A stretch of 64,000 nucleotides of DNA. It comes from a virus. Taxonomy: Duplodnaviria; Caudoviricetes. The position numbers were made by a program, and so were the translations under genes. The stretch lies in IMG/VR virus record IMGVR_UViG_3300025000_000096, positions 649 to 64,648 of that record; one strand, given 5' to 3'. Below, piece by piece: positions 1 to 64,000 of the stretch; position 1 is the stretch's first letter; every line of letters starts with the position of its first letter. Below the pieces are notes generated by a model, which had not been told where the DNA came from, did no database searches, and worked only from the letters and a program-made list of their open reading frames with translations.

Positions 1-15
1 AGGGTTAGCAAAGCC

Positions 16-237
16 GTGAAAACCAAACACAAAGGGTACACAATTACCGTGGACAGGTCGGCCTCCCAAGCAGGGTACTCCATGCTCTACTGGTCAATCT
101 TTAGAGACAGTGACGATCTTGAATGCGCCAGCGGATTCGAGGACAGTGCAGAAACTGTAAGATCACTAACTGGCCTTCTGAAGCAGCGGGTAGATTCTGA
201 AGTGCAAGAGCCTGTTCCTTTTGGTGAGGAAATGTGA
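16..237 (+). CDS. hypothetical phage protein
   Basis: 73-aa ORF, first of a chain of coupled + strand ORFs. Confidence 0.6.
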   Translation: MKTKHKGYTITVDRSASQAGYSMLYWSIFRDSDDLECASGFEDSAETVRSLTGLLKQRVDSEVQEPVPFGEEM

Positions 238-476
238 TGGCCGACAACAAGGAGCTATTCGCAGCGCTGGGGGTGAGCGCACCTGTGTCGTGCCCACGAT
301 GCAAAGCTACCCCAGTTGTAATCTGGCTATCCATTGGTAAATGGGCAGTTGTCTGCGGCAAATGCCTGGAGCAGACTGGCTCGGATCGGTTCTACGAATT
401 GGGCCAATTTAGAGAAGCAACGGTGCAAGCATGGAACAGCAAACAGGAAACAAAGGAGAGACTATGGACATCGTAG
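234..476 (+). CDS. Lar (restriction alleviation)-like zinc-ribbon protein
   Basis: CPRC...VVCGKC...EATVQAWN pattern resembles the Lar family (CxxC..CxxC..A...WN). Confidence 0.5.
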   Translation: MMADNKELFAALGVSAPVSCPRCKATPVVIWLSIGKWAVVCGKCLEQTGSDRFYELGQFREATVQAWNSKQETKERLWTS

Positions 477-736
477 AAGATTTTAAGCGGGCAGTTGTGT
501 TGTCTGAACTGGCAAATGTGCCATTAACTTTGACAATGACTCAGGCAAAGGCGTTGTCGGATAGGATTTCCGTACTTGAGGCGTATAGCAGGCTTACTCT
601 GGCGCAGTATCATAGGTACCTGGCAGAGATGCAGTTCTGGCGAGACGCATGCGCTGCGCACATTGGTCGATCCGAGCTTTCAGCGTTGCTGAGTGAGTCT
701 ATGAGAATTGGCGAGGAGGCTGCAAATGAGTGCTGA
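464..736 (+). CDS. hypothetical protein
   Basis: ATG at 464 preceded by AAGGAG; overlaps upstream stop. Confidence 0.55.
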   Translation: MDIVEDFKRAVVLSELANVPLTLTMTQAKALSDRISVLEAYSRLTLAQYHRYLAEMQFWRDACAAHIGRSELSALLSESMRIGEEAANEC

Positions 737-853
737 CAGAAAGAATGAACTGTTCCTTCTGGCAAAGGATAAAGAGGCGGCCTGTGCAAAAGAGTCCGAT
801 TTGGGAGACGCTGCCTACGATATTTTAAAAACTGCTGTGTTTGAGGAGGACTT

Positions 854-1204
854 ATGAGGCTTGCAACCGTTTCTGAAGAGCTGATCAACCGGCTGGTGCA
901 TAGGGTAGAGACCCTTACAAGTCAGGATGTGTTTGAGCAAGCTGGAACACAAAGCCTGCTTGCAGATGTAAAATCAGAGCTCGAAAGTCAGCAAGATTAT
1001 ATGCTTATCCGGTCCGACCACTCAGATGTGTGGTACATCATCCCAGACACAGATGAGGATAAATTTGATTTATGGGTCCGGGCGTGTGAGTCTGACAACC
1101 CCCGAATGTTTGATTCGTTAAACGGATGGTCGCCAGAGGCCATTTCCAAGGTTTCAGACATCCACTTCACTTCCTGGTATGACGAAACAGACCCTTTTAG
1201 TTAA
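854..1204 (+). CDS. hypothetical protein
   Basis: 116-aa ORF with GAGGAG RBS. Confidence 0.6.
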   Translation: MRLATVSEELINRLVHRVETLTSQDVFEQAGTQSLLADVKSELESQQDYMLIRSDHSDVWYIIPDTDEDKFDLWVRACESDNPRMFDSLNGWSPEAISKVSDIHFTSWYDETDPFS

Positions 1205-1459
1205 TTGGAGGTTACTTTGATTTACGTAGCTGTTCAAACATGCGAAAAGACTGATCCTGAAAATCCTGGATTTAAAATCACCCAGCTGGCCTTTAATGCA
1301 GAGGACGACCAGTCAGCCATTCAAAAAGTGCTTGAGGATTGGGTAGTACCGACAACTTACCTCATCCACCGATTAGAGATTGTTGATGGTGTTCTTGAAA
1401 AGCTGGTTGGTGTGGCAAAGGTTGTTGATGGGAATGTGCAAGTGGTGACGTATGACTGA
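1205..1459 (+). CDS. hypothetical protein
   Basis: 84-aa ORF; true start possibly TTG at 1217 after GGAGG. Confidence 0.55.
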   Translation: MEVTLIYVAVQTCEKTDPENPGFKITQLAFNAEDDQSAIQKVLEDWVVPTTYLIHRLEIVDGVLEKLVGVAKVVDGNVQVVTYD

Positions 1460-1473
1460 GAAGGAGAGAGCAT

Positions 1474-2091
1474 ATGGCAAAGATTAAGACGGTTTATGGG
1501 CACGATGGAACAAAGAATGTCCAATTGACCATGCAGTACTCTGCAAGAGAGGAGGTCTTCTCTGTTGTGCTGCCAAGTTATGTAGCAGATGCTATTGGAA
1601 TTTCCGAAGTTGAGGAGGGTACACAGAGCAGTTGCGAAGCGGAGCTGAAGAAGGCGTTTGACCTCTATGTAAAGGCCAACCGGCAAGTGAGGAAGGTTAT
1701 TGTTACAGAGCTGAAAACCAACCCTAGTGGTGACCGCTGGAAGAACAAAGTGTCCCACTTTGATCCCGTTGTTGGCCTGACTTTTTCCGCTGGCGTGTTT
1801 GAAGAAACCACCTACTTGTCCGAGGGAAAAACAACCGTCCGGCACGTACTTTTGGAAAGCAGGATACCCGACTCGTATGAGCTTCGCAGCTACGATTCTC
1901 GGTACTCTGGAAAGCGGGTTATCCCCTACACAGAAGATGCAGAGTTGGGAATCTGTGCCTTGATTGCTGCTATAGAGGCTGCAGCTAAGAAGTTGGAGAA
2001 CCTGTTTAGCGGAACGGATGCCAGCGTTGCTAATATTTTGGAGGCTGCAGCCACACAAAGCCTCCAACTACCTTCTGGACTTGGGGAATGA
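1474..2091 (+). CDS. hypothetical protein
   Basis: 205-aa ORF with AAGGAG RBS. Confidence 0.7.
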   Translation: MAKIKTVYGHDGTKNVQLTMQYSAREEVFSVVLPSYVADAIGISEVEEGTQSSCEAELKKAFDLYVKANRQVRKVIVTELKTNPSGDRWKNKVSHFDPVVGLTFSAGVFEETTYLSEGKTTVRHVLLESRIPDSYELRSYDSRYSGKRVIPYTEDAELGICALIAAIEAAAKKLENLFSGTDASVANILEAAATQSLQLPSGLGE

Positions 2092-2300
2092 AAGCCGAAG
2101 CTAAGTGTTTGTTCGATGGTGCTACTGGTGACTGCAGCATGTGCGGTACAAGCGTAACCCTTGAATGGGGTGATAGGCCCTTTTGCAGGCATCAGGGCAA
2201 TGACTACGATGATTCTTTTAAGGTGGTGGCCACCTTCAATGTTTGGAACATAGAATGCCCAATATGTGGGAGTACAATAGAGTGCTCTATCCCAAGGTAG
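2088..2300 (+). CDS. small zinc-binding protein
   Basis: CSMC and CPIC motifs; ATGA overlap with upstream gene. Confidence 0.55.
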   Translation: MKAEAKCLFDGATGDCSMCGTSVTLEWGDRPFCRHQGNDYDDSFKVVATFNVWNIECPICGSTIECSIPR

Positions 2301-2307
2301 ATCCATA

Positions 2308-2481
2308 ATGCCAACAGTAGTTGTGTCCATTTGCTGCTCCTCTTGCACAGAAAAGTACTTCGGGCTTCTCCAATTTCGCCCCACTGGCTGGGTTGTTAGG
2401 GCGGAAGATTACCCCGGCCAAGAGGAAAGATACCTGTGTCCTATTTGTGTAAGACACGCCCCACCAACGAGCAATAGGTAA
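2308..2481 (+). CDS. small zinc-finger protein (57 aa, below ORF-track cutoff)
   Basis: Translated by hand: MPTVVVSICCSSC...GW...YLCPIC; ends just before terminator. Confidence 0.5.
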   Translation: MPTVVVSICCSSCTEKYFGLLQFRPTGWVVRAEDYPGQEERYLCPICVRHAPPTSNR

Positions 2482-2484
2482 ATA

Positions 2485-2520
2485 AAAAGACCCTGGAGTT
2501 TTCCAGGGTCTCTTCTTTTA
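2485..2520. terminator. bidirectional intrinsic terminator
   Basis: AAAAA-GACCCTGGA-gttt-TCCAGGGTC-TCTTCTTTT between convergent gene blocks. Confidence 0.8.
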
Positions 2521-2544
2521 TATTGGCCGAACGTCTAAGTTGCC

Positions 2545-2754
2545 TTAAATGGATGATATGCTCAGTATGAACCGGGCAGTATACTCAATTTCTAAGTTGT
2601 CAGCCTGGTCAGAATCAAATGAGAAGGAAACTACGTGCTTGGTGATGTCCACTACTTGCCCATCCGGGCCAACAACCTCGAATCTGTACCCAAACTTATT
2701 GGGGATGCTGGTAGTCCTTATGGCGTTTACAATTACTGGTCTTGGCCGGGCCAT
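2545..2754 (-). CDS. hypothetical protein
   Basis: ATG at 2754 after GGAGG; last gene of the minus-strand block. Confidence 0.5.
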   Translation of the reverse strand: MARPRPVIVNAIRTTSIPNKFGYRFEVVGPDGQVVDITKHVVSFSFDSDQADNLEIEYTARFILSISSI

Positions 2755-3086
2755 AAATCCCCCAAACCTGCAAATAGGTTGTACACCCACCGGCTCAGCC
2801 TTGCCCAATTCGTGTCCGAGTAGGCATCAATCAGCGCTGACTGAAGAGTTTTGTAGTAGCTGCCGTAAACACGGAAATGGGTGGCGGGTTCAGCGTCCCA
2901 TTCAATCGTTATCGTAGAACACCCAGGTATGACAATTTCCGTTTCCCAGGGCCATTCCCCATCAGTGTGAAACTCTTGAAAGGCGGCTGGGAGAACCTTT
3001 GTTCGAGCAGCGAATATGGCCTCCGCTTCTTCCTCCCGCTTGTTTAGCGCAGCTGCCACCAAAGCATCAACTTCTTTTGTAGACAT
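2733..3086 (-). CDS. hypothetical protein
   Basis: 117-aa ORF in minus-strand operon. Confidence 0.55.
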   Translation of the reverse strand: MSTKEVDALVAAALNKREEEAEAIFAARTKVLPAAFQEFHTDGEWPWETEIVIPGCSTITIEWDAEPATHFRVYGSYYKTLQSALIDAYSDTNWARLSRWVYNLFAGLGDLWPGQDQ

Positions 3087-3092
3087 GCTTAA

Positions 3093-3410
3093 TCACTCAA
3101 TCGAGTACGTTGCTGAGCAGCCGTTGCAATGAGCCTTTTTCCCGTCTGCACTTTTCCGAAAGACGTTGGAGCCACAGTCGCAGCGAAAAGAATCCTTTGA
3201 TCCGCCAACGCGGAACATGGTATCCTTTTCAACCCAAACAGTGTCATCTATAAGGCCCGTGCCTTCTGCAAACTCCAGAAACAGGGCAGCATCCTGCAGC
3301 CACTTGTCTATTTTCCCCTGGGCGCTGGCCGGGATGTCTGCCTTAATCTCTTCGAAGGCCGCTTTAAACTCCCGGATAAGATTATAGGATTCCTGAAAAA
3401 CGTTGCTCAT
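3093..3410 (-). CDS. zinc-ribbon protein
   Basis: C-terminal FRCDCGSNVFRK...CNGCSATY. Confidence 0.6.
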   Translation of the reverse strand: MSNVFQESYNLIREFKAAFEEIKADIPASAQGKIDKWLQDAALFLEFAEGTGLIDDTVWVEKDTMFRVGGSKDSFRCDCGSNVFRKSADGKKAHCNGCSATYSIE

Positions 3411-4099
3411 AAATTCTCCTTTATGTATAACCGAGCAGGAACGTCAGAACTATCAATTCTGCACCAGTCCTGTTCATACTGAGACAGGCCCACCATGATT
3501 GAGGATCGAGCAGACTTGCTCGTTGCATAGTGCATTTTACCGAGGGCCTCAACCACCTCTGCAACTGAACAGCCAAGATGGTCGGACACATACCCTCGAA
3601 CAAGCGCCATCGTCTCTTTATATTTTGTGAAATATCCGCCTTTGGACGACCCCGCAGAGACCAGGTCTTTGTGCTCTTGGCGCAGCATACTTTTGTACAG
3701 CTTCGACGTTCTTTCGTGCTCGGGCATAAAAGGGGCAGCCAGCATTTCACGGACTCCGAATGAACCCACTTCCAATATGCCAACTTTTGCATAGTCCTTG
3801 GCAACCCCCTTCACGAATTGCTTAAGGCTGATCTGGGAAGGCTTGCCAGTCTGGAACATTGGAACGGCTACGGATCTGTAATGGACCGGCCAGCTGTACG
3901 CTTGGTGCATAACGAGCAGGCTTGCTGCAGTTTTGCACTCAATGATCCACAAACGATCATCCTTCACAGCAGCAATGTCTGCTCGGGTATTAGCTGCGGA
4001 GAAGACAACTTCAGAGTATACGTCCCATCCCAACGCTTCTAAATAAGTGACCACCTTACCGGCCAGCTCTGTCTCGTCTTTAAATCCTCTATGAGCCAT
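3407..4099 (-). CDS. PD-(D/E)XK-family nuclease (DUF2161-like)
   Basis: E..L..GWDVYSEV...RADIAAV...IIECK motif; ATG at 4099 overlaps upstream stop. Confidence 0.65.
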   Translation of the reverse strand: MAHRGFKDETELAGKVVTYLEALGWDVYSEVVFSAANTRADIAAVKDDRLWIIECKTAASLLVMHQAYSWPVHYRSVAVPMFQTGKPSQISLKQFVKGVAKDYAKVGILEVGSFGVREMLAAPFMPEHERTSKLYKSMLRQEHKDLVSAGSSKGGYFTKYKETMALVRGYVSDHLGCSVAEVVEALGKMHYATSKSARSSIMVGLSQYEQDWCRIDSSDVPARLYIKENL

Positions 4100-4371
4100 T
4101 ATTGCATCCGAGAAAGCACAATGTAGATGATGAACGTGACAGCAATCACAGAGGCTGCTAAGGCCGCAATCGCCACCCAAATGATAGTCTTCCCAAAAGT
4201 GGCAATATCATCCGGTGTGTAGTATGCCTTTGGGTAGACAGGTGCATGCCTCTCAGAAGACTTTCCACCAGCTTTTGGGTTGAACTCTACAGTGATCTCT
4301 TTCCCATCCAGAGTGGACTCTGGTAGGTAGTTTGCTGGGCGCATGTCTATACCATGGTTGTTAGGGTGCAT
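4099..4371 (-). CDS. small membrane protein
   Basis: C-terminal hydrophobic helix. Confidence 0.5.
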   Translation of the reverse strand: MHPNNHGIDMRPANYLPESTLDGKEITVEFNPKAGGKSSERHAPVYPKAYYTPDDIATFGKTIIWVAIAALAASVIAVTFIIYIVLSRMQ

Positions 4372-4514
4372 GCGTGACCGCCGAATAAACAAGGACTATG
4401 ACAGCAGCAACTAAAGTGCTTGCAAGAAGCAAGACCAATACTGCAGCCCACTTCTCAGCGTTTCGCAAAAACTTGCTCGTTTCCTTGGACATGCCCATGT
4501 CAGCATCTGGATGA

Positions 4515-5018
4515 TCAAACATATGCGTAGAATCCTTCACCGGCAGAGTAATAGATTCCGGCCTCTTCAAGCGCCTCAACTTGTGCAACTGTCAGCTTGT
4601 GCAGGTCCTCTTCTTCATCCGTTGAGGGACCAGTTGGTGCGAACCAAACATGGTCGTGCTCGGCAGATGAGATCATAACTGAGCCCCATGCAAAGCGGAG
4701 AATTGTTAAGGCAGCTACCAGGTCGAGAGTCTCTGCAGGTTTCTCAATTTCAAGCATAAAGCCCTTTGAAAACCCGCCCTTAGCCTCGTGCTTTTCCATC
4801 TGTTTGCGGAGTACGGCCTCCAGGTCTACAAGCCTACCAAGAGTGCCCATAACTTCGGCCACATCGCACAACTCTTCCGCAGCACCAGTCTGCAGATACT
4901 CGACAGCCTCTTCCACCAGCTTTTCCCGAAGAGCCAGCACAAGCTCCTCACCAGACACTTGAGAATATTTCCCATCAGGGTACAATGAGGGGACCAGGTC
5001 TCTTACAAGTTTGTTCAT
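4515..5018 (-). CDS. MazG-like / PRA-PH nucleotide pyrophosphohydrolase with C-terminal extension
   Basis: MNKLVRD..P...KLVEEAVEY...EELCDVAEV...KGGF signature. Confidence 0.8.
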   Translation of the reverse strand: MNKLVRDLVPSLYPDGKYSQVSGEELVLALREKLVEEAVEYLQTGAAEELCDVAEVMGTLGRLVDLEAVLRKQMEKHEAKGGFSKGFMLEIEKPAETLDLVAALTILRFAWGSVMISSAEHDHVWFAPTGPSTDEEEDLHKLTVAQVEALEEAGIYYSAGEGFYAYV

Positions 5019-5019
5019 A

Positions 5020-5364
5020 TCAGCTCCTTAAAATAAGATCCATAATTTTGTCAATTGATTGCTTGGCATGGGCCACAAACTCGTATCGGGAAGGCTTTTT
5101 TGCCAGCCACACCCTGCGAACAGTAGCCTCAAAAAACTCGTAAACCACCTCCAGCTTTACCTCTTTTGGCAGGGTTGCAGAGTACGGCCCCCCTACGGGC
5201 TCCTCTACCAGCCACTGAACATATGCTGTCTTATTGCGGTCATAGAAAACAACACTCGTGGTTTTGGTTGTTTCTGTGTACGTGGTTTCTTGAAAGACCA
5301 CAAATAGGTCCGGGCGCTCGCCTGCAAGCGCTTCCAAAAGTTCGTTGGAGTAGTAGAATGGCAT
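5020..5364 (-). CDS. hypothetical protein
   Basis: ATG at 5364 after AGGAG. Confidence 0.55.
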   Translation of the reverse strand: MPFYYSNELLEALAGERPDLFVVFQETTYTETTKTTSVVFYDRNKTAYVQWLVEEPVGGPYSATLPKEVKLEVVYEFFEATVRRVWLAKKPSRYEFVAHAKQSIDKIMDLILRS

Positions 5365-5366
5365 AC

Positions 5367-5753
5367 CTACTCCTGGCCCTCTTCTATATAGTTCAACGGA
5401 TTGTACCCGCTTAGGGTGACTGAGCCCTCCGTGCTGTACGTTGCAATTCCACCTTTGCACAACGCAAACGCAATAGCCTCTGGCGTGCTCACATCCAGAC
5501 GAGTAACATCCTCCTCCTCGAATGTGCCAGAAACTTCAGAGAACTTGCCAAGGACCTCTCCAAAGTACAGCTGCTTGCCAATGGCCGCTTGCACATCCTC
5601 TTCATTGGCCAGGAACAGGCCATCTAATCGGCCATATCGAGTATTCCAAAGGAACTTGTACAGCTGCCGCCCCTGCGGCAGCGTGACAGCCTTGCTAAAA
5701 ATTGGAGAGAACATTTCTCCTATGCGCTGCTCAGCGTACAATGATACACTCAT
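5367..5753 (-). CDS. conserved phage hypothetical protein
   Basis: G.LDGLF.A....V..AIGK.LYFGEVLGK.SEV..GYNP motif recalled from other phages. Confidence 0.65.
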   Translation of the reverse strand: MSVSLYAEQRIGEMFSPIFSKAVTLPQGRQLYKFLWNTRYGRLDGLFLANEEDVQAAIGKQLYFGEVLGKFSEVSGTFEEEDVTRLDVSTPEAIAFALCKGGIATYSTEGSVTLSGYNPLNYIEEGQE

Positions 5754-5907
5754 TTGACCCTCCCAACATATGGTTTACAAAGTGGACATTTTAGCTTGCT
5801 GGTTGGGTACATCCAACCGTTGCAAAACTTGCACTGGACAGCTCCGGGCGGATTATCCGGTGGCCTACCAGCAGTTATCCCGTTCCCGAGCACTATCGTT
5901 GGCCCGC

Positions 5908-6189
5908 TCATTTCACCACCTGCATCTTTGCCCGGTCATGGTTCTTTTTAATAGCGTTCAGCCAGAAAGGGTCACTGTTTGGATCAGAAATCCAAGTCAT
6001 CTGAAAACCTCCAGGGTACTTTTCTCGAAGCCTGTCCATGTGCCACTGACCACCAGAGTAGCCAATGTCCCACATAGCCCATTCAAGGGAAGAAGACAGG
6101 TGGTGGCCCATGCACTCACCATCTTCTGTGTCCAAGGAGAAGACTTCGAATCCACCAGGACCTGGAAAAGCGGCGCAAAGGATAGTCAT
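5908..6189 (-). CDS. hypothetical protein
   Basis: 93-aa ORF coupled to upstream gene. Confidence 0.55.
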   Translation of the reverse strand: MTILCAAFPGPGGFEVFSLDTEDGECMGHHLSSSLEWAMWDIGYSGGQWHMDRLREKYPGGFQMTWISDPNSDPFWLNAIKKNHDRAKMQVVK

Positions 6190-6422
6190 GCCTGCCTCCG
6201 GGCTTTAAGTTGAGCATCTAACAGGATGAGAAAACCGAATGGAATTGATAAGAACCACAAAGCTCCAATAATTAAGCTGGCTGCTTGGGCTGCACGCAGG
6301 GTTGAGTCATTCATGGTTGAGGATGGGATTATTTGCATGAGCCGAGAATACACGAAGTGGCAAGAATAGACGGCAATCATTCCGTATCCGCCAACAAGAA
6401 TTGATAATAGTCCAAGATCCAT
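6186..6422 (-). CDS. small two-TM membrane protein
   Basis: Two hydrophobic segments; GGAG RBS. Confidence 0.55.
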   Translation of the reverse strand: MDLGLLSILVGGYGMIAVYSCHFVYSRLMQIIPSSTMNDSTLRAAQAASLIIGALWFLSIPFGFLILLDAQLKARRQA

Positions 6423-6431
6423 ATAGTGCTC

Positions 6432-6881
6432 CTAAAAGTAGCAAACAGTTACATTATCCGGCAGAGTGCTGGACAGCGCCTTCTCAATCTCTGCCCGGTT
6501 GGAAATCCTACCGCCATACCCTATCCCTGGAAAGTTCATACGAATGCTGACCGTTGGAAATTCATCAGCATAAACGGCCAATAGGACAGCGGACAGACGG
6601 ATCAGCATCATCTCTGCCTTGTCCCGCCAATCATATTTTACCTGAAAAAGTCCAATGGGATAATTTGGAAGGGTCGCAAACCCATATGCTCTGTTGTTCA
6701 ACCGCTGAGTGCGCAAAGCAACAACCTTACCAGCTTCTGCAGCCAGGCCATGATACTTGTCAGCCGCCTGCTTAGCCGCCCCAACACCCATGATTAGACC
6801 GTGCTTGCCAACTGTCCCATTCGTTGTTACAACCCATAAGTCGGCCTTTTTCCAAAGGTCCTCTTCTCTAATCTGGCACAT
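6432..6881 (-). CDS. macrodomain (ADP-ribose binding/hydrolase-like) protein
   Basis: VVTTNG...LIMGVGAAKQAA..Y...FQVKYDWR...FPGIGYGG, a phage macro-domain pattern. Confidence 0.75.
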   Translation of the reverse strand: MCQIREEDLWKKADLWVVTTNGTVGKHGLIMGVGAAKQAADKYHGLAAEAGKVVALRTQRLNNRAYGFATLPNYPIGLFQVKYDWRDKAEMMLIRLSAVLLAVYADEFPTVSIRMNFPGIGYGGRISNRAEIEKALSSTLPDNVTVCYF

Positions 6882-7245
6882 ATCTGATTAGGAAGGCTCT
6901 GTATACTGCACATGCAAAAAAGAAAGAATCGTCAACATCCATGCTCATGTGGTGGCGTACTTCCTTAAGAAGCTTATCTGGGAGGTCTACCATGGAATGA
7001 TGGTTCTGATCTTCCAGCTCTCCGGCTACGTAAGACATAATTGAGGAGTACCCAATTGTTTTGTGAAAGGCTTCAAGGCTGCTGTCATCCAGGGTTATGA
7101 TCGTTGGAACAGGCTGTGGATCGGCCACTGCGCATACCCCACAGGAAAAGCTATAATCCTCATAGATCTCTTTGTCTGGTATTTCTCCAGAGATAAGATT
7201 CCCAGAGCCTTTATGCTTGTGGCAGAAAACGTATTTCAAAAGCAT
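6868..7245 (-). CDS. hypothetical protein
   Basis: 125-aa ORF with GGAGG RBS. Confidence 0.55.
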   Translation of the reverse strand: MLLKYVFCHKHKGSGNLISGEIPDKEIYEDYSFSCGVCAVADPQPVPTIITLDDSSLEAFHKTIGYSSIMSYVAGELEDQNHHSMVDLPDKLLKEVRHHMSMDVDDSFFFACAVYRAFLIRYVPD

Positions 7246-7530
7246 GCTAAACCTCCTTCTTTATTGTTACAACCAGTAAGTCAGCCCTCTGCCGCAAAGT
7301 GGCACATTACTTCTGCACTCGCTTGCTTATGAAAGCCTCAGCCGCCTTGATTGCGTCCCCTTCGGCAAGGGCATTTCCACAATGGCGGATGCCATCTGCG
7401 TCATCTGCCCACCAGGAATAGATAACCTGACGGCACTCAATGTTTGACGTGATCGCCGCAACCACTACGCCATTGGCGTAGCACTCCAAAAGATTAACTC
7501 CGTTAGAACTCCAAAAAGGCATAAGACCTC

Positions 7531-7776
7531 CTAGATCCCTATTCGAGCAGATATGACGGCCAATGCACAACAGGCAAGTTCAATAACCCTAAAATAGCCC
7601 TTGTTGTACCAATCAAACCAGTACAAGCTCATAACAGGGGCTCCGGCGCCTATAAAGGAAATAGCTGCACCAGAAAGTCCAGCAGACAGCAAAAGCAGGC
7701 CGGTTACAAATTTACCGAGGAAGAAAAAGGCCGAAGCCGTGATCAGCAAGAGAAAGAAGAAAATTGTTTCAATCAT
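7531..7776 (-). CDS. small membrane protein
   Basis: Strongly hydrophobic 81-aa ORF. Confidence 0.5.
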   Translation of the reverse strand: MIETIFFFLLLITASAFFFLGKFVTGLLLLSAGLSGAAISFIGAGAPVMSLYWFDWYNKGYFRVIELACCALAVISARIGI

Positions 7777-7933
7777 ATCGAGAACACTCCTGAGTATTCT
7801 ACATGCAGGAAACCTGCAGTATCTTTGTGGGCTGCTGTTGCAAGATCCGTTGCCTCAGATTTTGAAGTGGCAAAAACAAAAATGTAAAAGTCTTCTGTTA
7901 CTGTCCTGACTATGAATCTATACTTTCTGAGCA

Positions 7934-8167
7934 TTAGTTTCTCCGGGCACGCTCATTTGGGAACGTGCTGTCAAGCAAAGCGATCTCTGGGTAAGAGTAC
8001 CAGGAAACAACACCTTTGACGCCGCAAATGCACAGCATGATAAAGTCCTTTGTAGCGTCTCCGTTGCGGCAGTTCTCATCTTGAAAAACCACCCACTCCT
8101 GGCGCAGGCACCTCGGGCACTTGTACATTTCTGATATTCCCTGTTTTATCTTCTCAACGTCTACCAT
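7934..8167 (-). CDS. small Cys-rich protein, near-leaderless
   Basis: ATG 7 nt below the -10 box of the promoter at 8175-8204; CPRC and CIC motifs. Confidence 0.55.
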   Translation of the reverse strand: MVDVEKIKQGISEMYKCPRCLRQEWVVFQDENCRNGDATKDFIMLCICGVKGVVSWYSYPEIALLDSTFPNERARRN

Positions 8168-8174
8168 GCTGTAT

Positions 8175-8204
8175 ATTATACCACATAACTCTACAGATAT
8201 GCAA
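8175..8204 (-). promoter_or_regulatory. sigma70-type promoter
   Basis: TTGCAT-N18-TATAAT with TGTGG before -10. Confidence 0.7.
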
Positions 8205-8297
8205 TGGGCAATTTTTTAAGCGTGTAACTCTACGAAAAAGAGCCAACATACACACACTTGTACATTGGCTCCTTTCCTATTTGTAGATTCCGTAGAG

Positions 8298-8567
8298 TTA
8301 GTACGGCTTGCGCTTTTCGCCCTCTAAGTACCCTGCATTGAAGTTGTCGAGGGCAGTTTCGAGGATTGGTGAGCTTCCGTACAGTGTTTCACCATCTTCG
8401 ACCTGCCAATAATTGTCCTCTGCGTGGAAACGAACAATTGCGGATGGGTGTTGGTGAACAGCTGATCCGCTGCACCGAGGACAGACTCTTTCCTTGTTGC
8501 TGGCAAACAAGGTTAGGCAATGCAGTGCCCGGCACTGATAAACGTTACGCTTTGTAGTGTTTGTCAT
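8298..8567 (-). CDS. zinc-ribbon protein
   Basis: YQC...C..F....CPRC. Confidence 0.55.
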   Translation of the reverse strand: MTNTTKRNVYQCRALHCLTLFASNKERVCPRCSGSAVHQHPSAIVRFHAEDNYWQVEDGETLYGSSPILETALDNFNAGYLEGEKRKPY

Positions 8568-8902
8568 CTTGAATCTCCGCTACCTGAAAGTACTCCTCGC
8601 TCTTTTCGACTCTGGAGTTTGTGAAGGTTACTTTGAGCAATAGCGCTCAGGTCCAAGCCTAGCTCAGTCGCCAAGTTGGCAGCATACCAGAGAACATCGC
8701 CAATCTCCTCTGAAAGGGCTGCCTTTGACTTATCCAGGACATCGGCGTACTCTTCTGGAGGAGAGTCCCTAAGAATCTTCTTGATCTTCCCAGCAACCTC
8801 CCCCGCCTCAGACGCCAGGCCGAGAGTTAGATAAACTATGGCTATCTCGTCCGGGTAGATGGCTGTGTCATACGCCTTTGTTTGGTACTGTGCAAATTCC
8901 AT
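8564..8902 (-). CDS. mazG: MazG-like nucleoside triphosphate pyrophosphohydrolase
   Basis: YQ..A..TA.YP...LGLASEAGEVAGKIKK.LRD...EEIGDVLWY...N..KL..RKERG.LSGSGD. Confidence 0.9.
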   Translation of the reverse strand: MEFAQYQTKAYDTAIYPDEIAIVYLTLGLASEAGEVAGKIKKILRDSPPEEYADVLDKSKAALSEEIGDVLWYAANLATELGLDLSAIAQSNLHKLQSRKERGVLSGSGDSR

Positions 8903-9261
8903 CAGAACAACCGACCAGTGGGTTTTTGCCCCTTCTTTTGCATGTTCTGGTGCTGCACAATTTCTGGATACTCGTAGTCGTCATCCATGGGTCTTGACCG
9001 GCCACCCGTAGCTGTTGGACGGGCTTTTGGCTTTGTGGGTAGGAACGAGCCAATACCACTCCCCATCCGCTTTGTATGGGAGATAGCTGTATCAGACGGC
9101 TCGGCAAATGTGACCAGGATCAGCACTAACAAAATTCCAGCCGCAACTTTCTGCCAAGAAAATACATCAAAGGCAGTCGGATCGGAGAGGCCAAGAGCAT
9201 AGATTGCAATGGCCAGGATTGTGTCGAGGACAAAGTCCTTCCAACGGGATAAAATGATCAT
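8902..9261 (-). CDS. two-TM membrane protein
   Basis: Two N-terminal hydrophobic helices, charged tail. Confidence 0.55.
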   Translation of the reverse strand: MIILSRWKDFVLDTILAIAIYALGLSDPTAFDVFSWQKVAAGILLVLILVTFAEPSDTAISHTKRMGSGIGSFLPTKPKARPTATGGRSRPMDDDYEYPEIVQHQNMQKKGQKPTGRLF

Positions 9262-9947
9262 GTAAGAACCATCCCTTCCACGCCTGATTTAAGAGCGTGA
9301 ATTTTGCAAAGGAGCGTGAATACTTCAAATGGGTAATCCAGATTCTCGAAGTAGTGGTGGTGGAACTCTTCACCCGTCTTTGAGATCCGCAAGAGGTGTG
9401 CTGGAAGGTAAATTCCAGTCTTTTCGTAGAACGCCATCTGGTAGGCTGACAGCTGGATAATGTGGTCAGCGTAGACCCCGTTACTGGTCTTGAAATCAAT
9501 CAAGCACAGCTTACCGCTTAGAGGGGCAATGAAGTCAATTGTGCCACCATAGCTGTACATCTCGCTCACAATCCCCATTTCGGATCGGATGTCTGCTGAT
9601 GAGAAGTCCAGGCTAACTGACTCTGACCACTTGATAAAGGCGTTGAAACCGTTAGTAGCCTTTTCAAGCTGCTCAGGCGTGTACATGCGCCGGTCAATCG
9701 TTGTGGGTGTTAGATGGGGAACATGCGAAGTGATGTACTCCTCAATCATTCCGTGAGCCAATGTGCCCGTGTCGGCAGCTTCCTGCTTGACAGCGTCCGG
9801 GTCTAAGCCAGCAAGCGCCGTCTTCTTGGCCCAGGCAATTAGGACGTTCTTGTTCCATCCCAGGTTTGTGCCAATGATCGTTGTAACAGAGGGGACAACA
9901 ATCCCTGCAGCATTCCTATACTTCTGATGTGCCTTTGTGTTAGCCAC
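9258..9947 (-). CDS. PD-(D/E)XK exonuclease
   Basis: VPSVTTII...AADTGTLAHGMIE...YGGTIDF...LIDFKTS...QLSAY; GTG start after GAGGAGG. Confidence 0.85.
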   Translation of the reverse strand: MANTKAHQKYRNAAGIVVPSVTTIIGTNLGWNKNVLIAWAKKTALAGLDPDAVKQEAADTGTLAHGMIEEYITSHVPHLTPTTIDRRMYTPEQLEKATNGFNAFIKWSESVSLDFSSADIRSEMGIVSEMYSYGGTIDFIAPLSGKLCLIDFKTSNGVYADHIIQLSAYQMAFYEKTGIYLPAHLLRISKTGEEFHHHYFENLDYPFEVFTLLCKIHALKSGVEGMVLT

Positions 9948-10203
9948 TGACTTTTTCCTCCTCAACCTGGGGTTCTGTCTTCTTTCCCGTCAAACGGGCA
10001 TAACGCTCAAGGACCTTTGCAAAGTGGTCCGCATTCGACATTCTGCGGACACTTCGAGCAGCGACCAATTTACCCAAAGCATCCGCTTCTGATGCTCGAC
10101 GCTTTGGCCGGTGTGTAAGAATGGCCTGCCCAGCCAATGGGTAGTACACCTTATGCCCGTCCGGTAATCTCTTGGCAATATAATGCCTAATTGGTGATAG
10201 CAT
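9940..10203 (-). CDS. basic hypothetical protein
   Basis: 87-aa ORF with AGGAGG RBS. Confidence 0.55.
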   Translation of the reverse strand: MLSPIRHYIAKRLPDGHKVYYPLAGQAILTHRPKRRASEADALGKLVAARSVRRMSNADHFAKVLERYARLTGKKTEPQVEEEKVSG

Positions 10204-10555
10204 TCAGTTCCTCCTGGAGAGAGCTAATCAGCGCCTTGATGGTTTCTGCACGCTCTGCATCCGCTGTTTGAAAGGTGGGCCACTTCCCCAGTAGGAGGAG
10301 TTGCCCGATGATTGCATAGTTGGAAATGTCAAGGAGCGTGTCCTGCACAGACTCATCAACTACGGACGGTCCATCGGACGTAAGCAGGTTGTTCAGCCGG
10401 GACACTTTGTCCATCAGGCGGATAACCACACCTGGGTACCCAGCCTTTCCAATATTCCCAGGGCCGTAGTCTCGCATCTTTGCCCGAAAGGTGAGAAACG
10501 CCTGATCCTGTAGCCCTACGAAGGTGTTAAAAACGCTTTCTAGTTCTTGGTTCAT
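10187..10555 (-). CDS. DUF1599 / nucleotide-modification-associated domain protein
   Basis: K.RDYGPGNI...G..IRL.DK..RL.NL......DESV.DTLLDI.NYAII. Confidence 0.8.
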   Translation of the reverse strand: MNQELESVFNTFVGLQDQAFLTFRAKMRDYGPGNIGKAGYPGVVIRLMDKVSRLNNLLTSDGPSVVDESVQDTLLDISNYAIIGQLLLLGKWPTFQTADAERAETIKALISSLQEELNAITN

Positions 10556-10577
10556 GCACACTCCTATATGATACATA

Positions 10578-10607
10578 AGTATACCACGTAACCTGTAAAA
10601 GTGTCAA
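10578..10607 (-). promoter_or_regulatory. sigma70-type promoter
   Basis: TTGACA-N18-TATACT. Confidence 0.8.
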
Positions 10608-10635
10608 GAAAGAAAAATCCCCCGAAGGGGACTTT

Positions 10636-12489
10636 CTACGTTGAGCACACTGACCACTCACATGAGGAGCAGGATTTACACCCCTCAGAGTGGATAACTC
10701 CGTTTCCACAAAGCGGACACGACTCTTCTGTATCTTTCGGAGGCTCTTTCTTCCCCATCAAAATCTGCTCTGCCCGGCTGTTGTCCCGGTACACAGACAG
10801 CCCCTTCAAACCAAGATTGTACGCCAGTTTATAAGCCTCTTGAACATCTCCCTCTGTTGCAGAGGATGGAAAGTTTACCGTCTTGCTGGTGGACTGGTCT
10901 ATGTACTTTTGGGCAAGGGCGCACACAAATATGTGGTCTTCTGGAGATACTGAGTAGGCTGTGTCCCATACAGCGTCTGCTTTTCCAAGACTCCGAGAGA
11001 GCTGAACGGAGGGATGGACGTAGTTTACAAACTGATCCTCTCCACCAAACATCTTAACCCTGCGAACGTACTCCAATGCAAAAACAGGCTCTATGCCGGA
11101 CGAGCACCCGAATAGGTTGCTAATCGACCCCGTAGGGGCTATGCTCAGCACTGTAACATTTCGAGTACCGGAGTGAACAATCCGCTTCTTTAGGGTGTCT
11201 GGTAGGGTTTCGAAGAACGCAAACTGTACAATCTCTGCACGTTCTGTCTTTGTTTTCTCAAGCCAAACAGGGGCTGGTCCAAACAGCTCGGCCAAATGTG
11301 CAGAGGCACTGTACGAACCGTCCCTTAAAGTCGAGAACACACCAATTAGAAAGGCGACAGTCTTTGGATTGTTTGAGTACTTAAGCCCCAGCATGGCAAG
11401 GGCGTCTGCCAGGCCCATAACCCCAAGACCAATTCTGCGTAGCTCTTCAAGTGATCGTCTTTGAGTTTCGGAAATGTAGTACCCTCTTTCGAGCTCAAGG
11501 GTAATGACGTTGTCCAAGAGATTAACAGCAGACAGAATGTCCTCTGAAAAGTCCAGGAAGTTAAAAGAGGCTTGGTCGGTGAACGGATTATTTACGTAGG
11601 CTCCCAGGTTTAGAGAACCCAAGTTGCAAACGCCTTCCTGATCCAGAACCTGCTCCGAACATGCGTTAACCCCAACAATTGGGTAGCCAAACAAGTCACT
11701 GTTCGACATCTTCTTGGCCGTATCCCAGAACAGGATACCCGGCTCTGCAGATGCCCATGCACTGTCCGACAGCTTCTTGAACAGGTCTGCTGCCTTTACA
11801 GCGTGCCAGGTTTCTTCTCCATGCGTTGTAAAGCTCATACGCCAATCAGCACCGCCTTCGACAGCCTGCATAAGGGCGTCAGACACCCTCACAGAAATGT
11901 TTGCGTTCTCTACCCGGCCAGGAGTCCTCTTTATGTGGAGGAAGTCGTAGGGAAGGGTTCCAGCTTCCTCCTCAAACGGGCGCCAAAGATCTGGGTGGTC
12001 ATCTGCTATTGAGAAGAGTAGGGCTGCCCGCCTGCCCTCCTGACCAATGGTCTTACCAGCAGAGGCAATCAGCTCCATAAAGCTTACTGAGCCGGTAGAG
12101 GTCTTGGCTGCATTCTTTACAGGAGCACCCTTTGGCCGCAACTTGGAAATGTCAATTCCGATACCCTGTCCACGAGAAGATGCACGCATAACTGATTGAA
12201 TAGTGGCTGATATGCTCTCAATCGTGTCCTGCTCTACTTCATGGGTTGTGCAGTTCATAAGGCTTACCCGAGCATCTTGCACACCGGCAAACGCCAATAT
12301 GCGCCCGCCCGGAGAGAACCTCTTCAGCATGAACATGCGCAGCGCAGAATATTCAAGAGTTGGATCACCCAAAGATAGAAGGCTTGCCAGTTCTTTGAAA
12401 AAGGCTGTGGGGTCTTCGAACTTGCCAGCGTACTTCTTGAAGAAAACTGCCCGGCTGAAAGGGTCACTAAAGTTAAATTCCGATGTCAT
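10636..12489 (-). CDS. nrdJ: class II (B12-dependent) ribonucleotide reductase
   Basis: FSPGGRIL, SLMNC, RRAAL, NISV, EPGILF, NACSEQ, CNLGSLNL, RRIGLG, IAPTGSIS, IDQSTSKTVN, C-terminal Zn ribbon; no small subunit adjacent. Confidence 0.9.
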   Translation of the reverse strand: MTSEFNFSDPFSRAVFFKKYAGKFEDPTAFFKELASLLSLGDPTLEYSALRMFMLKRFSPGGRILAFAGVQDARVSLMNCTTHEVEQDTIESISATIQSVMRASSRGQGIGIDISKLRPKGAPVKNAAKTSTGSVSFMELIASAGKTIGQEGRRAALLFSIADDHPDLWRPFEEEAGTLPYDFLHIKRTPGRVENANISVRVSDALMQAVEGGADWRMSFTTHGEETWHAVKAADLFKKLSDSAWASAEPGILFWDTAKKMSNSDLFGYPIVGVNACSEQVLDQEGVCNLGSLNLGAYVNNPFTDQASFNFLDFSEDILSAVNLLDNVITLELERGYYISETQRRSLEELRRIGLGVMGLADALAMLGLKYSNNPKTVAFLIGVFSTLRDGSYSASAHLAELFGPAPVWLEKTKTERAEIVQFAFFETLPDTLKKRIVHSGTRNVTVLSIAPTGSISNLFGCSSGIEPVFALEYVRRVKMFGGEDQFVNYVHPSVQLSRSLGKADAVWDTAYSVSPEDHIFVCALAQKYIDQSTSKTVNFPSSATEGDVQEAYKLAYNLGLKGLSVYRDNSRAEQILMGKKEPPKDTEESCPLCGNGVIHSEGCKSCSSCEWSVCST

Positions 12490-12893
12490 AAAATGTAGTC
12501 CTTGATAATGTATAATTTGATAATTGCCCGTGGGTTTTTTGTGTCTCGGTGCTTGTATAGGTGCTGCTCAACAATTTGGTTATCATTCTTGATAACCTCA
12601 GCCGTCTGTAGACAGTCCATGATCATTTCACTGGACAGGTCTGACCTTACATTGGCATAGAAAATCCAAGCATCTAAGCGGAGCTTTTCGACCCATTTTA
12701 CTTTGCAAGCACTCGGAACCTGTGTACAAAAATCCTCCACGTACTTTAACGCTTTGGAGGATTTTATGATCAATGGCTTTTTGCCGTCTGCAGTGCTTCT
12801 ATACACCAACTGGCGGCTATTAGACTTCCGGGGTGGAGACCCAAGGATAGTTTGCTCAAAGATGAGCCTGTACTTATCTTCAATCTGTGTCAT
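12486..12893 (-). CDS. RusA-like Holliday junction resolvase
   Basis: P..KSNSR...R.DL....I.DCLQ....I.ND.QI..........D..NPRA.I. Confidence 0.8.
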   Translation of the reverse strand: MTQIEDKYRLIFEQTILGSPPRKSNSRQLVYRSTADGKKPLIIKSSKALKYVEDFCTQVPSACKVKWVEKLRLDAWIFYANVRSDLSSEMIMDCLQTAEVIKNDNQIVEQHLYKHRDTKNPRAIIKLYIIKDYIL

Positions 12894-13176
12894 GTTTAAA
12901 ATCCTTGTTAATTGGCGTGTTGTTAGCTTTCTCTAATACTAGCTCTTGCTCAGAGTCTCCTGTTGGGAACAACAGTGGCCTGTACAGTTCGTGGCAGGCC
13001 CGGCATAGAAATAGCTGACTCTTATAGCTCTCTTTGTAGCTTTCAAGGTGCTTTGCCCGGCCATATACATGATGCACCTCTGCCCCAGCAACCAGCTGCT
13101 TTAGAATAAAGAAATGGCGAGTGCAGTACCCGCCATCTCTGTAGATTACCCTCTTTCTAGTTGGTCCCCGGTCTAT
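12880..13176 (-). CDS. HNH endonuclease
   Basis: Frame extends upstream of the listed ORF: RKRVIYRDGGYC...EVHHVYGR...LCRACH; apparent ATA start. Confidence 0.65.
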   Translation of the reverse strand: MDRGPTRKRVIYRDGGYCTRHFFILKQLVAGAEVHHVYGRAKHLESYKESYKSQLFLCRACHELYRPLLFPTGDSEQELVLEKANNTPINKDFKHDTD

Positions 13177-13760
13177 CTTTTTATCCTCCCGTTCGAGTGT
13201 GTGTACCAGTATTCAACGGCAATGTCCAAGGCGGTTGCGTATGGGTCACCAACCTGTCCCTGACAAGCCAGCTTTGCGAGCTGGTCAACCCGCTCATTGT
13301 TTTCTACGCCGCTGTGAGCTTTTACCTTTAAGATTGCGACGTTGTGAAAGACCGAGAGGGTTAGGATTTCCCCCCAAAGATCTTGGTGGCTTTGGAGGAT
13401 TTTTGACTTGTTCTTTATGTTTGAGTAGCCATCTATTACATACTGGCTGTCTGTGTAAACCGCCACATTTGAGGGAGCTTGGAGGGCTCGAAGTGCCCGT
13501 AGAAAGGCGGTAAGCTCCATGCGTATGTTTGTAGAGTGCCAAGAAGACCCGGACATCTCCTTCTCAACAACTTCTCCGCTACTCCTCATCGTCCGAAGGT
13601 AGCAGGCCCACCCACCCCTTCCTGGGTTTGTTGGCATTGTTGATCCGTCCGTCCACACCTGAACGCCTGGCCAGCCAGACTCTGGTTTTCTCAGTGCGGA
13701 CTCTAACCTTTCCTGCCGGATTACGCCTGGGTAGGGGCAGGGGGTGTGATTTTCTGTCAA
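13173..13760 (-). CDS. rnhA: ribonuclease HI
   Basis: VWTDGS..NPG.GGW, TNIRMELTA, YTDSQYV, DLW, KVKAHSG..NNERVDQLA. Confidence 0.92.
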   Translation of the reverse strand: MTENHTPCPYPGVIRQERLESALRKPESGWPGVQVWTDGSTMPTNPGRGGWACYLRTMRSSGEVVEKEMSGSSWHSTNIRMELTAFLRALRALQAPSNVAVYTDSQYVIDGYSNIKNKSKILQSHQDLWGEILTLSVFHNVAILKVKAHSGVENNERVDQLAKLACQGQVGDPYATALDIAVEYWYTHSNGRIKR

Positions 13761-13980
13761 GGTATCTTTCTCCTACCTCTGGTAACGTTTTACGGGCCGA
13801 CAACAGCAGCTCCCAGCAAGTGCCTAATTGGATGTTCAACAGGCGCCGAGTATTGTTCTTTGGGAGCTTGTCAACCCGTTCCTGGCAGGCGGCCAACAGA
13901 AGGAGTAAATCCTCCGTTGGCTCGCCAGAGAACAAAGGAATCTGTGCCTTGTATAGGGCTAAGAAGGCACGGAGTCGCAT
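13579..13980 (-). CDS. hypothetical protein (3' part overlaps rnhA)
   Basis: ATG right after ssb stop; fills the gap to rnhA. Confidence 0.4.
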   Translation of the reverse strand: MRLRAFLALYKAQIPLFSGEPTEDLLLLLAACQERVDKLPKNNTRRLLNIQLGTCWELLLSARKTLPEVGERYLDRKSHPLPLPRRNPAGKVRVRTEKTRVWLARRSGVDGRINNANKPRKGWVGLLPSDDEE

Positions 13981-13981
13981 A

Positions 13982-14332
13982 TTAGAAAGGCATATTAGCC
14001 GGAGACTCTTCTGCCGGAACTTCTCGGTCATTTGCCGGTGGGCGGGGGACGAAGAAAGCCTGACGGACCACAAACTCGGCAGACTTCTTCTGCACGCCTT
14101 CTTTGTCTGTGTAGGCGTTTTCTGTGTACTCAGAGGTGATCCCAATGACATCACCCTTCTCAAAGTACTTGCTGATGAACTCGGCAGAGCTGCCAAAAGC
14201 TACAGCGTTCACCCACACAACTTCCTCTTTGCTGCGCTGAACAGCCACTGAGAACTTTGTAACCGCTTTGCCAGCGGCAGAGGTTTTGCCCTCAATCCGA
14301 CCAATACGCCCAACAAAACTGCATGTGTTCAT
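13982..14332 (-). CDS. ssb: single-stranded DNA-binding protein
   Basis: MN...VGRI..., FSVAV.R, W.N.VAFG..AE....Y..KGD, C-terminal PF. Confidence 0.9.
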   Translation of the reverse strand: MNTCSFVGRIGRIEGKTSAAGKAVTKFSVAVQRSKEEVVWVNAVAFGSSAEFISKYFEKGDVIGITSEYTENAYTDKEGVQKKSAEFVVRQAFFVPRPPANDREVPAEESPANMPF

Positions 14333-14363
14333 AAATCGTTTCTCCTATAGTTGAATAACTAAT

Positions 14364-14409
14364 AGTATACCACATAAATCCACAAATTGTCAAGCTTTTG
14401 TGGTATACT
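14364..14409. promoter_or_regulatory. divergent promoter pair
   Basis: Minus strand TTGACA-N18-TATACT (14393-14364); plus strand TGTGG-TATACT (14399-14409); ends form inverted repeat AGTATACCACA/TGTGGTATACT. Confidence 0.75.
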
Positions 14410-14430
14410 AATTGAAGTTAGATACACACA

Positions 14431-14709
14431 ATGGAGACATCATTATTGGACGACATTACTATAGATGAGTTGTTAATCGACTCTGACGAACCTCTTTTAG
14501 AAGATACATTAGCCATCGAAGTAGATATTACAGGGGCAGTGCTCTTACTTCCCAGCAGGGACATCGTAGTTGTGTGCCTGCGCTCTTTGGGTTATACCCA
14601 GCAGGTTGTTGCAGACCTTATGGAGCTGAAAAGGACGACCATTAGCAATGCTGAGCAGGAAGCCTATGCCAGATTGGCAGAGCTTTTAAAGGACTATAAG
14701 AATGACTAA
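14431..14709 (+). CDS. sigma region 4-like helix-turn-helix protein
   Basis: LP.RD..V..LR.LGYTQQ.VA.LM.L.RTTIS.....A..RL. Confidence 0.65.
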   Translation: METSLLDDITIDELLIDSDEPLLEDTLAIEVDITGAVLLLPSRDIVVVCLRSLGYTQQVVADLMELKRTTISNAEQEAYARLAELLKDYKND

Positions 14710-14929
14710 TGGGCATACCTGCTTAGGATGTGACGACACCTGGATTACTTATCGGTTTGCCATATGTACAAAGTGTGAGCAAGTGTATGGTCGCAGAGCT
14801 ACGCAGTGGCCGGACTGGCTACGGGCTCGTTGGAACATGACCCAGAAAGAGCGAAGAAGCAATCGCAGAAACAGCATAAACTCTGTCAGCTTTTCAGAGC
14901 TAGAGGCAGGCTTAAGTGGACCAGGATAA
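14702..14929 (+). CDS. small zinc-binding protein
   Basis: CLGC..ICTKC; WPDWLR. Confidence 0.5.
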   Translation: MTNGHTCLGCDDTWITYRFAICTKCEQVYGRRATQWPDWLRARWNMTQKERRSNRRNSINSVSFSELEAGLSGPG

Positions 14930-15677
14930 AAGCCTAGCTAAAAGAGTTTTGTCGTTCACAGAGGCTGTGCAGCATGTAGAAGATGTTGCTCCAGAGGCAG
15001 AAGTTGATAGCATTGTTCGTGCAACGGAAATGCTGGTCAGTGGTATGACAATTGCACAAGTGGCTAAGCAGCTTGATATTAAAAAAGCTGTTGTGCTGGG
15101 CTGGCTGCAGAACACGCCCGGCATGGTCGATGCTATCCGAATTGGCAAAAGCAACCTAGAAGACTGGCGCATGGCCCTTATTCAGCGACAGTTTGCACTA
15201 GCTGCAAATATCTCACAAGGTATATTAAGCCTTGACATGGAGCTGCTAACTCTTCCGCCCAAACTTTTGGCAATTATACAAAAGCAGGCAAACGCAGTTT
15301 TGGATATGGGGATGAAGAAGAACTTGGAGATCAGAGAGGAGGAGCAGGAGGCAACTTTGTCTGCTGCTGTAAGCGCTTTGGACTATCTGGCCTCAGTCAT
15401 AGCCACCAACCAGGCGCCTGTGTCAGAAGTTCGTATAATCATCCCTGGAGAGTTCACATCCGAGGAAGTGGTTGAAGCAACCATTAAGGATGATCAACCA
15501 ACTTTTGGAGTGTTCGGGTCGGTGGATCGAACAGATAAGGGCTTCCTGTGCCACATTTGTGGAGAAGAGGCTAAGAACTTGCACAGCCACGTAACTCGAT
15601 CACATCATATGAAGGCTGCAACGTATGAAGCGACATATTTGCTTGATACTGGGAAGTTGAAAACATGTCAAATTTAG
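14916..15677 (+). CDS. putative terminase small subunit (HTH + C-terminal zinc finger)
   Basis: HTH (GMTIAQVAKQLDI...V.GW) and CHICG...L.SH..RSH; directly upstream of and overlapping TerL. Confidence 0.55.
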   Translation: MDQDKSLAKRVLSFTEAVQHVEDVAPEAEVDSIVRATEMLVSGMTIAQVAKQLDIKKAVVLGWLQNTPGMVDAIRIGKSNLEDWRMALIQRQFALAANISQGILSLDMELLTLPPKLLAIIQKQANAVLDMGMKKNLEIREEEQEATLSAAVSALDYLASVIATNQAPVSEVRIIIPGEFTSEEVVEATIKDDQPTFGVFGSVDRTDKGFLCHICGEEAKNLHSHVTRSHHMKAATYEATYLLDTGKLKTCQI

Positions 15678-17587
15678 CCCTAAGTTCTGCTACAAAAGAG
15701 AACCCGCTGGCCTATGGAATATCCTACGTTGACCTTTTGGAAGGCAAGAAGTGGGATCTTTCCCGTAGAAAGTGGTCTGTTGAGCTCTACCAGGCTGCAA
15801 ACCCATACCTTATCAGCCAATACCCAGACGAGTATGCCCGCAGCGTAGTGATGATGAAACCTACGCAAATTGGAATGAGTACACTGTCCATCGTTAAGAT
15901 GTTCCATTTTGCAGACAACTTCCCTGCTCGGGTGATGTACATCCTTCCCCGGCAACAGGACTATTTAGACTTTGTAACTACTCGTGTAGACCCCATGATC
16001 AAGCGGTCTGCTCGTCTTTCTGCTCTTCTTGGCAGTCCTGACTCTACAAGAGCTAAGCAGTTCGGGCAGAGCTACTTGTTCTTTATGGAATCCACTGTCG
16101 AGCCCAGAATGATGCCTGCTGATGCTTTGTTCATGGATGAGGTTGATTTGTGCAACCCGGACAACCTAGGCACTGCTCAAAACCGTTTAGATGATTCCAA
16201 GTGGAAGCTTAAGTTCTGGCTGTCTACTCCAACGATTCCTAACTATGGAGTGCACAGCCGATACCTTCAGTCCGATATGCGCACCTGGCTTATCCGCTGC
16301 AAAGGGTGCGGTTTTTGGCAGCCGGTAGAGTGGGAGTCAAACCTTAAAGTCTATGGCGCAGACGATGCCCCTGAGAAGGTCCAGCTTGAGTGTGTGAAGT
16401 GTGCAAAGGTAATTGACATGGAGACCATTCAGGCCGGGAAGTGGGTGGCTGAACGTCCCGACAGAAGCAAAGATATTGTTGGCTACCACGTCTCCCAGCT
16501 CATGGTGCATGACGTAGCAACGGTGTACAAGGCATATTTGGACCCAGAGACTACAACACTTGAGTTTTGGAGGAAGAGGCTAGGGAAGCCATACGAGCTT
16601 GCAGGGGGCAGCGTTTCTCGGGAAGACATTCTCGGCGCCTGCTACGACGACACCCTCTACCTGGAGCCTGCATATGACGGCAAGAGCACGTACTTTATGG
16701 GGGTTGACCAGGGTAATGAACTTCAAGTAGTCATTGCAAAGACCGAGCCAAACTCACGCAGGCTTAAGGTTATCCACATTGAATTTGTTCCGTACTCTGC
16801 AGAAGTTGCAGACAACAACTCCGGGTTTAACCGGATTGCCAACCTGATTCGGCAGTACCGGGTAAAAACAGCCGTTATAGACGCTGATCCAAACCGGCAC
16901 TCGGTACGGGCGCTGCAGCAGATCTTCCCAGGCACAGTGTTCCTGGCCGACTATCTGAATATCAAAACTCGGGTGGAAAAGATTACTGGCAGGATTGGGA
17001 AGATGGAAGGCGTCACCATTGGCCTGAAGGTGAATAGAACAGAGGGCCTGGACTACCTTATGCAGACCATTCGAGATGGGCTGTGGCAGCTGCCAACAAC
17101 CGCTGGAGGAGCAATCCCTACCATGGTGGAAAACCTGATCTCACATGTAACAGCGCTTAAGCGGGATGTGGAAGAGAAGAGAACGCCCAGTGGTATGGAG
17201 CAAGAAGCTGTTTGGCGCACGATCCGCCCGGACCACTTAGCACACAGTATGCTGTTCCTAAAGCTGGGGGTTGACATGCGCAGGGCAAACTCTGGTAAGA
17301 TCGCCATCATTGGAACCGGCCCTTCAGCAACAGCAGTTGAGCAGCCTACAGAAGATGCAACCCTAAAGGTTATGGCCCTTTTAGCAGAGGTTCCACAGGT
17401 GCAAGTTCAGGAGTTTTTAAAGGACCCAGAATCATTGGCCATCCCATTCCCATTGTCCCACAAGCTCCCAAAGGCCCTTGAAGAGTTCTCAAAAGAGGAT
17501 GTTTTTTGGGTGCTTCGGCACATAGCCACTTTTGGAAATGCACCAATACCGAAGACACGAGAAGAACGAATCTTGCGTTTTTCGTAA
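15665..17587 (+). CDS. terL: terminase large subunit (GpA-like)
   Basis: Walker A K.TQIG.S, Walker B LFMDEVD, LSTPT coupling motif, CxxC zinc pair, GYHVSQL, MGVDQG nuclease, PDH.AH. Confidence 0.9.
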   Translation: MSNLALSSATKENPLAYGISYVDLLEGKKWDLSRRKWSVELYQAANPYLISQYPDEYARSVVMMKPTQIGMSTLSIVKMFHFADNFPARVMYILPRQQDYLDFVTTRVDPMIKRSARLSALLGSPDSTRAKQFGQSYLFFMESTVEPRMMPADALFMDEVDLCNPDNLGTAQNRLDDSKWKLKFWLSTPTIPNYGVHSRYLQSDMRTWLIRCKGCGFWQPVEWESNLKVYGADDAPEKVQLECVKCAKVIDMETIQAGKWVAERPDRSKDIVGYHVSQLMVHDVATVYKAYLDPETTTLEFWRKRLGKPYELAGGSVSREDILGACYDDTLYLEPAYDGKSTYFMGVDQGNELQVVIAKTEPNSRRLKVIHIEFVPYSAEVADNNSGFNRIANLIRQYRVKTAVIDADPNRHSVRALQQIFPGTVFLADYLNIKTRVEKITGRIGKMEGVTIGLKVNRTEGLDYLMQTIRDGLWQLPTTAGGAIPTMVENLISHVTALKRDVEEKRTPSGMEQEAVWRTIRPDHLAHSMLFLKLGVDMRRANSGKIAIIGTGPSATAVEQPTEDATLKVMALLAEVPQVQVQEFLKDPESLAIPFPLSHKLPKALEEFSKEDVFWVLRHIATFGNAPIPKTREERILRFS

Positions 17588-17595
17588 ATTGGTAC

Positions 17596-17625
17596 TTGAC
17601 AGATCTTAAAAAGACATGGTATAAT
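17596..17625 (+). promoter_or_regulatory. sigma70-type promoter
   Basis: TTGACA-N18-TATAAT with extended -10 TG. Confidence 0.85.
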
Positions 17626-17630
17626 AGAGC

Positions 17631-18008
17631 TGTGTAATAATCCGTGACTGGATTGGCTGTAGCCCCGACAATGCACATTGCGAAAAGCCAGATTACATCT
17701 CGGGTACATAAAGGATTATGCCAACGGTAACCAATGGCCGGGCAAGTACGTGCATGTACGGGATTCGAAATCCGGCTCTTGCCGAGGCAGTACCTGCTAA
17801 GGAACAACAATGAGCGAACTTGACAATTGTCATTTCCAGCAAACTTTTTAGGATACCCTTCTGAGAAGTCCTCCGAGATGCTATGGGTGATGCAGAGACT
17901 GGCATAGCGTACACACAAAGTTAGGCGGTGTGTCCAAGGACAGAGACTTCTGGAGAGAGATATTTATATCTTTTTCCCTTTCGTAGGGAGAGATGCGTCT
18001 ACTGCCGT
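17631..18008 (+). ncRNA. candidate ~380-nt structured ncRNA of unknown family
   Basis: No + strand ORF, own promoter, several local hairpins and crossing long-range complementarities. Confidence 0.55.
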
Positions 18009-18021
18009 AAGATCATATGAA

Positions 18022-18336
18022 TTGGAGAAAATCTTGGAAAACGTAATAACAGGCTTAGTTGTAGCAGTAATTGTAATCGTGATTATGAGCACAGAGCATG
18101 CTCAGAAATTGATGAGTAACTTTAAGAGATTGCTTACAGGGCATCTAGGAGATAAACTCAAAGCTATCGAGTTTAAACCTGATGGGTTGTACCTCCTGGT
18201 TCTACCAGAGAGTACAACTGAAAAGGAATTAGATGAACTTGCAAAACAGTTAAACAGTACTTACTCCGATGCGATCTCTAAAGGTTTAAGGATAGTTATA
18301 CATATAGGCCGGATGACAATCATCACGGCTGAGTAA
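18022..18336 (+). CDS. membrane-anchored hypothetical protein
   Basis: N-terminal hydrophobic helix; AT-rich. Confidence 0.55.
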   Translation: MEKILENVITGLVVAVIVIVIMSTEHAQKLMSNFKRLLTGHLGDKLKAIEFKPDGLYLLVLPESTTEKELDELAKQLNSTYSDAISKGLRIVIHIGRMTIITAE

Positions 18337-18437
18337 TTGTAGACTTTACACACATTCCCTGATACCATATATGGTAATGGACCTGCTTGGTAAGCAAGTT
18401 AAAAGAGTTCAAGTCTCTTTCGGGGATCAAGGAAATT

Positions 18438-18656
18438 ATGATTTATCAATACCGATGCCTCGCCTGCAAAATAGAATATCAAAGACGTGAGTCCATGCTG
18501 GAAAAGCACATTTACGTATGCCCCGCTTGCGGAAACGTTACTCGGCGTATGTTCTTTGCAACAGCCGCAATCGTCAATGGTACCCACTTTGTTGGGCAGC
18601 ACAAAAATGAGGGTATCACCAGTTCGAATGTTTTAGAGTATGCCTCTAGGACTTGA
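18438..18656 (+). CDS. FmdB-like zinc-ribbon protein
   Basis: MIYQYRC.AC......S.......CPACG..RR.F. Confidence 0.7.
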   Translation: MIYQYRCLACKIEYQRRESMLEKHIYVCPACGNVTRRMFFATAAIVNGTHFVGQHKNEGITSSNVLEYASRT

Positions 18657-18682
18657 CAAAATAATCTAAACCATAGTATAAT
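18653..18682 (+). promoter_or_regulatory. sigma70-type promoter for tRNA array
   Basis: TTGACA-N18-TATAAT. Confidence 0.8.
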
Positions 18683-18734
18683 AGTAGTCTAACAAATAAA
18701 TAATGATCTCCGAAAGGGGATTTTTTATTCTCTT

Positions 18735-18813
18735 AGGGGTGTGGGCTAGTTCGGTTTTGGCCACCCGCCTTGGACGCGGGAATATCACGCTGGTTCAAAT
18801 CCAGCCGCTCCTA
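18735..18813 (+). tRNA. tRNA-Pro(TGG)
   Basis: Cloverleaf; CCCGC-CT TGG AC-GCGGG; T-loop TTCAAAT. Confidence 0.85.
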
Positions 18814-18816
18814 CAT

Positions 18817-18888
18817 GTGCTGGTCGTTCAGTGAATAGGACGTAGATTTGCGAAATCTACAACAGGGGTTTGACTCCCCTCCAGCACT
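18817..18888 (+). tRNA. tRNA-Arg(GCG)
   Basis: GTGCTGG/CCAGCAC acceptor; TAGAT-TT GCG AA-ATCTA. Confidence 0.85.
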
Positions 18889-18902
18889 CACAAACTTGGT
18901 CC

Positions 18903-18932
18903 TTGACAGAAACACCCAACCAGGTGTATAAT
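18903..18932 (+). promoter_or_regulatory. sigma70-type promoter
   Basis: TTGACA-N18-TATAAT. Confidence 0.85.
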
Positions 18933-18996
18933 TATAGGGCATTGAACATTTACACACGAAAGGCATCTGGTGTAGAAGCTTCCAGAGAAATTTTTT

Positions 18997-19067
18997 GGGC
19001 GGATAATATAATGGGATTATACCTGTTTTGCAATCAGAAAATTGGGGTTCGATTCCCCATCTGTCCA
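18997..19067 (+). tRNA. tRNA-Ala(TGC), weak anticodon stem
   Basis: G3.U70 pair, A73, loop TT TGC AA, T-loop TTCGATT. Confidence 0.7.
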
Positions 19068-19140
19068 CAACGCACATTTGCCAGGGTCAGTGTCCGACCA
19101 ACCAGAGGTAAAAACCTGGGCTGGGAACGCAAATGTGTAC

Positions 19141-19950
19141 GGGAACCTCTAGTTCCCTGGATAAACGCAGCAATGCTTAATAAAGGGATGTGCAGTTACT
19201 TGCACGCCCGACTTTAAAAAGTTCAACTAGACGAACACCCGACGCTGTTTATCAGGGGTCCCACAGAGCCAATCGGTGAGTGGCTGATACACAGCCTTGT
19301 GAAAAGCAGGTGAGGCAGATAAGGCCAAAACAAGAGGGTGGGGCTGCACAGGCGCTCTAGCAGGCGTGCATGCGGAAAGGTTACAGGCGCTTACACCATA
19401 CCCCAATGGTCAGGGTCGGAGTAACCATAAGATTGGTAGGGACCGCTAATCCCGAATAGTCAACAGTTGGTTGCAGTCACTCCATCCGCACAGGCTGGAA
19501 AGCTCGGCAGGGTGCAACCGATAAAACAGTATACAAACCTGGCCCGTAAAGGCCACTTCCCATATTAGTGGAAACCGTATAAAATTGACAAGCCCTGCCG
19601 GGGGCATTTGTGACAGACTCCCCTTTGCTCAGGCACTTTACCAGAAATGGGAGACGAGGCCCATGAGCTCACCGAAAGGTCAAAACTGACGGTGATGTTG
19701 TACAGCTGCAGGATTCGTTTCGTCTAGCTAACGCAACGGGTAAGGTGGTATGGCAGCAGAAAAACAGATGCTTCCTCAGAGGTATGGCACAAACCTCGAA
19801 GAGAAACCTACAACCCGATAGCTGATAGGGTCATGGTGTGCGGAGAGACTCGTTGGGTGCTCCTGGAGACGGGGGTGCGGCTAAACCTGGACACGCAGAT
19901 GATGCGGACTGGGTAACGCAGCGAGAGTTACTAAGTGGCTACGGTAGTAA
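19141..19950 (+). ncRNA. large ornate ncRNA, GOLLD-like candidate
   Basis: ~810 nt largely free of ORFs, between tRNA genes, dense hairpins and long-range helices. Confidence 0.65.
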
Positions 19951-19961
19951 CAAATTTTTAT

Positions 19962-20032
19962 GGACGCATAGATAACAGTAAGTCGCCTTCCCCTACAAGA
20001 AAGGAGTCCTGGGGCAGTACCAGGTGTGTCCA
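19962..20032 (+). tRNA. tRNA-Val(TAC), atypical
   Basis: GGACGCA/TGTGTCC acceptor; loop CC TAC AA; T-loop GGCAGTA. Confidence 0.6.
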
Positions 20033-20116
20033 CACGCTAAGATTTAGCTTTCAGACCGTTTACCGACTTCATAGGCCGCCTTGCGTGAGCGAGTTTGGGT
20101 GCGTAGAAACGGATCT

Positions 20117-20185
20117 GCTGTCACTTCCTGGGGATAAGAGGCCCTTGTAGCGCTTCTGTGGTTGGTTCGACTCCAATTGGCAGCT
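20117..20185 (+). tRNA. tRNA-Thr(TGT), weak D arm
   Basis: GCTGTCA/TGGCAGC acceptor; loop CT TGT AG; T-loop TTCGACT. Confidence 0.6.
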
Positions 20186-20381
20186 CATGTCCCGGCCATG
20201 GTCTGATCCCATAAATAGGGGTGCGCATGGTTGGGACCGAATTTTCCGAGGGCTGGTTTTTTGTACATGTCCAGCGGCATCTTCGGAAAAGCCTACAGGC
20301 CCTTGCTCCCCCTGCGTGATGGTATTGCGCCAGGCCCGTAAGACGGCGAATGCAACCAGGGGGACGCAAGAGCACAAATTT

Positions 20382-20455
20382 GCCACCTTAGCTCAAATGG
20401 ATGGAGCACCCGCCTTCGAAGCGGTAGGCTGCTGGATCGTACCCTGCAGGTGGCA
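20382..20455 (+). tRNA. tRNA-Arg(TCG)
   Basis: GCCACCT/AGGTGGC; loop CT TCG AA; T-loop ATCGTAC. Confidence 0.8.
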
Positions 20456-20556
20456 CTCAGCTGCGCACGCTGATCAAAGGCTATCAATAATTCGAGGCCA
20501 AGACAGCTAATTAGTACGGTCCGAAAGGGCGTGTGGCAGCTTCTTTGGGAAATCAT

Positions 20557-20629
20557 TGCCTCTGGGTGCGGATAGTATGCACGTATCGCTTTGAACGATA
20601 AGACGCAGGGGCGGAGCCTGCAGAGGCAA
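20557..20629 (+). tRNA. tRNA-Gln(TTG)
   Basis: TGCCTCT/AGAGGCA; TATCG-CT TTG AA-CGATA; T-loop GGCGGAG. Confidence 0.75.
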
Positions 20630-20687
20630 CTTGGGCTAGGTGGTAGGCCATTATTTACAACACCAGCCTAGTTCGATTGTAGCAAGC

Positions 20688-21260
20688 ATGAGCACAAATA
20701 AAAAAGCCAATAAAGTAAAAGAGCTGCTACGATTAGGGGTCTCTACAAAAGAGATTTGTGAGGCAACCGGCCTTAAGAAGGGGGTTATTAGCTACCATCG
20801 TAACCGCCTCGGGGTAGAGATTGGTAAATATGGCAACCGATATGATTGGGAAGATATTCAGCGGGTGTATGACGCTGAGCAGCTTACCTATGATGAACTA
20901 CATGCCAGATTTGGGGTCACAAAAACACCAATAAGTCTTGCCATCTCCCGTGGTGACTTTACACCGAGAGTTACAGAAGCCACATTTTCAGAAAGAACCC
21001 TTTTCGAGGTGGATCAAAGTCACAGAGTGGGTGGAACAAACAGGCAAGCTATCAGGAGACACGCCCGAACAGTGCTTAACAGAGCAGGAGTTCCCAAGGT
21101 TTGCTCCTCTTGTGACTGGAAAGAGCATGTAGAGGCTTGTCATATCAGGCCAATAGTTTCTTTCCCCCCAAGCACGCCTATCTCTGAGATCAATGCGCTA
21201 GACAACTTAACGTATTTATGCCCAAATTGCCATTGGGTACACGACCACAAGTCAGAATAG
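20688..21260 (+). CDS. HNH homing endonuclease with N-terminal HTH
   Basis: C..CDW..HVEACHIRP...N.L.NL..LCPNCHW..D; lies between two tRNA-Gln genes. Confidence 0.85.
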   Translation: MSTNKKANKVKELLRLGVSTKEICEATGLKKGVISYHRNRLGVEIGKYGNRYDWEDIQRVYDAEQLTYDELHARFGVTKTPISLAISRGDFTPRVTEATFSERTLFEVDQSHRVGGTNRQAIRRHARTVLNRAGVPKVCSSCDWKEHVEACHIRPIVSFPPSTPISEINALDNLTYLCPNCHWVHDHKSE

Positions 21261-21273
21261 CCTTTTATATCAT

Positions 21274-21348
21274 TTCCCCTTAGTCTAATTGGTAGCTTGA
21301 CGGAACTTTCTGAAAGTTCAGATCTTGGTTCGAGTCCAGGAGGGGAAA
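21274..21348 (+). tRNA. tRNA-Gln(CTG)
   Basis: TTCCCCT/AGGGGAA; GAACT-TT CTG AA-AGTTC; TTCGAGT. Confidence 0.85.
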
Positions 21349-21389
21349 CACGAGACCCTTTAGTAGTCAAGAGAATTTAAGGAGCAAGC

Positions 21390-21776
21390 ATGTATCATTA
21401 CCCTGACAGGTCTTTGAGCACTCCAGCCTTTATCATCACAGTCCTTTCCGCAATCCTTTTGACTGGTTGGTACTTTTTCGCCTACTGGGGCACTCAGCAA
21501 ACAGCACAGATAACAGTCCTTAGAACAGACACAGTTATTTCCGGGGTAGGAGACACTGCTTCTGGAAAATACCTGGTGTATGCAGAGTTCCCATCCGGTG
21601 CTCGGGAAACGCTTGAAAACGAGGACTGCCTACTCACTGGTAAGTTCAACTCCTCCGATGTGCAAAATGAACTTGCAACAAACATTGGCGGAAAGTACTC
21701 TGTAGAGCTCTACGGTTGGCGAATACCGTGGCTGTCAGCATACCGAGGAATCTGTAGAATCTCTCCCATTGAATAA
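21390..21776 (+). CDS. membrane-anchored phage protein (DUF1523-like)
   Basis: N-terminal TM; ENEDCLL.GKFNSSDVQ...YGWRIPWLS.Y. Confidence 0.7.
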   Translation: MYHYPDRSLSTPAFIITVLSAILLTGWYFFAYWGTQQTAQITVLRTDTVISGVGDTASGKYLVYAEFPSGARETLENEDCLLTGKFNSSDVQNELATNIGGKYSVELYGWRIPWLSAYRGICRISPIE

Positions 21777-22016
21777 GACGATACCCTGGGGTGTACACTC
21801 CGGCAGAAAATAGGAAGCTCCCTAAAGACATGGCATCTTTCCGCTTCAAGAGGTGGATAAGACTGTCTCCTCGGACTAGCCGGGGTGTGGGGTCGGACAA
21901 GGCTTCTGCAACGGACTGTTTCGCAGGTTACATAGCCCAACGTAGAAACCTGCACGATCAGGAAGACTGTTACCCCTTTTCATAGAGGCGTTCCACCGAG
22001 CATAGAAAAGAGGCTT

Positions 22017-22089
22017 GGATTCTTAGTATAAATGGAAAATACACCGGGCCGTAACCCCGCGAATGCTGAATCATACTCAGCAGAATCCA
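22017..22089 (+). tRNA. tRNA-Tyr(GTA), short variable loop
   Basis: GGATTCT/AGAATCC; loop CC GTA AC; T-loop ATCATAC. Confidence 0.7.
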
Positions 22090-22295
22090 CCTAGGCATGC
22101 CAGATTCGGTTCTGGCCTCTGCAAAAAGTTATAGGTCAACGCATTCTGAGATACTGAATGAAAGACCTCCCAGAAACCCTGGGTACTCTTAGGACATTAT
22201 GCTACTCCTGTGGGAATAAGAGCCCAAACGAGCATACAAGGGCAGGCCGGGAAGTGTGCCCAAGCTGGATAAGCCCCTAGGCCAGCAGGCACTAT

Positions 22296-22369
22296 GCGTC
22301 TTTAGGATCAACTTGGTAGACCAACTCGTTGCCAATGAGTAGGTGCCGGATCGTACCCGGCAAGACGCA
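22296..22369 (+). tRNA. tRNA-Gly(GCC)
   Basis: GCGTCTT/AAGACGC; ACTCG-TT GCC AA-TGAGT; T-loop ATCGTAC. Confidence 0.8.
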
Positions 22370-22630
22370 CAAGCGAGCACACGCTATATGCCTAGGCCCG
22401 TTGCAAAGGCCCATGTGACTTTAGGCTACAGTCGCTTGACAACAGCTGCGTGTACCGGACAGTCATAGTTGGCGCCGGTGTAACAAATGCAACTTCCAGC
22501 AACCAGGCTCTGGACACCAAAAGCCTGATCGGCCACCAGATTAATGGGTGGAAATCCCTGGCAGGACAGACAGACGAACCGGGAACTGCACATACCGGGT
22601 GGGGTGGAGGCCAGGACAAAGTGCTTATTT

Positions 22631-22706
22631 CGGCGCATAGTTTAGGTGGTCAAAATGCCCGTCTTATGAATGGGGATGCCTGGTTCGAGTCCAGGTGCGC
22701 CGACCA
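22631..22706 (+). tRNA. tRNA-Ile(TAT)
   Basis: CGGCGCA/TGCGCCG-A-CCA; CCCGT-CT TAT GA-ATGGG; TTCGAGT. Confidence 0.8.
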
Positions 22707-22728
22707 CATGCCCCAATAAAAAAAAAAT

Positions 22729-22813
22729 GCTCTCTTGGCGGAATGGTATACGCAGCAGTTTGAGATGCTGTGAGACGTAATGTCTCGTGAGAGTTCGAAT
22801 CTCTCAGAGAGCA
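22729..22813 (+). tRNA. tRNA-Leu(GAG)
   Basis: Long variable arm; loop TT GAG AT; TTCGAAT. Confidence 0.9.
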
Positions 22814-22816
22814 CAC

Positions 22817-22888
22817 GCTGTGATAGTTTAACGAAAACGTCCGGGATCATGCACCGGAAGACCCTGGAACCGTACCCAGGTGTGGCAC
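22817..22888 (+). pseudogene. degenerate tRNA (CAT anticodon, Met-like)
   Basis: D, anticodon (TCCGG..CAT..CCGGA) and T stems present; acceptor stem poorly paired. Confidence 0.4.
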
Positions 22889-23113
22889 ATAAATCGGCTT
22901 CCAGAGGACCTGCAGAGAGTCTGGGAGTGGACAGGACTTCATCTCGGTAAATAGTATAATTCTACCGAGGGTTTTCTCCAGACACCATACATTGGGGAGG
23001 TTTAGCTAAGTCGTTTCTTCCAAAAACCTTAGTCCCAGGCAACTGGGCAGTTTTGTGTGCGAGTGGTCACTAAACCATCACCGTTATGGGTTTTGTCGAA
23101 AAAAGCCCAACTT

Positions 23114-23184
23114 TGCCCCATCGGCTAATGGCAAGTCGTCTTTCTGTTAAAGAGATTATCCAGGTCCGATTCCTGGTGGGGCAG
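23114..23184 (+). tRNA. tRNA-Asn(GTT)
   Basis: TGCCCCA/TGGGGCA-G; loop CT GTT AA. Confidence 0.85.
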
Positions 23185-23188
23185 CTGA

Positions 23189-23274
23189 GGGTTGGTCTGC
23201 TAATATCCAAAGTCGAGGAGTCTGCACTCGGAAACTTGGCAGCCGTAAAATGGAAGCTGGGGATTGACTAACCC
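23189..23274 (+). ncRNA. small structured RNA with Y-RNA-like terminal stem
   Basis: GGGTTGGTC (23189-23197) pairs with GACTAACCC (23266-23274); internal hairpins. Confidence 0.45.
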
Positions 23275-23297
23275 CAACCAAGTTAACCTGATCTTTT

Positions 23298-23371
23298 GGC
23301 CTGTTGGTCTATGGGTATGACTACACTCTGTCGAAGTGTGTGAGCGAGTCCGAGTCTCGCACAGGCCGCCA
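23298..23371 (+). tRNA. tRNA-Asp(GTC)
   Basis: GGCCTGT/ACAGGCC-G-CCA; ACACT-CT GTC GA-AGTGT. Confidence 0.88.
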
Positions 23372-23547
23372 CAGGCCCAGAAGTGGGTGTTGCAGCAGAG
23401 ATAACTCTCCTACACAAAAAACTATGCTGGAGGCAGACGCAGGCCAACGACCCTCTGAAATAAGTGGGTATGCTTTGGCGAACGGATAGAACCTCGGTTG
23501 AAATGACCGAATACGCCCCCCACCTGACGGCACCTGGAGGGGAATAC

Positions 23548-23618
23548 GCTTCCTTCTGCTAAAAGTAGGCTCTGTCCCCCTCACGGACAGGATGCGGTTG
23601 CAAGATCCGCAGGAAGCA
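23548..23618 (+). tRNA. tRNA-Glu(CTC), atypical
   Basis: GCTTCCT/AGGAAGC; loop CC CTC AC; T stem closes with T.T. Confidence 0.65.
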
Positions 23619-23620
23619 CA

Positions 23621-23760
23621 GGGCACACAAGGCTGTCCAGTTTCAGCGCATGGTCAAACGCACGCCTAGGCTACGTGTTAGTAGTAAGTTGTGTGGGTTC
23701 GACTCCCCACCACCAGTAGCTTCTGGTATCGGTTCCGGTAAGACTCCGGGATGTGTGCCC
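23621..23760 (+). ncRNA. circularly permuted tRNA-like RNA 1
   Basis: GGGCACACA/TGTGTGCCC closing stem; T-arm with TTCGACT; ACCAG/CTGGT closed hairpin; TTCCGG/CCGGGA hairpin. Confidence 0.65.
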
Positions 23761-23764
23761 AAAT

Positions 23765-23839
23765 GGTTGCTTAGCTCAGTTGGATAGAGCGCTGCCTCGA
23801 CATGGCAGAGGTTCACTGGTTCGAGCCCAGTAGCTACCA
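23765..23839 (+). tRNA. tRNA-Val(GAC)
   Basis: Canonical D arm; CTGCC-TC GAC AT-GGCAG; TTCGAGC. Confidence 0.9.
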
Positions 23840-23847
23840 CAAGAAGT

Positions 23848-23950
23848 CCGTAACCTTGCCGCCAGGGGCATTAACGGTTCGAGTCCGTTTTGGTGCTGAA
23901 CACGCCATAAGTTATGGGAACAAACCTGTTCGACCCAGGAGAGGTTACGG
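23848..23950 (+). ncRNA. circularly permuted tRNA-like RNA 2
   Basis: CCGTAACCT/AGGTTACGG closing stem; AACGG-TTCGAGT-CCGTT T-arm; TGGTG/CGCCA closed hairpin; further arm. Confidence 0.65.
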
Positions 23951-23959
23951 TTTCTACTT

Positions 23960-24030
23960 GTCCCCTTCTGCTAAAGGAAGGCACACTCGTTTTCAGCGAG
24001 AAAATAGGATTTCGAGATTCCTAGGGGACA
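23960..24030 (+). tRNA. tRNA-Glu(TTC), atypical
   Basis: GTCCCCT/AGGGGAC; loop TT TTC AG; T-loop TTCGAGA closed by T.T. Confidence 0.7.
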
Positions 24031-24089
24031 CAAGTTCCTTTATGCCTGATACGCATAAGAAAGAGACCATAATTGGCTCGTTAAAAAAG

Positions 24090-24265
24090 TAGGTGGTCTA
24101 CTGCAGATAAGCAGCGATAAGGTCCGTTGCTCCTACGTTAAGGAGCCCACTGCTGAGGCCCTGGACGGGCGAGGGGTTCGACTCCCCATAATCCCCCGGA
24201 TGGGGACTTTGTTCGATTCAATAAAGCAGTCATGTGTGCGCAGCGCATTGGAGGAAGGCCCCCTA
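24090..24265 (+). ncRNA. circularly permuted tRNA-like RNA 3
   Basis: Outer stem TAGGTGGTCT/AGGCCCCCTA; core ACTGCT/AGCAGT (24149-24230) enclosing hairpin, GGGG-TTCGACT-CCCC, TCCCC/GGGGA hairpin, TTG-TTCGATT-CAA. Confidence 0.6.
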
Positions 24266-24322
24266 GGCACATAAATTACAAGGGGGGTAGCCCACGCTCG
24301 TTGGGTTTATGCGTGGATAACT

Positions 24323-24413
24323 TGGGTGGTGACAGAGTGGTAATGTTGCCGTCTTGAAAATGGACGATGTCCCGAAGAGGGGCACGGGGGTTCAACTCCC
24401 TCCCACCCAGCCA
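24323..24413 (+). tRNA. tRNA-Ser(TGA)
   Basis: Long variable arm; loop CT TGA AA; G73-CCA. Confidence 0.88.
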
Positions 24414-24441
24414 CAAACAGTGACCGTTAGGAGATGAGAGA

Positions 24442-24651
24442 ATGGAAAACAGCAAGTACACGGCAGAGTCGGCCTTGGGCCGGATCAGCAGGTCTGGTGG
24501 AGCAGTGTCGGACAAGGCCATCTACGCCCCAAATGTTGGGTGTGGCACACAGGGAGCGATTGATTTTCTGGTGAAGGTGCACGGCTACCACAGAACGCTG
24601 GTCGCCCCTGAAAAGAAGGCGTTTGTGAAGAAGGAATTTGTTGGCTCCTAG
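24442..24651 (+). CDS. small hypothetical protein inside tRNA array
   Basis: AGGAG RBS; 69 aa; stop lies inside the 5' end of tRNA-Cys. Confidence 0.55.
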   Translation: MENSKYTAESALGRISRSGGAVSDKAIYAPNVGCGTQGAIDFLVKVHGYHRTLVAPEKKAFVKKEFVGS

Positions 24652-24714
24652 TCCGATAGGCTGAGGAGGTAGTCCGCAAAACTACTGAAGGCGGATCGTT
24701 ACCGCCAGGAGCCT
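24643..24714 (+). tRNA. tRNA-Cys(GCA)
   Basis: GGCTCCT/AGGAGCC-T73; GTAGT-CC GCA AA-ACTAC; T-loop ATCGTTA. Confidence 0.82.
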
Positions 24715-24719
24715 CATAC

Positions 24720-24791
24720 ACGAGCACGGTCCGATGGTCGGGTGGCAGCCTTCCAAGCTCGCAGGTCTCGGTTCGAGTCCGAGTGTTCGTA
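24720..24791 (+). tRNA. tRNA-Gly(TCC)
   Basis: ACGAGCA/TGTTCGT; loop CT TCC AA; TTCGAGT. Confidence 0.8.
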
Positions 24792-24979
24792 CAAAGTTGT
24801 CAGTAAGAACGTGGTTTTGCATCCACTAAAGCTTAAACTGGACAAAGACCATTCGTCCTGTAGAAAATATCCGGCGCCAGCAATAGCCTGGCCTCCTGCT
24901 AAGGGGTATATCAAAAGCTCGGTTTCAGAAGATGTGCGGCAGCAGTGGTCCCTCCGGTAGTGTGCCTGGAACCGGAAAT

Positions 24980-25051
24980 GCTCTCTTAGGTTAATCGGCA
25001 AGCCCCCTGTTTCGTAGACAGGATTCCCGAGATCGTAACTCGGAGAGAGCT
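24980..25051 (+). tRNA. tRNA-Thr(CGT)
   Basis: GCTCTCT/AGAGAGC; CCTGT-TT CGT AG-ACAGG; T-loop ATCGTAA. Confidence 0.8.
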
Positions 25052-25055
25052 CAAT

Positions 25056-25126
25056 GGCCTGATAGTTTTTAAAGCGGCAGAACAGACGAAAATCGGAAAG
25101 TGCTGGTTCGAGCCCAGCAAAGGCCA
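25056..25126 (+). pseudogene. degenerate tRNA-Phe(GAA)
   Basis: Intact T arm (GCTGG-TTCGAGC-CCAGC) and partial acceptor; anticodon arm truncated (GACGAAAATC). Confidence 0.5.
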
Positions 25127-25133
25127 GGTACTT

Positions 25134-25221
25134 GGATAGCTGAAAGAGTGGTAATTTGCCCAGTTGCTAACTGGAGGCCGCCCGGAAGGGCACGTAGGTT
25201 CGATTCCTACGCTATCCGCCA
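25134..25221 (+). tRNA. tRNA-Ser(GCT)
   Basis: GGATAGC/GCTATCC-G-CCA; loop TT GCT AA; long variable arm. Confidence 0.9.
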
Positions 25222-25231
25222 GAGGACTTTT

Positions 25232-26146
25232 ATGAATATTTTTACTTTAGTGGTTACTTACACAGTATTCCTCCCCATGATGTTTGCTCCGGTTATCAAG
25301 CCAGAGGAGTCAAAACTTGGGGGGTACTTTTTAGACGTTCAGACTATGGTACCCCATCAGTGGGGTAAAATCGACAGTCGTTGGGCTGAGGGCACAGAGT
25401 CATCAAACGGTGTATACGACTGGACGTATTTAGACAGAGCAGTAGGCAAGATCCGAGCAGCTGGCGGGTTCGTGATGATAAATATTCATCGAACACCTGA
25501 TTGGGCCAGAACATCCCCCTACAAGTGTCACTTACCCGACGACTTGTTTTATCTGAGAAGGTTTGCAAAGGCCATAATTGACAGGTACCATCCAGAGTAT
25601 TTAGAGTTCTGGAATGAGCCTGAAATGTCACAAGAAACTGCGACCAGCCTACAGAGTTGCTGTGGCTGCCTATACCCAAATGAGTATAGGCTTGCCCTAA
25701 ATGACCTGTACACAAACGTTGTAAATAACACAGACACAAAGTTGGTCGCCGGTGCCTTCCTATTTGATTGGCCCTGGATACAAGAGTTCTTCGAAAGTGG
25801 ACCAGTGGCTGCGGACGTAATATCCTACCACCACTACAATTATGGCTTGGATACAAGCCCGACCAGCCTGCTGATCGAGAGGGGCCTTTTGCAGGGGTAC
25901 ACAAGTATCCCTATCATCTTGACAGAAACAAGTTTGATCTGCGATAAGTGTGCTCCCCAGTTCAGAGATTACCAAGCGCTGTGGATGTATGAAGTCAACA
26001 AGCACGACTTTCCGCTGGTTATCTGGTATAGCCAGGACAACGTTGGCTGGCGGTTTTGCAACTTGACAAGCTCTAAGGGCTTTGTAAAGTACCCAGCCTT
26101 TTACGCTCTTAAGGACATTGTAGAGTCCCCGTGGTGGCTCCCATGA
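25232..26146 (+). CDS. exported clan GH-A glycoside hydrolase (GH5/GH39-like TIM barrel)
   Basis: Signal/TM N-terminus; YDWTYLDRAV, TPDWA, EFWNEP acid/base, DVISYHHY, IILTET nucleophile. Confidence 0.8.
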   Translation: MNIFTLVVTYTVFLPMMFAPVIKPEESKLGGYFLDVQTMVPHQWGKIDSRWAEGTESSNGVYDWTYLDRAVGKIRAAGGFVMINIHRTPDWARTSPYKCHLPDDLFYLRRFAKAIIDRYHPEYLEFWNEPEMSQETATSLQSCCGCLYPNEYRLALNDLYTNVVNNTDTKLVAGAFLFDWPWIQEFFESGPVAADVISYHHYNYGLDTSPTSLLIERGLLQGYTSIPIILTETSLICDKCAPQFRDYQALWMYEVNKHDFPLVIWYSQDNVGWRFCNLTSSKGFVKYPAFYALKDIVESPWWLP

Positions 26147-26601
26147 AAATCTTAACTTCCCTCCTTCTCCTTGTTACTCTTCTGCTGATTAGCTTTTCGG
26201 GTGCGTCTGCAGAGGCTATTTTCCAGCCAGTAATTGGAATCAGCTACCAGCCGACAGAGTACGTGGTCATTGTAACGGCCACGCTCACAAACCCGCACAA
26301 GTCAGTTTGCATGATCAGTCAGGTTGACAGCGGAAACTTCAACTTTACAGTGTGCGAATTTGGAACAGTGTCCTACTTCTGCCACTTACCATTAGCGCCC
26401 GCAGACACTACTGTAGCTTGGGCTGTCAATGCAACAACGGGCAATGGCTGCAACGGCGCATTTACGCCTGGCCCAAGCGGATCTTTCCCAAGTCGAGAGG
26501 CCCCACCAACCGCTGTGAGGGTTGTAAGGGCTCGGGTGTACATTAAGACCTGGATAGCAGATCTGTACAACTTTATCTCACAAAACATATTTCAACGATA
26601 A
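26143..26601 (+). CDS. secreted beta-rich protein with PTAV motif
   Basis: Signal peptide (ASA-E); PPTAVRVV near C-terminus. Confidence 0.65.
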   Translation: MKILTSLLLLVTLLLISFSGASAEAIFQPVIGISYQPTEYVVIVTATLTNPHKSVCMISQVDSGNFNFTVCEFGTVSYFCHLPLAPADTTVAWAVNATTGNGCNGAFTPGPSGSFPSREAPPTAVRVVRARVYIKTWIADLYNFISQNIFQR

Positions 26602-26607
26602 CTACTC

Positions 26608-26680
26608 GGCAGCATAGTTCAGGGGTAAGAACACACGCCTTTTAAGCGTCGAAACGTGGGATCGAGATCCACTACTGCCA
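26608..26680 (+). tRNA. tRNA-Lys(TTT)
   Basis: Loop CT TTT AA; T-loop ATCGAGA. Confidence 0.78.
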
Positions 26681-26780
26681 CTAGCCTGTACCAGCTGAAC
26701 CCAGGCATAATACTGAGCCTGGCTAGACTATACGTGGTAATCCCAGAAATGGGGCAATCTCTTGCTGGCAGGCTTCTTAT

Positions 26781-26871
26781 GTCCTATAGGTGGTATTGGC
26801 GCTACACGCCGCACTTAAAATGTGGTGCTGGACTAACTCCCCAGCTACAAGTTCGAATCTTGTATAGGACA
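26781..26871 (+). tRNA. tRNA-Leu(TAA)
   Basis: GTCCTAT/ATAGGAC; loop CT TAA AA; long variable arm. Confidence 0.85.
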
Positions 26872-26875
26872 CTAC

Positions 26876-26962
26876 GGGCTTATGGTGGAATGCAGACACG
26901 CTACCCTCAGAAGGTAGAGGCCATAGGAATATGCCGTGCAGGGTCGAGTCCTGCTAAGCCCA
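26876..26962 (+). tRNA. tRNA-Leu(CAG)
   Basis: GGGCTTA/TAAGCCC; CTACC-CT CAG AA-GGTAG. Confidence 0.85.
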
Positions 26963-27024
26963 CAAACCCATTGAACAATTAAAGCGCTTATGGCTGGAGG
27001 ACGACACTCCGAATGGGTTTATAC

Positions 27025-27103
27025 GTCCCATTGGCGGAATTGGTCTACGCAATACCCTTAGAAGGTATCCGAAAGGGTCTCAGTCCGAATCTGAGATGGG
27101 ACA
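27025..27103 (+). tRNA. tRNA-Leu(TAG)
   Basis: GTCCCAT/ATGGGAC; ATACC-CT TAG AA-GGTAT. Confidence 0.85.
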
Positions 27104-27153
27104 CACAAAACACCAAATCTGTGGTATACTTAAGGGATCAGGAGACAAACACG

Positions 27154-28122
27154 TTGACAAAGCTACTTGAGGATGCTGTAGCCGGTGTGAATAAGAAGTA
27201 TGGGTCGCTGAGCATTTTAACCCTTGACAGTGACAGCGTAGAGGCGGTGGACGTTATCTCTACTGGATCTTTAATGCTTGACAGGGCAATTGGCGTGGGC
27301 GGGATACCTCGTGGGAAGATCACAGAGATCTACGGACCAGAGTCCTCTGGAAAGACCACCCTCTGCCAGCACATAGTTGCCAATGCTCAGCGTAAAGGAA
27401 TTGCAAGCCTCTACATTGATATGGAGCACGCAACCGACCCCACATACCTTGCAAGGACTGGGGTGGACCTGCACAAGCTGCTCTTCTCCCAGCCGGACGA
27501 TGGAACCCAGGCTCTTGGAATTGCAGAAGATATGATCAAGTCTGGTCAGGTCGGCCTGGTGATCATTGACTCTGTGTCCTCTCTTGTCCCAAAGGCTGAG
27601 GCAGAGGATGCTGACATGGGCGATGCTGTAATGGGCATGCAGGCCAGGTTGATGTCCCAGGCCCTTAGAAAGATCAACCCAGCGATAAAACGATCAAACA
27701 CAGCTGTCATTTTCACAAACCAGTTGCGTAACAAGATTGGAATTTTTTTTGGGAGCTCTGAGACAACCTCTGGTGGGAACGCCCTCAAATTCTACGCCTC
27801 TCTCCGATTGGACATCCGCCGAGCAGAGTTTCTAAAGGTGGGCACGGAGATTGTTGGGATCGAGAGCAAAGTGACCATCAAGAAGAACAAGGTGGCTGCA
27901 CCGTTCAAAGAAGCTAGATTCGAGATCCGTTACCCAAACGGGATAGACGAGGTCTCAGATGTGTTTTCAGCATCCGTTGAAACAGGGGTTATTGAGCAGC
28001 GAGGTGGGCACTACTACTACAACGGTGAGAAGCTGGGTCATGGACGGGACGCTGTATTGGCTATTTTACGATCAGCCCCTGGAACAGTTGAAGATCTGAG
28101 AAATCAGGTATTGACAAGATAG
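27154..28122 (+). CDS. recA: recombinase A
   Basis: GPESSGKTT, IIDSVSSLVPKAE, QARLMSQALRK, ETTSGGNALKFYAS, KNKVAAPFK; TTG start after AGGAG. Confidence 0.97.
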   Translation: MTKLLEDAVAGVNKKYGSLSILTLDSDSVEAVDVISTGSLMLDRAIGVGGIPRGKITEIYGPESSGKTTLCQHIVANAQRKGIASLYIDMEHATDPTYLARTGVDLHKLLFSQPDDGTQALGIAEDMIKSGQVGLVIIDSVSSLVPKAEAEDADMGDAVMGMQARLMSQALRKINPAIKRSNTAVIFTNQLRNKIGIFFGSSETTSGGNALKFYASLRLDIRRAEFLKVGTEIVGIESKVTIKKNKVAAPFKEARFEIRYPNGIDEVSDVFSASVETGVIEQRGGHYYYNGEKLGHGRDAVLAILRSAPGTVEDLRNQVLTR

Positions 28123-28140
28123 CACCTTTGGGTGTATAAT
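28111..28140 (+). promoter_or_regulatory. sigma70-type promoter for tmRNA
   Basis: TTGACA-N18-TATAAT. Confidence 0.85.
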
Positions 28141-28156
28141 TGTAGTTAATAAGAAC

Positions 28157-28436
28157 GGGCCTGAAAAGTTTCGATTCTTGCACATAAAGCTAAGTGGTCA
28201 TGCACAAAAATCAAATGCTAAAGAAGAACCAATCAACGTGACTTCCGAGTTTGAACAGCTCTTTGCCGGGGTTTTCTCCGGGGCAGTGGCAGCCTAGCAC
28301 AGCTAAAAGGCTCCTGGTGGAAAGCCAGTCATCCCTAAACTGGCAAGTATGTACCTCACATAGTAAAATATAGAGGAAAGCATGTAAGGACACGACCCAA
28401 AAGCGAGAAGACGACGCTGCAATGCGTCCAGGTCCA
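28157..28436 (+). ncRNA. ssrA: tmRNA (compact)
   Basis: GGGCCTG/CAGGTCC-A acceptor with G3.U70; TTCTTGC/GCGAGAA and CATGC/GCATG helices; tag 28217-28297 AKEEPINVTSEFEQLFAGVFSGAVAA*. Confidence 0.88.
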
Positions 28437-28507
28437 CAGAATGGGTGACCGGGTAAATCCGGGGGTAGCTTGGAAGAGGCAAACCAGGCAGAACATTAAC
28501 ATAGCAT

Positions 28508-28581
28508 GCCCTTATGGTGGAACGGCTTACACAAGCGCCTCAAAACCGCTACAATTCCAGGTTCGAATCCTGGTAAGGGCA
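28508..28581 (+). tRNA. tRNA-Leu(CAA), very short variable region
   Basis: GCCCTTA/TAAGGGC; loop CT CAA AA; variable region ACAATT. Confidence 0.8.
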
Positions 28582-28671
28582 CAATCCACATTTATGTGGC
28601 GTGGGCATCTGCGTTAATGGCTGTAACGGTTTATATGCTGACACGTAACACGGAGGAAGCATAATTAATTT

Positions 28672-28750
28672 TGTGGGATGCCGCAGTGGACCACCGGCGC
28701 GGGCTCATAACCCGATGATATGATCAGCAGTTCGAATCTGCTTCCCGCAA
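28672..28750 (+). tRNA. initiator tRNA-fMet(CAT)
   Basis: GGG-CT CAT AA-CCC anticodon arm; TTCGAAT. Confidence 0.8.
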
Positions 28751-29338
28751 CTACAAAAGCGTGATGCCTTTGTCAAACTCCCAGTGACAGTTTGGGCATA
28801 GCAGGACAAGGTTATCCGGGTCTGATATTACTGATAGCAGCGTGTCTCCTGAAAAGGAGCTTACAGACTTTATGTGACAGACCTCAACATGTTTATTGTA
28901 CCCACAGACAAAGCACTTTTTCTCTCTTGCCGCTACTGCCTCTATGGCTAGGGTGCGAAACTCGCTCCTTGCAGACTGCCAAGAGTTCCTTTTGGCAAAC
29001 ATTTCTTTCTTGGTTAGGGAAAGTGAGGACCTACCGCCTCTTTTTGTGCATTTGCGGCAGCGTAACCCCCTACTCGACTTACTTGCACCACACTGTAGGC
29101 AGACGTGCTTCTTTGGTGGGCAGCTGATTCCTCGTTGTCGGTTATTAAATATGGCAGCACAGGATCTTGTGCAGAATGTTTTCTGCCGAATATCAGATAC
29201 TTTTTGATCCCCAACCACAATCACCTCTCCGCACTCCTTACAGTGCTTGGGATTCTCGTAGTACTTTGACAATGCTTCGTTTCGCAGTTTTATTGCGGTA
29301 GCTTTTCCACCAGTAGTCCAAGAGTTTCGATTTGGCAT
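28751..29338 (-). CDS. HNH homing endonuclease with zinc fingers
   Basis: YYENPKHCKECG..FCTRSCA; C.VCGY.KHVEVCHIK...DNLVLLCPNCHWEFD; ATG 29338. Confidence 0.88.
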   Translation of the reverse strand: MPNRNSWTTGGKATAIKLRNEALSKYYENPKHCKECGEVIVVGDQKVSDIRQKTFCTRSCAAIFNNRQRGISCPPKKHVCLQCGASKSSRGLRCRKCTKRGGRSSLSLTKKEMFAKRNSWQSARSEFRTLAIEAVAAREKKCFVCGYNKHVEVCHIKSVSSFSGDTLLSVISDPDNLVLLCPNCHWEFDKGITLL

Positions 29339-29406
29339 ATGTAGCGCCCTCCATAGACGCTGATTTCTACAATCAAACTCGAAATACTGCTGCGCTACCA
29401 ACCTAT

Positions 29407-29479
29407 ATCCCCATAATTCATTCAGATAGAATAGTCGCCCCCTAAGCGACAGGGCTCGGAGCATAGCCGAGTGGGGATA
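29407..29479 (+). tRNA. tRNA-Arg(CCT)
   Basis: ATCCCCA/TGGGGAT; GTCGC-CC CCT AA-GCGAC; T-loop AGCATAG. Confidence 0.72.
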
Positions 29480-29695
29480 CATAGCAGACAGGTAATGGTG
29501 ACACCTTGTAAATGCGTGCACGACATCACCCGGCAGTCGAGTTTGCAGCTTGCGTAGCCAAAAACTCTGATGAGCGCCAACTAAACCGAGAGCGCACGAC
29601 AAAAGAAAGTTGATAACTAAACTCCTTTCCAGTTGGCTAGGTAAACTGACTGCGCAAGCTGTTTCCCCGTTCAGATGAAAAACGGGGAACAACAT

Positions 29696-29767
29696 ACCTC
29701 TATCGTTCAACGGATAGGACGGCACATTTCTAAGGTGCATATCTCGGTTCAAGTCCGGGTGGGGGTA
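29696..29767 (+). tRNA. tRNA-Arg(TCT)
   Basis: Loop TT TCT AA; TTCAAGT; D-loop AACGGATA. Confidence 0.85.
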
Positions 29768-29835
29768 CAACAGAGACTGTTATACGTACATAGACCCGGA
29801 TTTAACCAGGGGTATCATAGAACGTCAGATCACTT

Positions 29836-29906
29836 GCCACTTTCGTATAAAGGTATTACACTACTCTGAAGAAGTAATTATCTGGTTTCGAGATCCAGGG
29901 GTGGCA
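29836..29906 (+). tRNA. tRNA-Phe(GAA)
   Basis: GCCACTT/GGGTGGC; loop CT GAA GA; T-loop TTCGAGA closed by T.T. Confidence 0.72.
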
Positions 29907-30085
29907 CAACAGGCGGATTTGCTTGCCGAGGCACGACATCCTTATCAAGGGGGGTGTCGGCCCTTAGAAGTATCGGAGAAATCTAGTGGGTGAGAGACCC
30001 ATCCAATAGGGTGCAAGGCCCAGCACTTTCCCCCATAGCAAAGCTGGTTAAGCTCAATTGTAGCTTGTGGGAGATGGTAACATTT

Positions 30086-30931
30086 ATGGGAAACTCAACA
30101 CACGTAACAGCATTTAGGAAGAGGAGAATCCAATACGCAAGGGGGCTTCTTGGAAGCAAGTGCTGCCTGTGCGGCTACAGTACCTTTGGTGGTGCTTTAG
30201 ACTTTCATCACATAGATCCAGCAGAGAAAGTGTTCATTATTTGCACAAGTAAGACACCCGGATCATTACAGTTTTTCAAAGAGTTGGCTAAGTGTGTCCT
30301 TTTGTGTGCAAATTGTCACCGGGAAGTTGAGGCTGGTGTCACTGAGGTACCCCCAGACGTCTATAGGTACTCCTTCTCGGAGGAGGATGTTAAGCGGTTC
30401 TTTAGCACCGCCAGCAACTATCACGTCAAACCTACCAGGGTGTGCTCAGTGTGTGGGGGTCCTGTCCCTGGACAGAGGGTATACTGCTCTCCCGCTTGTT
30501 CTGGCCTTTCCGCAGAGCATAAACGAAAAATCCCCAGCTCTGTAGAGGAACTAACCAGTCTCCTACAAGAGCATAATTGGAACATATCATCAGTTGCTCG
30601 TTCTCTTTTTGTAACCCAATCTGGGGTTAGGAAGGCCCTTAAGGCTGCTGGCCTGATCCGGCGCAGGGAGACAGCTACTGCGGTTTGCGGTTTTTGCGGG
30701 GAGGAAATCCCCAAGGGCACCTACAATAAGTACTGTTCCCGTGCCTGTCAGAATCGTGGAAATCCTTCTGCGGTGTTATTTGAGGAGGATTTAGCCCGTG
30801 TTTTACAGGAATACGAGCGTAGTGGTTTTATTCTTAGGGTTGCCGCTAGGCAGCTCGGAATAAACTACAGCACGCTAAAGGGTTTTTTGGTCAGAAATAA
30901 AGTATATCATGCCAGTATAACTCAGAGGTAA
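30086..30931 (+). CDS. HNH endonuclease with C-terminal zinc fingers and Fis-like HTHs
   Basis: KCCLCGY....ALDFHHIDP..K...ELAKCVLLCANCHREV; two CxxC..YCSxxC + HTH modules. Confidence 0.85.
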   Translation: MGNSTHVTAFRKRRIQYARGLLGSKCCLCGYSTFGGALDFHHIDPAEKVFIICTSKTPGSLQFFKELAKCVLLCANCHREVEAGVTEVPPDVYRYSFSEEDVKRFFSTASNYHVKPTRVCSVCGGPVPGQRVYCSPACSGLSAEHKRKIPSSVEELTSLLQEHNWNISSVARSLFVTQSGVRKALKAAGLIRRRETATAVCGFCGEEIPKGTYNKYCSRACQNRGNPSAVLFEEDLARVLQEYERSGFILRVAARQLGINYSTLKGFLVRNKVYHASITQR

Positions 30932-30983
30932 GAGTTTCCGCCCCTTAAGCGGAGAGTCGCAGCGTCGAGACCTGCTACTGGCA
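30911..30983 (+). tRNA. tRNA-Lys(CTT)
   Basis: GCCAGTA/TACTGGC; TCCGC-CC CTT AA-GCGGA. Confidence 0.78.
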
Positions 30984-30985
30984 CA

Positions 30986-31061
30986 CGCGCGTTAGTTTAT
31001 TCGGATGAAAGAATGCTCGGCTGTGACCCGAGAGGGAGGGGATCGTAGCCCCTACGTGCGA
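30986..31061 (+). tRNA. tRNA-His(GTG) lacking G-1, with A73
   Basis: CGCGCGT/ACGTGCG-A; CTCGG-CT GTG AC-CCGAG; T-loop ATCGTAG. Confidence 0.78.
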
Positions 31062-31066
31062 CTTTT

Positions 31067-31139
31067 GCTCGCTTAGCATAAGTGGTCAGTGCAGGCGTCT
31101 GATAAATGCCAGAACTGCGTTCAAGTCGCAGAGTGAGCA
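31067..31139 (+). tRNA. tRNA-Ile(GAT)
   Basis: GCTCGCT/AGTGAGC; loop CT GAT AA; TTCAAGT. Confidence 0.88.
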
Positions 31140-31162
31140 CAGCCCCTACGAAGGGGGGAAAT

Positions 31163-31234
31163 GTGTCTATGGTGTAGTTGGTAGCACGAAGGTCTCCAAA
31201 ATCTTTGGCGGTTGTTCAAAGCAACCTAGGCACG
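31163..31234 (+). tRNA. tRNA-Trp(CCA)
   Basis: GTGTCTA/TAGGCAC-G; loop CT CCA AA. Confidence 0.85.
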
Positions 31235-31272
31235 CTGTATCTTGTGTTCTGTTGTCGTTTACCTGGAGAAAG

Positions 31273-31644
31273 ATGAATAGTCTAAAGCCCCTGTTGATCA
31301 TCATTGTTGTTGCTGTAGCCCTCTTGTTTGGCGCTGGCGGGTTTTCATACGTGTACGCAGAGTACATTGCACCATTAGAGGTTCAAAAGGCGTATGAGGA
31401 GATACCAGAGTCTGTTCGACAGGACCCGGACGCTGCATTAACCTTTAACGCCCAAGAAGGCGTTGTAGAGGTTGCTGAAAAAGGCTTCGACACTGTCGCA
31501 GAGGTTGTGCAGAGTGGCAACAGGACCCTTACAACGGTTGTTGTTTCAAGTAATGTTAGAGACATTGTTTTAGTCGTTGGCGTTGTGTTCGGTATCTTCA
31601 TGCTGATGGGTGGTCTCAAGAAACCTAACGGAAGCAGTGCCTAA
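31273..31644 (+). CDS. two-TM membrane protein
   Basis: Hydrophobic helices at both ends; GGAG RBS. Confidence 0.65.
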   Translation: MNSLKPLLIIIVVAVALLFGAGGFSYVYAEYIAPLEVQKAYEEIPESVRQDPDAALTFNAQEGVVEVAEKGFDTVAEVVQSGNRTLTTVVVSSNVRDIVLVVGVVFGIFMLMGGLKKPNGSSA

Positions 31645-31730
31645 TGCCGGACGGCAAGACCCACTTTCATAACTGGAAGAAGCTAATCCCAGCCGCAGGA
31701 GTTTTCTCTTGCGGCTTTTTGCTTATCTAG
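31644..31730 (+). pseudogene. orphaned 5' fragment of DUF2227-like gene
   Basis: TAATG-coupled ORF MPDGKTHFHNWKK... matches MPGGEVHDAEWKK... at 32633. Confidence 0.65.
31691..31721 (+). terminator. intrinsic terminator
   Basis: AGCCGCAGGAG-tttt-CTCTTGCGGCT-TTTT. Confidence 0.7.
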
Positions 31731-31770
31731 GACCAGCTATGATTGTAGTTACTAGACGGAGGCTAATATA

Positions 31771-32646
31771 ATGGGACAAGCTACTTGCTCTCGCTGTGGT
31801 AACTCATTTTTGCGTACAAGGGATACCGGCTCTAGGCAGCTGTACTGCTCAAAAGAATGCAGATACGGACCTCGTGTATCTCTTGTGTGTGACACCTGCG
31901 GGCTCTCTTTCACTAGACAGGCTAGTAGGGTTAACCGGACAGACAGAAAGAGCAGCGCTGGTAACTTCTGCTCTAAAAAATGTCAGTTCTCCTTTGTTAG
32001 GCATACCCCAGTTGAAAGAGTTCCTGTTCCATGCGCTGCCTGTGGCAAAGTGCTTCTTTTGACGCGGGTAGAACATCTTAGGCGGATAAATAAGACTATT
32101 GGTGGCGCCGTGTACTGCTCCCGCAAATGCCAAGCAGCGGGGTCCTCCCTTCGAGTACCTATGGTGTCCTTATCCTGTGTCGTCTGTGGGAAGGAATTTT
32201 CTAGGCGTGCGTCAAAGCAAAGGGAGCTAAAGAAAAACAATCCCAGAGACTGCTGCGGAATTTCTTGCTCTATGAAACTCCGGCAAGAGGATAGGAAAGA
32301 GTATGATCCTTTTAGGACAGTGCTCTCTTCTCTGCTTGCCAAGTTTTCTAAGCAGTCTGGAAACGCAGTAGCACTCTCCTTGGTTGATTTGAAGGAACAG
32401 TGGGATTCTCAGGGTGGGAGGTGCCCATACACTGGTATTGAGCTAATTCTTCGGCCAGCCAGGAAGAGGGGTGGCAAAGACCCATATCAGGCAAGTGTTG
32501 ACAGAATAGACTCTTCTTTGGGATACACTCCGGGAAACATAGAGTTTGTAGCGCTGTGGGTTAACTATGCAAAGAACTCTTGGAGTAGGGAGGAGACAAT
32601 GTCTTTCTTAAACAGGTATGCGGAGTACTCCCTTGCCAGGCGGTGA
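31771..32646 (+). CDS. HNH-like homing endonuclease with four zinc-finger repeats
   Basis: 4x CxxC...(Y/F/C)C(S/G)xxC; W..Q.GRCPYTG...SVDRIDS..GY..GNI......VN.AKN. Confidence 0.85.
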   Translation: MGQATCSRCGNSFLRTRDTGSRQLYCSKECRYGPRVSLVCDTCGLSFTRQASRVNRTDRKSSAGNFCSKKCQFSFVRHTPVERVPVPCAACGKVLLLTRVEHLRRINKTIGGAVYCSRKCQAAGSSLRVPMVSLSCVVCGKEFSRRASKQRELKKNNPRDCCGISCSMKLRQEDRKEYDPFRTVLSSLLAKFSKQSGNAVALSLVDLKEQWDSQGGRCPYTGIELILRPARKRGGKDPYQASVDRIDSSLGYTPGNIEFVALWVNYAKNSWSREETMSFLNRYAEYSLARR

Positions 32647-33163
32647 AGTGCATGACGCTGAGTGGAAAAAGAGAGTTGCTTACCCCACAATTATCTCTGT
32701 TGTTGGGATCACATTAAGCCTGTACTATCAAGAAGTGCTACTAGCCCTAGCATTCTTGGGGGTATCCGCTGGCTACGTTCTTGGAAGGTTCATAACCCCA
32801 GACGCTGACCAGCTTACCTTTACTCGTGGTTCTGGCCTCTTAATGCAGAAATTTGGTTTTTTCGGGCTCCTAATAGCTATGTGGTTCATGCCCTACGCAT
32901 ACATGCTCAAGTACATTGGCTTGGGTGGCAGGAAGGGGCACAGATCCACTATGTCACATGGTATAATTATAGGTACCGTTTTCCGCCTGGCTTGGCTCTT
33001 GTTACCAGCCGCTCTTGCTGCACTCTGGTCCGGGCTGGCAATCCCAGCCGTTGTTGCCTGGTTCTTCTTGGGTGTCCTTGCTGGTCTTTCCCTGTCAGAC
33101 TACATCCACATAGCAGCCGACTTCGCATACTTTCCATTTACTAAACGAAAGAGGAGATTGTAG
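32633..33163 (+). CDS. DUF2227-like membrane-bound metal-binding protein
   Basis: G.VH, TPDAD, W.PY, HRSTMSHG.IIGT.FRL, H..AD; TTG start after GGAG. Confidence 0.8.
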   Translation: MPGGEVHDAEWKKRVAYPTIISVVGITLSLYYQEVLLALAFLGVSAGYVLGRFITPDADQLTFTRGSGLLMQKFGFFGLLIAMWFMPYAYMLKYIGLGGRKGHRSTMSHGIIIGTVFRLAWLLLPAALAALWSGLAIPAVVAWFFLGVLAGLSLSDYIHIAADFAYFPFTKRKRRL

Positions 33164-33169
33164 AGATTG

Positions 33170-34582
33170 ATGAAGACGCTATCACTTGCACCAAAAAAGA
33201 CCTCATCAAATCGAATAGAGGTTATTCGTGGCATACAGGCGAGCGGCCTAGCTTCCGTTTCCCAGGGTGAGGAAGTAAATTCAAGTAACCAAAAGTTTAC
33301 CCTGTTCTGGGCTATGATGGGGGCGATCCACATCCACTCCTATGTTAGAGCTGCTATGGGGTCTATTGGCCGGGCAGTTGTAGGTACCTGGTGGAAGGTT
33401 GCACGCAAGCCGGGGGATAAGCAAGGTACCCGCCTGCAGAAGAAGCGCCTTGAGGCGTTCTACGAAGCCACGGAGGCAAAGACCTGGACAAATGTTCAGG
33501 ATTACTACTCTGTTGCATACAAGTTTATGATCGGCGCAATGTATCTGCGCTACTTTGGCCAGACAGCTTACAAAATCCACAGGAATAGAGGAGGGGACCC
33601 TATCGGGTTCGACCACTTGCCCGGCCTTATCGTTCCAAATACAGACAGCAATGGCTCGTTCAGAACACCTGCTTTTACACAGTACCTGACCAGCGACTTG
33701 ATGAGCAAGGTTGACTATGCAGATCCGAAAGATATAATCTACATCATCAACCCGGACTGGGAAGGCTCTCCGATAGGTGCGAGTGACTTAGAGGCCCTTG
33801 CCGAGTTTACATTACCGCTGGACATCTACCTCCAAACAGCTGCACGAAGCTATCTGGAGAACTCTGCAAAACCCGAGATCGTCTACATGCTTCCACAAGA
33901 CGTGTCTGATGAGGCTTTCAACGCCTTTGTGGCCAAGCTGAATGAGAAATATACGGGCGCTGCGAATGCTGGGCGAAACCCGGTAGCTGTTCAAGGTGAC
34001 TTGAAGATTTTGCGGGTGGATGACATGCCTGCCAGCGTCCCATATCAAGAAGCACGCAAAGATACTCGGGACGAAACATTAGCGGTGAGCGGAACAGGTG
34101 CAGCTTTAATGGGTGTGTCAGAGAGCTTGTCGAGTGCAAACATTCGAGAGACTCGGCGCCAGTTCCATGAGTCAACGATGGTGCCCCTGCTTAAATTTAT
34201 CGAGCTTGCGTTTTATGAGCAGGTGCACCTTCGTTTGTTCAAGATCTCTGGGTGGATTCTTAAGTTCAATCAGCCCGACTTTCTAACGGCTGTTGAGCGG
34301 GCCACTGTCCATATGCGCTACGTAGATATGGGCGTACTTTGTAGAAATGAAGTTCGTGAAGAGCTCGGTCTTGAGCCTGTTCCGGGCGGAGACACATACA
34401 ATGTCCCAGTTCCTCCGGGTTCCCAGACAAGCAACCCGCCAGCCGGACGGCAGCCAAAGCCGGATGATCCGTCTGCCACAGGTGAACCAACAATGGATGA
34501 CCAGGACCCACCCAGAGGGGATCAGAACGGGGACAAGCCGAGAGATTCTATGATTAGAAGTTTTGAAGAGGATGAGGAGTAA
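33170..34582 (+). CDS. portal protein (HK97-like)
   Basis: G.S.LEAL, Y.EN.AKP, Y.G..NAG, NEVRE.LGLEP.PGGD motifs; position in head module. Confidence 0.9.
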   Translation: MKTLSLAPKKTSSNRIEVIRGIQASGLASVSQGEEVNSSNQKFTLFWAMMGAIHIHSYVRAAMGSIGRAVVGTWWKVARKPGDKQGTRLQKKRLEAFYEATEAKTWTNVQDYYSVAYKFMIGAMYLRYFGQTAYKIHRNRGGDPIGFDHLPGLIVPNTDSNGSFRTPAFTQYLTSDLMSKVDYADPKDIIYIINPDWEGSPIGASDLEALAEFTLPLDIYLQTAARSYLENSAKPEIVYMLPQDVSDEAFNAFVAKLNEKYTGAANAGRNPVAVQGDLKILRVDDMPASVPYQEARKDTRDETLAVSGTGAALMGVSESLSSANIRETRRQFHESTMVPLLKFIELAFYEQVHLRLFKISGWILKFNQPDFLTAVERATVHMRYVDMGVLCRNEVREELGLEPVPGGDTYNVPVPPGSQTSNPPAGRQPKPDDPSATGEPTMDDQDPPRGDQNGDKPRDSMIRSFEEDEE

Positions 34583-34586
34583 TGCT

Positions 34587-34835
34587 ATGCCAGAGCAAAT
34601 GTGGTATTGTGTACAATGTTCCGAGGTTCTTGGAACAACAGTAGCGAACGAGCTAACAACGAACCCAGGAGTAGTTGTTTCTACTCGTGGAGCAAATCTT
34701 TTAGTGAACTGCCCAAAATGTTTTGCACAAAAGGTATGGTACCCCAACGACCAAATCGTAAGGGCCGTGTACCAGATGATTGATGCCTTTGCAAGTGTGG
34801 CAGTTGCCCGAATGGTCCGAAAGCAGTCGCCATGA
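34587..34835 (+). CDS. zinc-ribbon protein
   Basis: WYCVQC..VLG...CPKC. Confidence 0.6.
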   Translation: MPEQMWYCVQCSEVLGTTVANELTTNPGVVVSTRGANLLVNCPKCFAQKVWYPNDQIVRAVYQMIDAFASVAVARMVRKQSP

Positions 34836-35155
34836 TCAAAGTATCTCGGGGTAATTTGTACTATGGTGGGGCTGTCCTTTTAAAAGTCTATCAGCAGGTG
34901 AGCTTTACCTTTGAAACAGCACTTGCCTACTCTGCCGCTTTTGAGGAGCTCAGCAAGAACATACGGGGCCTAATCAAGGCAGTGGAGTCGGAAGAAGACA
35001 AGGAAGTTGTCCAGGCTTTTTTGGAGATCGAAGAAGAGATTCCCATTGAGAGAATCCTGCTCACGAAAAAGGACCTTGAAAAGCTGAACAAAGTTGATTT
35101 CACCCCTGGAGAAGTCGGCCTGATTAAGTGGCTCTTCCAGTTCCCGGAAAAATAA
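34832..35155 (+). CDS. hypothetical protein
   Basis: ATGA-coupled 107-aa ORF. Confidence 0.6.
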   Translation: MIKVSRGNLYYGGAVLLKVYQQVSFTFETALAYSAAFEELSKNIRGLIKAVESEEDKEVVQAFLEIEEEIPIERILLTKKDLEKLNKVDFTPGEVGLIKWLFQFPEK

Positions 35156-35180
35156 AAGAGGCTCATACGAGCCTCTTTTT
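35155..35180. terminator. bidirectional intrinsic terminator
   Basis: AAAAGAGGCTC-atac-GAGCCTCTTTTT between convergent genes. Confidence 0.85.
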
Positions 35181-35197
35181 GTTTACTTGTCGGTCAC

Positions 35198-36655
35198 CTA
35201 TGCAAAGGTGATTGCGTCTGACACTGCCAATTTTCCATTGGCAAGAACTAGGACCAGGTACCAGGTAGCCACACCAGCCTCTGTAATATTCACGTCAATG
35301 TCGCCGTCTGACTCAGATACAAGCTGCCAAGCCTTAGCTGCAGCAACCGCAGTTTCTGACGAATCATTGAAAGCAGCAGTGGTTACATCGCTGGCATTGG
35401 TGAGGTCGTCGGTGTTGGCTGTCCAATCACCGGCATTGTTCTCAATAGCAATGTAACCAATGGCAATGTTGCCAGCATCTGCTGCAGGCAGCGCTGCCAA
35501 AGCGGTTGGGGCATCGTTGTAAGCCTGCGGAGATCCAGGAACTTTGGATGAGATGGTGCCTGCGGCGTTGATTTGGACCAGGATAACACCAAACTTGGAA
35601 GCTGTGATCACATGTGCCGCTGAGAACAGAAGGGCTGTCTCAGGAGCCTTTACATGGGAAACACCACCAATTAGGAATGCGGAAGATTGGGTTGTTTTGA
35701 ACTTTTCCGCAACAGCATCAATGGCCAGGTTACCATCAACCAGCAAAGCGTTTGTCAGGGCTGGGGTCATCGGAATTGCTAACCCGTCAGTGCCAATAAC
35801 GGCGCCACCAGAAGGAGCTGCTACAGCAATTGAGTCACCAGCCGCATCGCTGCTCAAATAGGCAGGAACAGAGCTGCGAACAGCCAAGTCCCCACCAGCT
35901 GCATCTTTCAGCTGAACAGCAACATTGATGACGTTTCCGCCCTCGGCGCCAACTACAAATGTGGCATCCATGGCTGCGCCGTTCAAGACGTTGATCTCTG
36001 CAGCGGTAGGAGTAACCAGTGTACCGGCTGCTGCACCCAGGTAGAGGGCTGCTGTGTGGAACTCATCAAGCTCCTTGTTAGCACCCAAAGCTGCCGCTTT
36101 CGAAGCAACAGCTGTGCCCACAATTGAGCCATCGAGCAAGTTCAATTCTGCCGCTGAGCCCGTTACAGCAGTTCCTGCGCCCGCACCAACCTTAAGGCCG
36201 CCTTCCGCAATAGCAATGGTGTCCAGGTTCTTATTGGCTCCGAGTACAGCGGCCTTGCTTGCAACAGCAGTTCCAGCCACAGATCCGTCGATCAGGTTCA
36301 TCTCCGCTGCACTTGCGGTAACGCCCTCAACGGAGGTTCCTGCAGAGCCTACAAAACTGCCGGAGAACTCGGTAACAACCGTGTTGTCCTTCTTGATCAC
36401 TTTGAAGGTGTAGGTTGTGCTGCGCTCAGAAGCCTGAGCTGCTGGGATGTCGAGCAGGAACCGACCAAGCAAAGCGTCAACTTTGACGTAGCCGTTCCCA
36501 GTTGACCAGATTGTGCCGTCTGATGCCACCGTTAAGAAGGCGGACTTGACAGCGTCAAAGTAGTCCTGGAGAGTGTAGCCGCTGGCGGGGGTAATGTCGA
36601 AAGCCACAAGTAGGTCGTGGGTATTGGTGTATGCAATATTTTTAGTAGTTGTCAT
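35198..36655 (-). CDS. virion structural protein (head/tail fibre-like)
   Basis: Ala/Gly/Thr-rich; repeated VT.SAAE.NL.DGS..GTAVASKAA.LGANK.LD unit. Confidence 0.7.
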   Translation of the reverse strand: MTTTKNIAYTNTHDLLVAFDITPASGYTLQDYFDAVKSAFLTVASDGTIWSTGNGYVKVDALLGRFLLDIPAAQASERSTTYTFKVIKKDNTVVTEFSGSFVGSAGTSVEGVTASAAEMNLIDGSVAGTAVASKAAVLGANKNLDTIAIAEGGLKVGAGAGTAVTGSAAELNLLDGSIVGTAVASKAAALGANKELDEFHTAALYLGAAAGTLVTPTAAEINVLNGAAMDATFVVGAEGGNVINVAVQLKDAAGGDLAVRSSVPAYLSSDAAGDSIAVAAPSGGAVIGTDGLAIPMTPALTNALLVDGNLAIDAVAEKFKTTQSSAFLIGGVSHVKAPETALLFSAAHVITASKFGVILVQINAAGTISSKVPGSPQAYNDAPTALAALPAADAGNIAIGYIAIENNAGDWTANTDDLTNASDVTTAAFNDSSETAVAAAKAWQLVSESDGDIDVNITEAGVATWYLVLVLANGKLAVSDAITFA

Positions 36656-36695
36656 GTGATAATAGCTCCTTTTGTCTAATCACTTCAATCGTAAA

Positions 36696-37082
36696 TCAGC
36701 CGATCATCACTTCCGGTGACTTGCCAGCCGCCCCAAGAACGGCATTGATAGCAGATGAGACTTCAGCAGATACAGCATTTTGCTTAGTTCTTTCAAGGTA
36801 CGCCTCAACTGCTGAACGGACGCTGGCAACATCGAACGTGCCAACCTGAGTAGTTGCAAGTTTGACAACGTAGCCAGCCAGTATCTCGAACGCCTCAGAG
36901 GGGTCTTTTACCGCTCCGAGAGCAGATGCAACGTCTGCTGCAGGGACCAGAACTGTGCCGTGCAGCCCAATGGCGAGCTCATTTTTTTCATCATCTACGT
37001 AGAACGCTTCAACGTTCGCAGCGATCATGCCGCTGCCATCTGTTCGAGGTTCAACCCCGTTTATTTTTAGTTTTAGTGCCAT
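36696..37082 (-). CDS. hypothetical protein
   Basis: AGGAGG RBS, 128 aa. Confidence 0.7.
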   Translation of the reverse strand: MALKLKINGVEPRTDGSGMIAANVEAFYVDDEKNELAIGLHGTVLVPAADVASALGAVKDPSEAFEILAGYVVKLATTQVGTFDVASVRSAVEAYLERTKQNAVSAEVSSAINAVLGAAGKSPEVMIG

Positions 37083-37107
37083 AGTAGTAACCTCCTGTGA
37101 TTACTGA

Positions 37108-40100
37108 TTACGAGAAAACTGCGTCCGAATTTACTGATGCTGCTGATCCACCAAAGTAAGCAACGGTCATACCAGCAATATTGAAAAGGATCGGTGTTAG
37201 GTTGTTGATTCGTTCTACGCCATCAATATATGCTTTACAACCACCAGCGGTATACACAATCTTAATCTTATAGGTTGTTCCGGCAACAATAGCGCCTGTT
37301 GCGTTCCATGTGGCAGTTGTTTCTGACGCAGCGTTTGATCGAATACGCAGCCTAAGCGTATTGGCCGCAGACCACTCAAAGGAAAGATAGTTGTTTATCC
37401 CATCACTAAAGACAAAAATAGAGGCTGATGTTGACCCGAACTTTAACATATCTGCGGCATTGTGTCGTGGCGTGTAATTGAATTGAATAATCCCGCTATT
37501 AGCCTTTAGGTTTTTTAGAGGCATTGTCGTTGTATCTGCTCCATCGTTTCTGATCCCCGTTCCCTCTGTGCTGTTTGCAAGAGAAGCGGGAGTGACGGTG
37601 AGAGAAACGGCATCGAGAGCGATGATATACATATCGTCTGTATACTGTGTTTGCGTTCTAGCAGCTTCGGCAAGTATGTTAAACTGCCTTCCTGTGTTTA
37701 ATGCCCTTCCTACCCCACAAACATGACGCCAATAGCCACCAACAGATGATGTCCAGTTGGGTAGTGCTTTGTTTCGCTGGATATGCCCATGAAAAGAGGC
37801 ATTATAGAACCCAAATTTTACGGTTGGCCCGGATAGTATATTTGCCCACCAACCTATTCCAAGATAGCCGATAGGATTTCCTGTTGTCTGATAAATGTAA
37901 TCGGATACAAACCCACTTGTAGCCAAGAGGGATGAGCCTGTTGAGTGGGTAATCGTTGTTTCTTGTGCCAGATCACCAGCGTCAGCATTATCGTTTGTCC
38001 AACCAGAAGGTATCCAGGGATTGCCAGCCCCGACTGTGAGACTCGGATTATCGAGTAGATTAGTATACTGCTCTACCTGATGTACCCCAATTTCCCCACT
38101 CGCCGCCACGTTGCTGACGATCACGCTTACACTGACACAATCTGCCACAGTTCCATTTCGTGCAATCGTAGGCAGTTCATAGGATAGGAGCAGGTTGTTG
38201 GGATGGTTGTATTCGCTGATGAAAGTCACGCTGATGTTGTCAATGTCACCGATGAAATCTGCATCACCAGCAAAATAGATCGTGGTATCCGTTGTGCATC
38301 TGAGATATTCTGTGTAAGTGCCATCTGCTGATCTTGCAGTTCCGCTTGCGCTACTGCCCACTTTCGGAGTAAGTGTACCGGCAGAATACCCACTGATCGT
38401 GTAAACCAGCTTGTACAGCTTAGTTATAACAAGCCCACCTACAAGCTGATTTGCGATTGCTTGCGAGAGATTGCTTACTGCTGCTTGTGACCCATCACAG
38501 TGAGCTACACCGGCTGCTATTGACCAGCCTGTTCCTTTTACCCACAACGTATCACCAGCGGCAAAGTCACCGTTTGCGACAATCTCTTTTGACCAATCCC
38601 CATCCAAATGGGTAATCTCTGCCCCATTCGTCTCATCGTAAATCGTTAGACGAGGTTGTGCAAGTCTGTCAACGCCAGCAAAGGCAAGAGCACGAGTGAC
38701 GTAATTCGCACCCGCTGATAATCCTACGTATGTTTGCTGGATGCCCTCATTTGCTGCATCCGATCCAAAGTCCTGGCCCCAGTTGAACAGCCGAGCACCC
38801 GGAGCATCGGTTTCGAGTGACGGTGTGTTGTTCCATGTGCCAGCCGAAAGAGTTCCGTGATTACCCAAACCGGATTGGTCGGTTGTTGTGGTTCCGTATC
38901 CTTCATTACTGTTGCAAAGAAGAAGGGTGTTTGCGTCTGTAGCTGGTGGTGTAAATCTATCGTTCGGAGTAAAGGCGGCAGTATAGCGGATTGTGTTGGA
39001 AATTCGCACCCAACCCAAATCACCAGCCCGACCATAGGCATTGTTGTTATTGACGCTTCTGGCTGCGTCACTATCATACACGCCACCAAATATATTGCTA
39101 TTCCGTGAAACTCCATTGACATACAGAATAAATTGTTTTGTAGCGAAATTGTATGTGAAACAGACGTGATTCCATTTTCCAAAGCGTTCAGTGGTTGATT
39201 CGTTGAGTAAACTTACACCATCAACATATAGGTACACCGTACCCCTACTTATGCTGTAAAGACCCCAACCACTCTCGCCACCAGGAATATGGCCCTTTGA
39301 CAAAATTGTTCTTGTGGCAGTAGCCAGATCTAAGTTACACCAAAGCTCTACGGTAAAATCTGTAGTCAATGGCAGGTCATCAAGTGAGGCCGCACTTCCA
39401 AAGCTAACATTGTCGTTTATACTCACGGGCACAATCGGTGTCCCATACGGATACCATTGCGGTTCCCAGGTTCCGTTGGTTATTGTGCCATTCGCCGCTG
39501 CACCTATCGTGCCCACATTGGTAACTGTTACCCCGGTTCCTTCTGACATACTCCACTGACCGAGCGTGTTTGCGTCAGGTGCGGGTGGGGTACGAGAGGG
39601 GAGGAAATTGGCGGAGTAGCGGACAACGTTGGAGATGCGTGTCCAGCCGACTGTGCCGTTCATGTAATATCCGAACCCAAAACCTAGATTTAAGGTGTAC
39701 GGAACATCGGAAACAACCGCTCCGATTGCTGCCCCCGATGTGCTTACTAGAACACCATCAACATACAAGCGAACTTTTCTATCGCCATCATCATCAAATG
39801 TGAAACAGAAATTGTGGAACTTCCCATCTGTGAAACCAGACGCAGTGGCCATGGCGTCTCCAGATACCGTCCCAATCCTGGCCCTCATTGATCCGTTATC
39901 TGTATATAATTCCCACCCCCCGACCCCAGGATTTCCTTTAGCCACCAATGGATGATAGGAAGTGCTACTATTTATTTTAGCCCAAGTCTCAACCGTAAAA
40001 GCGTTGTCGTGTAAATTCTGAACACCAGCATCGTTTCCACAACCGATATAGTCACCGCTACCGTCGAAAGCCACTCCCCACTGATTACCGTAGTAACCAT

Positions 40101-40950
40101 TGGCGAGCCAGCCGTCTTTGACAACACTTGACAGATGTGGGTGTGAATGCCCCTCACCTGTACCCGTAACCAAAGCCCCCGCTGTTTGATTAGTGGGTAA
40201 GTTGAAACTCTCTCCCCAACTACCGAGAATTTCAGTGATATCATTACCACTTCCTGAATTGTGCTTTAGATTGACAACATCCCCGTTGCCTAAATCTGCT
40301 CCATACCTTCCATCAAAATGCACACCTTCTCTGCTGATGTGTAGACCGATGATTTCCCCGCTGTTTACCAGCGTTCCATCGGTGTTACAACCCACATAGA
40401 TTGCTGCGTTCGGAGCGGCTACAGTTGGGCGAGTGCTGATACCAAAAGTGTGTACATCATTGATCGACACCCTTGCGTAATTCGTACCATCTATGGGATT
40501 TTTAGTATCCCACGCAAAGACCAGAGTAACCATCGTTCCAGCGGTCAATGCGCTGGCAACGGTCATTGTCTGCCCGCCAACCGTAAAGCTGTACCGTGAG
40601 TTTGCATAGTCGTAAGCGATTGTGACTACACCGGCATGTAGAATGTACGCAAATAGTGTAGCAATCGCCCCACTGGAAGAATATTCCGGTATCCAGAATA
40701 GACTTACATCCCCCTGATACGGGTCAAAGTTTGCGTACCAGTAATCCTTGACCTGCGTTCCGCGACTGAAAGAGAGAACGTCACCAACATAAGCACCAGG
40801 ACGACTTTGCACAATCGGAGCCGTTGCAAATGGCCCGGCGCTAGTTGCCCGTTTCGCCAGCGAGGGCGTGAAGGTGGCAAGAGCAGGGTCAAACCTGAAT
40901 ATTTTCTGTGCAGATGCAAGAAGTTTCTTTATAAGTGTCATAGCTGGCAT
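37108..40950 (-). CDS. multi-LamG (ConA-like lectin) and carbohydrate-binding virion protein
   Basis: Repeated FTVE.W..., W/F.H.CFT, LYV.G, W.RISN..RY.A.F.P domains; NGDF and NPS CBM-like modules. Confidence 0.8.
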   Translation of the reverse strand: MPAMTLIKKLLASAQKIFRFDPALATFTPSLAKRATSAGPFATAPIVQSRPGAYVGDVLSFSRGTQVKDYWYANFDPYQGDVSLFWIPEYSSSGAIATLFAYILHAGVVTIAYDYANSRYSFTVGGQTMTVASALTAGTMVTLVFAWDTKNPIDGTNYARVSINDVHTFGISTRPTVAAPNAAIYVGCNTDGTLVNSGEIIGLHISREGVHFDGRYGADLGNGDVVNLKHNSGSGNDITEILGSWGESFNLPTNQTAGALVTGTGEGHSHPHLSSVVKDGWLANGYYGNQWGVAFDGSGDYIGCGNDAGVQNLHDNAFTVETWAKINSSTSYHPLVAKGNPGVGGWELYTDNGSMRARIGTVSGDAMATASGFTDGKFHNFCFTFDDDGDRKVRLYVDGVLVSTSGAAIGAVVSDVPYTLNLGFGFGYYMNGTVGWTRISNVVRYSANFLPSRTPPAPDANTLGQWSMSEGTGVTVTNVGTIGAAANGTITNGTWEPQWYPYGTPIVPVSINDNVSFGSAASLDDLPLTTDFTVELWCNLDLATATRTILSKGHIPGGESGWGLYSISRGTVYLYVDGVSLLNESTTERFGKWNHVCFTYNFATKQFILYVNGVSRNSNIFGGVYDSDAARSVNNNNAYGRAGDLGWVRISNTIRYTAAFTPNDRFTPPATDANTLLLCNSNEGYGTTTTDQSGLGNHGTLSAGTWNNTPSLETDAPGARLFNWGQDFGSDAANEGIQQTYVGLSAGANYVTRALAFAGVDRLAQPRLTIYDETNGAEITHLDGDWSKEIVANGDFAAGDTLWVKGTGWSIAAGVAHCDGSQAAVSNLSQAIANQLVGGLVITKLYKLVYTISGYSAGTLTPKVGSSASGTARSADGTYTEYLRCTTDTTIYFAGDADFIGDIDNISVTFISEYNHPNNLLLSYELPTIARNGTVADCVSVSVIVSNVAASGEIGVHQVEQYTNLLDNPSLTVGAGNPWIPSGWTNDNADAGDLAQETTITHSTGSSLLATSGFVSDYIYQTTGNPIGYLGIGWWANILSGPTVKFGFYNASFHGHIQRNKALPNWTSSVGGYWRHVCGVGRALNTGRQFNILAEAARTQTQYTDDMYIIALDAVSLTVTPASLANSTEGTGIRNDGADTTTMPLKNLKANSGIIQFNYTPRHNAADMLKFGSTSASIFVFSDGINNYLSFEWSAANTLRLRIRSNAASETTATWNATGAIVAGTTYKIKIVYTAGGCKAYIDGVERINNLTPILFNIAGMTVAYFGGSAASVNSDAVFS

Positions 40951-41193
40951 TTATGCTCCGCTAAAAAGGTAATCGTAGATTACTTTTCCAAGTGTGGTTG
41001 TGTACGCAGGAACTGCTATCCCCAGCAGTTGTACAACCGGGGTTTTAGCCATCCGTGGTTGGGATGTGGGGGGCTCTTCTAAGCCTGGTACTGGGATCTT
41101 TAGTGGTACGATCAGAACCTCTAACGAGCTCCCTGATAGAGCTGCTTTTCTAGGCTGTGTAAGAACTGTACGCAAAGCAGCTGGGCTTGGCAT
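40951..41193 (-). CDS. hypothetical protein
   Basis: 80-aa ORF filling the gap in the minus cassette. Confidence 0.5.
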   Translation of the reverse strand: MPSPAALRTVLTQPRKAALSGSSLEVLIVPLKIPVPGLEEPPTSQPRMAKTPVVQLLGIAVPAYTTTLGKVIYDYLFSGA

Positions 41194-41197
41194 CTGG

Positions 41198-41923
41198 CTA
41201 GTCCTGGAGAATATTGAGGCGGATTGTTACATCCCCTGTTGCATACGTTGGAGCACCTCGTGTGACAATACACCCATAGATGTTAGCGCTACCAACAGCC
41301 TTGAATCCAATCCCCAAATTAGAGGCCATGGATACGGAGTTTGCAGCAGAGGCGTAGTAGGTGTCAAAGTTTATGATGCCGATCAGGGTTGCTGCATGTG
41401 CATCTGATAGGGTCCATGCCGCATTGTCGGCTGGTGGGGTAACTGCCGTGTCGAACAACCAAAGCTCACACGTCTTCGACTGGAGTGCAAAGTCAATTAA
41501 CTCAGCCGACACGATCAGCCCAGTACCACCCGAGAGCCGAACAGCGTCTGTGAAGACCGCTGCTACACCGTTAGCGCCTACATAATCCCCCGCAATATAG
41601 GCACCGGCAGTTGGGAGCGCCGGAGTAACCTGCACAGTGGCAAGTTTACCCCCAACCTCCCCTATGTGTAACTCGCTTGCAGGCACGTTAGCAGTCACTG
41701 CTCCATCAACAGTAATTACCCCGCCGCCATCATCAATGGACAGGGTGCTACCATTGTCGTCTACTGAGATGGCCGCCCCACCATCATCGACTGACAAAGT
41801 GGCGCCGTTGTCATCAACACTGACAGGCTCTGTAACACCCACCGTACCAGAAGTCTTCAGGGTCTTGGTTGCGGGATCGTAGGCGTTAATAATGGCTTCA
41901 TTTGCAGTAATATTGTCGGTCAT
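41198..41923 (-). CDS. virion structural protein
   Basis: Tandem SVDD(N/G)G repeats; beta-rich C-terminal domain; GGAG RBS. Confidence 0.65.
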   Translation of the reverse strand: MTDNITANEAIINAYDPATKTLKTSGTVGVTEPVSVDDNGATLSVDDGGAAISVDDNGSTLSIDDGGGVITVDGAVTANVPASELHIGEVGGKLATVQVTPALPTAGAYIAGDYVGANGVAAVFTDAVRLSGGTGLIVSAELIDFALQSKTCELWLFDTAVTPPADNAAWTLSDAHAATLIGIINFDTYYASAANSVSMASNLGIGFKAVGSANIYGCIVTRGAPTYATGDVTIRLNILQD

Positions 41924-42033
41924 TTATCATCTCCAAGATGTTTTAGTGTTCTATTTGTGGGCACTTTTCTGCCTCTTATCCCTACAATTGATACACTTCT
42001 AACTTACTTAATTGTAGTCAGTGAGGTGATCAT

Positions 42034-42291
42034 TTGACTATTATTACTATTCGAAGCGGTTTGTCTTTTGCGAGAAGCCCTGACATGTTCCACTTCCTTT
42101 CTGATGAGGAGCTTCAGCTTCTTTATACCACATGGGATAAACATGTTTGGGATTGCGACACCCTCAGTGGCGGGACGAAGAGCATTACCTGCCAGCATGT
42201 TTTGGACGTGGGTAAGGAAAAGCTCGTAAAGGCGTTTGGTAAGAAACTTGCCGTTCGCTTGTTGGAGATTGCTGAGAGGGAAAATGTCTAA
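42034..42291 (+). CDS. hypothetical protein
   Basis: TTG start after GAGGTGA. Confidence 0.5.
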   Translation: MTIITIRSGLSFARSPDMFHFLSDEELQLLYTTWDKHVWDCDTLSGGTKSITCQHVLDVGKEKLVKAFGKKLAVRLLEIAERENV

Positions 42292-43408
42292 GCAAGTAAC
42301 GCTGAGCAAGGTATACGGTGTGCCCGTTGAGAAGGTTGCTATGGCTCCAGAAGGCGGATCTGTAGTAATGCGTGGGTTCTTTACATCAGACGCAGTTGAT
42401 ATGACGGGCGACACCATCACAAGATCTGCCACAAAGAAAGCTATTGGAACATACCGTCGATGGGCGAATTTGCGCCTTATGCACCAGCCTATGCCCGTTG
42501 GAAAGGTCCTCCGTATTGGGGAGGAGGACGGCCTAGCTTGGAATGAGCTTGAGCTGGAAGTTATAGACCCGCAAGCCATTTTCATGGTAGAAAGAGGGCT
42601 AGTTACCGCCCTTTCTGTTGGCATCCTCGTAAACATGGATGCTGTAGAGATCAACAAAGACACTGGTGGCTTTATCATCAATGACTACCTCATGGCTGAG
42701 ATCAGCCTGGTGGACCACCCAGCAAACTATGATGCTGCTCTTTCCTATGGGAAGGGCTCCAGCATAGAACTAGACCCAGTTATCCGTGCTCGCCTTGCAC
42801 ATGAAGGCAAAATAGCACTTAAAAGTATTTTTGCAATTACCGAGGAGAAAACCATGCCTGATACCGAAATCACTCCTCTTGAAGAAGCCACCCCTGCTCA
42901 GGCAGAGTTGCCAATCGAGAAGGACCTGCCCGTAGAAGAGCCCGTTGCAGAAGACGTTCCTGACACAGTTGTTGCAGAGGCTGATTCCCAGGCCTCAGAA
43001 GCACTTGTGCACATTGACACCTCTGCATTTGAAAAAGCTATTGAAGCTCGAATGGTTGAGTTCATAAAAGAAATCAGCGACAAGATTGAGAAAGCCATTG
43101 CCCCGCCAGCAGTAGAAGAAGCCCCATCAGCAGTAGAAGAAGCCCCATCAGCAGATGAGGCAGAATTGAGATTGAAGAACATTGAGGACAGATTAACTGC
43201 CGCTCTTGCAGAGAACGAAAAACTGGTAGCCCAGAATGACGAACTCACCAAGCGCCTGCAGGAACCTGCCGAACGAACCAACGAGATTACCTCGGTAGAT
43301 TTGCCGAGTGAATCAGCAGAAACAGAAGAAGCCGGACCTTTGAAGAAGGCGCTGAATGCGTACTTTAACAGCGGTCAGCCAAACGTTATCATTCAAGCGA
43401 GGAAATAA
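42284..43408 (+). CDS. prohead protease (HK97 family) fused to scaffold
   Basis: D..GD.I, LMH...PVGK, LSVG, EISLVDHPAN; acidic coiled-coil C-terminus. Confidence 0.88.
   Translation: MSKQVTLSKVYGVPVEKVAMAPEGGSVVMRGFFTSDAVDMTGDTITRSATKKAIGTYRRWANLRLMHQPMPVGKVLRIGEEDGLAWNELELEVIDPQAIFMVERGLVTALSVGILVNMDAVEINKDTGGFIINDYLMAEISLVDHPANYDAALSYGKGSSIELDPVIRARLAHEGKIALKSIFAITEEKTMPDTEITPLEEATPAQAELPIEKDLPVEEPVAEDVPDTVVAEADSQASEALVHIDTSAFEKAIEARMVEFIKEISDKIEKAIAPPAVEEAPSAVEEAPSADEAELRLKNIEDRLTAALAENEKLVAQNDELTKRLQEPAERTNEITSVDLPSESAETEEAGPLKKALNAYFNSGQPNVIIQARK
43107..43154 (+). repeat. 21-bp in-frame tandem repeat (AVEEAPS)
   Basis: CAGCAGTAGAAGAAGCCCCAT twice plus a partial copy. Confidence 0.85.
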
Positions 43409-43411
43409 CAC

Positions 43412-44764
43412 ATGATTGACACTACAAAACTGACGAGTGCCCTCCAGAAGCATTTCGGCGCCAACCTACAGAAGGCTTTGACAACCACCGGCGACGGTGC
43501 TGCTCTTTTGCCCTATGATCTGGACTCCGTCCTGCACGAAGAGCTCTTGAAGAATCAGCCATTGGCTGTTCTTATGAACATTGCACCGGCTGGTGGGAAG
43601 ACCCATGAGTATCGTGTGCGCAGCAGCCATCCGCAGGCTTGGTACGAGGGTGAAACAACCCCAGCCAACAACAAGAACTCAGTGTACGCTGCAAAGACCG
43701 TTGCTATGAAGATCCAGCGCATCTGGGGTCAGGTTTCTGGCTTTGCACAGGCAGCCGATGCCCGCTTCATCAATGCCCTTATGACCGAGCTCGAAGGCTC
43801 TGTTGAGGGTATGGGCAACGTTCTTGAGTTCGGCACTATGTGGGGCGCTTCGAATGACATCACCTTTACCGGCGATGCGTATCAGTACTCCGGCATTATC
43901 AGCCGATTGTTCAAGTACGCTCCTGAGAACGTTGTAGACGCTGGCGGTGACAAGATCACCCTGGACGACTTCGACGTTGCGATTTCCCGCTCTGCCAGCT
44001 TCCGAGGCGTCAGGAATGACCCCAAGTTGTGGCTGATGGGCACTCGTATGCGCCAGGTGTGCGACGGTCTTCAGACCAAGGTTCAGATCCCTCTGACTTC
44101 TGCCGTATTGGCCGATGGCAAGATCACGATGAATGCCTACGCAAACATCCCGATCTACGAAACCGACTACATTGTGCCTGCTGACACTTCAAGCTCTCCT
44201 GCCGATGGTGCAGCTGCTACTGGTGGTGTTGGTGGTACCCTGACTCAAGGTACACAGTACTTCTACAAGATCTCCTCTGTCACTATGCAGGGCGAGCAGA
44301 TCTCAAGTGCTCAGTTCGATGGCACAACTGGTGGCGCCGACCACACAATTAACCTGACCTGGACTGCCGATCCTTCGGCTCTTCTGTACTACATCTTCCG
44401 TGGAACTGTCACCGGCCAGACCAAGCTGATTGACATCATCCCAGCGCTGACCTACGACTCAGCCGGAACGGTAAACGGAACAGTTGCTTCTTACGCCGAC
44501 ACCGGCGCAAAGACGGCGATCACCCAGGTCAAGCCTCTGTTGACCGGCGAGCAGAACATCCTGCTTGTGAACACCAGCGCTTCTCGTGGCTACAACCACT
44601 TGGGCCTGATTGACGACATGGGCAGCCCAATTGATCAGCTGTTCAAGTATGTGGAGCTCGCGAGGGTTAAGGATACTTACGATTACCTCCTTAAGGGTTA
44701 CTTAAGTGGTAAATTGGTCTATCCAAATTTAGTTGCGCTAGTCCGAAATTGCAAATTGTCGTGA
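43412..44764 (+). CDS. major capsid protein with Fn3-like insertion
   Basis: Follows protease; KAL.T.G.GA.L.P.DL, W..E, E...WG, YSG; highly biased codon use. Confidence 0.88.
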   Translation: MIDTTKLTSALQKHFGANLQKALTTTGDGAALLPYDLDSVLHEELLKNQPLAVLMNIAPAGGKTHEYRVRSSHPQAWYEGETTPANNKNSVYAAKTVAMKIQRIWGQVSGFAQAADARFINALMTELEGSVEGMGNVLEFGTMWGASNDITFTGDAYQYSGIISRLFKYAPENVVDAGGDKITLDDFDVAISRSASFRGVRNDPKLWLMGTRMRQVCDGLQTKVQIPLTSAVLADGKITMNAYANIPIYETDYIVPADTSSSPADGAAATGGVGGTLTQGTQYFYKISSVTMQGEQISSAQFDGTTGGADHTINLTWTADPSALLYYIFRGTVTGQTKLIDIIPALTYDSAGTVNGTVASYADTGAKTAITQVKPLLTGEQNILLVNTSASRGYNHLGLIDDMGSPIDQLFKYVELARVKDTYDYLLKGYLSGKLVYPNLVALVRNCKLS

Positions 44765-44865
44765 TAAACGGAAAACTAATCTTGTGTGATTAACTCACGC
44801 AAGTTCGACAGATAAACGATTGTAGGAGGTGGAGACATCTCCTACTTTTGTTTTATGGAGGACGT

Positions 44866-45699
44866 ATGATTTTAGCTGAAGAGTCTGGGAAGTTGCTTGT
44901 CAGGTGCGACAACTGCGAAAAAGAGTGGTGGATTACAGAAAGTAGCAACACCGCAAAAAATAAGGGTGATGAGCACCATTGTTCGAGGGAATGTCGTCTG
45001 GCCAATAAGAAGAACGGCATAAGCCCCTGCGCCTGGTGTGGAACACCCGTTAAGCAGTACCTATCCGCCATCAAGCGGGGAAGGACTCCTTTCTGCTCTA
45101 CGGAGTGTAGCAAAGCCCACCACGCAGCAAACAACACAACAGAGGTTACATGCTCTGTGTGTGGTAAGCCTTTTACCATTACAAACGCCCGGCTTAAGAA
45201 TGAGCAGAAAACCCTCTGTTGCTCAATGTCTTGCTCGAACAAGGTGAGGGCCATTTCTCGTAGGAAGGAAAAGGAGCGGGTTATCTGCCCTGTTTGCGGA
45301 GAGGGATTTGCATCTGACAGCCAGAACATTGGCCAGGAGTGCTGCTCAAGAACCTGTGCTGCCATCAACAAAACGGGTAAGTACGCAGGGGACAAAAGTC
45401 ATATGTGGAGGGGAGGGACTACTAGAGACACTGTTCTTCGGGCCTCCAAGATCTACTGGAAGCGGATAGCGGATTCTATCCGGGAGATAAGGGGAAATGT
45501 GTGCGAGGTTTGTGGAAAGCCTGGTACAGGAAGAAAACTCCCTGTTCACCACATAATCCCGTGGCAAACTTCCCACGACGACTCTCCCGAGAACCTTCTC
45601 GTTGTTTGCTTAAGGTGCCACAAAACCCTGGACAATGTTTATGCCTATCAGGGCATTGCCCCTTTCAAAAGCTCCCACCCCTCCGTTACCGGATTGTAG
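44866..45699 (+). CDS. HNH homing endonuclease with four zinc-finger repeats
   Basis: 4x CxxC..CSxxC; SHMWRGG; W......IR...CEVCG...VHHIIP..D..ENL..VCLRCH. Confidence 0.9.
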   Translation: MILAEESGKLLVRCDNCEKEWWITESSNTAKNKGDEHHCSRECRLANKKNGISPCAWCGTPVKQYLSAIKRGRTPFCSTECSKAHHAANNTTEVTCSVCGKPFTITNARLKNEQKTLCCSMSCSNKVRAISRRKEKERVICPVCGEGFASDSQNIGQECCSRTCAAINKTGKYAGDKSHMWRGGTTRDTVLRASKIYWKRIADSIREIRGNVCEVCGKPGTGRKLPVHHIIPWQTSHDDSPENLLVVCLRCHKTLDNVYAYQGIAPFKSSHPSVTGL

Positions 45700-45716
45700 A
45701 CTTTAGGAGATTTCCC

Positions 45717-46286
45717 ATGGCCTGGACCCTTTGCTCAAAACAAGACGTAATTTCTATCCACCCCGTACAAGCCGACTACCTCCAGGACTTCTGGAGCGAT
45801 GCTGTCGAGAGCTTGATCAGGAAGCACGTAAATGCTCCAAATTTGGGAGTGCCCACCGTTGTCGTTGCTGAAAAGCATGACGGAGATGGCTCTCCTATTC
45901 TTGTTACCAACAACCCAAACATTATATCTGTTCAGGCCATTCGAGTGTCGGACGTAGCATTGGTTTCCGGTGACTATGTCTCTTACGGCAGCCACATAGC
46001 CCTCATCTCGGGTGTGTTTCCTGCGGGTTTTGGAAACATTGCAATAGATTACACCCTGGGCTCTGCAACGGTTGACCCTCTTGTGCGCTTTACAGCGGCT
46101 ACCATGGTTGTGGCAGTTGTGAACTATAAGCGTAGAATGGGCGCCGATGCCTCGATCAAGTGGGGAAATGCCAACGATGGGACAGAAATGGACAACAAGT
46201 CTGCCAACATCAACATAGGGCTGACCAGCCATATGAAGGTGATAATGACTCGTATGCTTCCAAGGGAGAAGATTCTCCTTGGCTAA
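45717..46286 (+). CDS. head-tail adaptor
   Basis: Position; E.HDGDG, F..G..NI.I.Y..G pattern. Confidence 0.7.
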   Translation: MAWTLCSKQDVISIHPVQADYLQDFWSDAVESLIRKHVNAPNLGVPTVVVAEKHDGDGSPILVTNNPNIISVQAIRVSDVALVSGDYVSYGSHIALISGVFPAGFGNIAIDYTLGSATVDPLVRFTAATMVVAVVNYKRRMGADASIKWGNANDGTEMDNKSANINIGLTSHMKVIMTRMLPREKILLG

Positions 46287-47064
46287 GGGTGGTTTTACCA
46301 ACCGGGGCTTTGCAAACACTAGACTAAACGACTGGTCTGGGTGGGTAAGCTCATATAACCAGTCTCCGTTCGTCATAATGATGGAACTGAGAATGGTGAA
46401 CCTAAAGGGGGTGGAGGCCGGACCAGAAGCGTATGACGCTGCGGTACTTGCCTCTTTGCGTGGGGCTGCTCGTGCTCTGGGAAAAGCTATTAGGGATGAG
46501 GCGCATGCTCGTCTTGAGCCAAAGAAAGATGCCAGTACTGTAGGTGCTTCTGGCGACACTATGAAGTCTGTTCGGTATAAAGACACTGGCAGAGCTGTCA
46601 TAGTTTACGATGATGGCTCTGGTCAGCTTCCGTTCCTGGCAGATGATTCTCCAAGAAAAGGGCCGCCGAGCGAAAGCGTTGTTGCTGCTTGGATGCGTGC
46701 CAAAGGACTTCAGATCCAAATTATGGACAAGGATAAAAAGCCAGTAACTAAAAAGGCACCAAGCATTGGAGTTTCTAGGATAATCGGAAAAGCACCACAA
46801 GAGGCTCTTGCAAAAAAGAAGCCCCGAGACACTGAACAAATTGCCTTAAGAAAGATCGCCATGAGCATCTGGAAGAAGGGCAGAACATCTCTGCTTGACA
46901 AGCATCCACAGGGCAAGAAAGCCTACGATTTGTGGGATGAGCTGATGATCAAGGACCGTCAAATGGTGGATGAGATGGCACTGAAAGCCATAAACGGTGC
47001 GTCTGAAAGGCTTAAGTACTACATTGCCACAGGTAGGAAGCCAAGAATGACCAACATGGATTGA
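46279..47064 (+). CDS. neck / tail completion protein
   Basis: Basic; ASG.T..SV, PP....AW...KG, IA.SI.KKG. Confidence 0.6.
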   Translation: MAKGGFTNRGFANTRLNDWSGWVSSYNQSPFVIMMELRMVNLKGVEAGPEAYDAAVLASLRGAARALGKAIRDEAHARLEPKKDASTVGASGDTMKSVRYKDTGRAVIVYDDGSGQLPFLADDSPRKGPPSESVVAAWMRAKGLQIQIMDKDKKPVTKKAPSIGVSRIIGKAPQEALAKKKPRDTEQIALRKIAMSIWKKGRTSLLDKHPQGKKAYDLWDELMIKDRQMVDEMALKAINGASERLKYYIATGRKPRMTNMD

Positions 47065-47075
47065 GGAGAGAAGAC

Positions 47076-47522
47076 ATGTCATTTCAAGATTTAAGCGATG
47101 CTGTTCTTGGTGAAGTAAAAACAGCCTTTGCAAGCCTGGTAGAATACAAAGATGCTATCCAGATGGGTGACCTGGACCGCATGTTAAATGTGGTCTTTGA
47201 GGGGAACAGCACAATAGGGATTATGCTGGACTTTGTAGGGGGTGTTCGAGAAGCGAATGCCCAATTTGCTGGTAAGCGCTGGCGCTGGAGCTGGGTAGGG
47301 GCTGTGATGATCCTGTACAAGGGTGAAGACGCCCTTATAGAAGACCAGCTGGCCCAGACCCTGGACATTTTAAGAACCTTAATGGTTGGGAACCACACAT
47401 TGGGTGGTGCCGTGTTCGCCGGGCACGTTGTAAGCATCTCAACTCCTGAGAAAGTTGCGGTTGGTGACGGGGTTGCTTATTGGGTTCCGTTCAACATAGA
47501 AGTTACAGACAAGATACAATAG
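47076..47522 (+). CDS. tail terminator-like protein
   Basis: Position; N.TLGG.V motif. Confidence 0.6.
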   Translation: MSFQDLSDAVLGEVKTAFASLVEYKDAIQMGDLDRMLNVVFEGNSTIGIMLDFVGGVREANAQFAGKRWRWSWVGAVMILYKGEDALIEDQLAQTLDILRTLMVGNHTLGGAVFAGHVVSISTPEKVAVGDGVAYWVPFNIEVTDKIQ

Positions 47523-47530
47523 GAGGGCAC

Positions 47531-47953
47531 ATGCCTAAGAAACTAAAAAGTGAATCATTGGACATTGAAGAGTCTGTTTTTGAGGAGCCGGTTCTTGCAG
47601 AGGAAGAGACCCATCCTTTGGAAGAGGAGCTCCCTGTTGTTTTTGCATCAGAAGATCCAGAGTTCCCGGACGGTTGTCGCTTCTTTGACGAGAACGACTT
47701 CTACAAGTGGGCTCACGAAGCAAATATGCGCAAGCCGATCTACTCGGACGTTGTAGTGTTCTCTGGTGGGTTTTCATCCGCCCCCACACTTGAACGATTC
47801 GTGATCGGCCTGGCCCTCTCAAGGATGCACACAGGAGCAACAGCCTACCTTCCTGAGCGGTTGGGAGTTATTGCCCCCCTTGCTCAGTTCGGATTTAAAG
47901 AGACGGGGAATTTGGCTCCGGTAGGCTTTGTAGCGTACTTAAAGGTGCGGTGA
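47531..47953 (+). CDS. hypothetical protein
   Basis: AGGAGG RBS; acidic N-terminus. Confidence 0.6.
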   Translation: MPKKLKSESLDIEESVFEEPVLAEEETHPLEEELPVVFASEDPEFPDGCRFFDENDFYKWAHEANMRKPIYSDVVVFSGGFSSAPTLERFVIGLALSRMHTGATAYLPERLGVIAPLAQFGFKETGNLAPVGFVAYLKVR

Positions 47954-48056
47954 TTGTAGTCAATGAGCACGAGAGGATTTGAGAGCAAAAATATGGGGCT
48001 TCCTATTGAGAATATGGAGGACACACGTACACATAATTTCATAGGAGGAACAACTT

Positions 48057-48473
48057 ATGTCAGCTATCGTAGGCATTGACGCAAAAGTAGATATGTCATT
48101 GGACAGTGGGGCGACCTGGGCAACCTTGCCCGAGCGCAACGAATTTACAATCTCCATTTCGGTGGATGTTGCAGAGCGAAAGCCGTTCGTAGCCAGCCTG
48201 TCTGATGCTTGGGTCTTCAAAGCGAGGACCTGGATGAACTGGAGTGGAAGTCTGCAGGGTTATTTTGACGACGCAGACGACACCATCTTCACCAATATGA
48301 AGTTGGGAGAAACTGTACGGCTTCGCTTCTTTGACAGCCGGGCAACCCTGACCAAGTACTGGGAAGGTGACGTGCTTCTGACCAACGTCGAGCACGCAGT
48401 TACCACAGAAGATTTTGCGACCTTGAGCGTAGATTTCGAAGGCGTTGGCGCCCTTTCACGAGTGACCAGCTAA
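48057..48473 (+). CDS. tail tube (major tail) protein
   Basis: G.DAKV, F.ISI, WSGS.QGYFD, YW.G.V, SVDFEG.GAL; strong RBS. Confidence 0.82.
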   Translation: MSAIVGIDAKVDMSLDSGATWATLPERNEFTISISVDVAERKPFVASLSDAWVFKARTWMNWSGSLQGYFDDADDTIFTNMKLGETVRLRFFDSRATLTKYWEGDVLLTNVEHAVTTEDFATLSVDFEGVGALSRVTS

Positions 48474-48493
48474 CCCGAATATCATCTATCCAA

Positions 48494-48532
48494 GTGCCCG
48501 TAGCTATTTCTAGTAGTTACGGGCACTATTTG
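48494..48532 (+). terminator. intrinsic terminator
   Basis: GTGCCCGTAGCTA...TAGTTACGGGCAC-TATTTGTTT. Confidence 0.7.
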
Positions 48533-48552
48533 TTTCTTTAGGAGTTTTGAGA

Positions 48553-48918
48553 ATGTCTGAATACAAAGTTTTGGTTGGCGCAGTAGAGTACGATCTTGTC
48601 AAGAAAGGTCGAGCACAGGCTGAGCAGGTTGGCTTGTTGAGCAAGTGGCTGAGCGTTTACGGTGGGGCGATCAAAGTGGATGGGGCTCTTGAGAACGGGC
48701 TGGACCTTGTAAAGGCCATCACAGGGGCGCTGTCAGCGGATGCTCTGCTCGCACTGTTCGTGGTTGTTACCGGCTGCACACCCGCAGAGGCAGAGGAGCA
48801 CTTTGACGTTGGAATCTTGTTAGATTCTGTGATCATCATTTACGAGAACCAGGAGCACATTAAAAAGGTCCTGTCTCGTTTTTTCTCCGTAGAATCCTCT
48901 CTGAACGCTTCGGAGTAA
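48553..48918 (+). CDS. tail assembly chaperone (gpG-like)
   Basis: Between tail tube and tape measure; slippery T TTT TTC near 3' end. Confidence 0.8.
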   Translation: MSEYKVLVGAVEYDLVKKGRAQAEQVGLLSKWLSVYGGAIKVDGALENGLDLVKAITGALSADALLALFVVVTGCTPAEAEEHFDVGILLDSVIIIYENQEHIKKVLSRFFSVESSLNASE

Positions 48919-49304
48919 GGGTTCTTCACGAAATCAGGAAAGCGTATGGCTGGACTGATGACGTTATCCTGGATCAGGTAGAGCTGTATGGGCTAGGCTG
49001 GATAGAGGAAACATTCAAGCTGATTAGAGAAGACTATGTGTCGGATCTGCGCTGGCTATCAGCCATGCTCCCATTGGCACGAACACCAATGGACAGAAAG
49101 GCCGGACAGTCTCTTCAGAAGCACCAAGAAAAGCTTGGGCGAATCCTAGACAGCCTGGTTCCTTGGCAGAAGACTGCACAATTTAATGCTTTAAGGCGCA
49201 AGAATAAGCAACTCGGGCGTGGGAAAGAGACGCAGATTATAGTAATGCTGGACGGAGACATGGCGAACAATCCGTTATTTAAAGATGCTGCAATAGGAAA
49301 ATAA
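48553..49304 (+). CDS. tail assembly chaperone, -1 frameshift product (gpGT-like)
   Basis: -1 frame from 48879-48885 is open to 49304 (…IRKAYGWTDDVIL…). Confidence 0.8.
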
Positions 49305-49307
49305 CGA

Positions 49308-52300
49308 ATGCCAACTTCACAGATAGTAATTGCTTATAAGGGAACGGGGCTTACTCAAGTTATTGCTGGAGTTAGCAAGGTACGTGCGGCCATGGCTGCG
49401 CCAATAAAGACACCTATGCAGGTTGTCCCCACAAGTGCTGCTCCGGTTTCTCAAAATCAAGCAGGAATAAACGCCCTAAAAGCCAGCCTCCCACAGGCAG
49501 GGCAAGCCCCCGCAGCGCTGGCGACTGGGCTAGGGAAGGTTGTTGCAGCTGCCAATGCCGCAGCCCCAGCTATACGGGCTGTTGCAGCTGCCATAACTGC
49601 GGTTAACAATGCCGCAGCATCCCCCGCCACCCAAGCTCTTGCTGCAGAGAGCAAAAAAGACGCTGCTGACCAGGAAGCGCTCCACAAGAGGATTATAGGT
49701 TGGCAAAAAGCCCAGGCTAAAGAGGCTCAGAAAGCGGCAGCAGACAAGGAAAAGGCTGCTAAGAAGGCTGAGCAGGCGGTTAAGAAGCTCGCATCGGAAG
49801 AGAAGAAGGCCGGTCAAGAAGCTAACAGGTCAGCTGCTGCTGTTGAGTCCGGCTTTAGGAGGGTTGAGCGATCTGTCCTAAAAGCGGCGAACGTGGTTAC
49901 CAGTTTTGGCAACCAGGCTCGCATGGTTTTGCAAGGTATAATGTCTATATCAAAGGCGTTCTCTATGACCGTTACACCAGCGATCATAGGGGCTTTTGTC
50001 TATTCTGGAAAAGCTGCTATCGACTTTGATGAGTCCCTTGTTAGGGTGGCTAAGACAACTGGAATAACCGGCAAGAACTTTACAAAGCTCTCCTCACATC
50101 TGAGGGAATTGGCACTCCACACATCTACCTCTGTAGTTGACCTTGCGAAGATTGCTGAGCAGTTGGGACAGGTTGGTGTAACAGACGTTGATCGAATTAA
50201 AGAGCTCACGCACACATTTGACATGCTGTCCACGTCCACAGATATTTCAGCTGACACGGTTGGTATCTCCATGGGTAGGATTGCAAACGCCTTTGGTATT
50301 GATCTAAACACTGCAGAGGGCACAACCCAGATTGCCAAGCTGTCGTCTGTCATCAACCGGCTAGAAAACGAGATGGCGGCCACTGCTCCACAAATCCTGG
50401 ACTTCATGGACACCTTTGCCCAGACTGGATCGCTGTTTAAAACAGATGACCCTCTCAAATTTGCTGCACAAATGGCTGGGCTTGGCTCTACACTGACCTC
50501 TGTTGGCTTCTCATCATCAGAGGCAGGCACAGCTATGCGTAGGTTCTTGGCTGAGATTGTCCAGAACGTGGACAAGGTTCAGGACCTTATGGGTGGGATT
50601 AAGGGCTGGGGCTCTGAGCAGGAGATTCTGAATAGGATCAACACGGATGCTGTTCAGGTTGTGCAAGAACTGGCCGCTGCTGCTGGAAATGGAAATGGTG
50701 CTGCGCAAGTCTTGTTCAAGACTTTGGAGGTTGGTGGAGATCGAGGCGGAAAGGCTTGGGCAGCCCTTGCGTCAAGCACGGACCTTGCAGGGAAGTCTAT
50801 TGCCCTTGTAAACGACGAATTAAAAGCAGGCAACTCTCTGTATTGGGAGCACCAAAGGGCTCTTCTTTCTACGAAGGGTCAGCTTGGCGTTTTGCGGAAC
50901 GGGTTTAACGAGGTTGTGCTCGTGCTGGGCGACACCCTTCTCCCAGTGATCAACCAGGTTATCCAGACAATTATCCCCCTTGTAAGAACATTGGCAAAGA
51001 GCTTCCAAACAATGTCAGAAAAGAATAAGCTGATGATTGTTGGGCTTGCCATGCTGGTGGCCGTTGCTGGTCCAGTTGTACTGTTCCTATCCCAGATCGG
51101 GTTTGGCCTGGCTATGGCAAGTGTGGCTGCTGGTGGGTTTGTAAAGAACATTCTGCAGATAGCCTTTGCAGTTGCTCGTTTATTCCGGGGAATTGTGCCT
51201 CTTGGAAAGATTATAGCCTCTTTCGGTTCCCTATTCAAGAAAGCTGGCGTGGCTATTAAGGGCTTTGGGGGCTTGTTCGGCACGCTAACCAGCTTGTTTG
51301 GCTCCTTTGGTGGGGCTATTTCTGGTTTTGTGTCTGGTCTGTTTTCTGCTGCAAGCGCCGTGTTTGTGGTTATTGGCTCTGCTGTCGGCTTCCTGATTGG
51401 CGGAGTTGTAAAAGCTATGGGGGTTGGGGAAGAAATTGCAGAGTTCTTCTTCCAGCTTGCGTCAAACGCCCGTGAATGGGGCGCCAACATTGTAAACACG
51501 TTTGCAGGTGGAATGCTGTCAGCGGTTGCCACCACCCTTGCAAATGTTATGCAGTCTATTGGTAACTTTATTGGAAAGTACCTGGCTGGAAATTCTCCGC
51601 CAGACATGGGTCCGCTCTCTCACATTGACTTGTGGGGCAAGAACGTATTTGACGCTTTTCTTGAGGGATTCAAGCAGGCGGACTTTGGCGTTCTTGCTGA
51701 TATTGGCGAGCGGATCAAGAGAATCATAGACACCTTTGTAAAGGTGGGATTGGCCGGGGATCAGGACCCATTCAAGTTTACGCTGGAAGCAAGAAAGAAC
51801 CTGGCAGAGCTGATCAAGGTCTTTAACGAGACTGGGAAGATTTCAGAAGAGCTTTTGGCTGCCACTGTAAAAGATGTTGGTGAGCAGAAAGAGGAAGTCA
51901 GCAAGCTGGTTGTCCTCTGGTTGAAGTACAACAAGATCCAGCAGGACCTGGCCGATCTGGAGAAGCGCAAGAAGGGTGTCCTTAAGGGCTACGAAGCAGA
52001 GGTAGCTCTGATTGCGAAAAGCAACATGTCCGCCGAAGAAAAGGTGGAAGCTATCCGGGCGGCTATGCGTGGGCGGAACGATGAGCTTAGGGTCATTGAG
52101 CAGGAGAAAGAGGGCCTTGAGGAACAGGAAGATGCTGCTAAAGGACTGTTAGAAGTTCAAAAAGAAATGCTTGAGGCTATGCAGCGGCAAGACGAACTTC
52201 AACTGGGCTTGATAGACGCTTTAAAGGGGGGCTCAGACGACCCGAATATTGGCGGGAAGGCTTGGACGCTGCCAGAGGGTGTGTTTGACGGTATCCGAAA

Positions 52301-53837
52301 TGCTATCCAGGGATTTGAGACCCTTGAAGAGAAGATAGGCAGAGCCCAACTTAAGTGGGAAGCGTTCCTTGCTGGTTTGCAGGGTACAGGGGACCGTCCA
52401 GAATGGATTATGCCTACGGACCAGGGTGGTGTTGGTAGAAATGGGATAGTCGAGGATGTTGGAGGAACCCCGACAGACTTCTTTGACCAGCAGAAAGCCT
52501 TTGATTTTGGTGCGAAGATTAAGGCCCAGATAGACATTGCTAGGGGTGCTTTTGATAGCGTCTTTGGCGAGGGTGGCTCTATTTCTGGCCTGTTTAATGG
52601 CCTATTTGGTGAGGGTGGCACTGTAGGAACCCTGCTTACTGGGTTATTCGGGGAGGGAGGAACCCTAACAAAGTCTTTGGATGAGCTCCCAGGGAAGATA
52701 ACTGCGGCGTTTACGGGAATAGTTGTTCCTCAAGCGCTATTAGACATAGCAGCGGCTTTCCAGAAAGGCTTCGACTGGGCTAACCTATTTTTCGACAAGG
52801 TAAACAGCTGGATTACCCTGGTTGGTTTTGACCTTGTTCTGGATGGGATAGCGGAAGCACTGACGAATATTGGCCTATCTTTCGACACCAATAAAGGAAA
52901 ATGGGATGCCTTCTCAATTGTTGTTGGGGCCATTGCCTTTTCCCTTGGCGTTATTGCCGCTGCCCTTCTTCCAATTGCTTTGCTGATTGTACTTCTTGGC
53001 GGGGTAATTACCTTGTTTATTGCGAAGCTGTTTGAGGCTTGGCTGTTCCTAGGTGAGCTTAAGGACATGCTCGCAAAGATAGTAGAGCTGGTTTTGCTGA
53101 AGGTTATCACCGGGTTTAATGAGGTTAAAGACTTTCTACACGGGTGGTTTGATGACAGGAAAATGGACTTTGTTGCCTTTCTGTGGACGATTGGGGATAA
53201 GGTACGGGCTGGCCTGGCAAAGGTTGTTGAGGGGTGGATTTGGATCTTCACAGTCATCAGAAATAGGCTTGTTGAGTTCTTCGCACATGTCGAGAGCGGC
53301 TGGACAAAGCTATTAAACACTGTAAAGGGCTTTATCGAGACAAAGGTTGCGGAGTGGAAGGCCCTATTTGAAACTAAAATCTCCGAAATTCAGTCTCTGT
53401 TTTCGGTAGACACTTTAAAGACGGCTGGCGTAAACCTTATCCAGGGTTTGTGGAACGGAATATCTGAAAAGTGGGAAGAGTTCAAAAAGTGGTGGGCAGC
53501 CGCCTCTTCTGGTATACTGGAAACCATAAAGGATATTTTCAACATTCAATCCCCATCTGTGGTTATGGAGGGAGTTGGCAAGAACATTGGCGCTGGCCTT
53601 GAGAACGGTCTTTCTGCCTCCATGGACTCTGCAAAGGCTGCGTTCTCTGCCAGCCTGGGCGGGATGATCAACGAGCCAGTTGGTGCGGGTGCTGGGGTTT
53701 CCGGTGGTGGAATGACTCTGGTATTCAACAGAGATTCTGTCCGTTCAGATGCCGACATAAAGGCAATTGCTGATCAGGTTCAGCGTGTGTATGAGAAGAA
53801 GGCCCGAGGGGCAATGAATATGCGAGGTAGCAAGTAA
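49308..53837 (+). CDS. tape measure protein
   Basis: 1509 aa; A.DFD....V.KTTG domain, AGTAMRR, aromatic 11-residue repeats, I.SPS.VM..VG..I..GL. Confidence 0.93.
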   Translation: MPTSQIVIAYKGTGLTQVIAGVSKVRAAMAAPIKTPMQVVPTSAAPVSQNQAGINALKASLPQAGQAPAALATGLGKVVAAANAAAPAIRAVAAAITAVNNAAASPATQALAAESKKDAADQEALHKRIIGWQKAQAKEAQKAAADKEKAAKKAEQAVKKLASEEKKAGQEANRSAAAVESGFRRVERSVLKAANVVTSFGNQARMVLQGIMSISKAFSMTVTPAIIGAFVYSGKAAIDFDESLVRVAKTTGITGKNFTKLSSHLRELALHTSTSVVDLAKIAEQLGQVGVTDVDRIKELTHTFDMLSTSTDISADTVGISMGRIANAFGIDLNTAEGTTQIAKLSSVINRLENEMAATAPQILDFMDTFAQTGSLFKTDDPLKFAAQMAGLGSTLTSVGFSSSEAGTAMRRFLAEIVQNVDKVQDLMGGIKGWGSEQEILNRINTDAVQVVQELAAAAGNGNGAAQVLFKTLEVGGDRGGKAWAALASSTDLAGKSIALVNDELKAGNSLYWEHQRALLSTKGQLGVLRNGFNEVVLVLGDTLLPVINQVIQTIIPLVRTLAKSFQTMSEKNKLMIVGLAMLVAVAGPVVLFLSQIGFGLAMASVAAGGFVKNILQIAFAVARLFRGIVPLGKIIASFGSLFKKAGVAIKGFGGLFGTLTSLFGSFGGAISGFVSGLFSAASAVFVVIGSAVGFLIGGVVKAMGVGEEIAEFFFQLASNAREWGANIVNTFAGGMLSAVATTLANVMQSIGNFIGKYLAGNSPPDMGPLSHIDLWGKNVFDAFLEGFKQADFGVLADIGERIKRIIDTFVKVGLAGDQDPFKFTLEARKNLAELIKVFNETGKISEELLAATVKDVGEQKEEVSKLVVLWLKYNKIQQDLADLEKRKKGVLKGYEAEVALIAKSNMSAEEKVEAIRAAMRGRNDELRVIEQEKEGLEEQEDAAKGLLEVQKEMLEAMQRQDELQLGLIDALKGGSDDPNIGGKAWTLPEGVFDGIRNAIQGFETLEEKIGRAQLKWEAFLAGLQGTGDRPEWIMPTDQGGVGRNGIVEDVGGTPTDFFDQQKAFDFGAKIKAQIDIARGAFDSVFGEGGSISGLFNGLFGEGGTVGTLLTGLFGEGGTLTKSLDELPGKITAAFTGIVVPQALLDIAAAFQKGFDWANLFFDKVNSWITLVGFDLVLDGIAEALTNIGLSFDTNKGKWDAFSIVVGAIAFSLGVIAAALLPIALLIVLLGGVITLFIAKLFEAWLFLGELKDMLAKIVELVLLKVITGFNEVKDFLHGWFDDRKMDFVAFLWTIGDKVRAGLAKVVEGWIWIFTVIRNRLVEFFAHVESGWTKLLNTVKGFIETKVAEWKALFETKISEIQSLFSVDTLKTAGVNLIQGLWNGISEKWEEFKKWWAAASSGILETIKDIFNIQSPSVVMEGVGKNIGAGLENGLSASMDSAKAAFSASLGGMINEPVGAGAGVSGGGMTLVFNRDSVRSDADIKAIADQVQRVYEKKARGAMNMRGSK

Positions 53838-55309
53838 TGGCTTTTATTCTAAAACTTACAGATGGCACACTGGTTGCCGACTTCATATCAGCAGGTACGG
53901 GCTTTCATCTGGAAGATGCCGGGTTCAAGATCGGACCGGCTAAGCAGAAGGAGATGTGGGGTGGCGGCTCCATCTTTTCAAAGTCCGGTGCTCAAATTGT
54001 TGCAAACACACTTGAGAACCGGGAATTGGAAATTACATTTACCTTGTCTGGTGCAACCCCGGCAGCGCTGTCTACAGCCGCCTCTACGATTGAAAACCTG
54101 ATAGAGGCTGCCAGGACCAGATCCAAAGATAGGATGGGGGCTCGGGTGGAACTTCAGTATGCGTGGAATGCAGCAACGGCTACCACTTACTTTGAGGTAA
54201 TTACTGGTGAAGTCCTTTGGCCGGACGATGTAATGTCCGTTGAGCAGATCCACCAGGTAAATGCAGACGGAGACTTGGAGATTTGGGGCATGCAGCTGAC
54301 TTTGACAGTGACTCCCGCAGCTTCCAATATCTCTCCTGTGAACGGGACACCATTAGCTATCCAGCTTACAAACGGCAACGGAACAGACGTTACCACCGGC
54401 CTGGCTGTTTGGAATCATAACGACGCTGGCACTGGCCATGATAACTATGTAGAAATTGATGGTGCTGACCTTCTGGGAAATTACCCAATGAAGACCGTCT
54501 TAAGTTTGCAATCCGACTCTGGAGAGTCTGAAAAGACCAGCGTAGTTTACATAGGCGCTCGGGTTGGCAGCTTTGCATTTAAGAGCATCCTAGAAGATGA
54601 TGCAGCCTCTTATGCCAAAGGTAGCCCAACACCAACGGTGGATGTGGACTACTCATCGGCTGGAACCCATACAGCGGTTTCCTTAACCTCTACCACGGGA
54701 GAGTCCTTGTTTAAATGGACGCTTACGGACCAGGAAACTGAGGATACTCGGGGGGCTTTCCGCTTCTTTGGGCGGGTGGCGCCGAGTACCCACTGGCCCA
54801 GCAATGCTAACTTCCGAGTCGTTGTTCTATATGGAACGACCAGCTTGTACGCTTCTGAGTGGCGTAAGCCTGTCAGCACAACCATCGAGCTCTTTGACTT
54901 GGGCACGATATTCTTGCCACCATGGCTGTCTGGTGTGTCCACTGCTTTGGCTGGATTGGTCATCTCATTGGAAGGCAAGTTGGACGCTGCAGGTACGCAG
55001 GCGGTTGATTTGGACTACGTAGCCCTCCTCCCCCAGGATGGTGGGTACCGGGTCTTAAAGTTTCGAACAACTGGAATGGCACAAACAGAGTACCTTATAG
55101 ACGATGGCTGGGAGGACTCTGTGTACCACATAAACACCTCAGCTAAGAAAACGGGCATCCCATTCGGAATTATGCAAAGGATTTCGTTGACCCCCGCAAA
55201 GGATGTTCGCTTGTACTTCCTAATGGAAGGAACTGCCCAAAATGCGGAAATTACACGAAAGCTAAAGGTGATAGTTAACGTTGCTGGTCAGTATAACGGA
55301 GTGGCATAA
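53837..55309 (+). CDS. distal tail protein
   Basis: Directly after tape measure; NRE..I.F.L. Confidence 0.65.
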   Translation: MAFILKLTDGTLVADFISAGTGFHLEDAGFKIGPAKQKEMWGGGSIFSKSGAQIVANTLENRELEITFTLSGATPAALSTAASTIENLIEAARTRSKDRMGARVELQYAWNAATATTYFEVITGEVLWPDDVMSVEQIHQVNADGDLEIWGMQLTLTVTPAASNISPVNGTPLAIQLTNGNGTDVTTGLAVWNHNDAGTGHDNYVEIDGADLLGNYPMKTVLSLQSDSGESEKTSVVYIGARVGSFAFKSILEDDAASYAKGSPTPTVDVDYSSAGTHTAVSLTSTTGESLFKWTLTDQETEDTRGAFRFFGRVAPSTHWPSNANFRVVVLYGTTSLYASEWRKPVSTTIELFDLGTIFLPPWLSGVSTALAGLVISLEGKLDAAGTQAVDLDYVALLPQDGGYRVLKFRTTGMAQTEYLIDDGWEDSVYHINTSAKKTGIPFGIMQRISLTPAKDVRLYFLMEGTAQNAEITRKLKVIVNVAGQYNGVA

Positions 55310-56445
55310 TGTTCTTAGGCGCCGCTATCTGGCGGACATATACAGAGCTTGACACAGACTTTGTGGAGTGGGTGGAATCTATTGATGATTTCAACTTTGA
55401 CACAATCGTTGTTGGCGGATTTGGTTCTGCCAGCTTTAGTGTTGGCGTTTCTGGGTGGTCTGCCAGTCGGTGGTATAGGGACTATGTTGGCTACCACGTA
55501 GTCATTTTTGACTTCTTCGGGCGCAGAGTGTATGAGGGTCGAGTCCAAGCCACTGATGGCTCTCTTGGAAAAGTGTCTGTCAGCTTGGCCGGGTACTACG
55601 TCCATGCGGGGGATTTGACCCATGGGATAGAGTACCCTGCAAGCGTTCCAACGTCCATATCGGACATCATAATTGACACGGTCACTCTGGCCGATCAGTG
55701 GAGCACGGACTTGACCCACATTGACCTGACTGTTACAGACATCACTCCCCAGGACTTTAGGGGTGAGACAAAACTGCAAGATGCCATAGATGCCACAATC
55801 AAGTTTGGCTCAGACGGAATATTGCCCGTTCCTCTTCACTTTGGAATCTGGGAAAATAGGGTTGCTTATCTCACGCCATATAAAGAGCCAACAGGTGAGC
55901 CTGAGTGGCTGATCTACACAACGGATTTTGTAGACTCTGGTAGCTTCTCAATTGCCCGGTCAAGGGATAACCTGTTCAACAAGTTACAGGTTCTGTATGA
56001 TGACCCGGACATTGGCCAGGACTTTACTGGTTGGTTTGAGGACCTTGTTAGCCAAAGCCTTTTCGGCGTCAGAGAAGGCAGTTTGAACATAGGAGCGGCT
56101 GAGCCTGGCTTGGCGAATATTATAGGGGCGCTTGCCCTTCGAAGCTACGCATACCCAACTCAGGAATCCAAGATAGAAGTATCCGGTAGAGTGTATGCCT
56201 GGGCTGGAGCAGCGGATTATCCATACATGGTTAGGGCCGGGGATCTGGTAATGATCCCGGACTATGACCCCTCTGTTGCCCAGTCTGTTGCTGGCCAGGC
56301 CGGTCAAGATTTTGCAATTGCAGTTGTTACAAGGACAAGCTACTCTGCGAATGACAACAAGCTGAGTATAGAGTTTGGCAAGGCGAACCCAACCCTGGAT
56401 TTGCTGCTGGCCAGATTGGGTATGAGCAGCGGGTCTGTGAGGTAA
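55309..56445 (+). CDS. baseplate hub / tail tip protein
   Basis: GGFGSASF, VYEGRV, SQ..FG.REG, VRAGD. Confidence 0.65.
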   Translation: MFLGAAIWRTYTELDTDFVEWVESIDDFNFDTIVVGGFGSASFSVGVSGWSASRWYRDYVGYHVVIFDFFGRRVYEGRVQATDGSLGKVSVSLAGYYVHAGDLTHGIEYPASVPTSISDIIIDTVTLADQWSTDLTHIDLTVTDITPQDFRGETKLQDAIDATIKFGSDGILPVPLHFGIWENRVAYLTPYKEPTGEPEWLIYTTDFVDSGSFSIARSRDNLFNKLQVLYDDPDIGQDFTGWFEDLVSQSLFGVREGSLNIGAAEPGLANIIGALALRSYAYPTQESKIEVSGRVYAWAGAADYPYMVRAGDLVMIPDYDPSVAQSVAGQAGQDFAIAVVTRTSYSANDNKLSIEFGKANPTLDLLLARLGMSSGSVR

Positions 56446-56447
56446 TC

Positions 56448-58709
56448 TTGGACCAGACAACGATCAATGAACTAAATTCATACTTCCTCAGCAAAAAGGG
56501 TGGCGGCGTAGATGGCTTTATCAAGCCTGCAGTAGATGACACCCACGATCTTGGAGCGGCTGACCAGCGTTGGAGGACGATTTATGCTACCAGTGTTGTT
56601 GCTGGCAGCATTACGGGTGGTTCTGTAGACTCGGCCACGGACGCTGACCGAGTAGATGGCTTTGATGCTGCTCAAAACCCAATCCCTGGTTACTTGCTGG
56701 CCCTTGACCCGCAAGGAACGTACCCAATCTCCGTATACCCAGAGGCCATTCTTAAGGATGGGTCTCGGGCACTGGAAGGCAGCTTGACGGTTGTTGCTGG
56801 TGCTCTAATTGATGCTGTTGACATTGGCGCCCACAACCATTCAGGCGCTGCTGGTATGGGCACACAAATGGGGCATGCTCTTTTAACTGGGCTTGACGCA
56901 GACGACCATCCTCAGTATGCTCAGCGTGGTCAGGATGAAATCATTACGGGGGATTGGGCCTTCACAGACCTTGTTGACCGTACAAAGGGTTGGCAATTCT
57001 TAGCAGAAGAGTACAAGTTTGTTGCCCTTGCTCACAGCTTGTTTATGGAGGCAACAACCTCCTATGCTCGAATAGCGTTAGGTGCCCTTGTTGCAACAGA
57101 GTACGGAATTACCCTGTTTGATGATACAACAAACACCTACATCAAGGTTGGCCGGGGCGACGATGTAATCATGCTGTCCTCTACAGACGCTGCCTACCTT
57201 TTGTGGGCGGGGGATGCGATAGCGGCGGATGCTCCATTCTCTGTCGCAAAAGATGGGTCAATCTACTCCATAGCTGGGGAGATTGCTGGCTGGACCATCT
57301 CAGCCGCCTCTCTTGAGTCGAATCTTCTAAGCCTGCAAAGTGCTGGCAGGATCGTGGCCGGGTCCGGCAATGACATCATTTATTTGGATTCCCAAGATGC
57401 TACTTGGCGCTTGTGGGCTGGAAATGCAACAGCGTCTTCTGCAGCGTTTAGGGTTAGCAAGACTGGTCGAGCCTACTTTGCAGACGCCTATGTTGTAGGA
57501 ACTTTACGTAGCACAAATTTTGTATCTGGTACTTCCGGCTTTTCTATGAACTCAGATGGAACAGCCGAGTTTGATAACATTATTGCCCGTGGTAGATTGA
57601 CAGCATACGTGTTGGCAGAGGCAACCATCTCTGTTGCAAGCGGCAGGACGATCATTTCGGATGGGGCAGTTCTGGCAGTGGACATGTCAAACACAGATGA
57701 CTTTATCATCTTTGATGCTCCTGCATTCGAGGCGAGTGACATCATCCGCTTGAAGCCGGATATAAACAGGGACGAGTGGATGCTTGTATCCTCTGCCCCA
57801 ATCATTGTGGCTGAGGGGTTCAAGTACTTTGTTGTTAGGAGCCTAAACTCGGCAGAAGTGGGGTATGTTCAGTCGGCCTTCTACGCTGGTGAGAATGCGG
57901 CCAGGTTTGGAAGCGCTTCCGAAACCGGGTCTGGTGCTCCCCTATCCGCAGGTGAGGAGGGCCAAGAGCTTGGTGAGTTTCAGCCTGGTGGTCCTAACCT
58001 GGCAACTTCTGGCGGGTACCTTATCTTGGAGGGTGGGAGGGCCTGGGGTCCATATTTTGGGGTTGTGCGCAGGTATGGGCCATTGTATGATCAACTCCTG
58101 GATGTTGTAAGGATTGGAAACCTTTCTGGTATCCTGGACTATACAACGGAGATTTACGGTGCAGTCTTTGGCGACTCAAATGACTTCATGTCTTACGATC
58201 CAACAAACGGGCTCAGAATATCTACTCGATCAGGAGTTACAACAATCAACCAGGCCGGAATGGCAACAGATGTGTTTTCGCTAATCCAAGAGGACACTGT
58301 ACCGGACTACCTAGACAACCACATGAATTTGTGGAACGACTACGCATCCAGCGGACACCGATTAAAGGTTAGGTCAAAGTTTGGAGCGGACGAGCTCACA
58401 ACAGAGGTGATGCTTGGCTATCTGGGGGATCTGCCAATTGTAACAGTTACGGGAGATCACACAGCCACGCTGTACAATTGTACAATTCTGGTTTCTTGCA
58501 GCTCTGTTAACATCACCATAAATCTGCCTGCTGCAGCATCCTGTGCTCGGCACGTCTACCACATAAAGAAAATAGATGCCACCGGATATACGGTGATCAT
58601 TGATCCAAACGGAAGTGAGCTGGTTGACGGAGTTTCTACAAACACAATCAGCGCCGCAATGGCCACAGTTTCTGTTCAGAGTGACGGATCTGGCTGGTTT
58701 ACCATATGA
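56448..58709 (+). CDS. central tail fibre / tail protein
   Basis: DLG....RW.TIYA, DDHPQY, A..APFSV..DG, NFVSG.SGF....DG.AEF.NI.ARG, I.LPAA..Y.IKKID..SDG..W. Confidence 0.75.
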   Translation: MDQTTINELNSYFLSKKGGGVDGFIKPAVDDTHDLGAADQRWRTIYATSVVAGSITGGSVDSATDADRVDGFDAAQNPIPGYLLALDPQGTYPISVYPEAILKDGSRALEGSLTVVAGALIDAVDIGAHNHSGAAGMGTQMGHALLTGLDADDHPQYAQRGQDEIITGDWAFTDLVDRTKGWQFLAEEYKFVALAHSLFMEATTSYARIALGALVATEYGITLFDDTTNTYIKVGRGDDVIMLSSTDAAYLLWAGDAIAADAPFSVAKDGSIYSIAGEIAGWTISAASLESNLLSLQSAGRIVAGSGNDIIYLDSQDATWRLWAGNATASSAAFRVSKTGRAYFADAYVVGTLRSTNFVSGTSGFSMNSDGTAEFDNIIARGRLTAYVLAEATISVASGRTIISDGAVLAVDMSNTDDFIIFDAPAFEASDIIRLKPDINRDEWMLVSSAPIIVAEGFKYFVVRSLNSAEVGYVQSAFYAGENAARFGSASETGSGAPLSAGEEGQELGEFQPGGPNLATSGGYLILEGGRAWGPYFGVVRRYGPLYDQLLDVVRIGNLSGILDYTTEIYGAVFGDSNDFMSYDPTNGLRISTRSGVTTINQAGMATDVFSLIQEDTVPDYLDNHMNLWNDYASSGHRLKVRSKFGADELTTEVMLGYLGDLPIVTVTGDHTATLYNCTILVSCSSVNITINLPAAASCARHVYHIKKIDATGYTVIIDPNGSELVDGVSTNTISAAMATVSVQSDGSGWFTI

Positions 58710-58723
58710 GAGGCTTTTAAACA

Positions 58724-60193
58724 ATGACGGCTAATTTTCCAACAACTTATGATGCTGTGTCTGATGTATTCGGAGCGCTTAGCAGCTTAGCCGTGCTAAC
58801 CCTGAACGGTGGACACAACTTTGCAGCTACCACATTCACATTCAATGAAAGCGTGGTGGGTATCGGCATTGATACTACCTTGGTGGCGGCAGGGTCTGGG
58901 TTTTCAGAAGTCGTTTTTACAGGCGCTGGCCTGGACGATGAGACCTTTGGTGGAACTTACGATGGGATACCCAATCGGGTAGATTTCGTCGTTCAGATAG
59001 ATGGAACAGGCAGCCCAGACACTTTTAAGTGGTCAAAGGATGCGGGTGCTACATGGGAAGATACGGCTGTCCCATGCTCTACGGGGGCAACGGCTCTTTC
59101 GGACGGGGTTACTATCCTATTTGCCGCCTCAACTGGTCACACAATCGGCAATAATTGGGCACTTTCTGCCGGTATAGAACTCATAAGGGTTACCGTTAAC
59201 AACACAACGAACCTGACAGTTACTCGTGGATTTGACAATTCTGTAATCCGGGCCTACACTACGGGCCATACATTTACTCAGGACATCACATCTGGAGACT
59301 TTACAAGGCTTCGAGACGTGGTACTGGCTGCCCAAAAGTTTGCGGGGCTTGTTGGACTGTTTGCTGCAAGGCCGATGGGGTGCTTGCCCGGAGAAGTGTA
59401 CATTGCAACGAACACATCTACTGTGTACGTCTGTTTTGAAACAGACACTTGGACGGCCTTTCAAATAGCAGACCATGGCGGGTTTTCCGGCCTAGCAGAC
59501 GATGACCACACCCAGTACCAAAATGATGCAAGAGCTCTTTCTTGGCATTCAGGGATTGGTAGCCACATATCGGCGGTTGCGCATGACCACTCAGGGACTA
59601 CAGAAGGTGCCCCAGTTACCAGATTTCACAGTGGCTTGGACTCTGCAAAAGGGACACCAACAGCCGTTGGTCAGCTGTACATGGCATATGACACTGGTAA
59701 TTTGTACTTTGCGAATGCTGCAGGAACTTCCTGGGTTCAATATCAGGGTGTGCAGAAGGGCTCGATCATGTTTTTTGAATCTGCATGCCCGTCTGGGTGG
59801 ACAGCTGTTGGTTCTCTTGATGGGAAGTATCCAAAGGCGGCTGACACATCAGAATGGACCGGGCTAACTTCTGGCGGAGAAGCTACCCATCTTCACAGCG
59901 TGCCAGAGGTGCCTGCACACAGTCACATAATCGAGAGGGGTGGCTTTGCAACAAACACAATTGGTGCCCACACCCATACATACGCTGTTCGGTCAGGTGC
60001 TGGAGGTACAACGCTTCCATACTTCGTAGCTGATTATGGAACGGATAACTTGTCCACTTCCTCAGCCGGTGCCCACACCCACTCGGCCACAATTGCTGCG
60101 CACAACACAAACAGTGTAGACCCAATAGCGGCGACAAACGCCAGTAGCATTGGCCTGCAAACATACACTTTGAGAGCTTGTAGAAAGGATTAG
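58724..60193 (+). CDS. tail fibre-like protein
   Basis: DDDHTQY, collar-like CPSGW, HxH-rich tip. Confidence 0.72.
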   Translation: MTANFPTTYDAVSDVFGALSSLAVLTLNGGHNFAATTFTFNESVVGIGIDTTLVAAGSGFSEVVFTGAGLDDETFGGTYDGIPNRVDFVVQIDGTGSPDTFKWSKDAGATWEDTAVPCSTGATALSDGVTILFAASTGHTIGNNWALSAGIELIRVTVNNTTNLTVTRGFDNSVIRAYTTGHTFTQDITSGDFTRLRDVVLAAQKFAGLVGLFAARPMGCLPGEVYIATNTSTVYVCFETDTWTAFQIADHGGFSGLADDDHTQYQNDARALSWHSGIGSHISAVAHDHSGTTEGAPVTRFHSGLDSAKGTPTAVGQLYMAYDTGNLYFANAAGTSWVQYQGVQKGSIMFFESACPSGWTAVGSLDGKYPKAADTSEWTGLTSGGEATHLHSVPEVPAHSHIIERGGFATNTIGAHTHTYAVRSGAGGTTLPYFVADYGTDNLSTSSAGAHTHSATIAAHNTNSVDPIAATNASSIGLQTYTLRACRKD

Positions 60194-60197
60194 GGAA

Positions 60198-60548
60198 ATG
60201 GTTGAAGAGAAAGATTTAAGAGTAAAGATCATTATATCACATGATAAGAACGAACTGGTCAGGGTGGATGCCAGCATCCTTGAGAGTTTGCTAATTTTAG
60301 GGTTTGTCCGGCAGGATATTTTCCTGATGCTTGCGAGCAACTCAGCCTGGCCGTTTGTAGAGGAAAGAACCTATTACCCAGCAGCGGATGGTGAGGATCG
60401 AAAAGTGTGTGCAGTGTACAATAGGGTGCTTAACAAGCTCCAGTACTCTGTTACCGGATTTACCCCATTCGAAGCGCTTGAGCAAGTGGTACTGTTTGAG
60501 CAGGTACTTCAGAAGGACCTTTTAAGTGGCACGACCAACAGCCTCTAA
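60198..60548 (+). CDS. hypothetical protein (possible fibre chaperone)
   Basis: 116-aa ORF between two fibre paralogs. Confidence 0.5.
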   Translation: MVEEKDLRVKIIISHDKNELVRVDASILESLLILGFVRQDIFLMLASNSAWPFVEERTYYPAADGEDRKVCAVYNRVLNKLQYSVTGFTPFEALEQVVLFEQVLQKDLLSGTTNSL

Positions 60549-61779
60549 CTTTCCAGCAGCGCTTGACAGCGCATTGTCTCTGTTTGCTGTTCCAGGGGAT
60601 CGGCAAACGGCTCTTCTTGCTGCCAGCATGTCGGTGTCTGACTTGATTGCGACACTGAACATAGAAGCGCCAAACATAGAAACGGCCCCCTGTTTCCTGC
60701 TTTTCCAGGGTGGGGAGATTTGGTTTGTGGATGTTGGAGAGGCCACTGTCACAGGCGGGCAAACGATCATAAATCTGTCCGCCATTACACAGAGGGGTAT
60801 GTTTGGCACCAGCCTTCAACCGCATGAGACGAATGAAGAAGTGTACATAACGGTCACGGCTGAGGTTTACAACCAACTTAAGAGAGCAACAGAGGCACTT
60901 CAGCAATATGGCTTTCTAATTGGGACGACTGCTCAGAGGACGGCGTATACTCCTGTAGCTGGGGAGGGGTGGCTCGACACAACTACGAATGCGGTGTACT
61001 ATTGCTTTACGGGTGGCTCTTTTACAAAAGTGAGCCTGTCTGCCCACTCAGAAATGACTGGATTGGCTGATGATGACCATGCTCAGTACCACAATGACAG
61101 CCGGGCAAATACCTGGCATGGGACTCTTTCTGGGGTGCACATTACTTCTGGAGATTCCCACAACCACCTATCTGCTGGTGAGGGAGACGCTGTGTTGGTG
61201 GTCAAGGCGGGTATCTACGCTTCTATTGGATCTCCTGCCAACATTGGTGACTTATACTTTGCAACGGATACTGCAGAGGGTGGGACGCTCTACATTTCAT
61301 TGAACGGGTCCGTTTGGACTGCTGTTTCAGGAGTTCCGTCTGGTGCCATTGCACCCTTTACAGGGGCCTGCCCATCTGGTTGGACCAGGTTTACAGCACT
61401 TGACGGAAAGTATATGAAAGTTGACAACACCTCCCCTGGCGCAGCTTCTGGCGGGGCAACACACACCCACTTCCTGGGTGGAAACGCTGCACACTATCAC
61501 CCAGTAGCTTCACAAGCGTCTGCAAGTAGCACAGACCCAGGCACACACGTTCACTTGGTAACCACTGAGAACGACACACCAGAGGTTGGCTACTCCGAAC
61601 TTAGAGACCTCAACCTTACAACGGGTACGATCACAACCTCATCTGCCGGAGCCCACACCCACTCATTGACAATTCCCGCAGGAACTACAGCACCTGCAGG
61701 GGGCTCTGCAGGGGAAAACATAGACACAGCAGCTGCAGAACCTCCTTATAAAGAGGCTGTTTGGTGCAAACGAGACTAG
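60526..61779 (+). CDS. tail fibre-like protein (paralog of 58724..60193)
   Basis: DDDHAQY, VPSGAI..F..ACPSGW, HxH-rich tip. Confidence 0.72.
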   Translation: MARPTASNFPAALDSALSLFAVPGDRQTALLAASMSVSDLIATLNIEAPNIETAPCFLLFQGGEIWFVDVGEATVTGGQTIINLSAITQRGMFGTSLQPHETNEEVYITVTAEVYNQLKRATEALQQYGFLIGTTAQRTAYTPVAGEGWLDTTTNAVYYCFTGGSFTKVSLSAHSEMTGLADDDHAQYHNDSRANTWHGTLSGVHITSGDSHNHLSAGEGDAVLVVKAGIYASIGSPANIGDLYFATDTAEGGTLYISLNGSVWTAVSGVPSGAIAPFTGACPSGWTRFTALDGKYMKVDNTSPGAASGGATHTHFLGGNAAHYHPVASQASASSTDPGTHVHLVTTENDTPEVGYSELRDLNLTTGTITTSSAGAHTHSLTIPAGTTAPAGGSAGENIDTAAAEPPYKEAVWCKRD

Positions 61780-61780
61780 C

Positions 61781-64000
61781 ATGACAATTTATGTAAGCGA
61801 CTCCTACACAGATACAGACGCAGTAGCCCTCCCATCCCATACACCGGAAACGGACGTACAAGCTGGCGGGTGGGTAGCTGTTAGTGGCTCCTACGGTGGT
61901 GTTGCCATCGTAGACTTTAATATTGCCTCGAACAAGGCAGCTGCCAACAACGCAGTAAACAACACCCCAGCCATAAACGTCATAGATGCTGGTGTCTACA
62001 ACTTGGAGATGCTGGCTACTGTCACATTTAGAAACCAGGTAACGTCTACACAGGATGAGGGGTTTTTCTTTCGCTATGTTGATCTGAGCAACTACTGGCG
62101 CCTGACATTTACATCGGACGGTACAGGCGGATTGGCCTTGGAAAAGGTCGTTTCTGGGGCAGTAACGCTGATTGATCGTTTCCACATGTCTGGTTTGGAG
62201 AACACAACGCACACTCTTCGACTGCGAGCAGATGGTAATGACTGCTGGGTTGGCATGGATTCCTTCTGGATTTGCATACCAGGCGTTTTGAGCACTGGAA
62301 CCAGCATAGACACTGCCACATACGCAGGCATTATTGGAAGTAGCCGATCAGGCAGCCATACCAGATTTGATAGCCTGGTTATCTCTTCTGTTACTGCGGA
62401 AACGAATGTGGACCCTGACAAGCTACTTTGGTACAGAGCGGACGATACCCAATACCTTATGACCACTGGGCTTGTTAGCCCTTCCGCCAGCGGAACAGAT
62501 GCTGTGGCCTTTGTATTAGACAGGACAAACCATGGACACGCTCTTTACCTGCCAAACACAACGACTGAAGCCCCAATCTGGCATTATGACGATGATGCTG
62601 GCTTGGACAATCGAGCCTACTCAGATGGAGACGGCAGCAACGACTCACTGGACCACTCCGATGTTAGCCTTAAGACATTTGTTGACAAGACTGTTGGCTG
62701 CTCCGTGTGCGCCGTATTTCGATATGTGTCTGATGCAGCTTTTGGGGATAGCCACCGGGACATTCTCCGTCTTTATGACTCTGGTAACACGGAAAGAGTT
62801 TCTATTTGGCAATTTGGGGGTGCTGGTGGGTATGGTGCTGCCGCATACGAAGTTCTGGTATCCCTTCAAGGTGTTCCGGCCTACTACTGGCCCACCGGCT
62901 GGTTGCCTGGTGCAGGGTCAAACGATTGGCACTTTGTAGGAATCAGCTTTGACGGGACAACCAAAGAGGTTAACCTAAACCTTGACGGCGTTCTTGTAGA
63001 CACTTCCACAATCACGAACACTTGGAACGCTGACCTTAAGCGTTTTACAATGCACTCAGGCGACGCTTACGAGTCCGACAGCCGGATAGCCGAAGTTAAG
63101 ATCTTTGACCGACCACTGACCGCTGCAGAGCTGAACAGCCAATACAACTACATGTTCTTGGGCCTTCCAGAGACAGTAGCTCCAACATTGGACTCAACAA
63201 TGCCTACGGCATACGACACCTTTGTAGGGGACTTGCTTGACCAGAAAACCCTGTCTCTTGCAGCGAACATAGATGACGTTGAGGCAACAATTCAGATCAT
63301 TGAAAATCTTGGTGATCTGGAAATGCCACAATACTTCTTTGTTGGTGGGGAGATTATCTACGCTGCTAATAAGAGTGGCGACACGTTAACTGGCTGTGTA
63401 CGAGGAGCGGAGGGGTCAACAGCTGCCAGCCACACAGCTGGGGATAAGCTGGATCTTGTAATTGCTGGTACCCACCTAACGCATGTACGTGACGCAGCAA
63501 TTGCCAGCCAATACTACCAGGGACTTGTGGGTTTGGATGCTGGAAAAGAAGCCAGCCCAGAAGCCGGAAATGCCTACTTTGCAACGGATACAAAGAGAGT
63601 GTACGTTTGCTTGACCGCTGGCGCATGGACGATTGTTGGTGGTAGGCAGGCCCACGACGAGTTAAGCAGCTTGTCAGCAGATGACCATACCCAGTATCAC
63701 ATAACCTCTCGGGCAGTTACCTGGCACGATGGACTGTCAGGAGACCATGTAACTGGTGGAGATGCTCACACCCACTCCCTTTATGGCGTTCGCAGAATAT
63801 CCGCAGGGGCTACTGCTGCAAAGCCCGCTGTACCGTCTTACATTGGCCAGGTGTTTTATGACACAACGACCAACGAGCTGTACATTGCAAAAGGAACATC
63901 CGGTGCAGGAGACTGGAAGAAGATTACAGGAGCACCGGCAGGGACAGTGGTTGCCTTTTTGGAGGCAGACATTACCACATACTATGCAGGAGCATGCCCG
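61781..64000 (+). CDS. lectin/LamG-domain tail fibre-like protein, truncated by window end
   Basis: ATG at 61781 after upstream TAG; frame open where spot-checked (MTIYVSDSYTDTD...; WHFVG..FD; IFDRPLT.AE; ADDHTQYH; GAPAGTVVAF); absent from ORF track, consistent with no stop in window. Confidence 0.75.
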   Translation, partial: MTIYVSDSYTDTDAVALPSHTPETDVQAGGWVAVSGSYGGVAIVDFNIASNKAAANNAVNNTPAINVIDAGVYNLEMLATVTFRNQVTSTQDEGFFFRYVDLSNYWRLTFTSDGTGGLALEKVVSGAVTLIDRFHMSGLENTTHTLRLRADGNDCWVGMDSFWICIPGVLSTGTSIDTATYAGIIGSSRSGSHTRFDSLVISSVTAETNVDPDKLLWYRADDTQYLMTTGLVSPSASGTDAVAFVLDRTNHGHALYLPNTTTEAPIWHYDDDAGLDNRAYSDGDGSNDSLDHSDVSLKTFVDKTVGCSVCAVFRYVSDAAFGDSHRDILRLYDSGNTERVSIWQFGGAGGYGAAAYEVLVSLQGVPAYYWPTGWLPGAGSNDWHFVGISFDGTTKEVNLNLDGVLVDTSTITNTWNADLKRFTMHSGDAYESDSRIAEVKIFDRPLTAAELNSQYNYMFLGLPETVAPTLDSTMPTAYDTFVGDLLDQKTLSLAANIDDVEATIQIIENLGDLEMPQYFFVGGEIIYAANKSGDTLTGCVRGAEGSTAASHTAGDKLDLVIAGTHLTHVRDAAIASQYYQGLVGLDAGKEASPEAGNAYFATDTKRVYVCLTAGAWTIVGGRQAHDELSSLSADDHTQYHITSRAVTWHDGLSGDHVTGGDAHTHSLYGVRRISAGATAAKPAVPSYIGQVFYDTTTNELYIAKGTSGAGDWKKITGAPAGTVVAFLEADITTYYAGACP

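Follow-up and report, generated by a model that had tools for sequence, protein, structure and literature searches.

The tRNA island of a groundwater siphovirus contains three elements, RNA1, RNA2 and RNA3, whose helices follow the order of an unpermuted class II tRNA: acceptor, D, anticodon, variable, T, acceptor. We favor the view, with a probability of roughly one half, that they are tRNA-framed, non-decoding elements comparable to RNAC of phage T4, with RNA1 and RNA2 being self-closed spacer modules and RNA3 a copy of tRNA-Ser(CGA) that has decayed or been exapted. A first-pass annotation of this DNA had described the three as circularly permuted; without any change in their order, the helices form the unpermuted class II frame. 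All positions refer to the window, i.e., the whole stretch of 64,000 nucleotides that was analysed, and all features described are located on the + strand.

Genomic Context of RNA1, RNA2 and RNA3

The tRNA island is located between the genes for the large terminase and the portal protein, and all its tRNAs have the same orientation. Since all tRNAs are on the + strand, promoters matching the consensus in 12 of 12 positions are present at 18653 and 18903, the strongest terminator-like site lies at 31691, and no strong promoter or terminator-like site was seen within 23600-24300, we infer that the island is co-transcribed. ARAGORN with default settings called 29 tRNAs in the window, and RNA1-3 were not among them. 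The canonical tRNA-Val(gac) between RNA1 and RNA2 (23765..23840; 53.8 bits) was a default call, while the non-canonical tRNA-Glu(ctc) flanking RNA1 (23548..23619) and tRNA-Glu(ttc) flanking RNA2 (23960..24031) were missed at the default threshold. The neighbour of RNA3 is tRNA-Ser(tga) (24323..24413). Many tRNAs of the island are themselves aberrant, and a further tRNA-like remnant was seen at 25056-25131. Matching DNA was present in four sequencing runs of one study, possibly representing the source DNA; the contigs were identical and gave neither variants nor ends. No RNA sequencing run containing the stretch was listed.

The word GTTCGASTC occurs seven times in the window, always on the + strand and always inside the tRNA island. 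Four of these copies belong to T arms of tRNAs, the remaining three to the hairpins of RNA1-3. Only 0.51 copies were expected, and none of 100 shuffles reached seven. RNA1-3 are tRNA-like and carry T-arm-type hairpins, as the first-pass annotation had proposed. The motifs and stems it listed were found where it had placed them; the outer stem of RNA3 (24090/24265) comprises only 4 bp (TAGG/CCTA).

RNA1 and RNA2 Are Closed by End-to-End Helices

RNA1 is self-closed, has a length of 140 nt (23621..23760) and occupies the spacer from tRNA-Glu(ctc), ending at 23619, to tRNA-Val, starting at 23765. Its two ends form a perfect helix of 9 bp, in which GGGCACACA (23621-29) pairs with TGTGTGCCC (23752-60) with an ensemble probability of 0.96. 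RNA2 (114 nt, 23842..23955, core 23848-23950) fills the spacer between tRNA-Val, ending at 23840, and tRNA-Glu(ttc), starting at 23960. Its core is closed by 9 bp between CCGTAACCT (23848-56) and AGGTTACGG (23942-50) with a probability of 0.99-1.00, and beyond a G-U pair an outer helix of 5 bp follows (AGAAG/TTTCT, 23842-46/23951-55; p = 0.92). Both elements reach to 1-4 nt from the adjoining tRNAs, in line with the closeness already noted in the first-pass annotation. Shuffling of the RNA1 spacer produced an end-to-end helix of 9 bp in 12 of 20,000 cases, and shuffling of the RNA2 spacer in 15 of 20,000; such helices are thus unlikely by chance. Among the 20 spacers tested, the RNA1 spacer had the lowest z-score (−4.37); the value for the RNA2 spacer was −2.86.

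Inside RNA1, the hairpin in the D position (GCTG/CAGC, 23632..23647; p = 1.00) has the loop TCCAGTTT without GG. It is followed after 45 nt by a T-loop-like hairpin in the anticodon position (23693..23710) with the loop TTCGACT (23698-704). The stem of this hairpin has 3 bp with a 7-nt loop or 5 bp with an 8-nt loop, and its ensemble probability is 0.00, because an irregular hairpin of 17 bp at 23652-23704 competes. A hairpin in the position of the variable arm (ACCAG/CTGGT, 23712..23727; p = 0.98) and one in the position of the T arm (TCCGG/CCGGG, 23734..23750; loop TAAGACT at 23739; p = 0.97) complete the element, the latter being 1 nt away from the 3′ closing strand. When the threshold was set to 80%, ARAGORN assigned positions 23672-23761 to a class II tRNA, using the second, third and fourth hairpin as anticodon arm, variable arm and T arm, and the loop of the second hairpin as an anticodon loop of 8 nt.

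RNA2 shows the same succession. The D-position hairpin TGCC/GGCA (23857..23870; p = 0.04) has the loop GCCAGG, and the T-arm-like hairpin AACGG TTCGAGT CCGTT (23873..23889, loop at 23878; p = 0.59) is found in the anticodon position. The hairpin TGGTG/CGCCA in the variable-arm position (23891..23907; p = 0.04) is separated by 17 nt from the T arm CCTG TTCGACC CAGG (23925..23939, loop at 23929; p = 0.01), which ends 2 nt before the 3′ closing strand. ARAGORN did not call RNA2 even at the 80% threshold. Thermodynamics favors other inner pairings for the second hairpin of RNA1 and for the first, third and fourth hairpin of RNA2 (p ≤ 0.04). The named folds of RNA1 and RNA2 are 5.5 kcal and 4.3-4.6 kcal, respectively, from the minimum free energy (MFE) structure. 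Including RNA3, these gaps (4.3-6.1 kcal) fall inside the range of 0-14.6 kcal obtained for the 29 tRNAs called by default.

The Helix Order Corresponds to an Unpermuted Class II tRNA

The last T-type loop is separated from the 3′ closing strand by 0-2 nt in all three elements. In two of the three, the first hairpin has the GG typical of D loops (GCCAGG in RNA2, TGGAC in RNA3), and the last loops of RNA2 and RNA3 conform to TTCGAYY; RNA1 is non-canonical in both its D-position loop and its last loop. In the unpermuted frame the closing stem would represent an acceptor-type helix of excess length. The first hairpin would be a D-type arm and the last, beside the 3′ strand, a real T arm; the hairpin with the TTCGA(C/G)T loop would occupy the place of the anticodon arm. 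A class II cloverleaf with a UUCGA anticodon loop looks permuted by eye. The second T-loop-like heptamer was indeed found in RNA1 (TAAGACT) and RNA3 (TTCGATT), but RNA2 has one as well (TTCGACC at 23929), which had not been listed. The arm bearing the heptamer lacks a GG loop, as had been stated, but the unpermuted reading makes the heptamer the true T loop. The earlier statement that the RNAs have no chargeable 3′ end does not follow, since the helix order reads as unpermuted.

RNA1-3 are nevertheless not ordinary decoding tRNAs, in agreement with the first-pass annotation: they were missed by ARAGORN with default settings, and the Rfam tRNA model (RF00005) gave no match at E-values up to 10. 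In a canonical tRNA the acceptor stem of 7 bp is stacked directly on the T stem of 5 bp, whereas the corresponding arrangement is 9 bp, 1 nt, 5 bp in RNA1, 9-10 bp, 1-2 nt, 4 bp in RNA2, and 6 bp plus a G.A pair with a T stem of 3 bp in RNA3. The rule of U33 and a purine at position 37 of a 7-nt anticodon loop fits UUCGAGU of RNA2; RNA1 and RNA3 have UUCGACU with a C at position 37. The frames make poor tRNAs, with 9-10 bp of the closing helices in place of 7, 1-2 unpaired nucleotides before the T stem, and the long stretches inside RNA1 (45 nt) and RNA2 (17 nt). These features, the silent Rfam tRNA model and the thermodynamically disfavored inner pairings of RNA1 and RNA2 all count against the unpermuted frame. 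An intron-bearing tRNA was also considered and rejected, as ARAGORN with the option -i made no call at RNA1-3.

The tRNA-like domain of tmRNA shares a T arm and a terminal helix with RNA1-3, but tmRNA has a tag reading frame, which RNA1-3 do not have. Neither ARAGORN nor Rfam called a tmRNA in the window, while two relatives (loci L029 and L025) have tmRNA genes in the same island. RNA1 was rejected as a tmRNA candidate: no acceptor pairing is present after the second hairpin, and the only trace was a 13-nt T-loop match of 10.5 bits.

RNA3 Is Probably Derived from tRNA-Ser(CGA)

RNA3 is a weak class II tRNA-like element (24149..24231), which ARAGORN reported at the 80% threshold as tRNA-Ser(cga) of 83 nt. 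Its closing stem is formed by ACTGCT at 24149 and AGCAGT at 24225 and encloses the motifs TTCGACT (24177), TCCCC/GGGGA (24192-206) and TTCGATT (24212). This stem of 6 bp is not significant (reached by 796 of 20,000 shuffles), the z-score of the fold is about 0, and the cloverleaf lies 6.1 kcal above the MFE. The order of tRNAs is Glu(ttc)-Ser(tga)-Ser(cga)-Cys(gca) in L029 and Glu(ttc)-RNA3-Ser(tga)-Cys(gca) in the window. A syntenic slot, a class II architecture and CGA in the anticodon position are all present in RNA3, which probably arose from tRNA-Ser(CGA) by decay or exaptation. The anticodon loop of tRNA-Ser(cga) of L029 is TTCGAAA, and the natural UUCGA anticodon loop of such a tRNA would already have been T-loop-like.

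RNA1-3 resemble class II tRNA-Ser(CGA) in helix order, in the positions of the arms and in UUCGA in the anticodon-loop position. Unlike this tRNA they lack G73-CCA, RNA1 and RNA2 contain large inserts, and closing helices of 9-10 bp are present. The tRNAs Ser(tga) and Ser(gct) of the window end in G-CCA; RNA3 has no G73-CCA of the Ser type, with a C after the closing stem and a C at position 37. The T-like hairpins of RNA1-3 match true T arms well, with a G-C closing pair and 16 of 16 letters as in the T arm of another relative (L016). The Ser anticodon arm fits these hairpins less well, as RNA1 and RNA3 have a C at position 37, and their origin from tRNA-Ser(CGA) is therefore uncertain.

Self-Closed Spacers Are General in Related tRNA Islands

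A blastn search of positions 23372-24322 against 50,697 phage records returned only pieces similar to tRNA-Val. Scanning IMG/VR with the single large terminase protein yielded no relatives, and the scan with a large-terminase alignment yielded 22 loci; a large island was present in L016 alone, and RNA1-3 were absent from all of them. For the neighbouring ORF of 304 aa no relative was found in IMG/VR, and a pattern specific for RNA2 had no matches. A metagenome scan resulted in 26 loci, with the syntenic region covered only by L029. The large terminase of L029 is 53% identical to that of the window and the tRNA order is the same, but this only syntenic relative has MazG-type ORFs in place of RNA1-Val-RNA2. 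When RNA1-3 and three spacers were compared to all loci by local blastn-short, only T-arm words were matched. Since these searches revealed no homologue for any of the three elements, no helix has support from covariation, and this also counts against the unpermuted frame. No sequence beyond the T-like hairpin is common to RNA1-3 either, which does not bear out the family that had been suggested.

Other spacers of the window are self-closed as well (26682-26780, 26964-27024 and 20457-20556). Spacers of L029 and L025 have end helices of 9-11 bp that enclose 0.95-0.99 of the spacer, and they contain no T-loop words. Self-closed structured spacers are therefore general in the tRNA islands of this phage lineage. 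The Arg(tcg)/Gln(ttg) spacers of L029 and L025 could not be aligned with the syntenic copy of the window. Orphan T-arm hairpins were seen in islands of relatives (L029:18699 and L015:16152).

tRNA Frames with an Internal T-Like Hairpin in Other Phage Contigs

We scanned IMG/VR for two T-loop words 20-45 nt apart and obtained at least 117 stretches, 80 of which were analysed. Among the matches listed, both hairpins had at least 4 bp in 58 of the 80 stretches, and in 28 of these 58 a closing stem of at least 7 bp abutted the second T arm, compared to 6, 3 and 3 in controls with a shifted 3′ window. After removal of redundancy, the closed elements with two T arms among the matches listed number roughly 17. 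Two of these analogues, L122 (42.9 bits) and L129 (33.0 bits), are recognised by the Rfam tRNA model; their acceptor, D arm and last T arm follow the normal order, and an insert of 56-61 nt with a T-like hairpin replaces the anticodon arm. In a family of 94 nt, represented by nine contigs, acceptor and T arm are kept, with three compensatory pairs. A hairpin directly after the T-like arm was found in 14 of 23 cases among the matches listed (6.9 expected), a modest enrichment. Several analogues are flush with tRNAs (L065, L117, L070, L099), and most of those among the matches listed have no match to an Rfam family. Weak tmRNA matches were obtained for L124 (21.9 bits) and L070 (14.3 bits). RNAs that combine a tRNA frame with an internal T-like hairpin are thus seen repeatedly in other phage contigs, in a heterogeneous set that was picked by the same T-loop motif and is likened to RNA1-3 by architecture.

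Alternative Explanations

Bacterial YrlA RNAs are encoded beside a Ro60 (TROVE) gene, and in them the stem-loops T and AS are followed by a conserved stem-loop of the D type. Like RNA1-3, they are non-decoding and have a tRNA-like module with a T arm, and RNA1-3 may be viewed as permuted tRNA mimics of this type, opened at the anticodon, with the closing stem as anticodon stem and a role as elbow decoys or as Ro60/PNPase adaptors. PMC4201824 gives the order in YrlA as closing stem, V, T, AS, D, closing stem, which the helices of RNA1-3 also fit, places the word GNCGAAN0-1G in the Ro60-binding 5′ strand, and mentions occurrence in phages. In addition, the middle hairpins of RNA1-3 are the best T-arm look-alikes by sequence, and the long closing helices recall the Y RNA stem. 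This reading is nevertheless very improbable. The best match to the YrlA model (RF02553) in the whole record reached 13.2 bits (E 0.32) at a cut-off of 69; it covers 23710-23825 and is driven by tRNA-Val. Within 23350-24350 no match was found at E-values up to 10. No TROVE/Ro60, RtcB or PNPase domain was detected by Pfam in the 70 window ORFs (14 + 56) of this record, which is about 54% complete. Thus the window contains neither a YrlA match nor a Ro60 gene, the combination that the first-pass annotation had named as pointing to a known system. The word GNCGAA does not occur on the + strand of RNA1-3, and three matches on the − strand are complements of the T-like loops. Moreover, the permuted order requires a D arm with a T-type loop of 7 nt (TAAGACT, TTCGACC, TTCGATT) and no GG in place of the D-type stem-loop of YrlA, and an "acceptor" of only 5 bp at a distance of 1-4 nt from the T arm. 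RNA1-3 read better unpermuted; they are not YrlA, and membership in this group is largely refuted.

Two further explanations were considered. RNA1-3 may be functionless debris of decayed or rearranged tRNA genes, i.e., orphan T arms and remnants whose stems are relics or due to chance. The orphan T-arm hairpins in relatives, the remnant in the window, the many aberrant tRNAs of the island, the lack of detected homologues, and the weak stems of RNA3 with a z-score of about 0 are in agreement with debris, but perfect end helices of 9 bp, which are longer than an acceptor stem, flush with the tRNAs and rare in shuffles, are not, and neither is the degree of structure in the RNA1 spacer, the highest among the 20 spacers. 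We consider debris unlikely. We are even more doubtful about a widespread, undescribed class of phage RNAs acting in trans, to which RNA1 and RNA2, and perhaps RNA3, might belong by analogy, and in which a second T-arm insert would replace the anticodon domain of a tRNA scaffold. Such RNAs would be cut from tRNA precursors by the tRNA-processing enzymes of the host, and could serve as decoys or sponges for modification or processing enzymes that recognise T arm or elbow, or for tRNA-targeting defence nucleases. The recurrence of the architecture in unrelated phage contigs (28 of 58 versus 3-6 in controls, among the matches listed), the position of several analogues flush with tRNAs, and the missing Rfam assignment of most of them speak for such a class. 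On the other hand, the IMG/VR set was selected by the motif itself and is heterogeneous, it includes tRNAs with inserts as well as elements with a weak likeness to tmRNA, and closed spacers free of T loops are equally common in the lineage.

RNA1 and RNA2 as Proposed Spacer Modules Comparable to T4 RNAC

According to the unpermuted, non-decoding reading that we favor, RNA1 and RNA2 would be self-closed spacer modules of a polycistronic tRNA precursor. The end-to-end helices would make each spacer fold on itself, and since they close the RNA1 and RNA2 spacers, the neighbouring tRNAs could fold independently. Excision of the neighbours by RNase P and 3′-end enzymes would then release the spacer as a compact, probably stable tRNA-like by-product. 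The released RNAs might also have an activity of their own, for example the titration of a T-arm-recognising factor.

A known RNA of such a released-spacer kind would be T4 RNAC (species 1 RNA, rnaC, 139 nt). To our knowledge, RNAC and RNAD of T4 have remained without a known role for decades. Like RNA1-3, RNAC and RNAD are structured small RNAs among phage tRNA genes of the same strand. The tRNA frame of RNAC is devoid of a usable anticodon and comprises a terminal helix and, beside the 3′ end, the canonical T arm CCGGG UUCGAAU CCCGG. RNA1-3 share these traits, namely the location in a tRNA cluster on the same strand, the terminal helix, the T arm on the 3′ side and the lack of a usable anticodon. 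T4 RNAC is expressed, whereas RNA1-3 are known from their sequence and are likened to it by architecture. According to PMC3014915, T4 RNAC is not known to have a role.

If RNA1 and RNA2 are stable, they would be additions to the small, unexplained group of tRNA-cluster RNAs represented by RNAC and RNAD. Annotations of phage tRNA islands usually show tRNAs separated by empty spacers; in this lineage the spacers themselves are folded modules, some of them tRNA-framed. That many unrelated phage contigs encode tRNA frames with such an internal hairpin points to a class overlooked by standard tRNA finders and Rfam. Two differences distinguish the elements of the window from T4 RNAC: the RNAC fold has a single T arm, while in RNA1-3 the anticodon position holds a further T-like hairpin, and the end helices in the window are longer (9-10 bp) than that of T4 RNAC.

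The tRNA Island and Its Transcription

The source of the window is a tailed phage. The 64.6-kb IMG/VR virus record stems from groundwater metagenomes and is about 54% complete, and the window covers most of it. Family scans located the genes for the large terminase (15665–17587) and the portal protein (33167–34582). Other genes recognised in this way encode a tape measure protein, RecA, a ribonucleotide reductase and HNH endonucleases. The terminase and portal genes flank a tRNA island of 13 kb, on the + strand throughout, for which ARAGORN at default settings called 29 tRNAs and Rfam 24. Six well-paired but non-canonical tRNA genes were missed by default ARAGORN: Thr-tgt (20117–20186), Gln-ttg (20557–20630), a short, class-I-like Tyr-gta (22017–22091), Met-cat (22816–22888), Glu-ctc (23548–23619) and Glu-ttc (23960–24031). 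In both Glu genes the T loop lacks the TTCRA word and the D loop lacks GG, and ATCGTAN T loops occur in several called tRNAs of the window (Gly-gcc, Thr-cgt). A tRNA at 30911–30983 (Rfam, 48.9 bits) is absent from the ARAGORN list. Three HNH-type endonuclease genes (20640–21260, 29990–30931, 31771–32646) and the RecA gene (27013–28122) are scattered through the island; the start of the longest RecA ORF overlaps tRNA-Leu(tag), and the true start is probably farther downstream. Between tRNA-Thr(cgt) and tRNA-Ser(gct) we observed a 76-nt tRNA-like element (25056–25131) whose T arm (TGCTGG TTCGAGC CCAGCA) is perfect and whose acceptor-like stem has 6 bp; no D or anticodon arm is recognisable in it, and ARAGORN was silent there even at a 70% threshold.

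Four sites on the + strand, in and ahead of the island (17596, 18653, 18903, 28111), match the sigma-70 promoter consensus at 12 of 12 positions, which points to a host equipped with the usual bacterial sigma-70. The strongest terminator-like site, an intrinsic-type hairpin, is located 3′ of the island (31691–31716, +), and the promoter/terminator scan returned no strong signal of either kind within 23600–24300. Since the island lies on one strand, with promoters ahead, a terminator after it and no strong signal within this segment, the three folded elements RNA1, RNA2 and RNA3 are likely co-transcribed with the tRNAs.

RNA1 and RNA2 Are Strongly Self-Closed

The words and stems listed by the first-pass annotation for RNA1 (23621–23760), RNA2 (23842–23955, core 23848–23950) and RNA3 (24149–24231) were all found in place; its positions for the 3′ strands are right, but give the first bases only. 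A second T-loop word in RNA2, TTCGACC at 23929, had been overlooked, and five outer pairs (23842–46/23951–55) extend the closing helix of this RNA. The supposed outer stem of RNA3 is merely TAGG/CCTA. RNA1 and RNA2 had been described as lying close to their neighbours, and because the flanking tRNAs include both non-canonical tRNA-Glu genes, recovered at the 80% threshold of ARAGORN, they in fact fill their spacers to 1–4 nt.

The word GTTCGASTC occurs seven times in the 64 kb, always on the + strand and inside the island (0.51 expected; 0 of 100 shuffles reached seven), and these copies comprise four tRNA T arms and the middle hairpins of RNA1–3. A perfect 9-bp end-to-end spacer helix arose in 12 of 20,000 shuffles for RNA1 and in 15 of 20,000 for RNA2, while the 6-bp stem of RNA3 was reached in 796 of 20,000. 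With z = −4.37 the RNA1 spacer is the most structured among 20 inter-tRNA spacers of 40–320 nt; the RNA2 spacer has z = −2.86, and RNA3 did not fold better than its shuffles (z about 0). The initial observation thus holds up in part: RNA1 and RNA2 are genuine tRNA-like spacer modules with strong self-closure, and RNA3 is weak.

The detailed topology is less well supported. Numbering the hairpins inside the closing stem hp1 to hp4, the T-like hairpin hp2 of RNA1 has an ensemble probability of 0.00, because a 17-bp irregular hairpin takes the same bases, and hp1, hp3 and hp4 of RNA2 have probabilities of 0.04 or less; these values are evidence against the topology in detail. The five-helix folds lie above the lowest-energy fold by 5.5 kcal (RNA1), 4.3–4.6 kcal (RNA2) and 6.1 kcal (RNA3), gaps that fall inside the range of 0–14.6 kcal for the cloverleaves of the 29 default-called island tRNAs.

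The Helix Order Matches That of an Unpermuted Class-II tRNA

The helices of RNA1–3 come in precisely the succession known from a class-II tRNA that has not been permuted: an acceptor encloses, from 5′ to 3′, the D arm, the anticodon arm, a long variable arm and the T arm. This succession, in which a closing stem surrounds a hairpin, a T-like hairpin, another hairpin and a last arm, had initially been taken for a circular permutation, a tRNA opened at the anticodon, as in the bacterial Y RNA YrlA. The permuted frame has to accept two anomalies, since its D arm would bear a T loop and its variable arm a D-type loop; it also requires a 5-bp acceptor and 1–4 nt between T arm and acceptor. In the unpermuted frame the sole anomaly is a T-arm-like hairpin in the anticodon position. 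The second T-loop-like heptamer, previously regarded as a peculiarity, is present, but in this frame is simply the real T loop, separated by 0–2 nt from the 3′ closing strand, and the first hairpin carries the D-loop GG in RNA2 (GCCAGG) and RNA3 (TGGAC). In RNA1 the loops in D and T position are both non-canonical. ARAGORN at 80% called RNA3 as tRNA-Ser(cga) (24149–24231) and positions 23672–23761 of RNA1 as a class-II tRNA, with hp2 supplying an 8-nt anticodon loop, hp3 the variable arm and hp4 the T arm; RNA2 received no call. Since the same threshold also yields doubtful calls with positive cloverleaf energy, e.g., at 18549 and 31507, these calls make the unpermuted frame a reading and not a proof.

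When the Rfam YrlA model (114 positions, cut-off 69 bits) was applied, the best score in the whole record was 13.2 bits (23710–23825). This match is the T-arm-plus-next-tRNA artefact of which the YrlA authors warn (PMC4201824). RNA1–3 contain no GNCGAA, the word of the Ro60-binding strand, on the + strand, and none of the 70 ORFs scanned in the window of this roughly 54% complete record contains a TROVE, RtcB or PNPase domain. Membership of RNA1–3 in the YrlA family was rejected on score, missing word and lack of TROVE, and the view of permuted, YrlA-like mimics is not supported by score or helix order. Up to E = 10, no Rfam family matched RNA1–3, save for a 13-nt tmRNA T-loop match.

Closed Spacers and Synteny in Related Phages

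Searches by sequence, terminase, a neighbouring ORF and RNA2 pattern revealed no close relative of this phage in the virus collections searched. Terminase alignment yielded 22 IMG/VR and 26 metagenome loci, among which two have clearly syntenic islands, L029 (terminase identity 53%) and L025 (50%), with the common order Thr, Pro, Arg, Ala ... Gln, Gln, tmRNA, His, Tyr, Asn, Asp, Glu, Glu, Ser, Ser, Cys, Gly .... The syntenic tRNAs of L029 are canonical, unlike the non-canonical ones of the window. The tmRNA gene follows tRNA-Gln(ctg) in both relatives (L029:15213–15476, L025:7350–7627); none was called in the window.

End-to-end helices of 6–11 bp close many inter-tRNA spacers of this lineage on themselves; these spacers are much more structured than their shuffles (z as low as −4.9) and contain no T-loop word. 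In the window this applies to the multi-hairpin modules at 20457–20556, 26682–26780 and 26964–27024 (the last with a 9-bp end helix, z = −3.3). In L029, spacers 13107–13193 and 17699–17889 have 10-bp end helices spanning 0.98–0.99 of the spacer, and in L025 we found a 9-bp end helix in 7235–7349 (span 0.95) and a 9-bp outer helix in 6611–6708 (span 0.74, z = −4.9). Because spacers without T-loop words close likewise in all three islands, the helices that close RNA1 and RNA2 exemplify a general closed-spacer design and are independent of the T-like hairpins. The Arg|Gln spacers at the syntenic position in the two relatives could not be aligned with the window copy, and closed-spacer modules therefore evolve fast.

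At the position of RNA1-Val-RNA2, L029 carries MazG-type ORFs. For RNA1 and RNA2 neither the collections nor the terminase-found loci yielded a homologue on which covariation of the helices could be assessed. In blastn-short searches of RNA1–3 against the collected loci the sole similarity was that of the T-like hairpin to true T arms (16/16 letters equal to the tRNA-Glu T arm in L016); in this hairpin RNA1 and RNA3 have 15 letters in common. Lone T-arm hairpins were seen 10–18 nt 3′ of a complete tRNA gene (L029:18690–18716, L015:16146–16170), with a 6–8-bp stem, a canonical TTCGATT or TTCAACT loop and no other tRNA part.

Since the order Glu(ttc)-Ser(tga)-Ser(cga)-Cys(gca) of L029 matches Glu(ttc)-RNA3-Ser(tga)-Cys(gca) in the window, RNA3 occupies the slot of a Ser(CGA) gene. 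The canonical Ser(cga) of L029 has the anticodon loop TTCGAAA, and few changes would make its TTCGA resemble a T loop. Against full orthology, RNA3 has C37 and weak stems, and where the two Ser tRNAs of the window end in G-CCA it has a C after its closing stem. We put the odds that RNA3 is a relic of tRNA-Ser(CGA) slightly above even.

Known RNAs and Recurrence in Other Phages

The closest known RNAs are RNAC (139 nt) and RNAD of the T4 tRNA cluster; the fold of RNAC includes a terminal helix and places a canonical T arm next to the 3′ end. The roles of RNAC and RNAD are unknown according to a review (PMC3014915), and a 2023 survey of candidate structured viral RNAs mentions tRNA-like candidates in general terms (PMC10690425). 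In the largely non-subscription literature covered, no paper was found to describe phage RNAs that combine a tRNA frame with a second T arm.

An IMG/VR scan for a T-arm word followed 20–45 nt on by a second T-loop word gave at least 117 stretches, 80 loci of which were examined; this set was chosen by the motif itself, is heterogeneous and may be unrelated to the window RNAs. Among the matches listed, ARAGORN was silent at 54 of the 80 loci; the first word was the T arm of a called tRNA, with an orphan T arm next, in about 20, and the anticodon loop of a tRNA-Ser(cga) in two (L069, L124). Both hairpins reached at least 4 bp in 58/80, and in 28 of these 58 listed loci a closing stem of at least 7 bp (at most one G-U) abutted the second T arm, versus 6, 3 and 3 when the 3′ window was shifted by 12, 20 and 30 nt. 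The closed elements so listed measure 90–145 nt, about 17 being distinct in sequence. Nine IMG/VR contigs (L068, L072, L075, L090, L096, L098, L102, L104, L131; about 276–375 in each) share a conserved 94-nt tRNA-framed family with a 7-bp acceptor stacked directly on the T arm; three pairs are compensatory, a T-like hairpin close to the 5′ side is invariant, and a further hairpin reads GGG-TAGCT-CCC. Neither this family, some copies of which ARAGORN calls tRNA-Pro, nor the family A and family B elements of the scan match Rfam to E 0.01. From a second set of 20 loci, L122 (42.9 bits) and L129 (33.0 bits) pass the tRNA model: their acceptor, D arm and last T arm follow one another as usual, and a 56–61-nt insert with a T-like hairpin takes the place of the anticodon arm; two further elements have weak tmRNA matches. 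Four analogues (L065, L117, L070, L099) lie within 20 nt of a tRNA, and a hairpin directly 3′ of the T-like arm is modestly enriched (14/23 versus 6.9 expected). These sequences show that phages repeatedly carry a tRNA frame in unpermuted order with a T-like hairpin inside it.

We regard it as most likely, with a probability of about 0.5, that RNA1–3 are unpermuted, non-decoding tRNA-scaffold spacer RNAs, RNA3 being the tRNA-Ser(CGA) relic; they would be transcribed with the island, freed by processing of the neighbouring tRNAs and possibly stable thereafter. Pure debris, to be set beside the z of RNA3 near zero and the rarity of the RNA1 and RNA2 end helices in shuffles, is an unlikely origin. 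Slightly less probable still is a class of trans-acting 'two-T-arm' decoys, a role close to that first proposed; here the recurrence of closed two-T-arm elements stands next to end helices that form independently of T-like hairpins.

One locus of the scan (L112:232–336, − strand), adjoining a tRNA, has a sub-threshold YrlA match (36.5 bits versus the cut-off of 69) and is a possible phage Y-RNA-like gene. Three T-arm-like hairpins each were observed in L071 (about 256–366) and L065 (about 242–375). The closing stem of the former may be spurious, since the 5′ part of this element overlaps a called tRNA (219–293); the latter has an 8-bp closing helix and sits flush between two tRNA genes.
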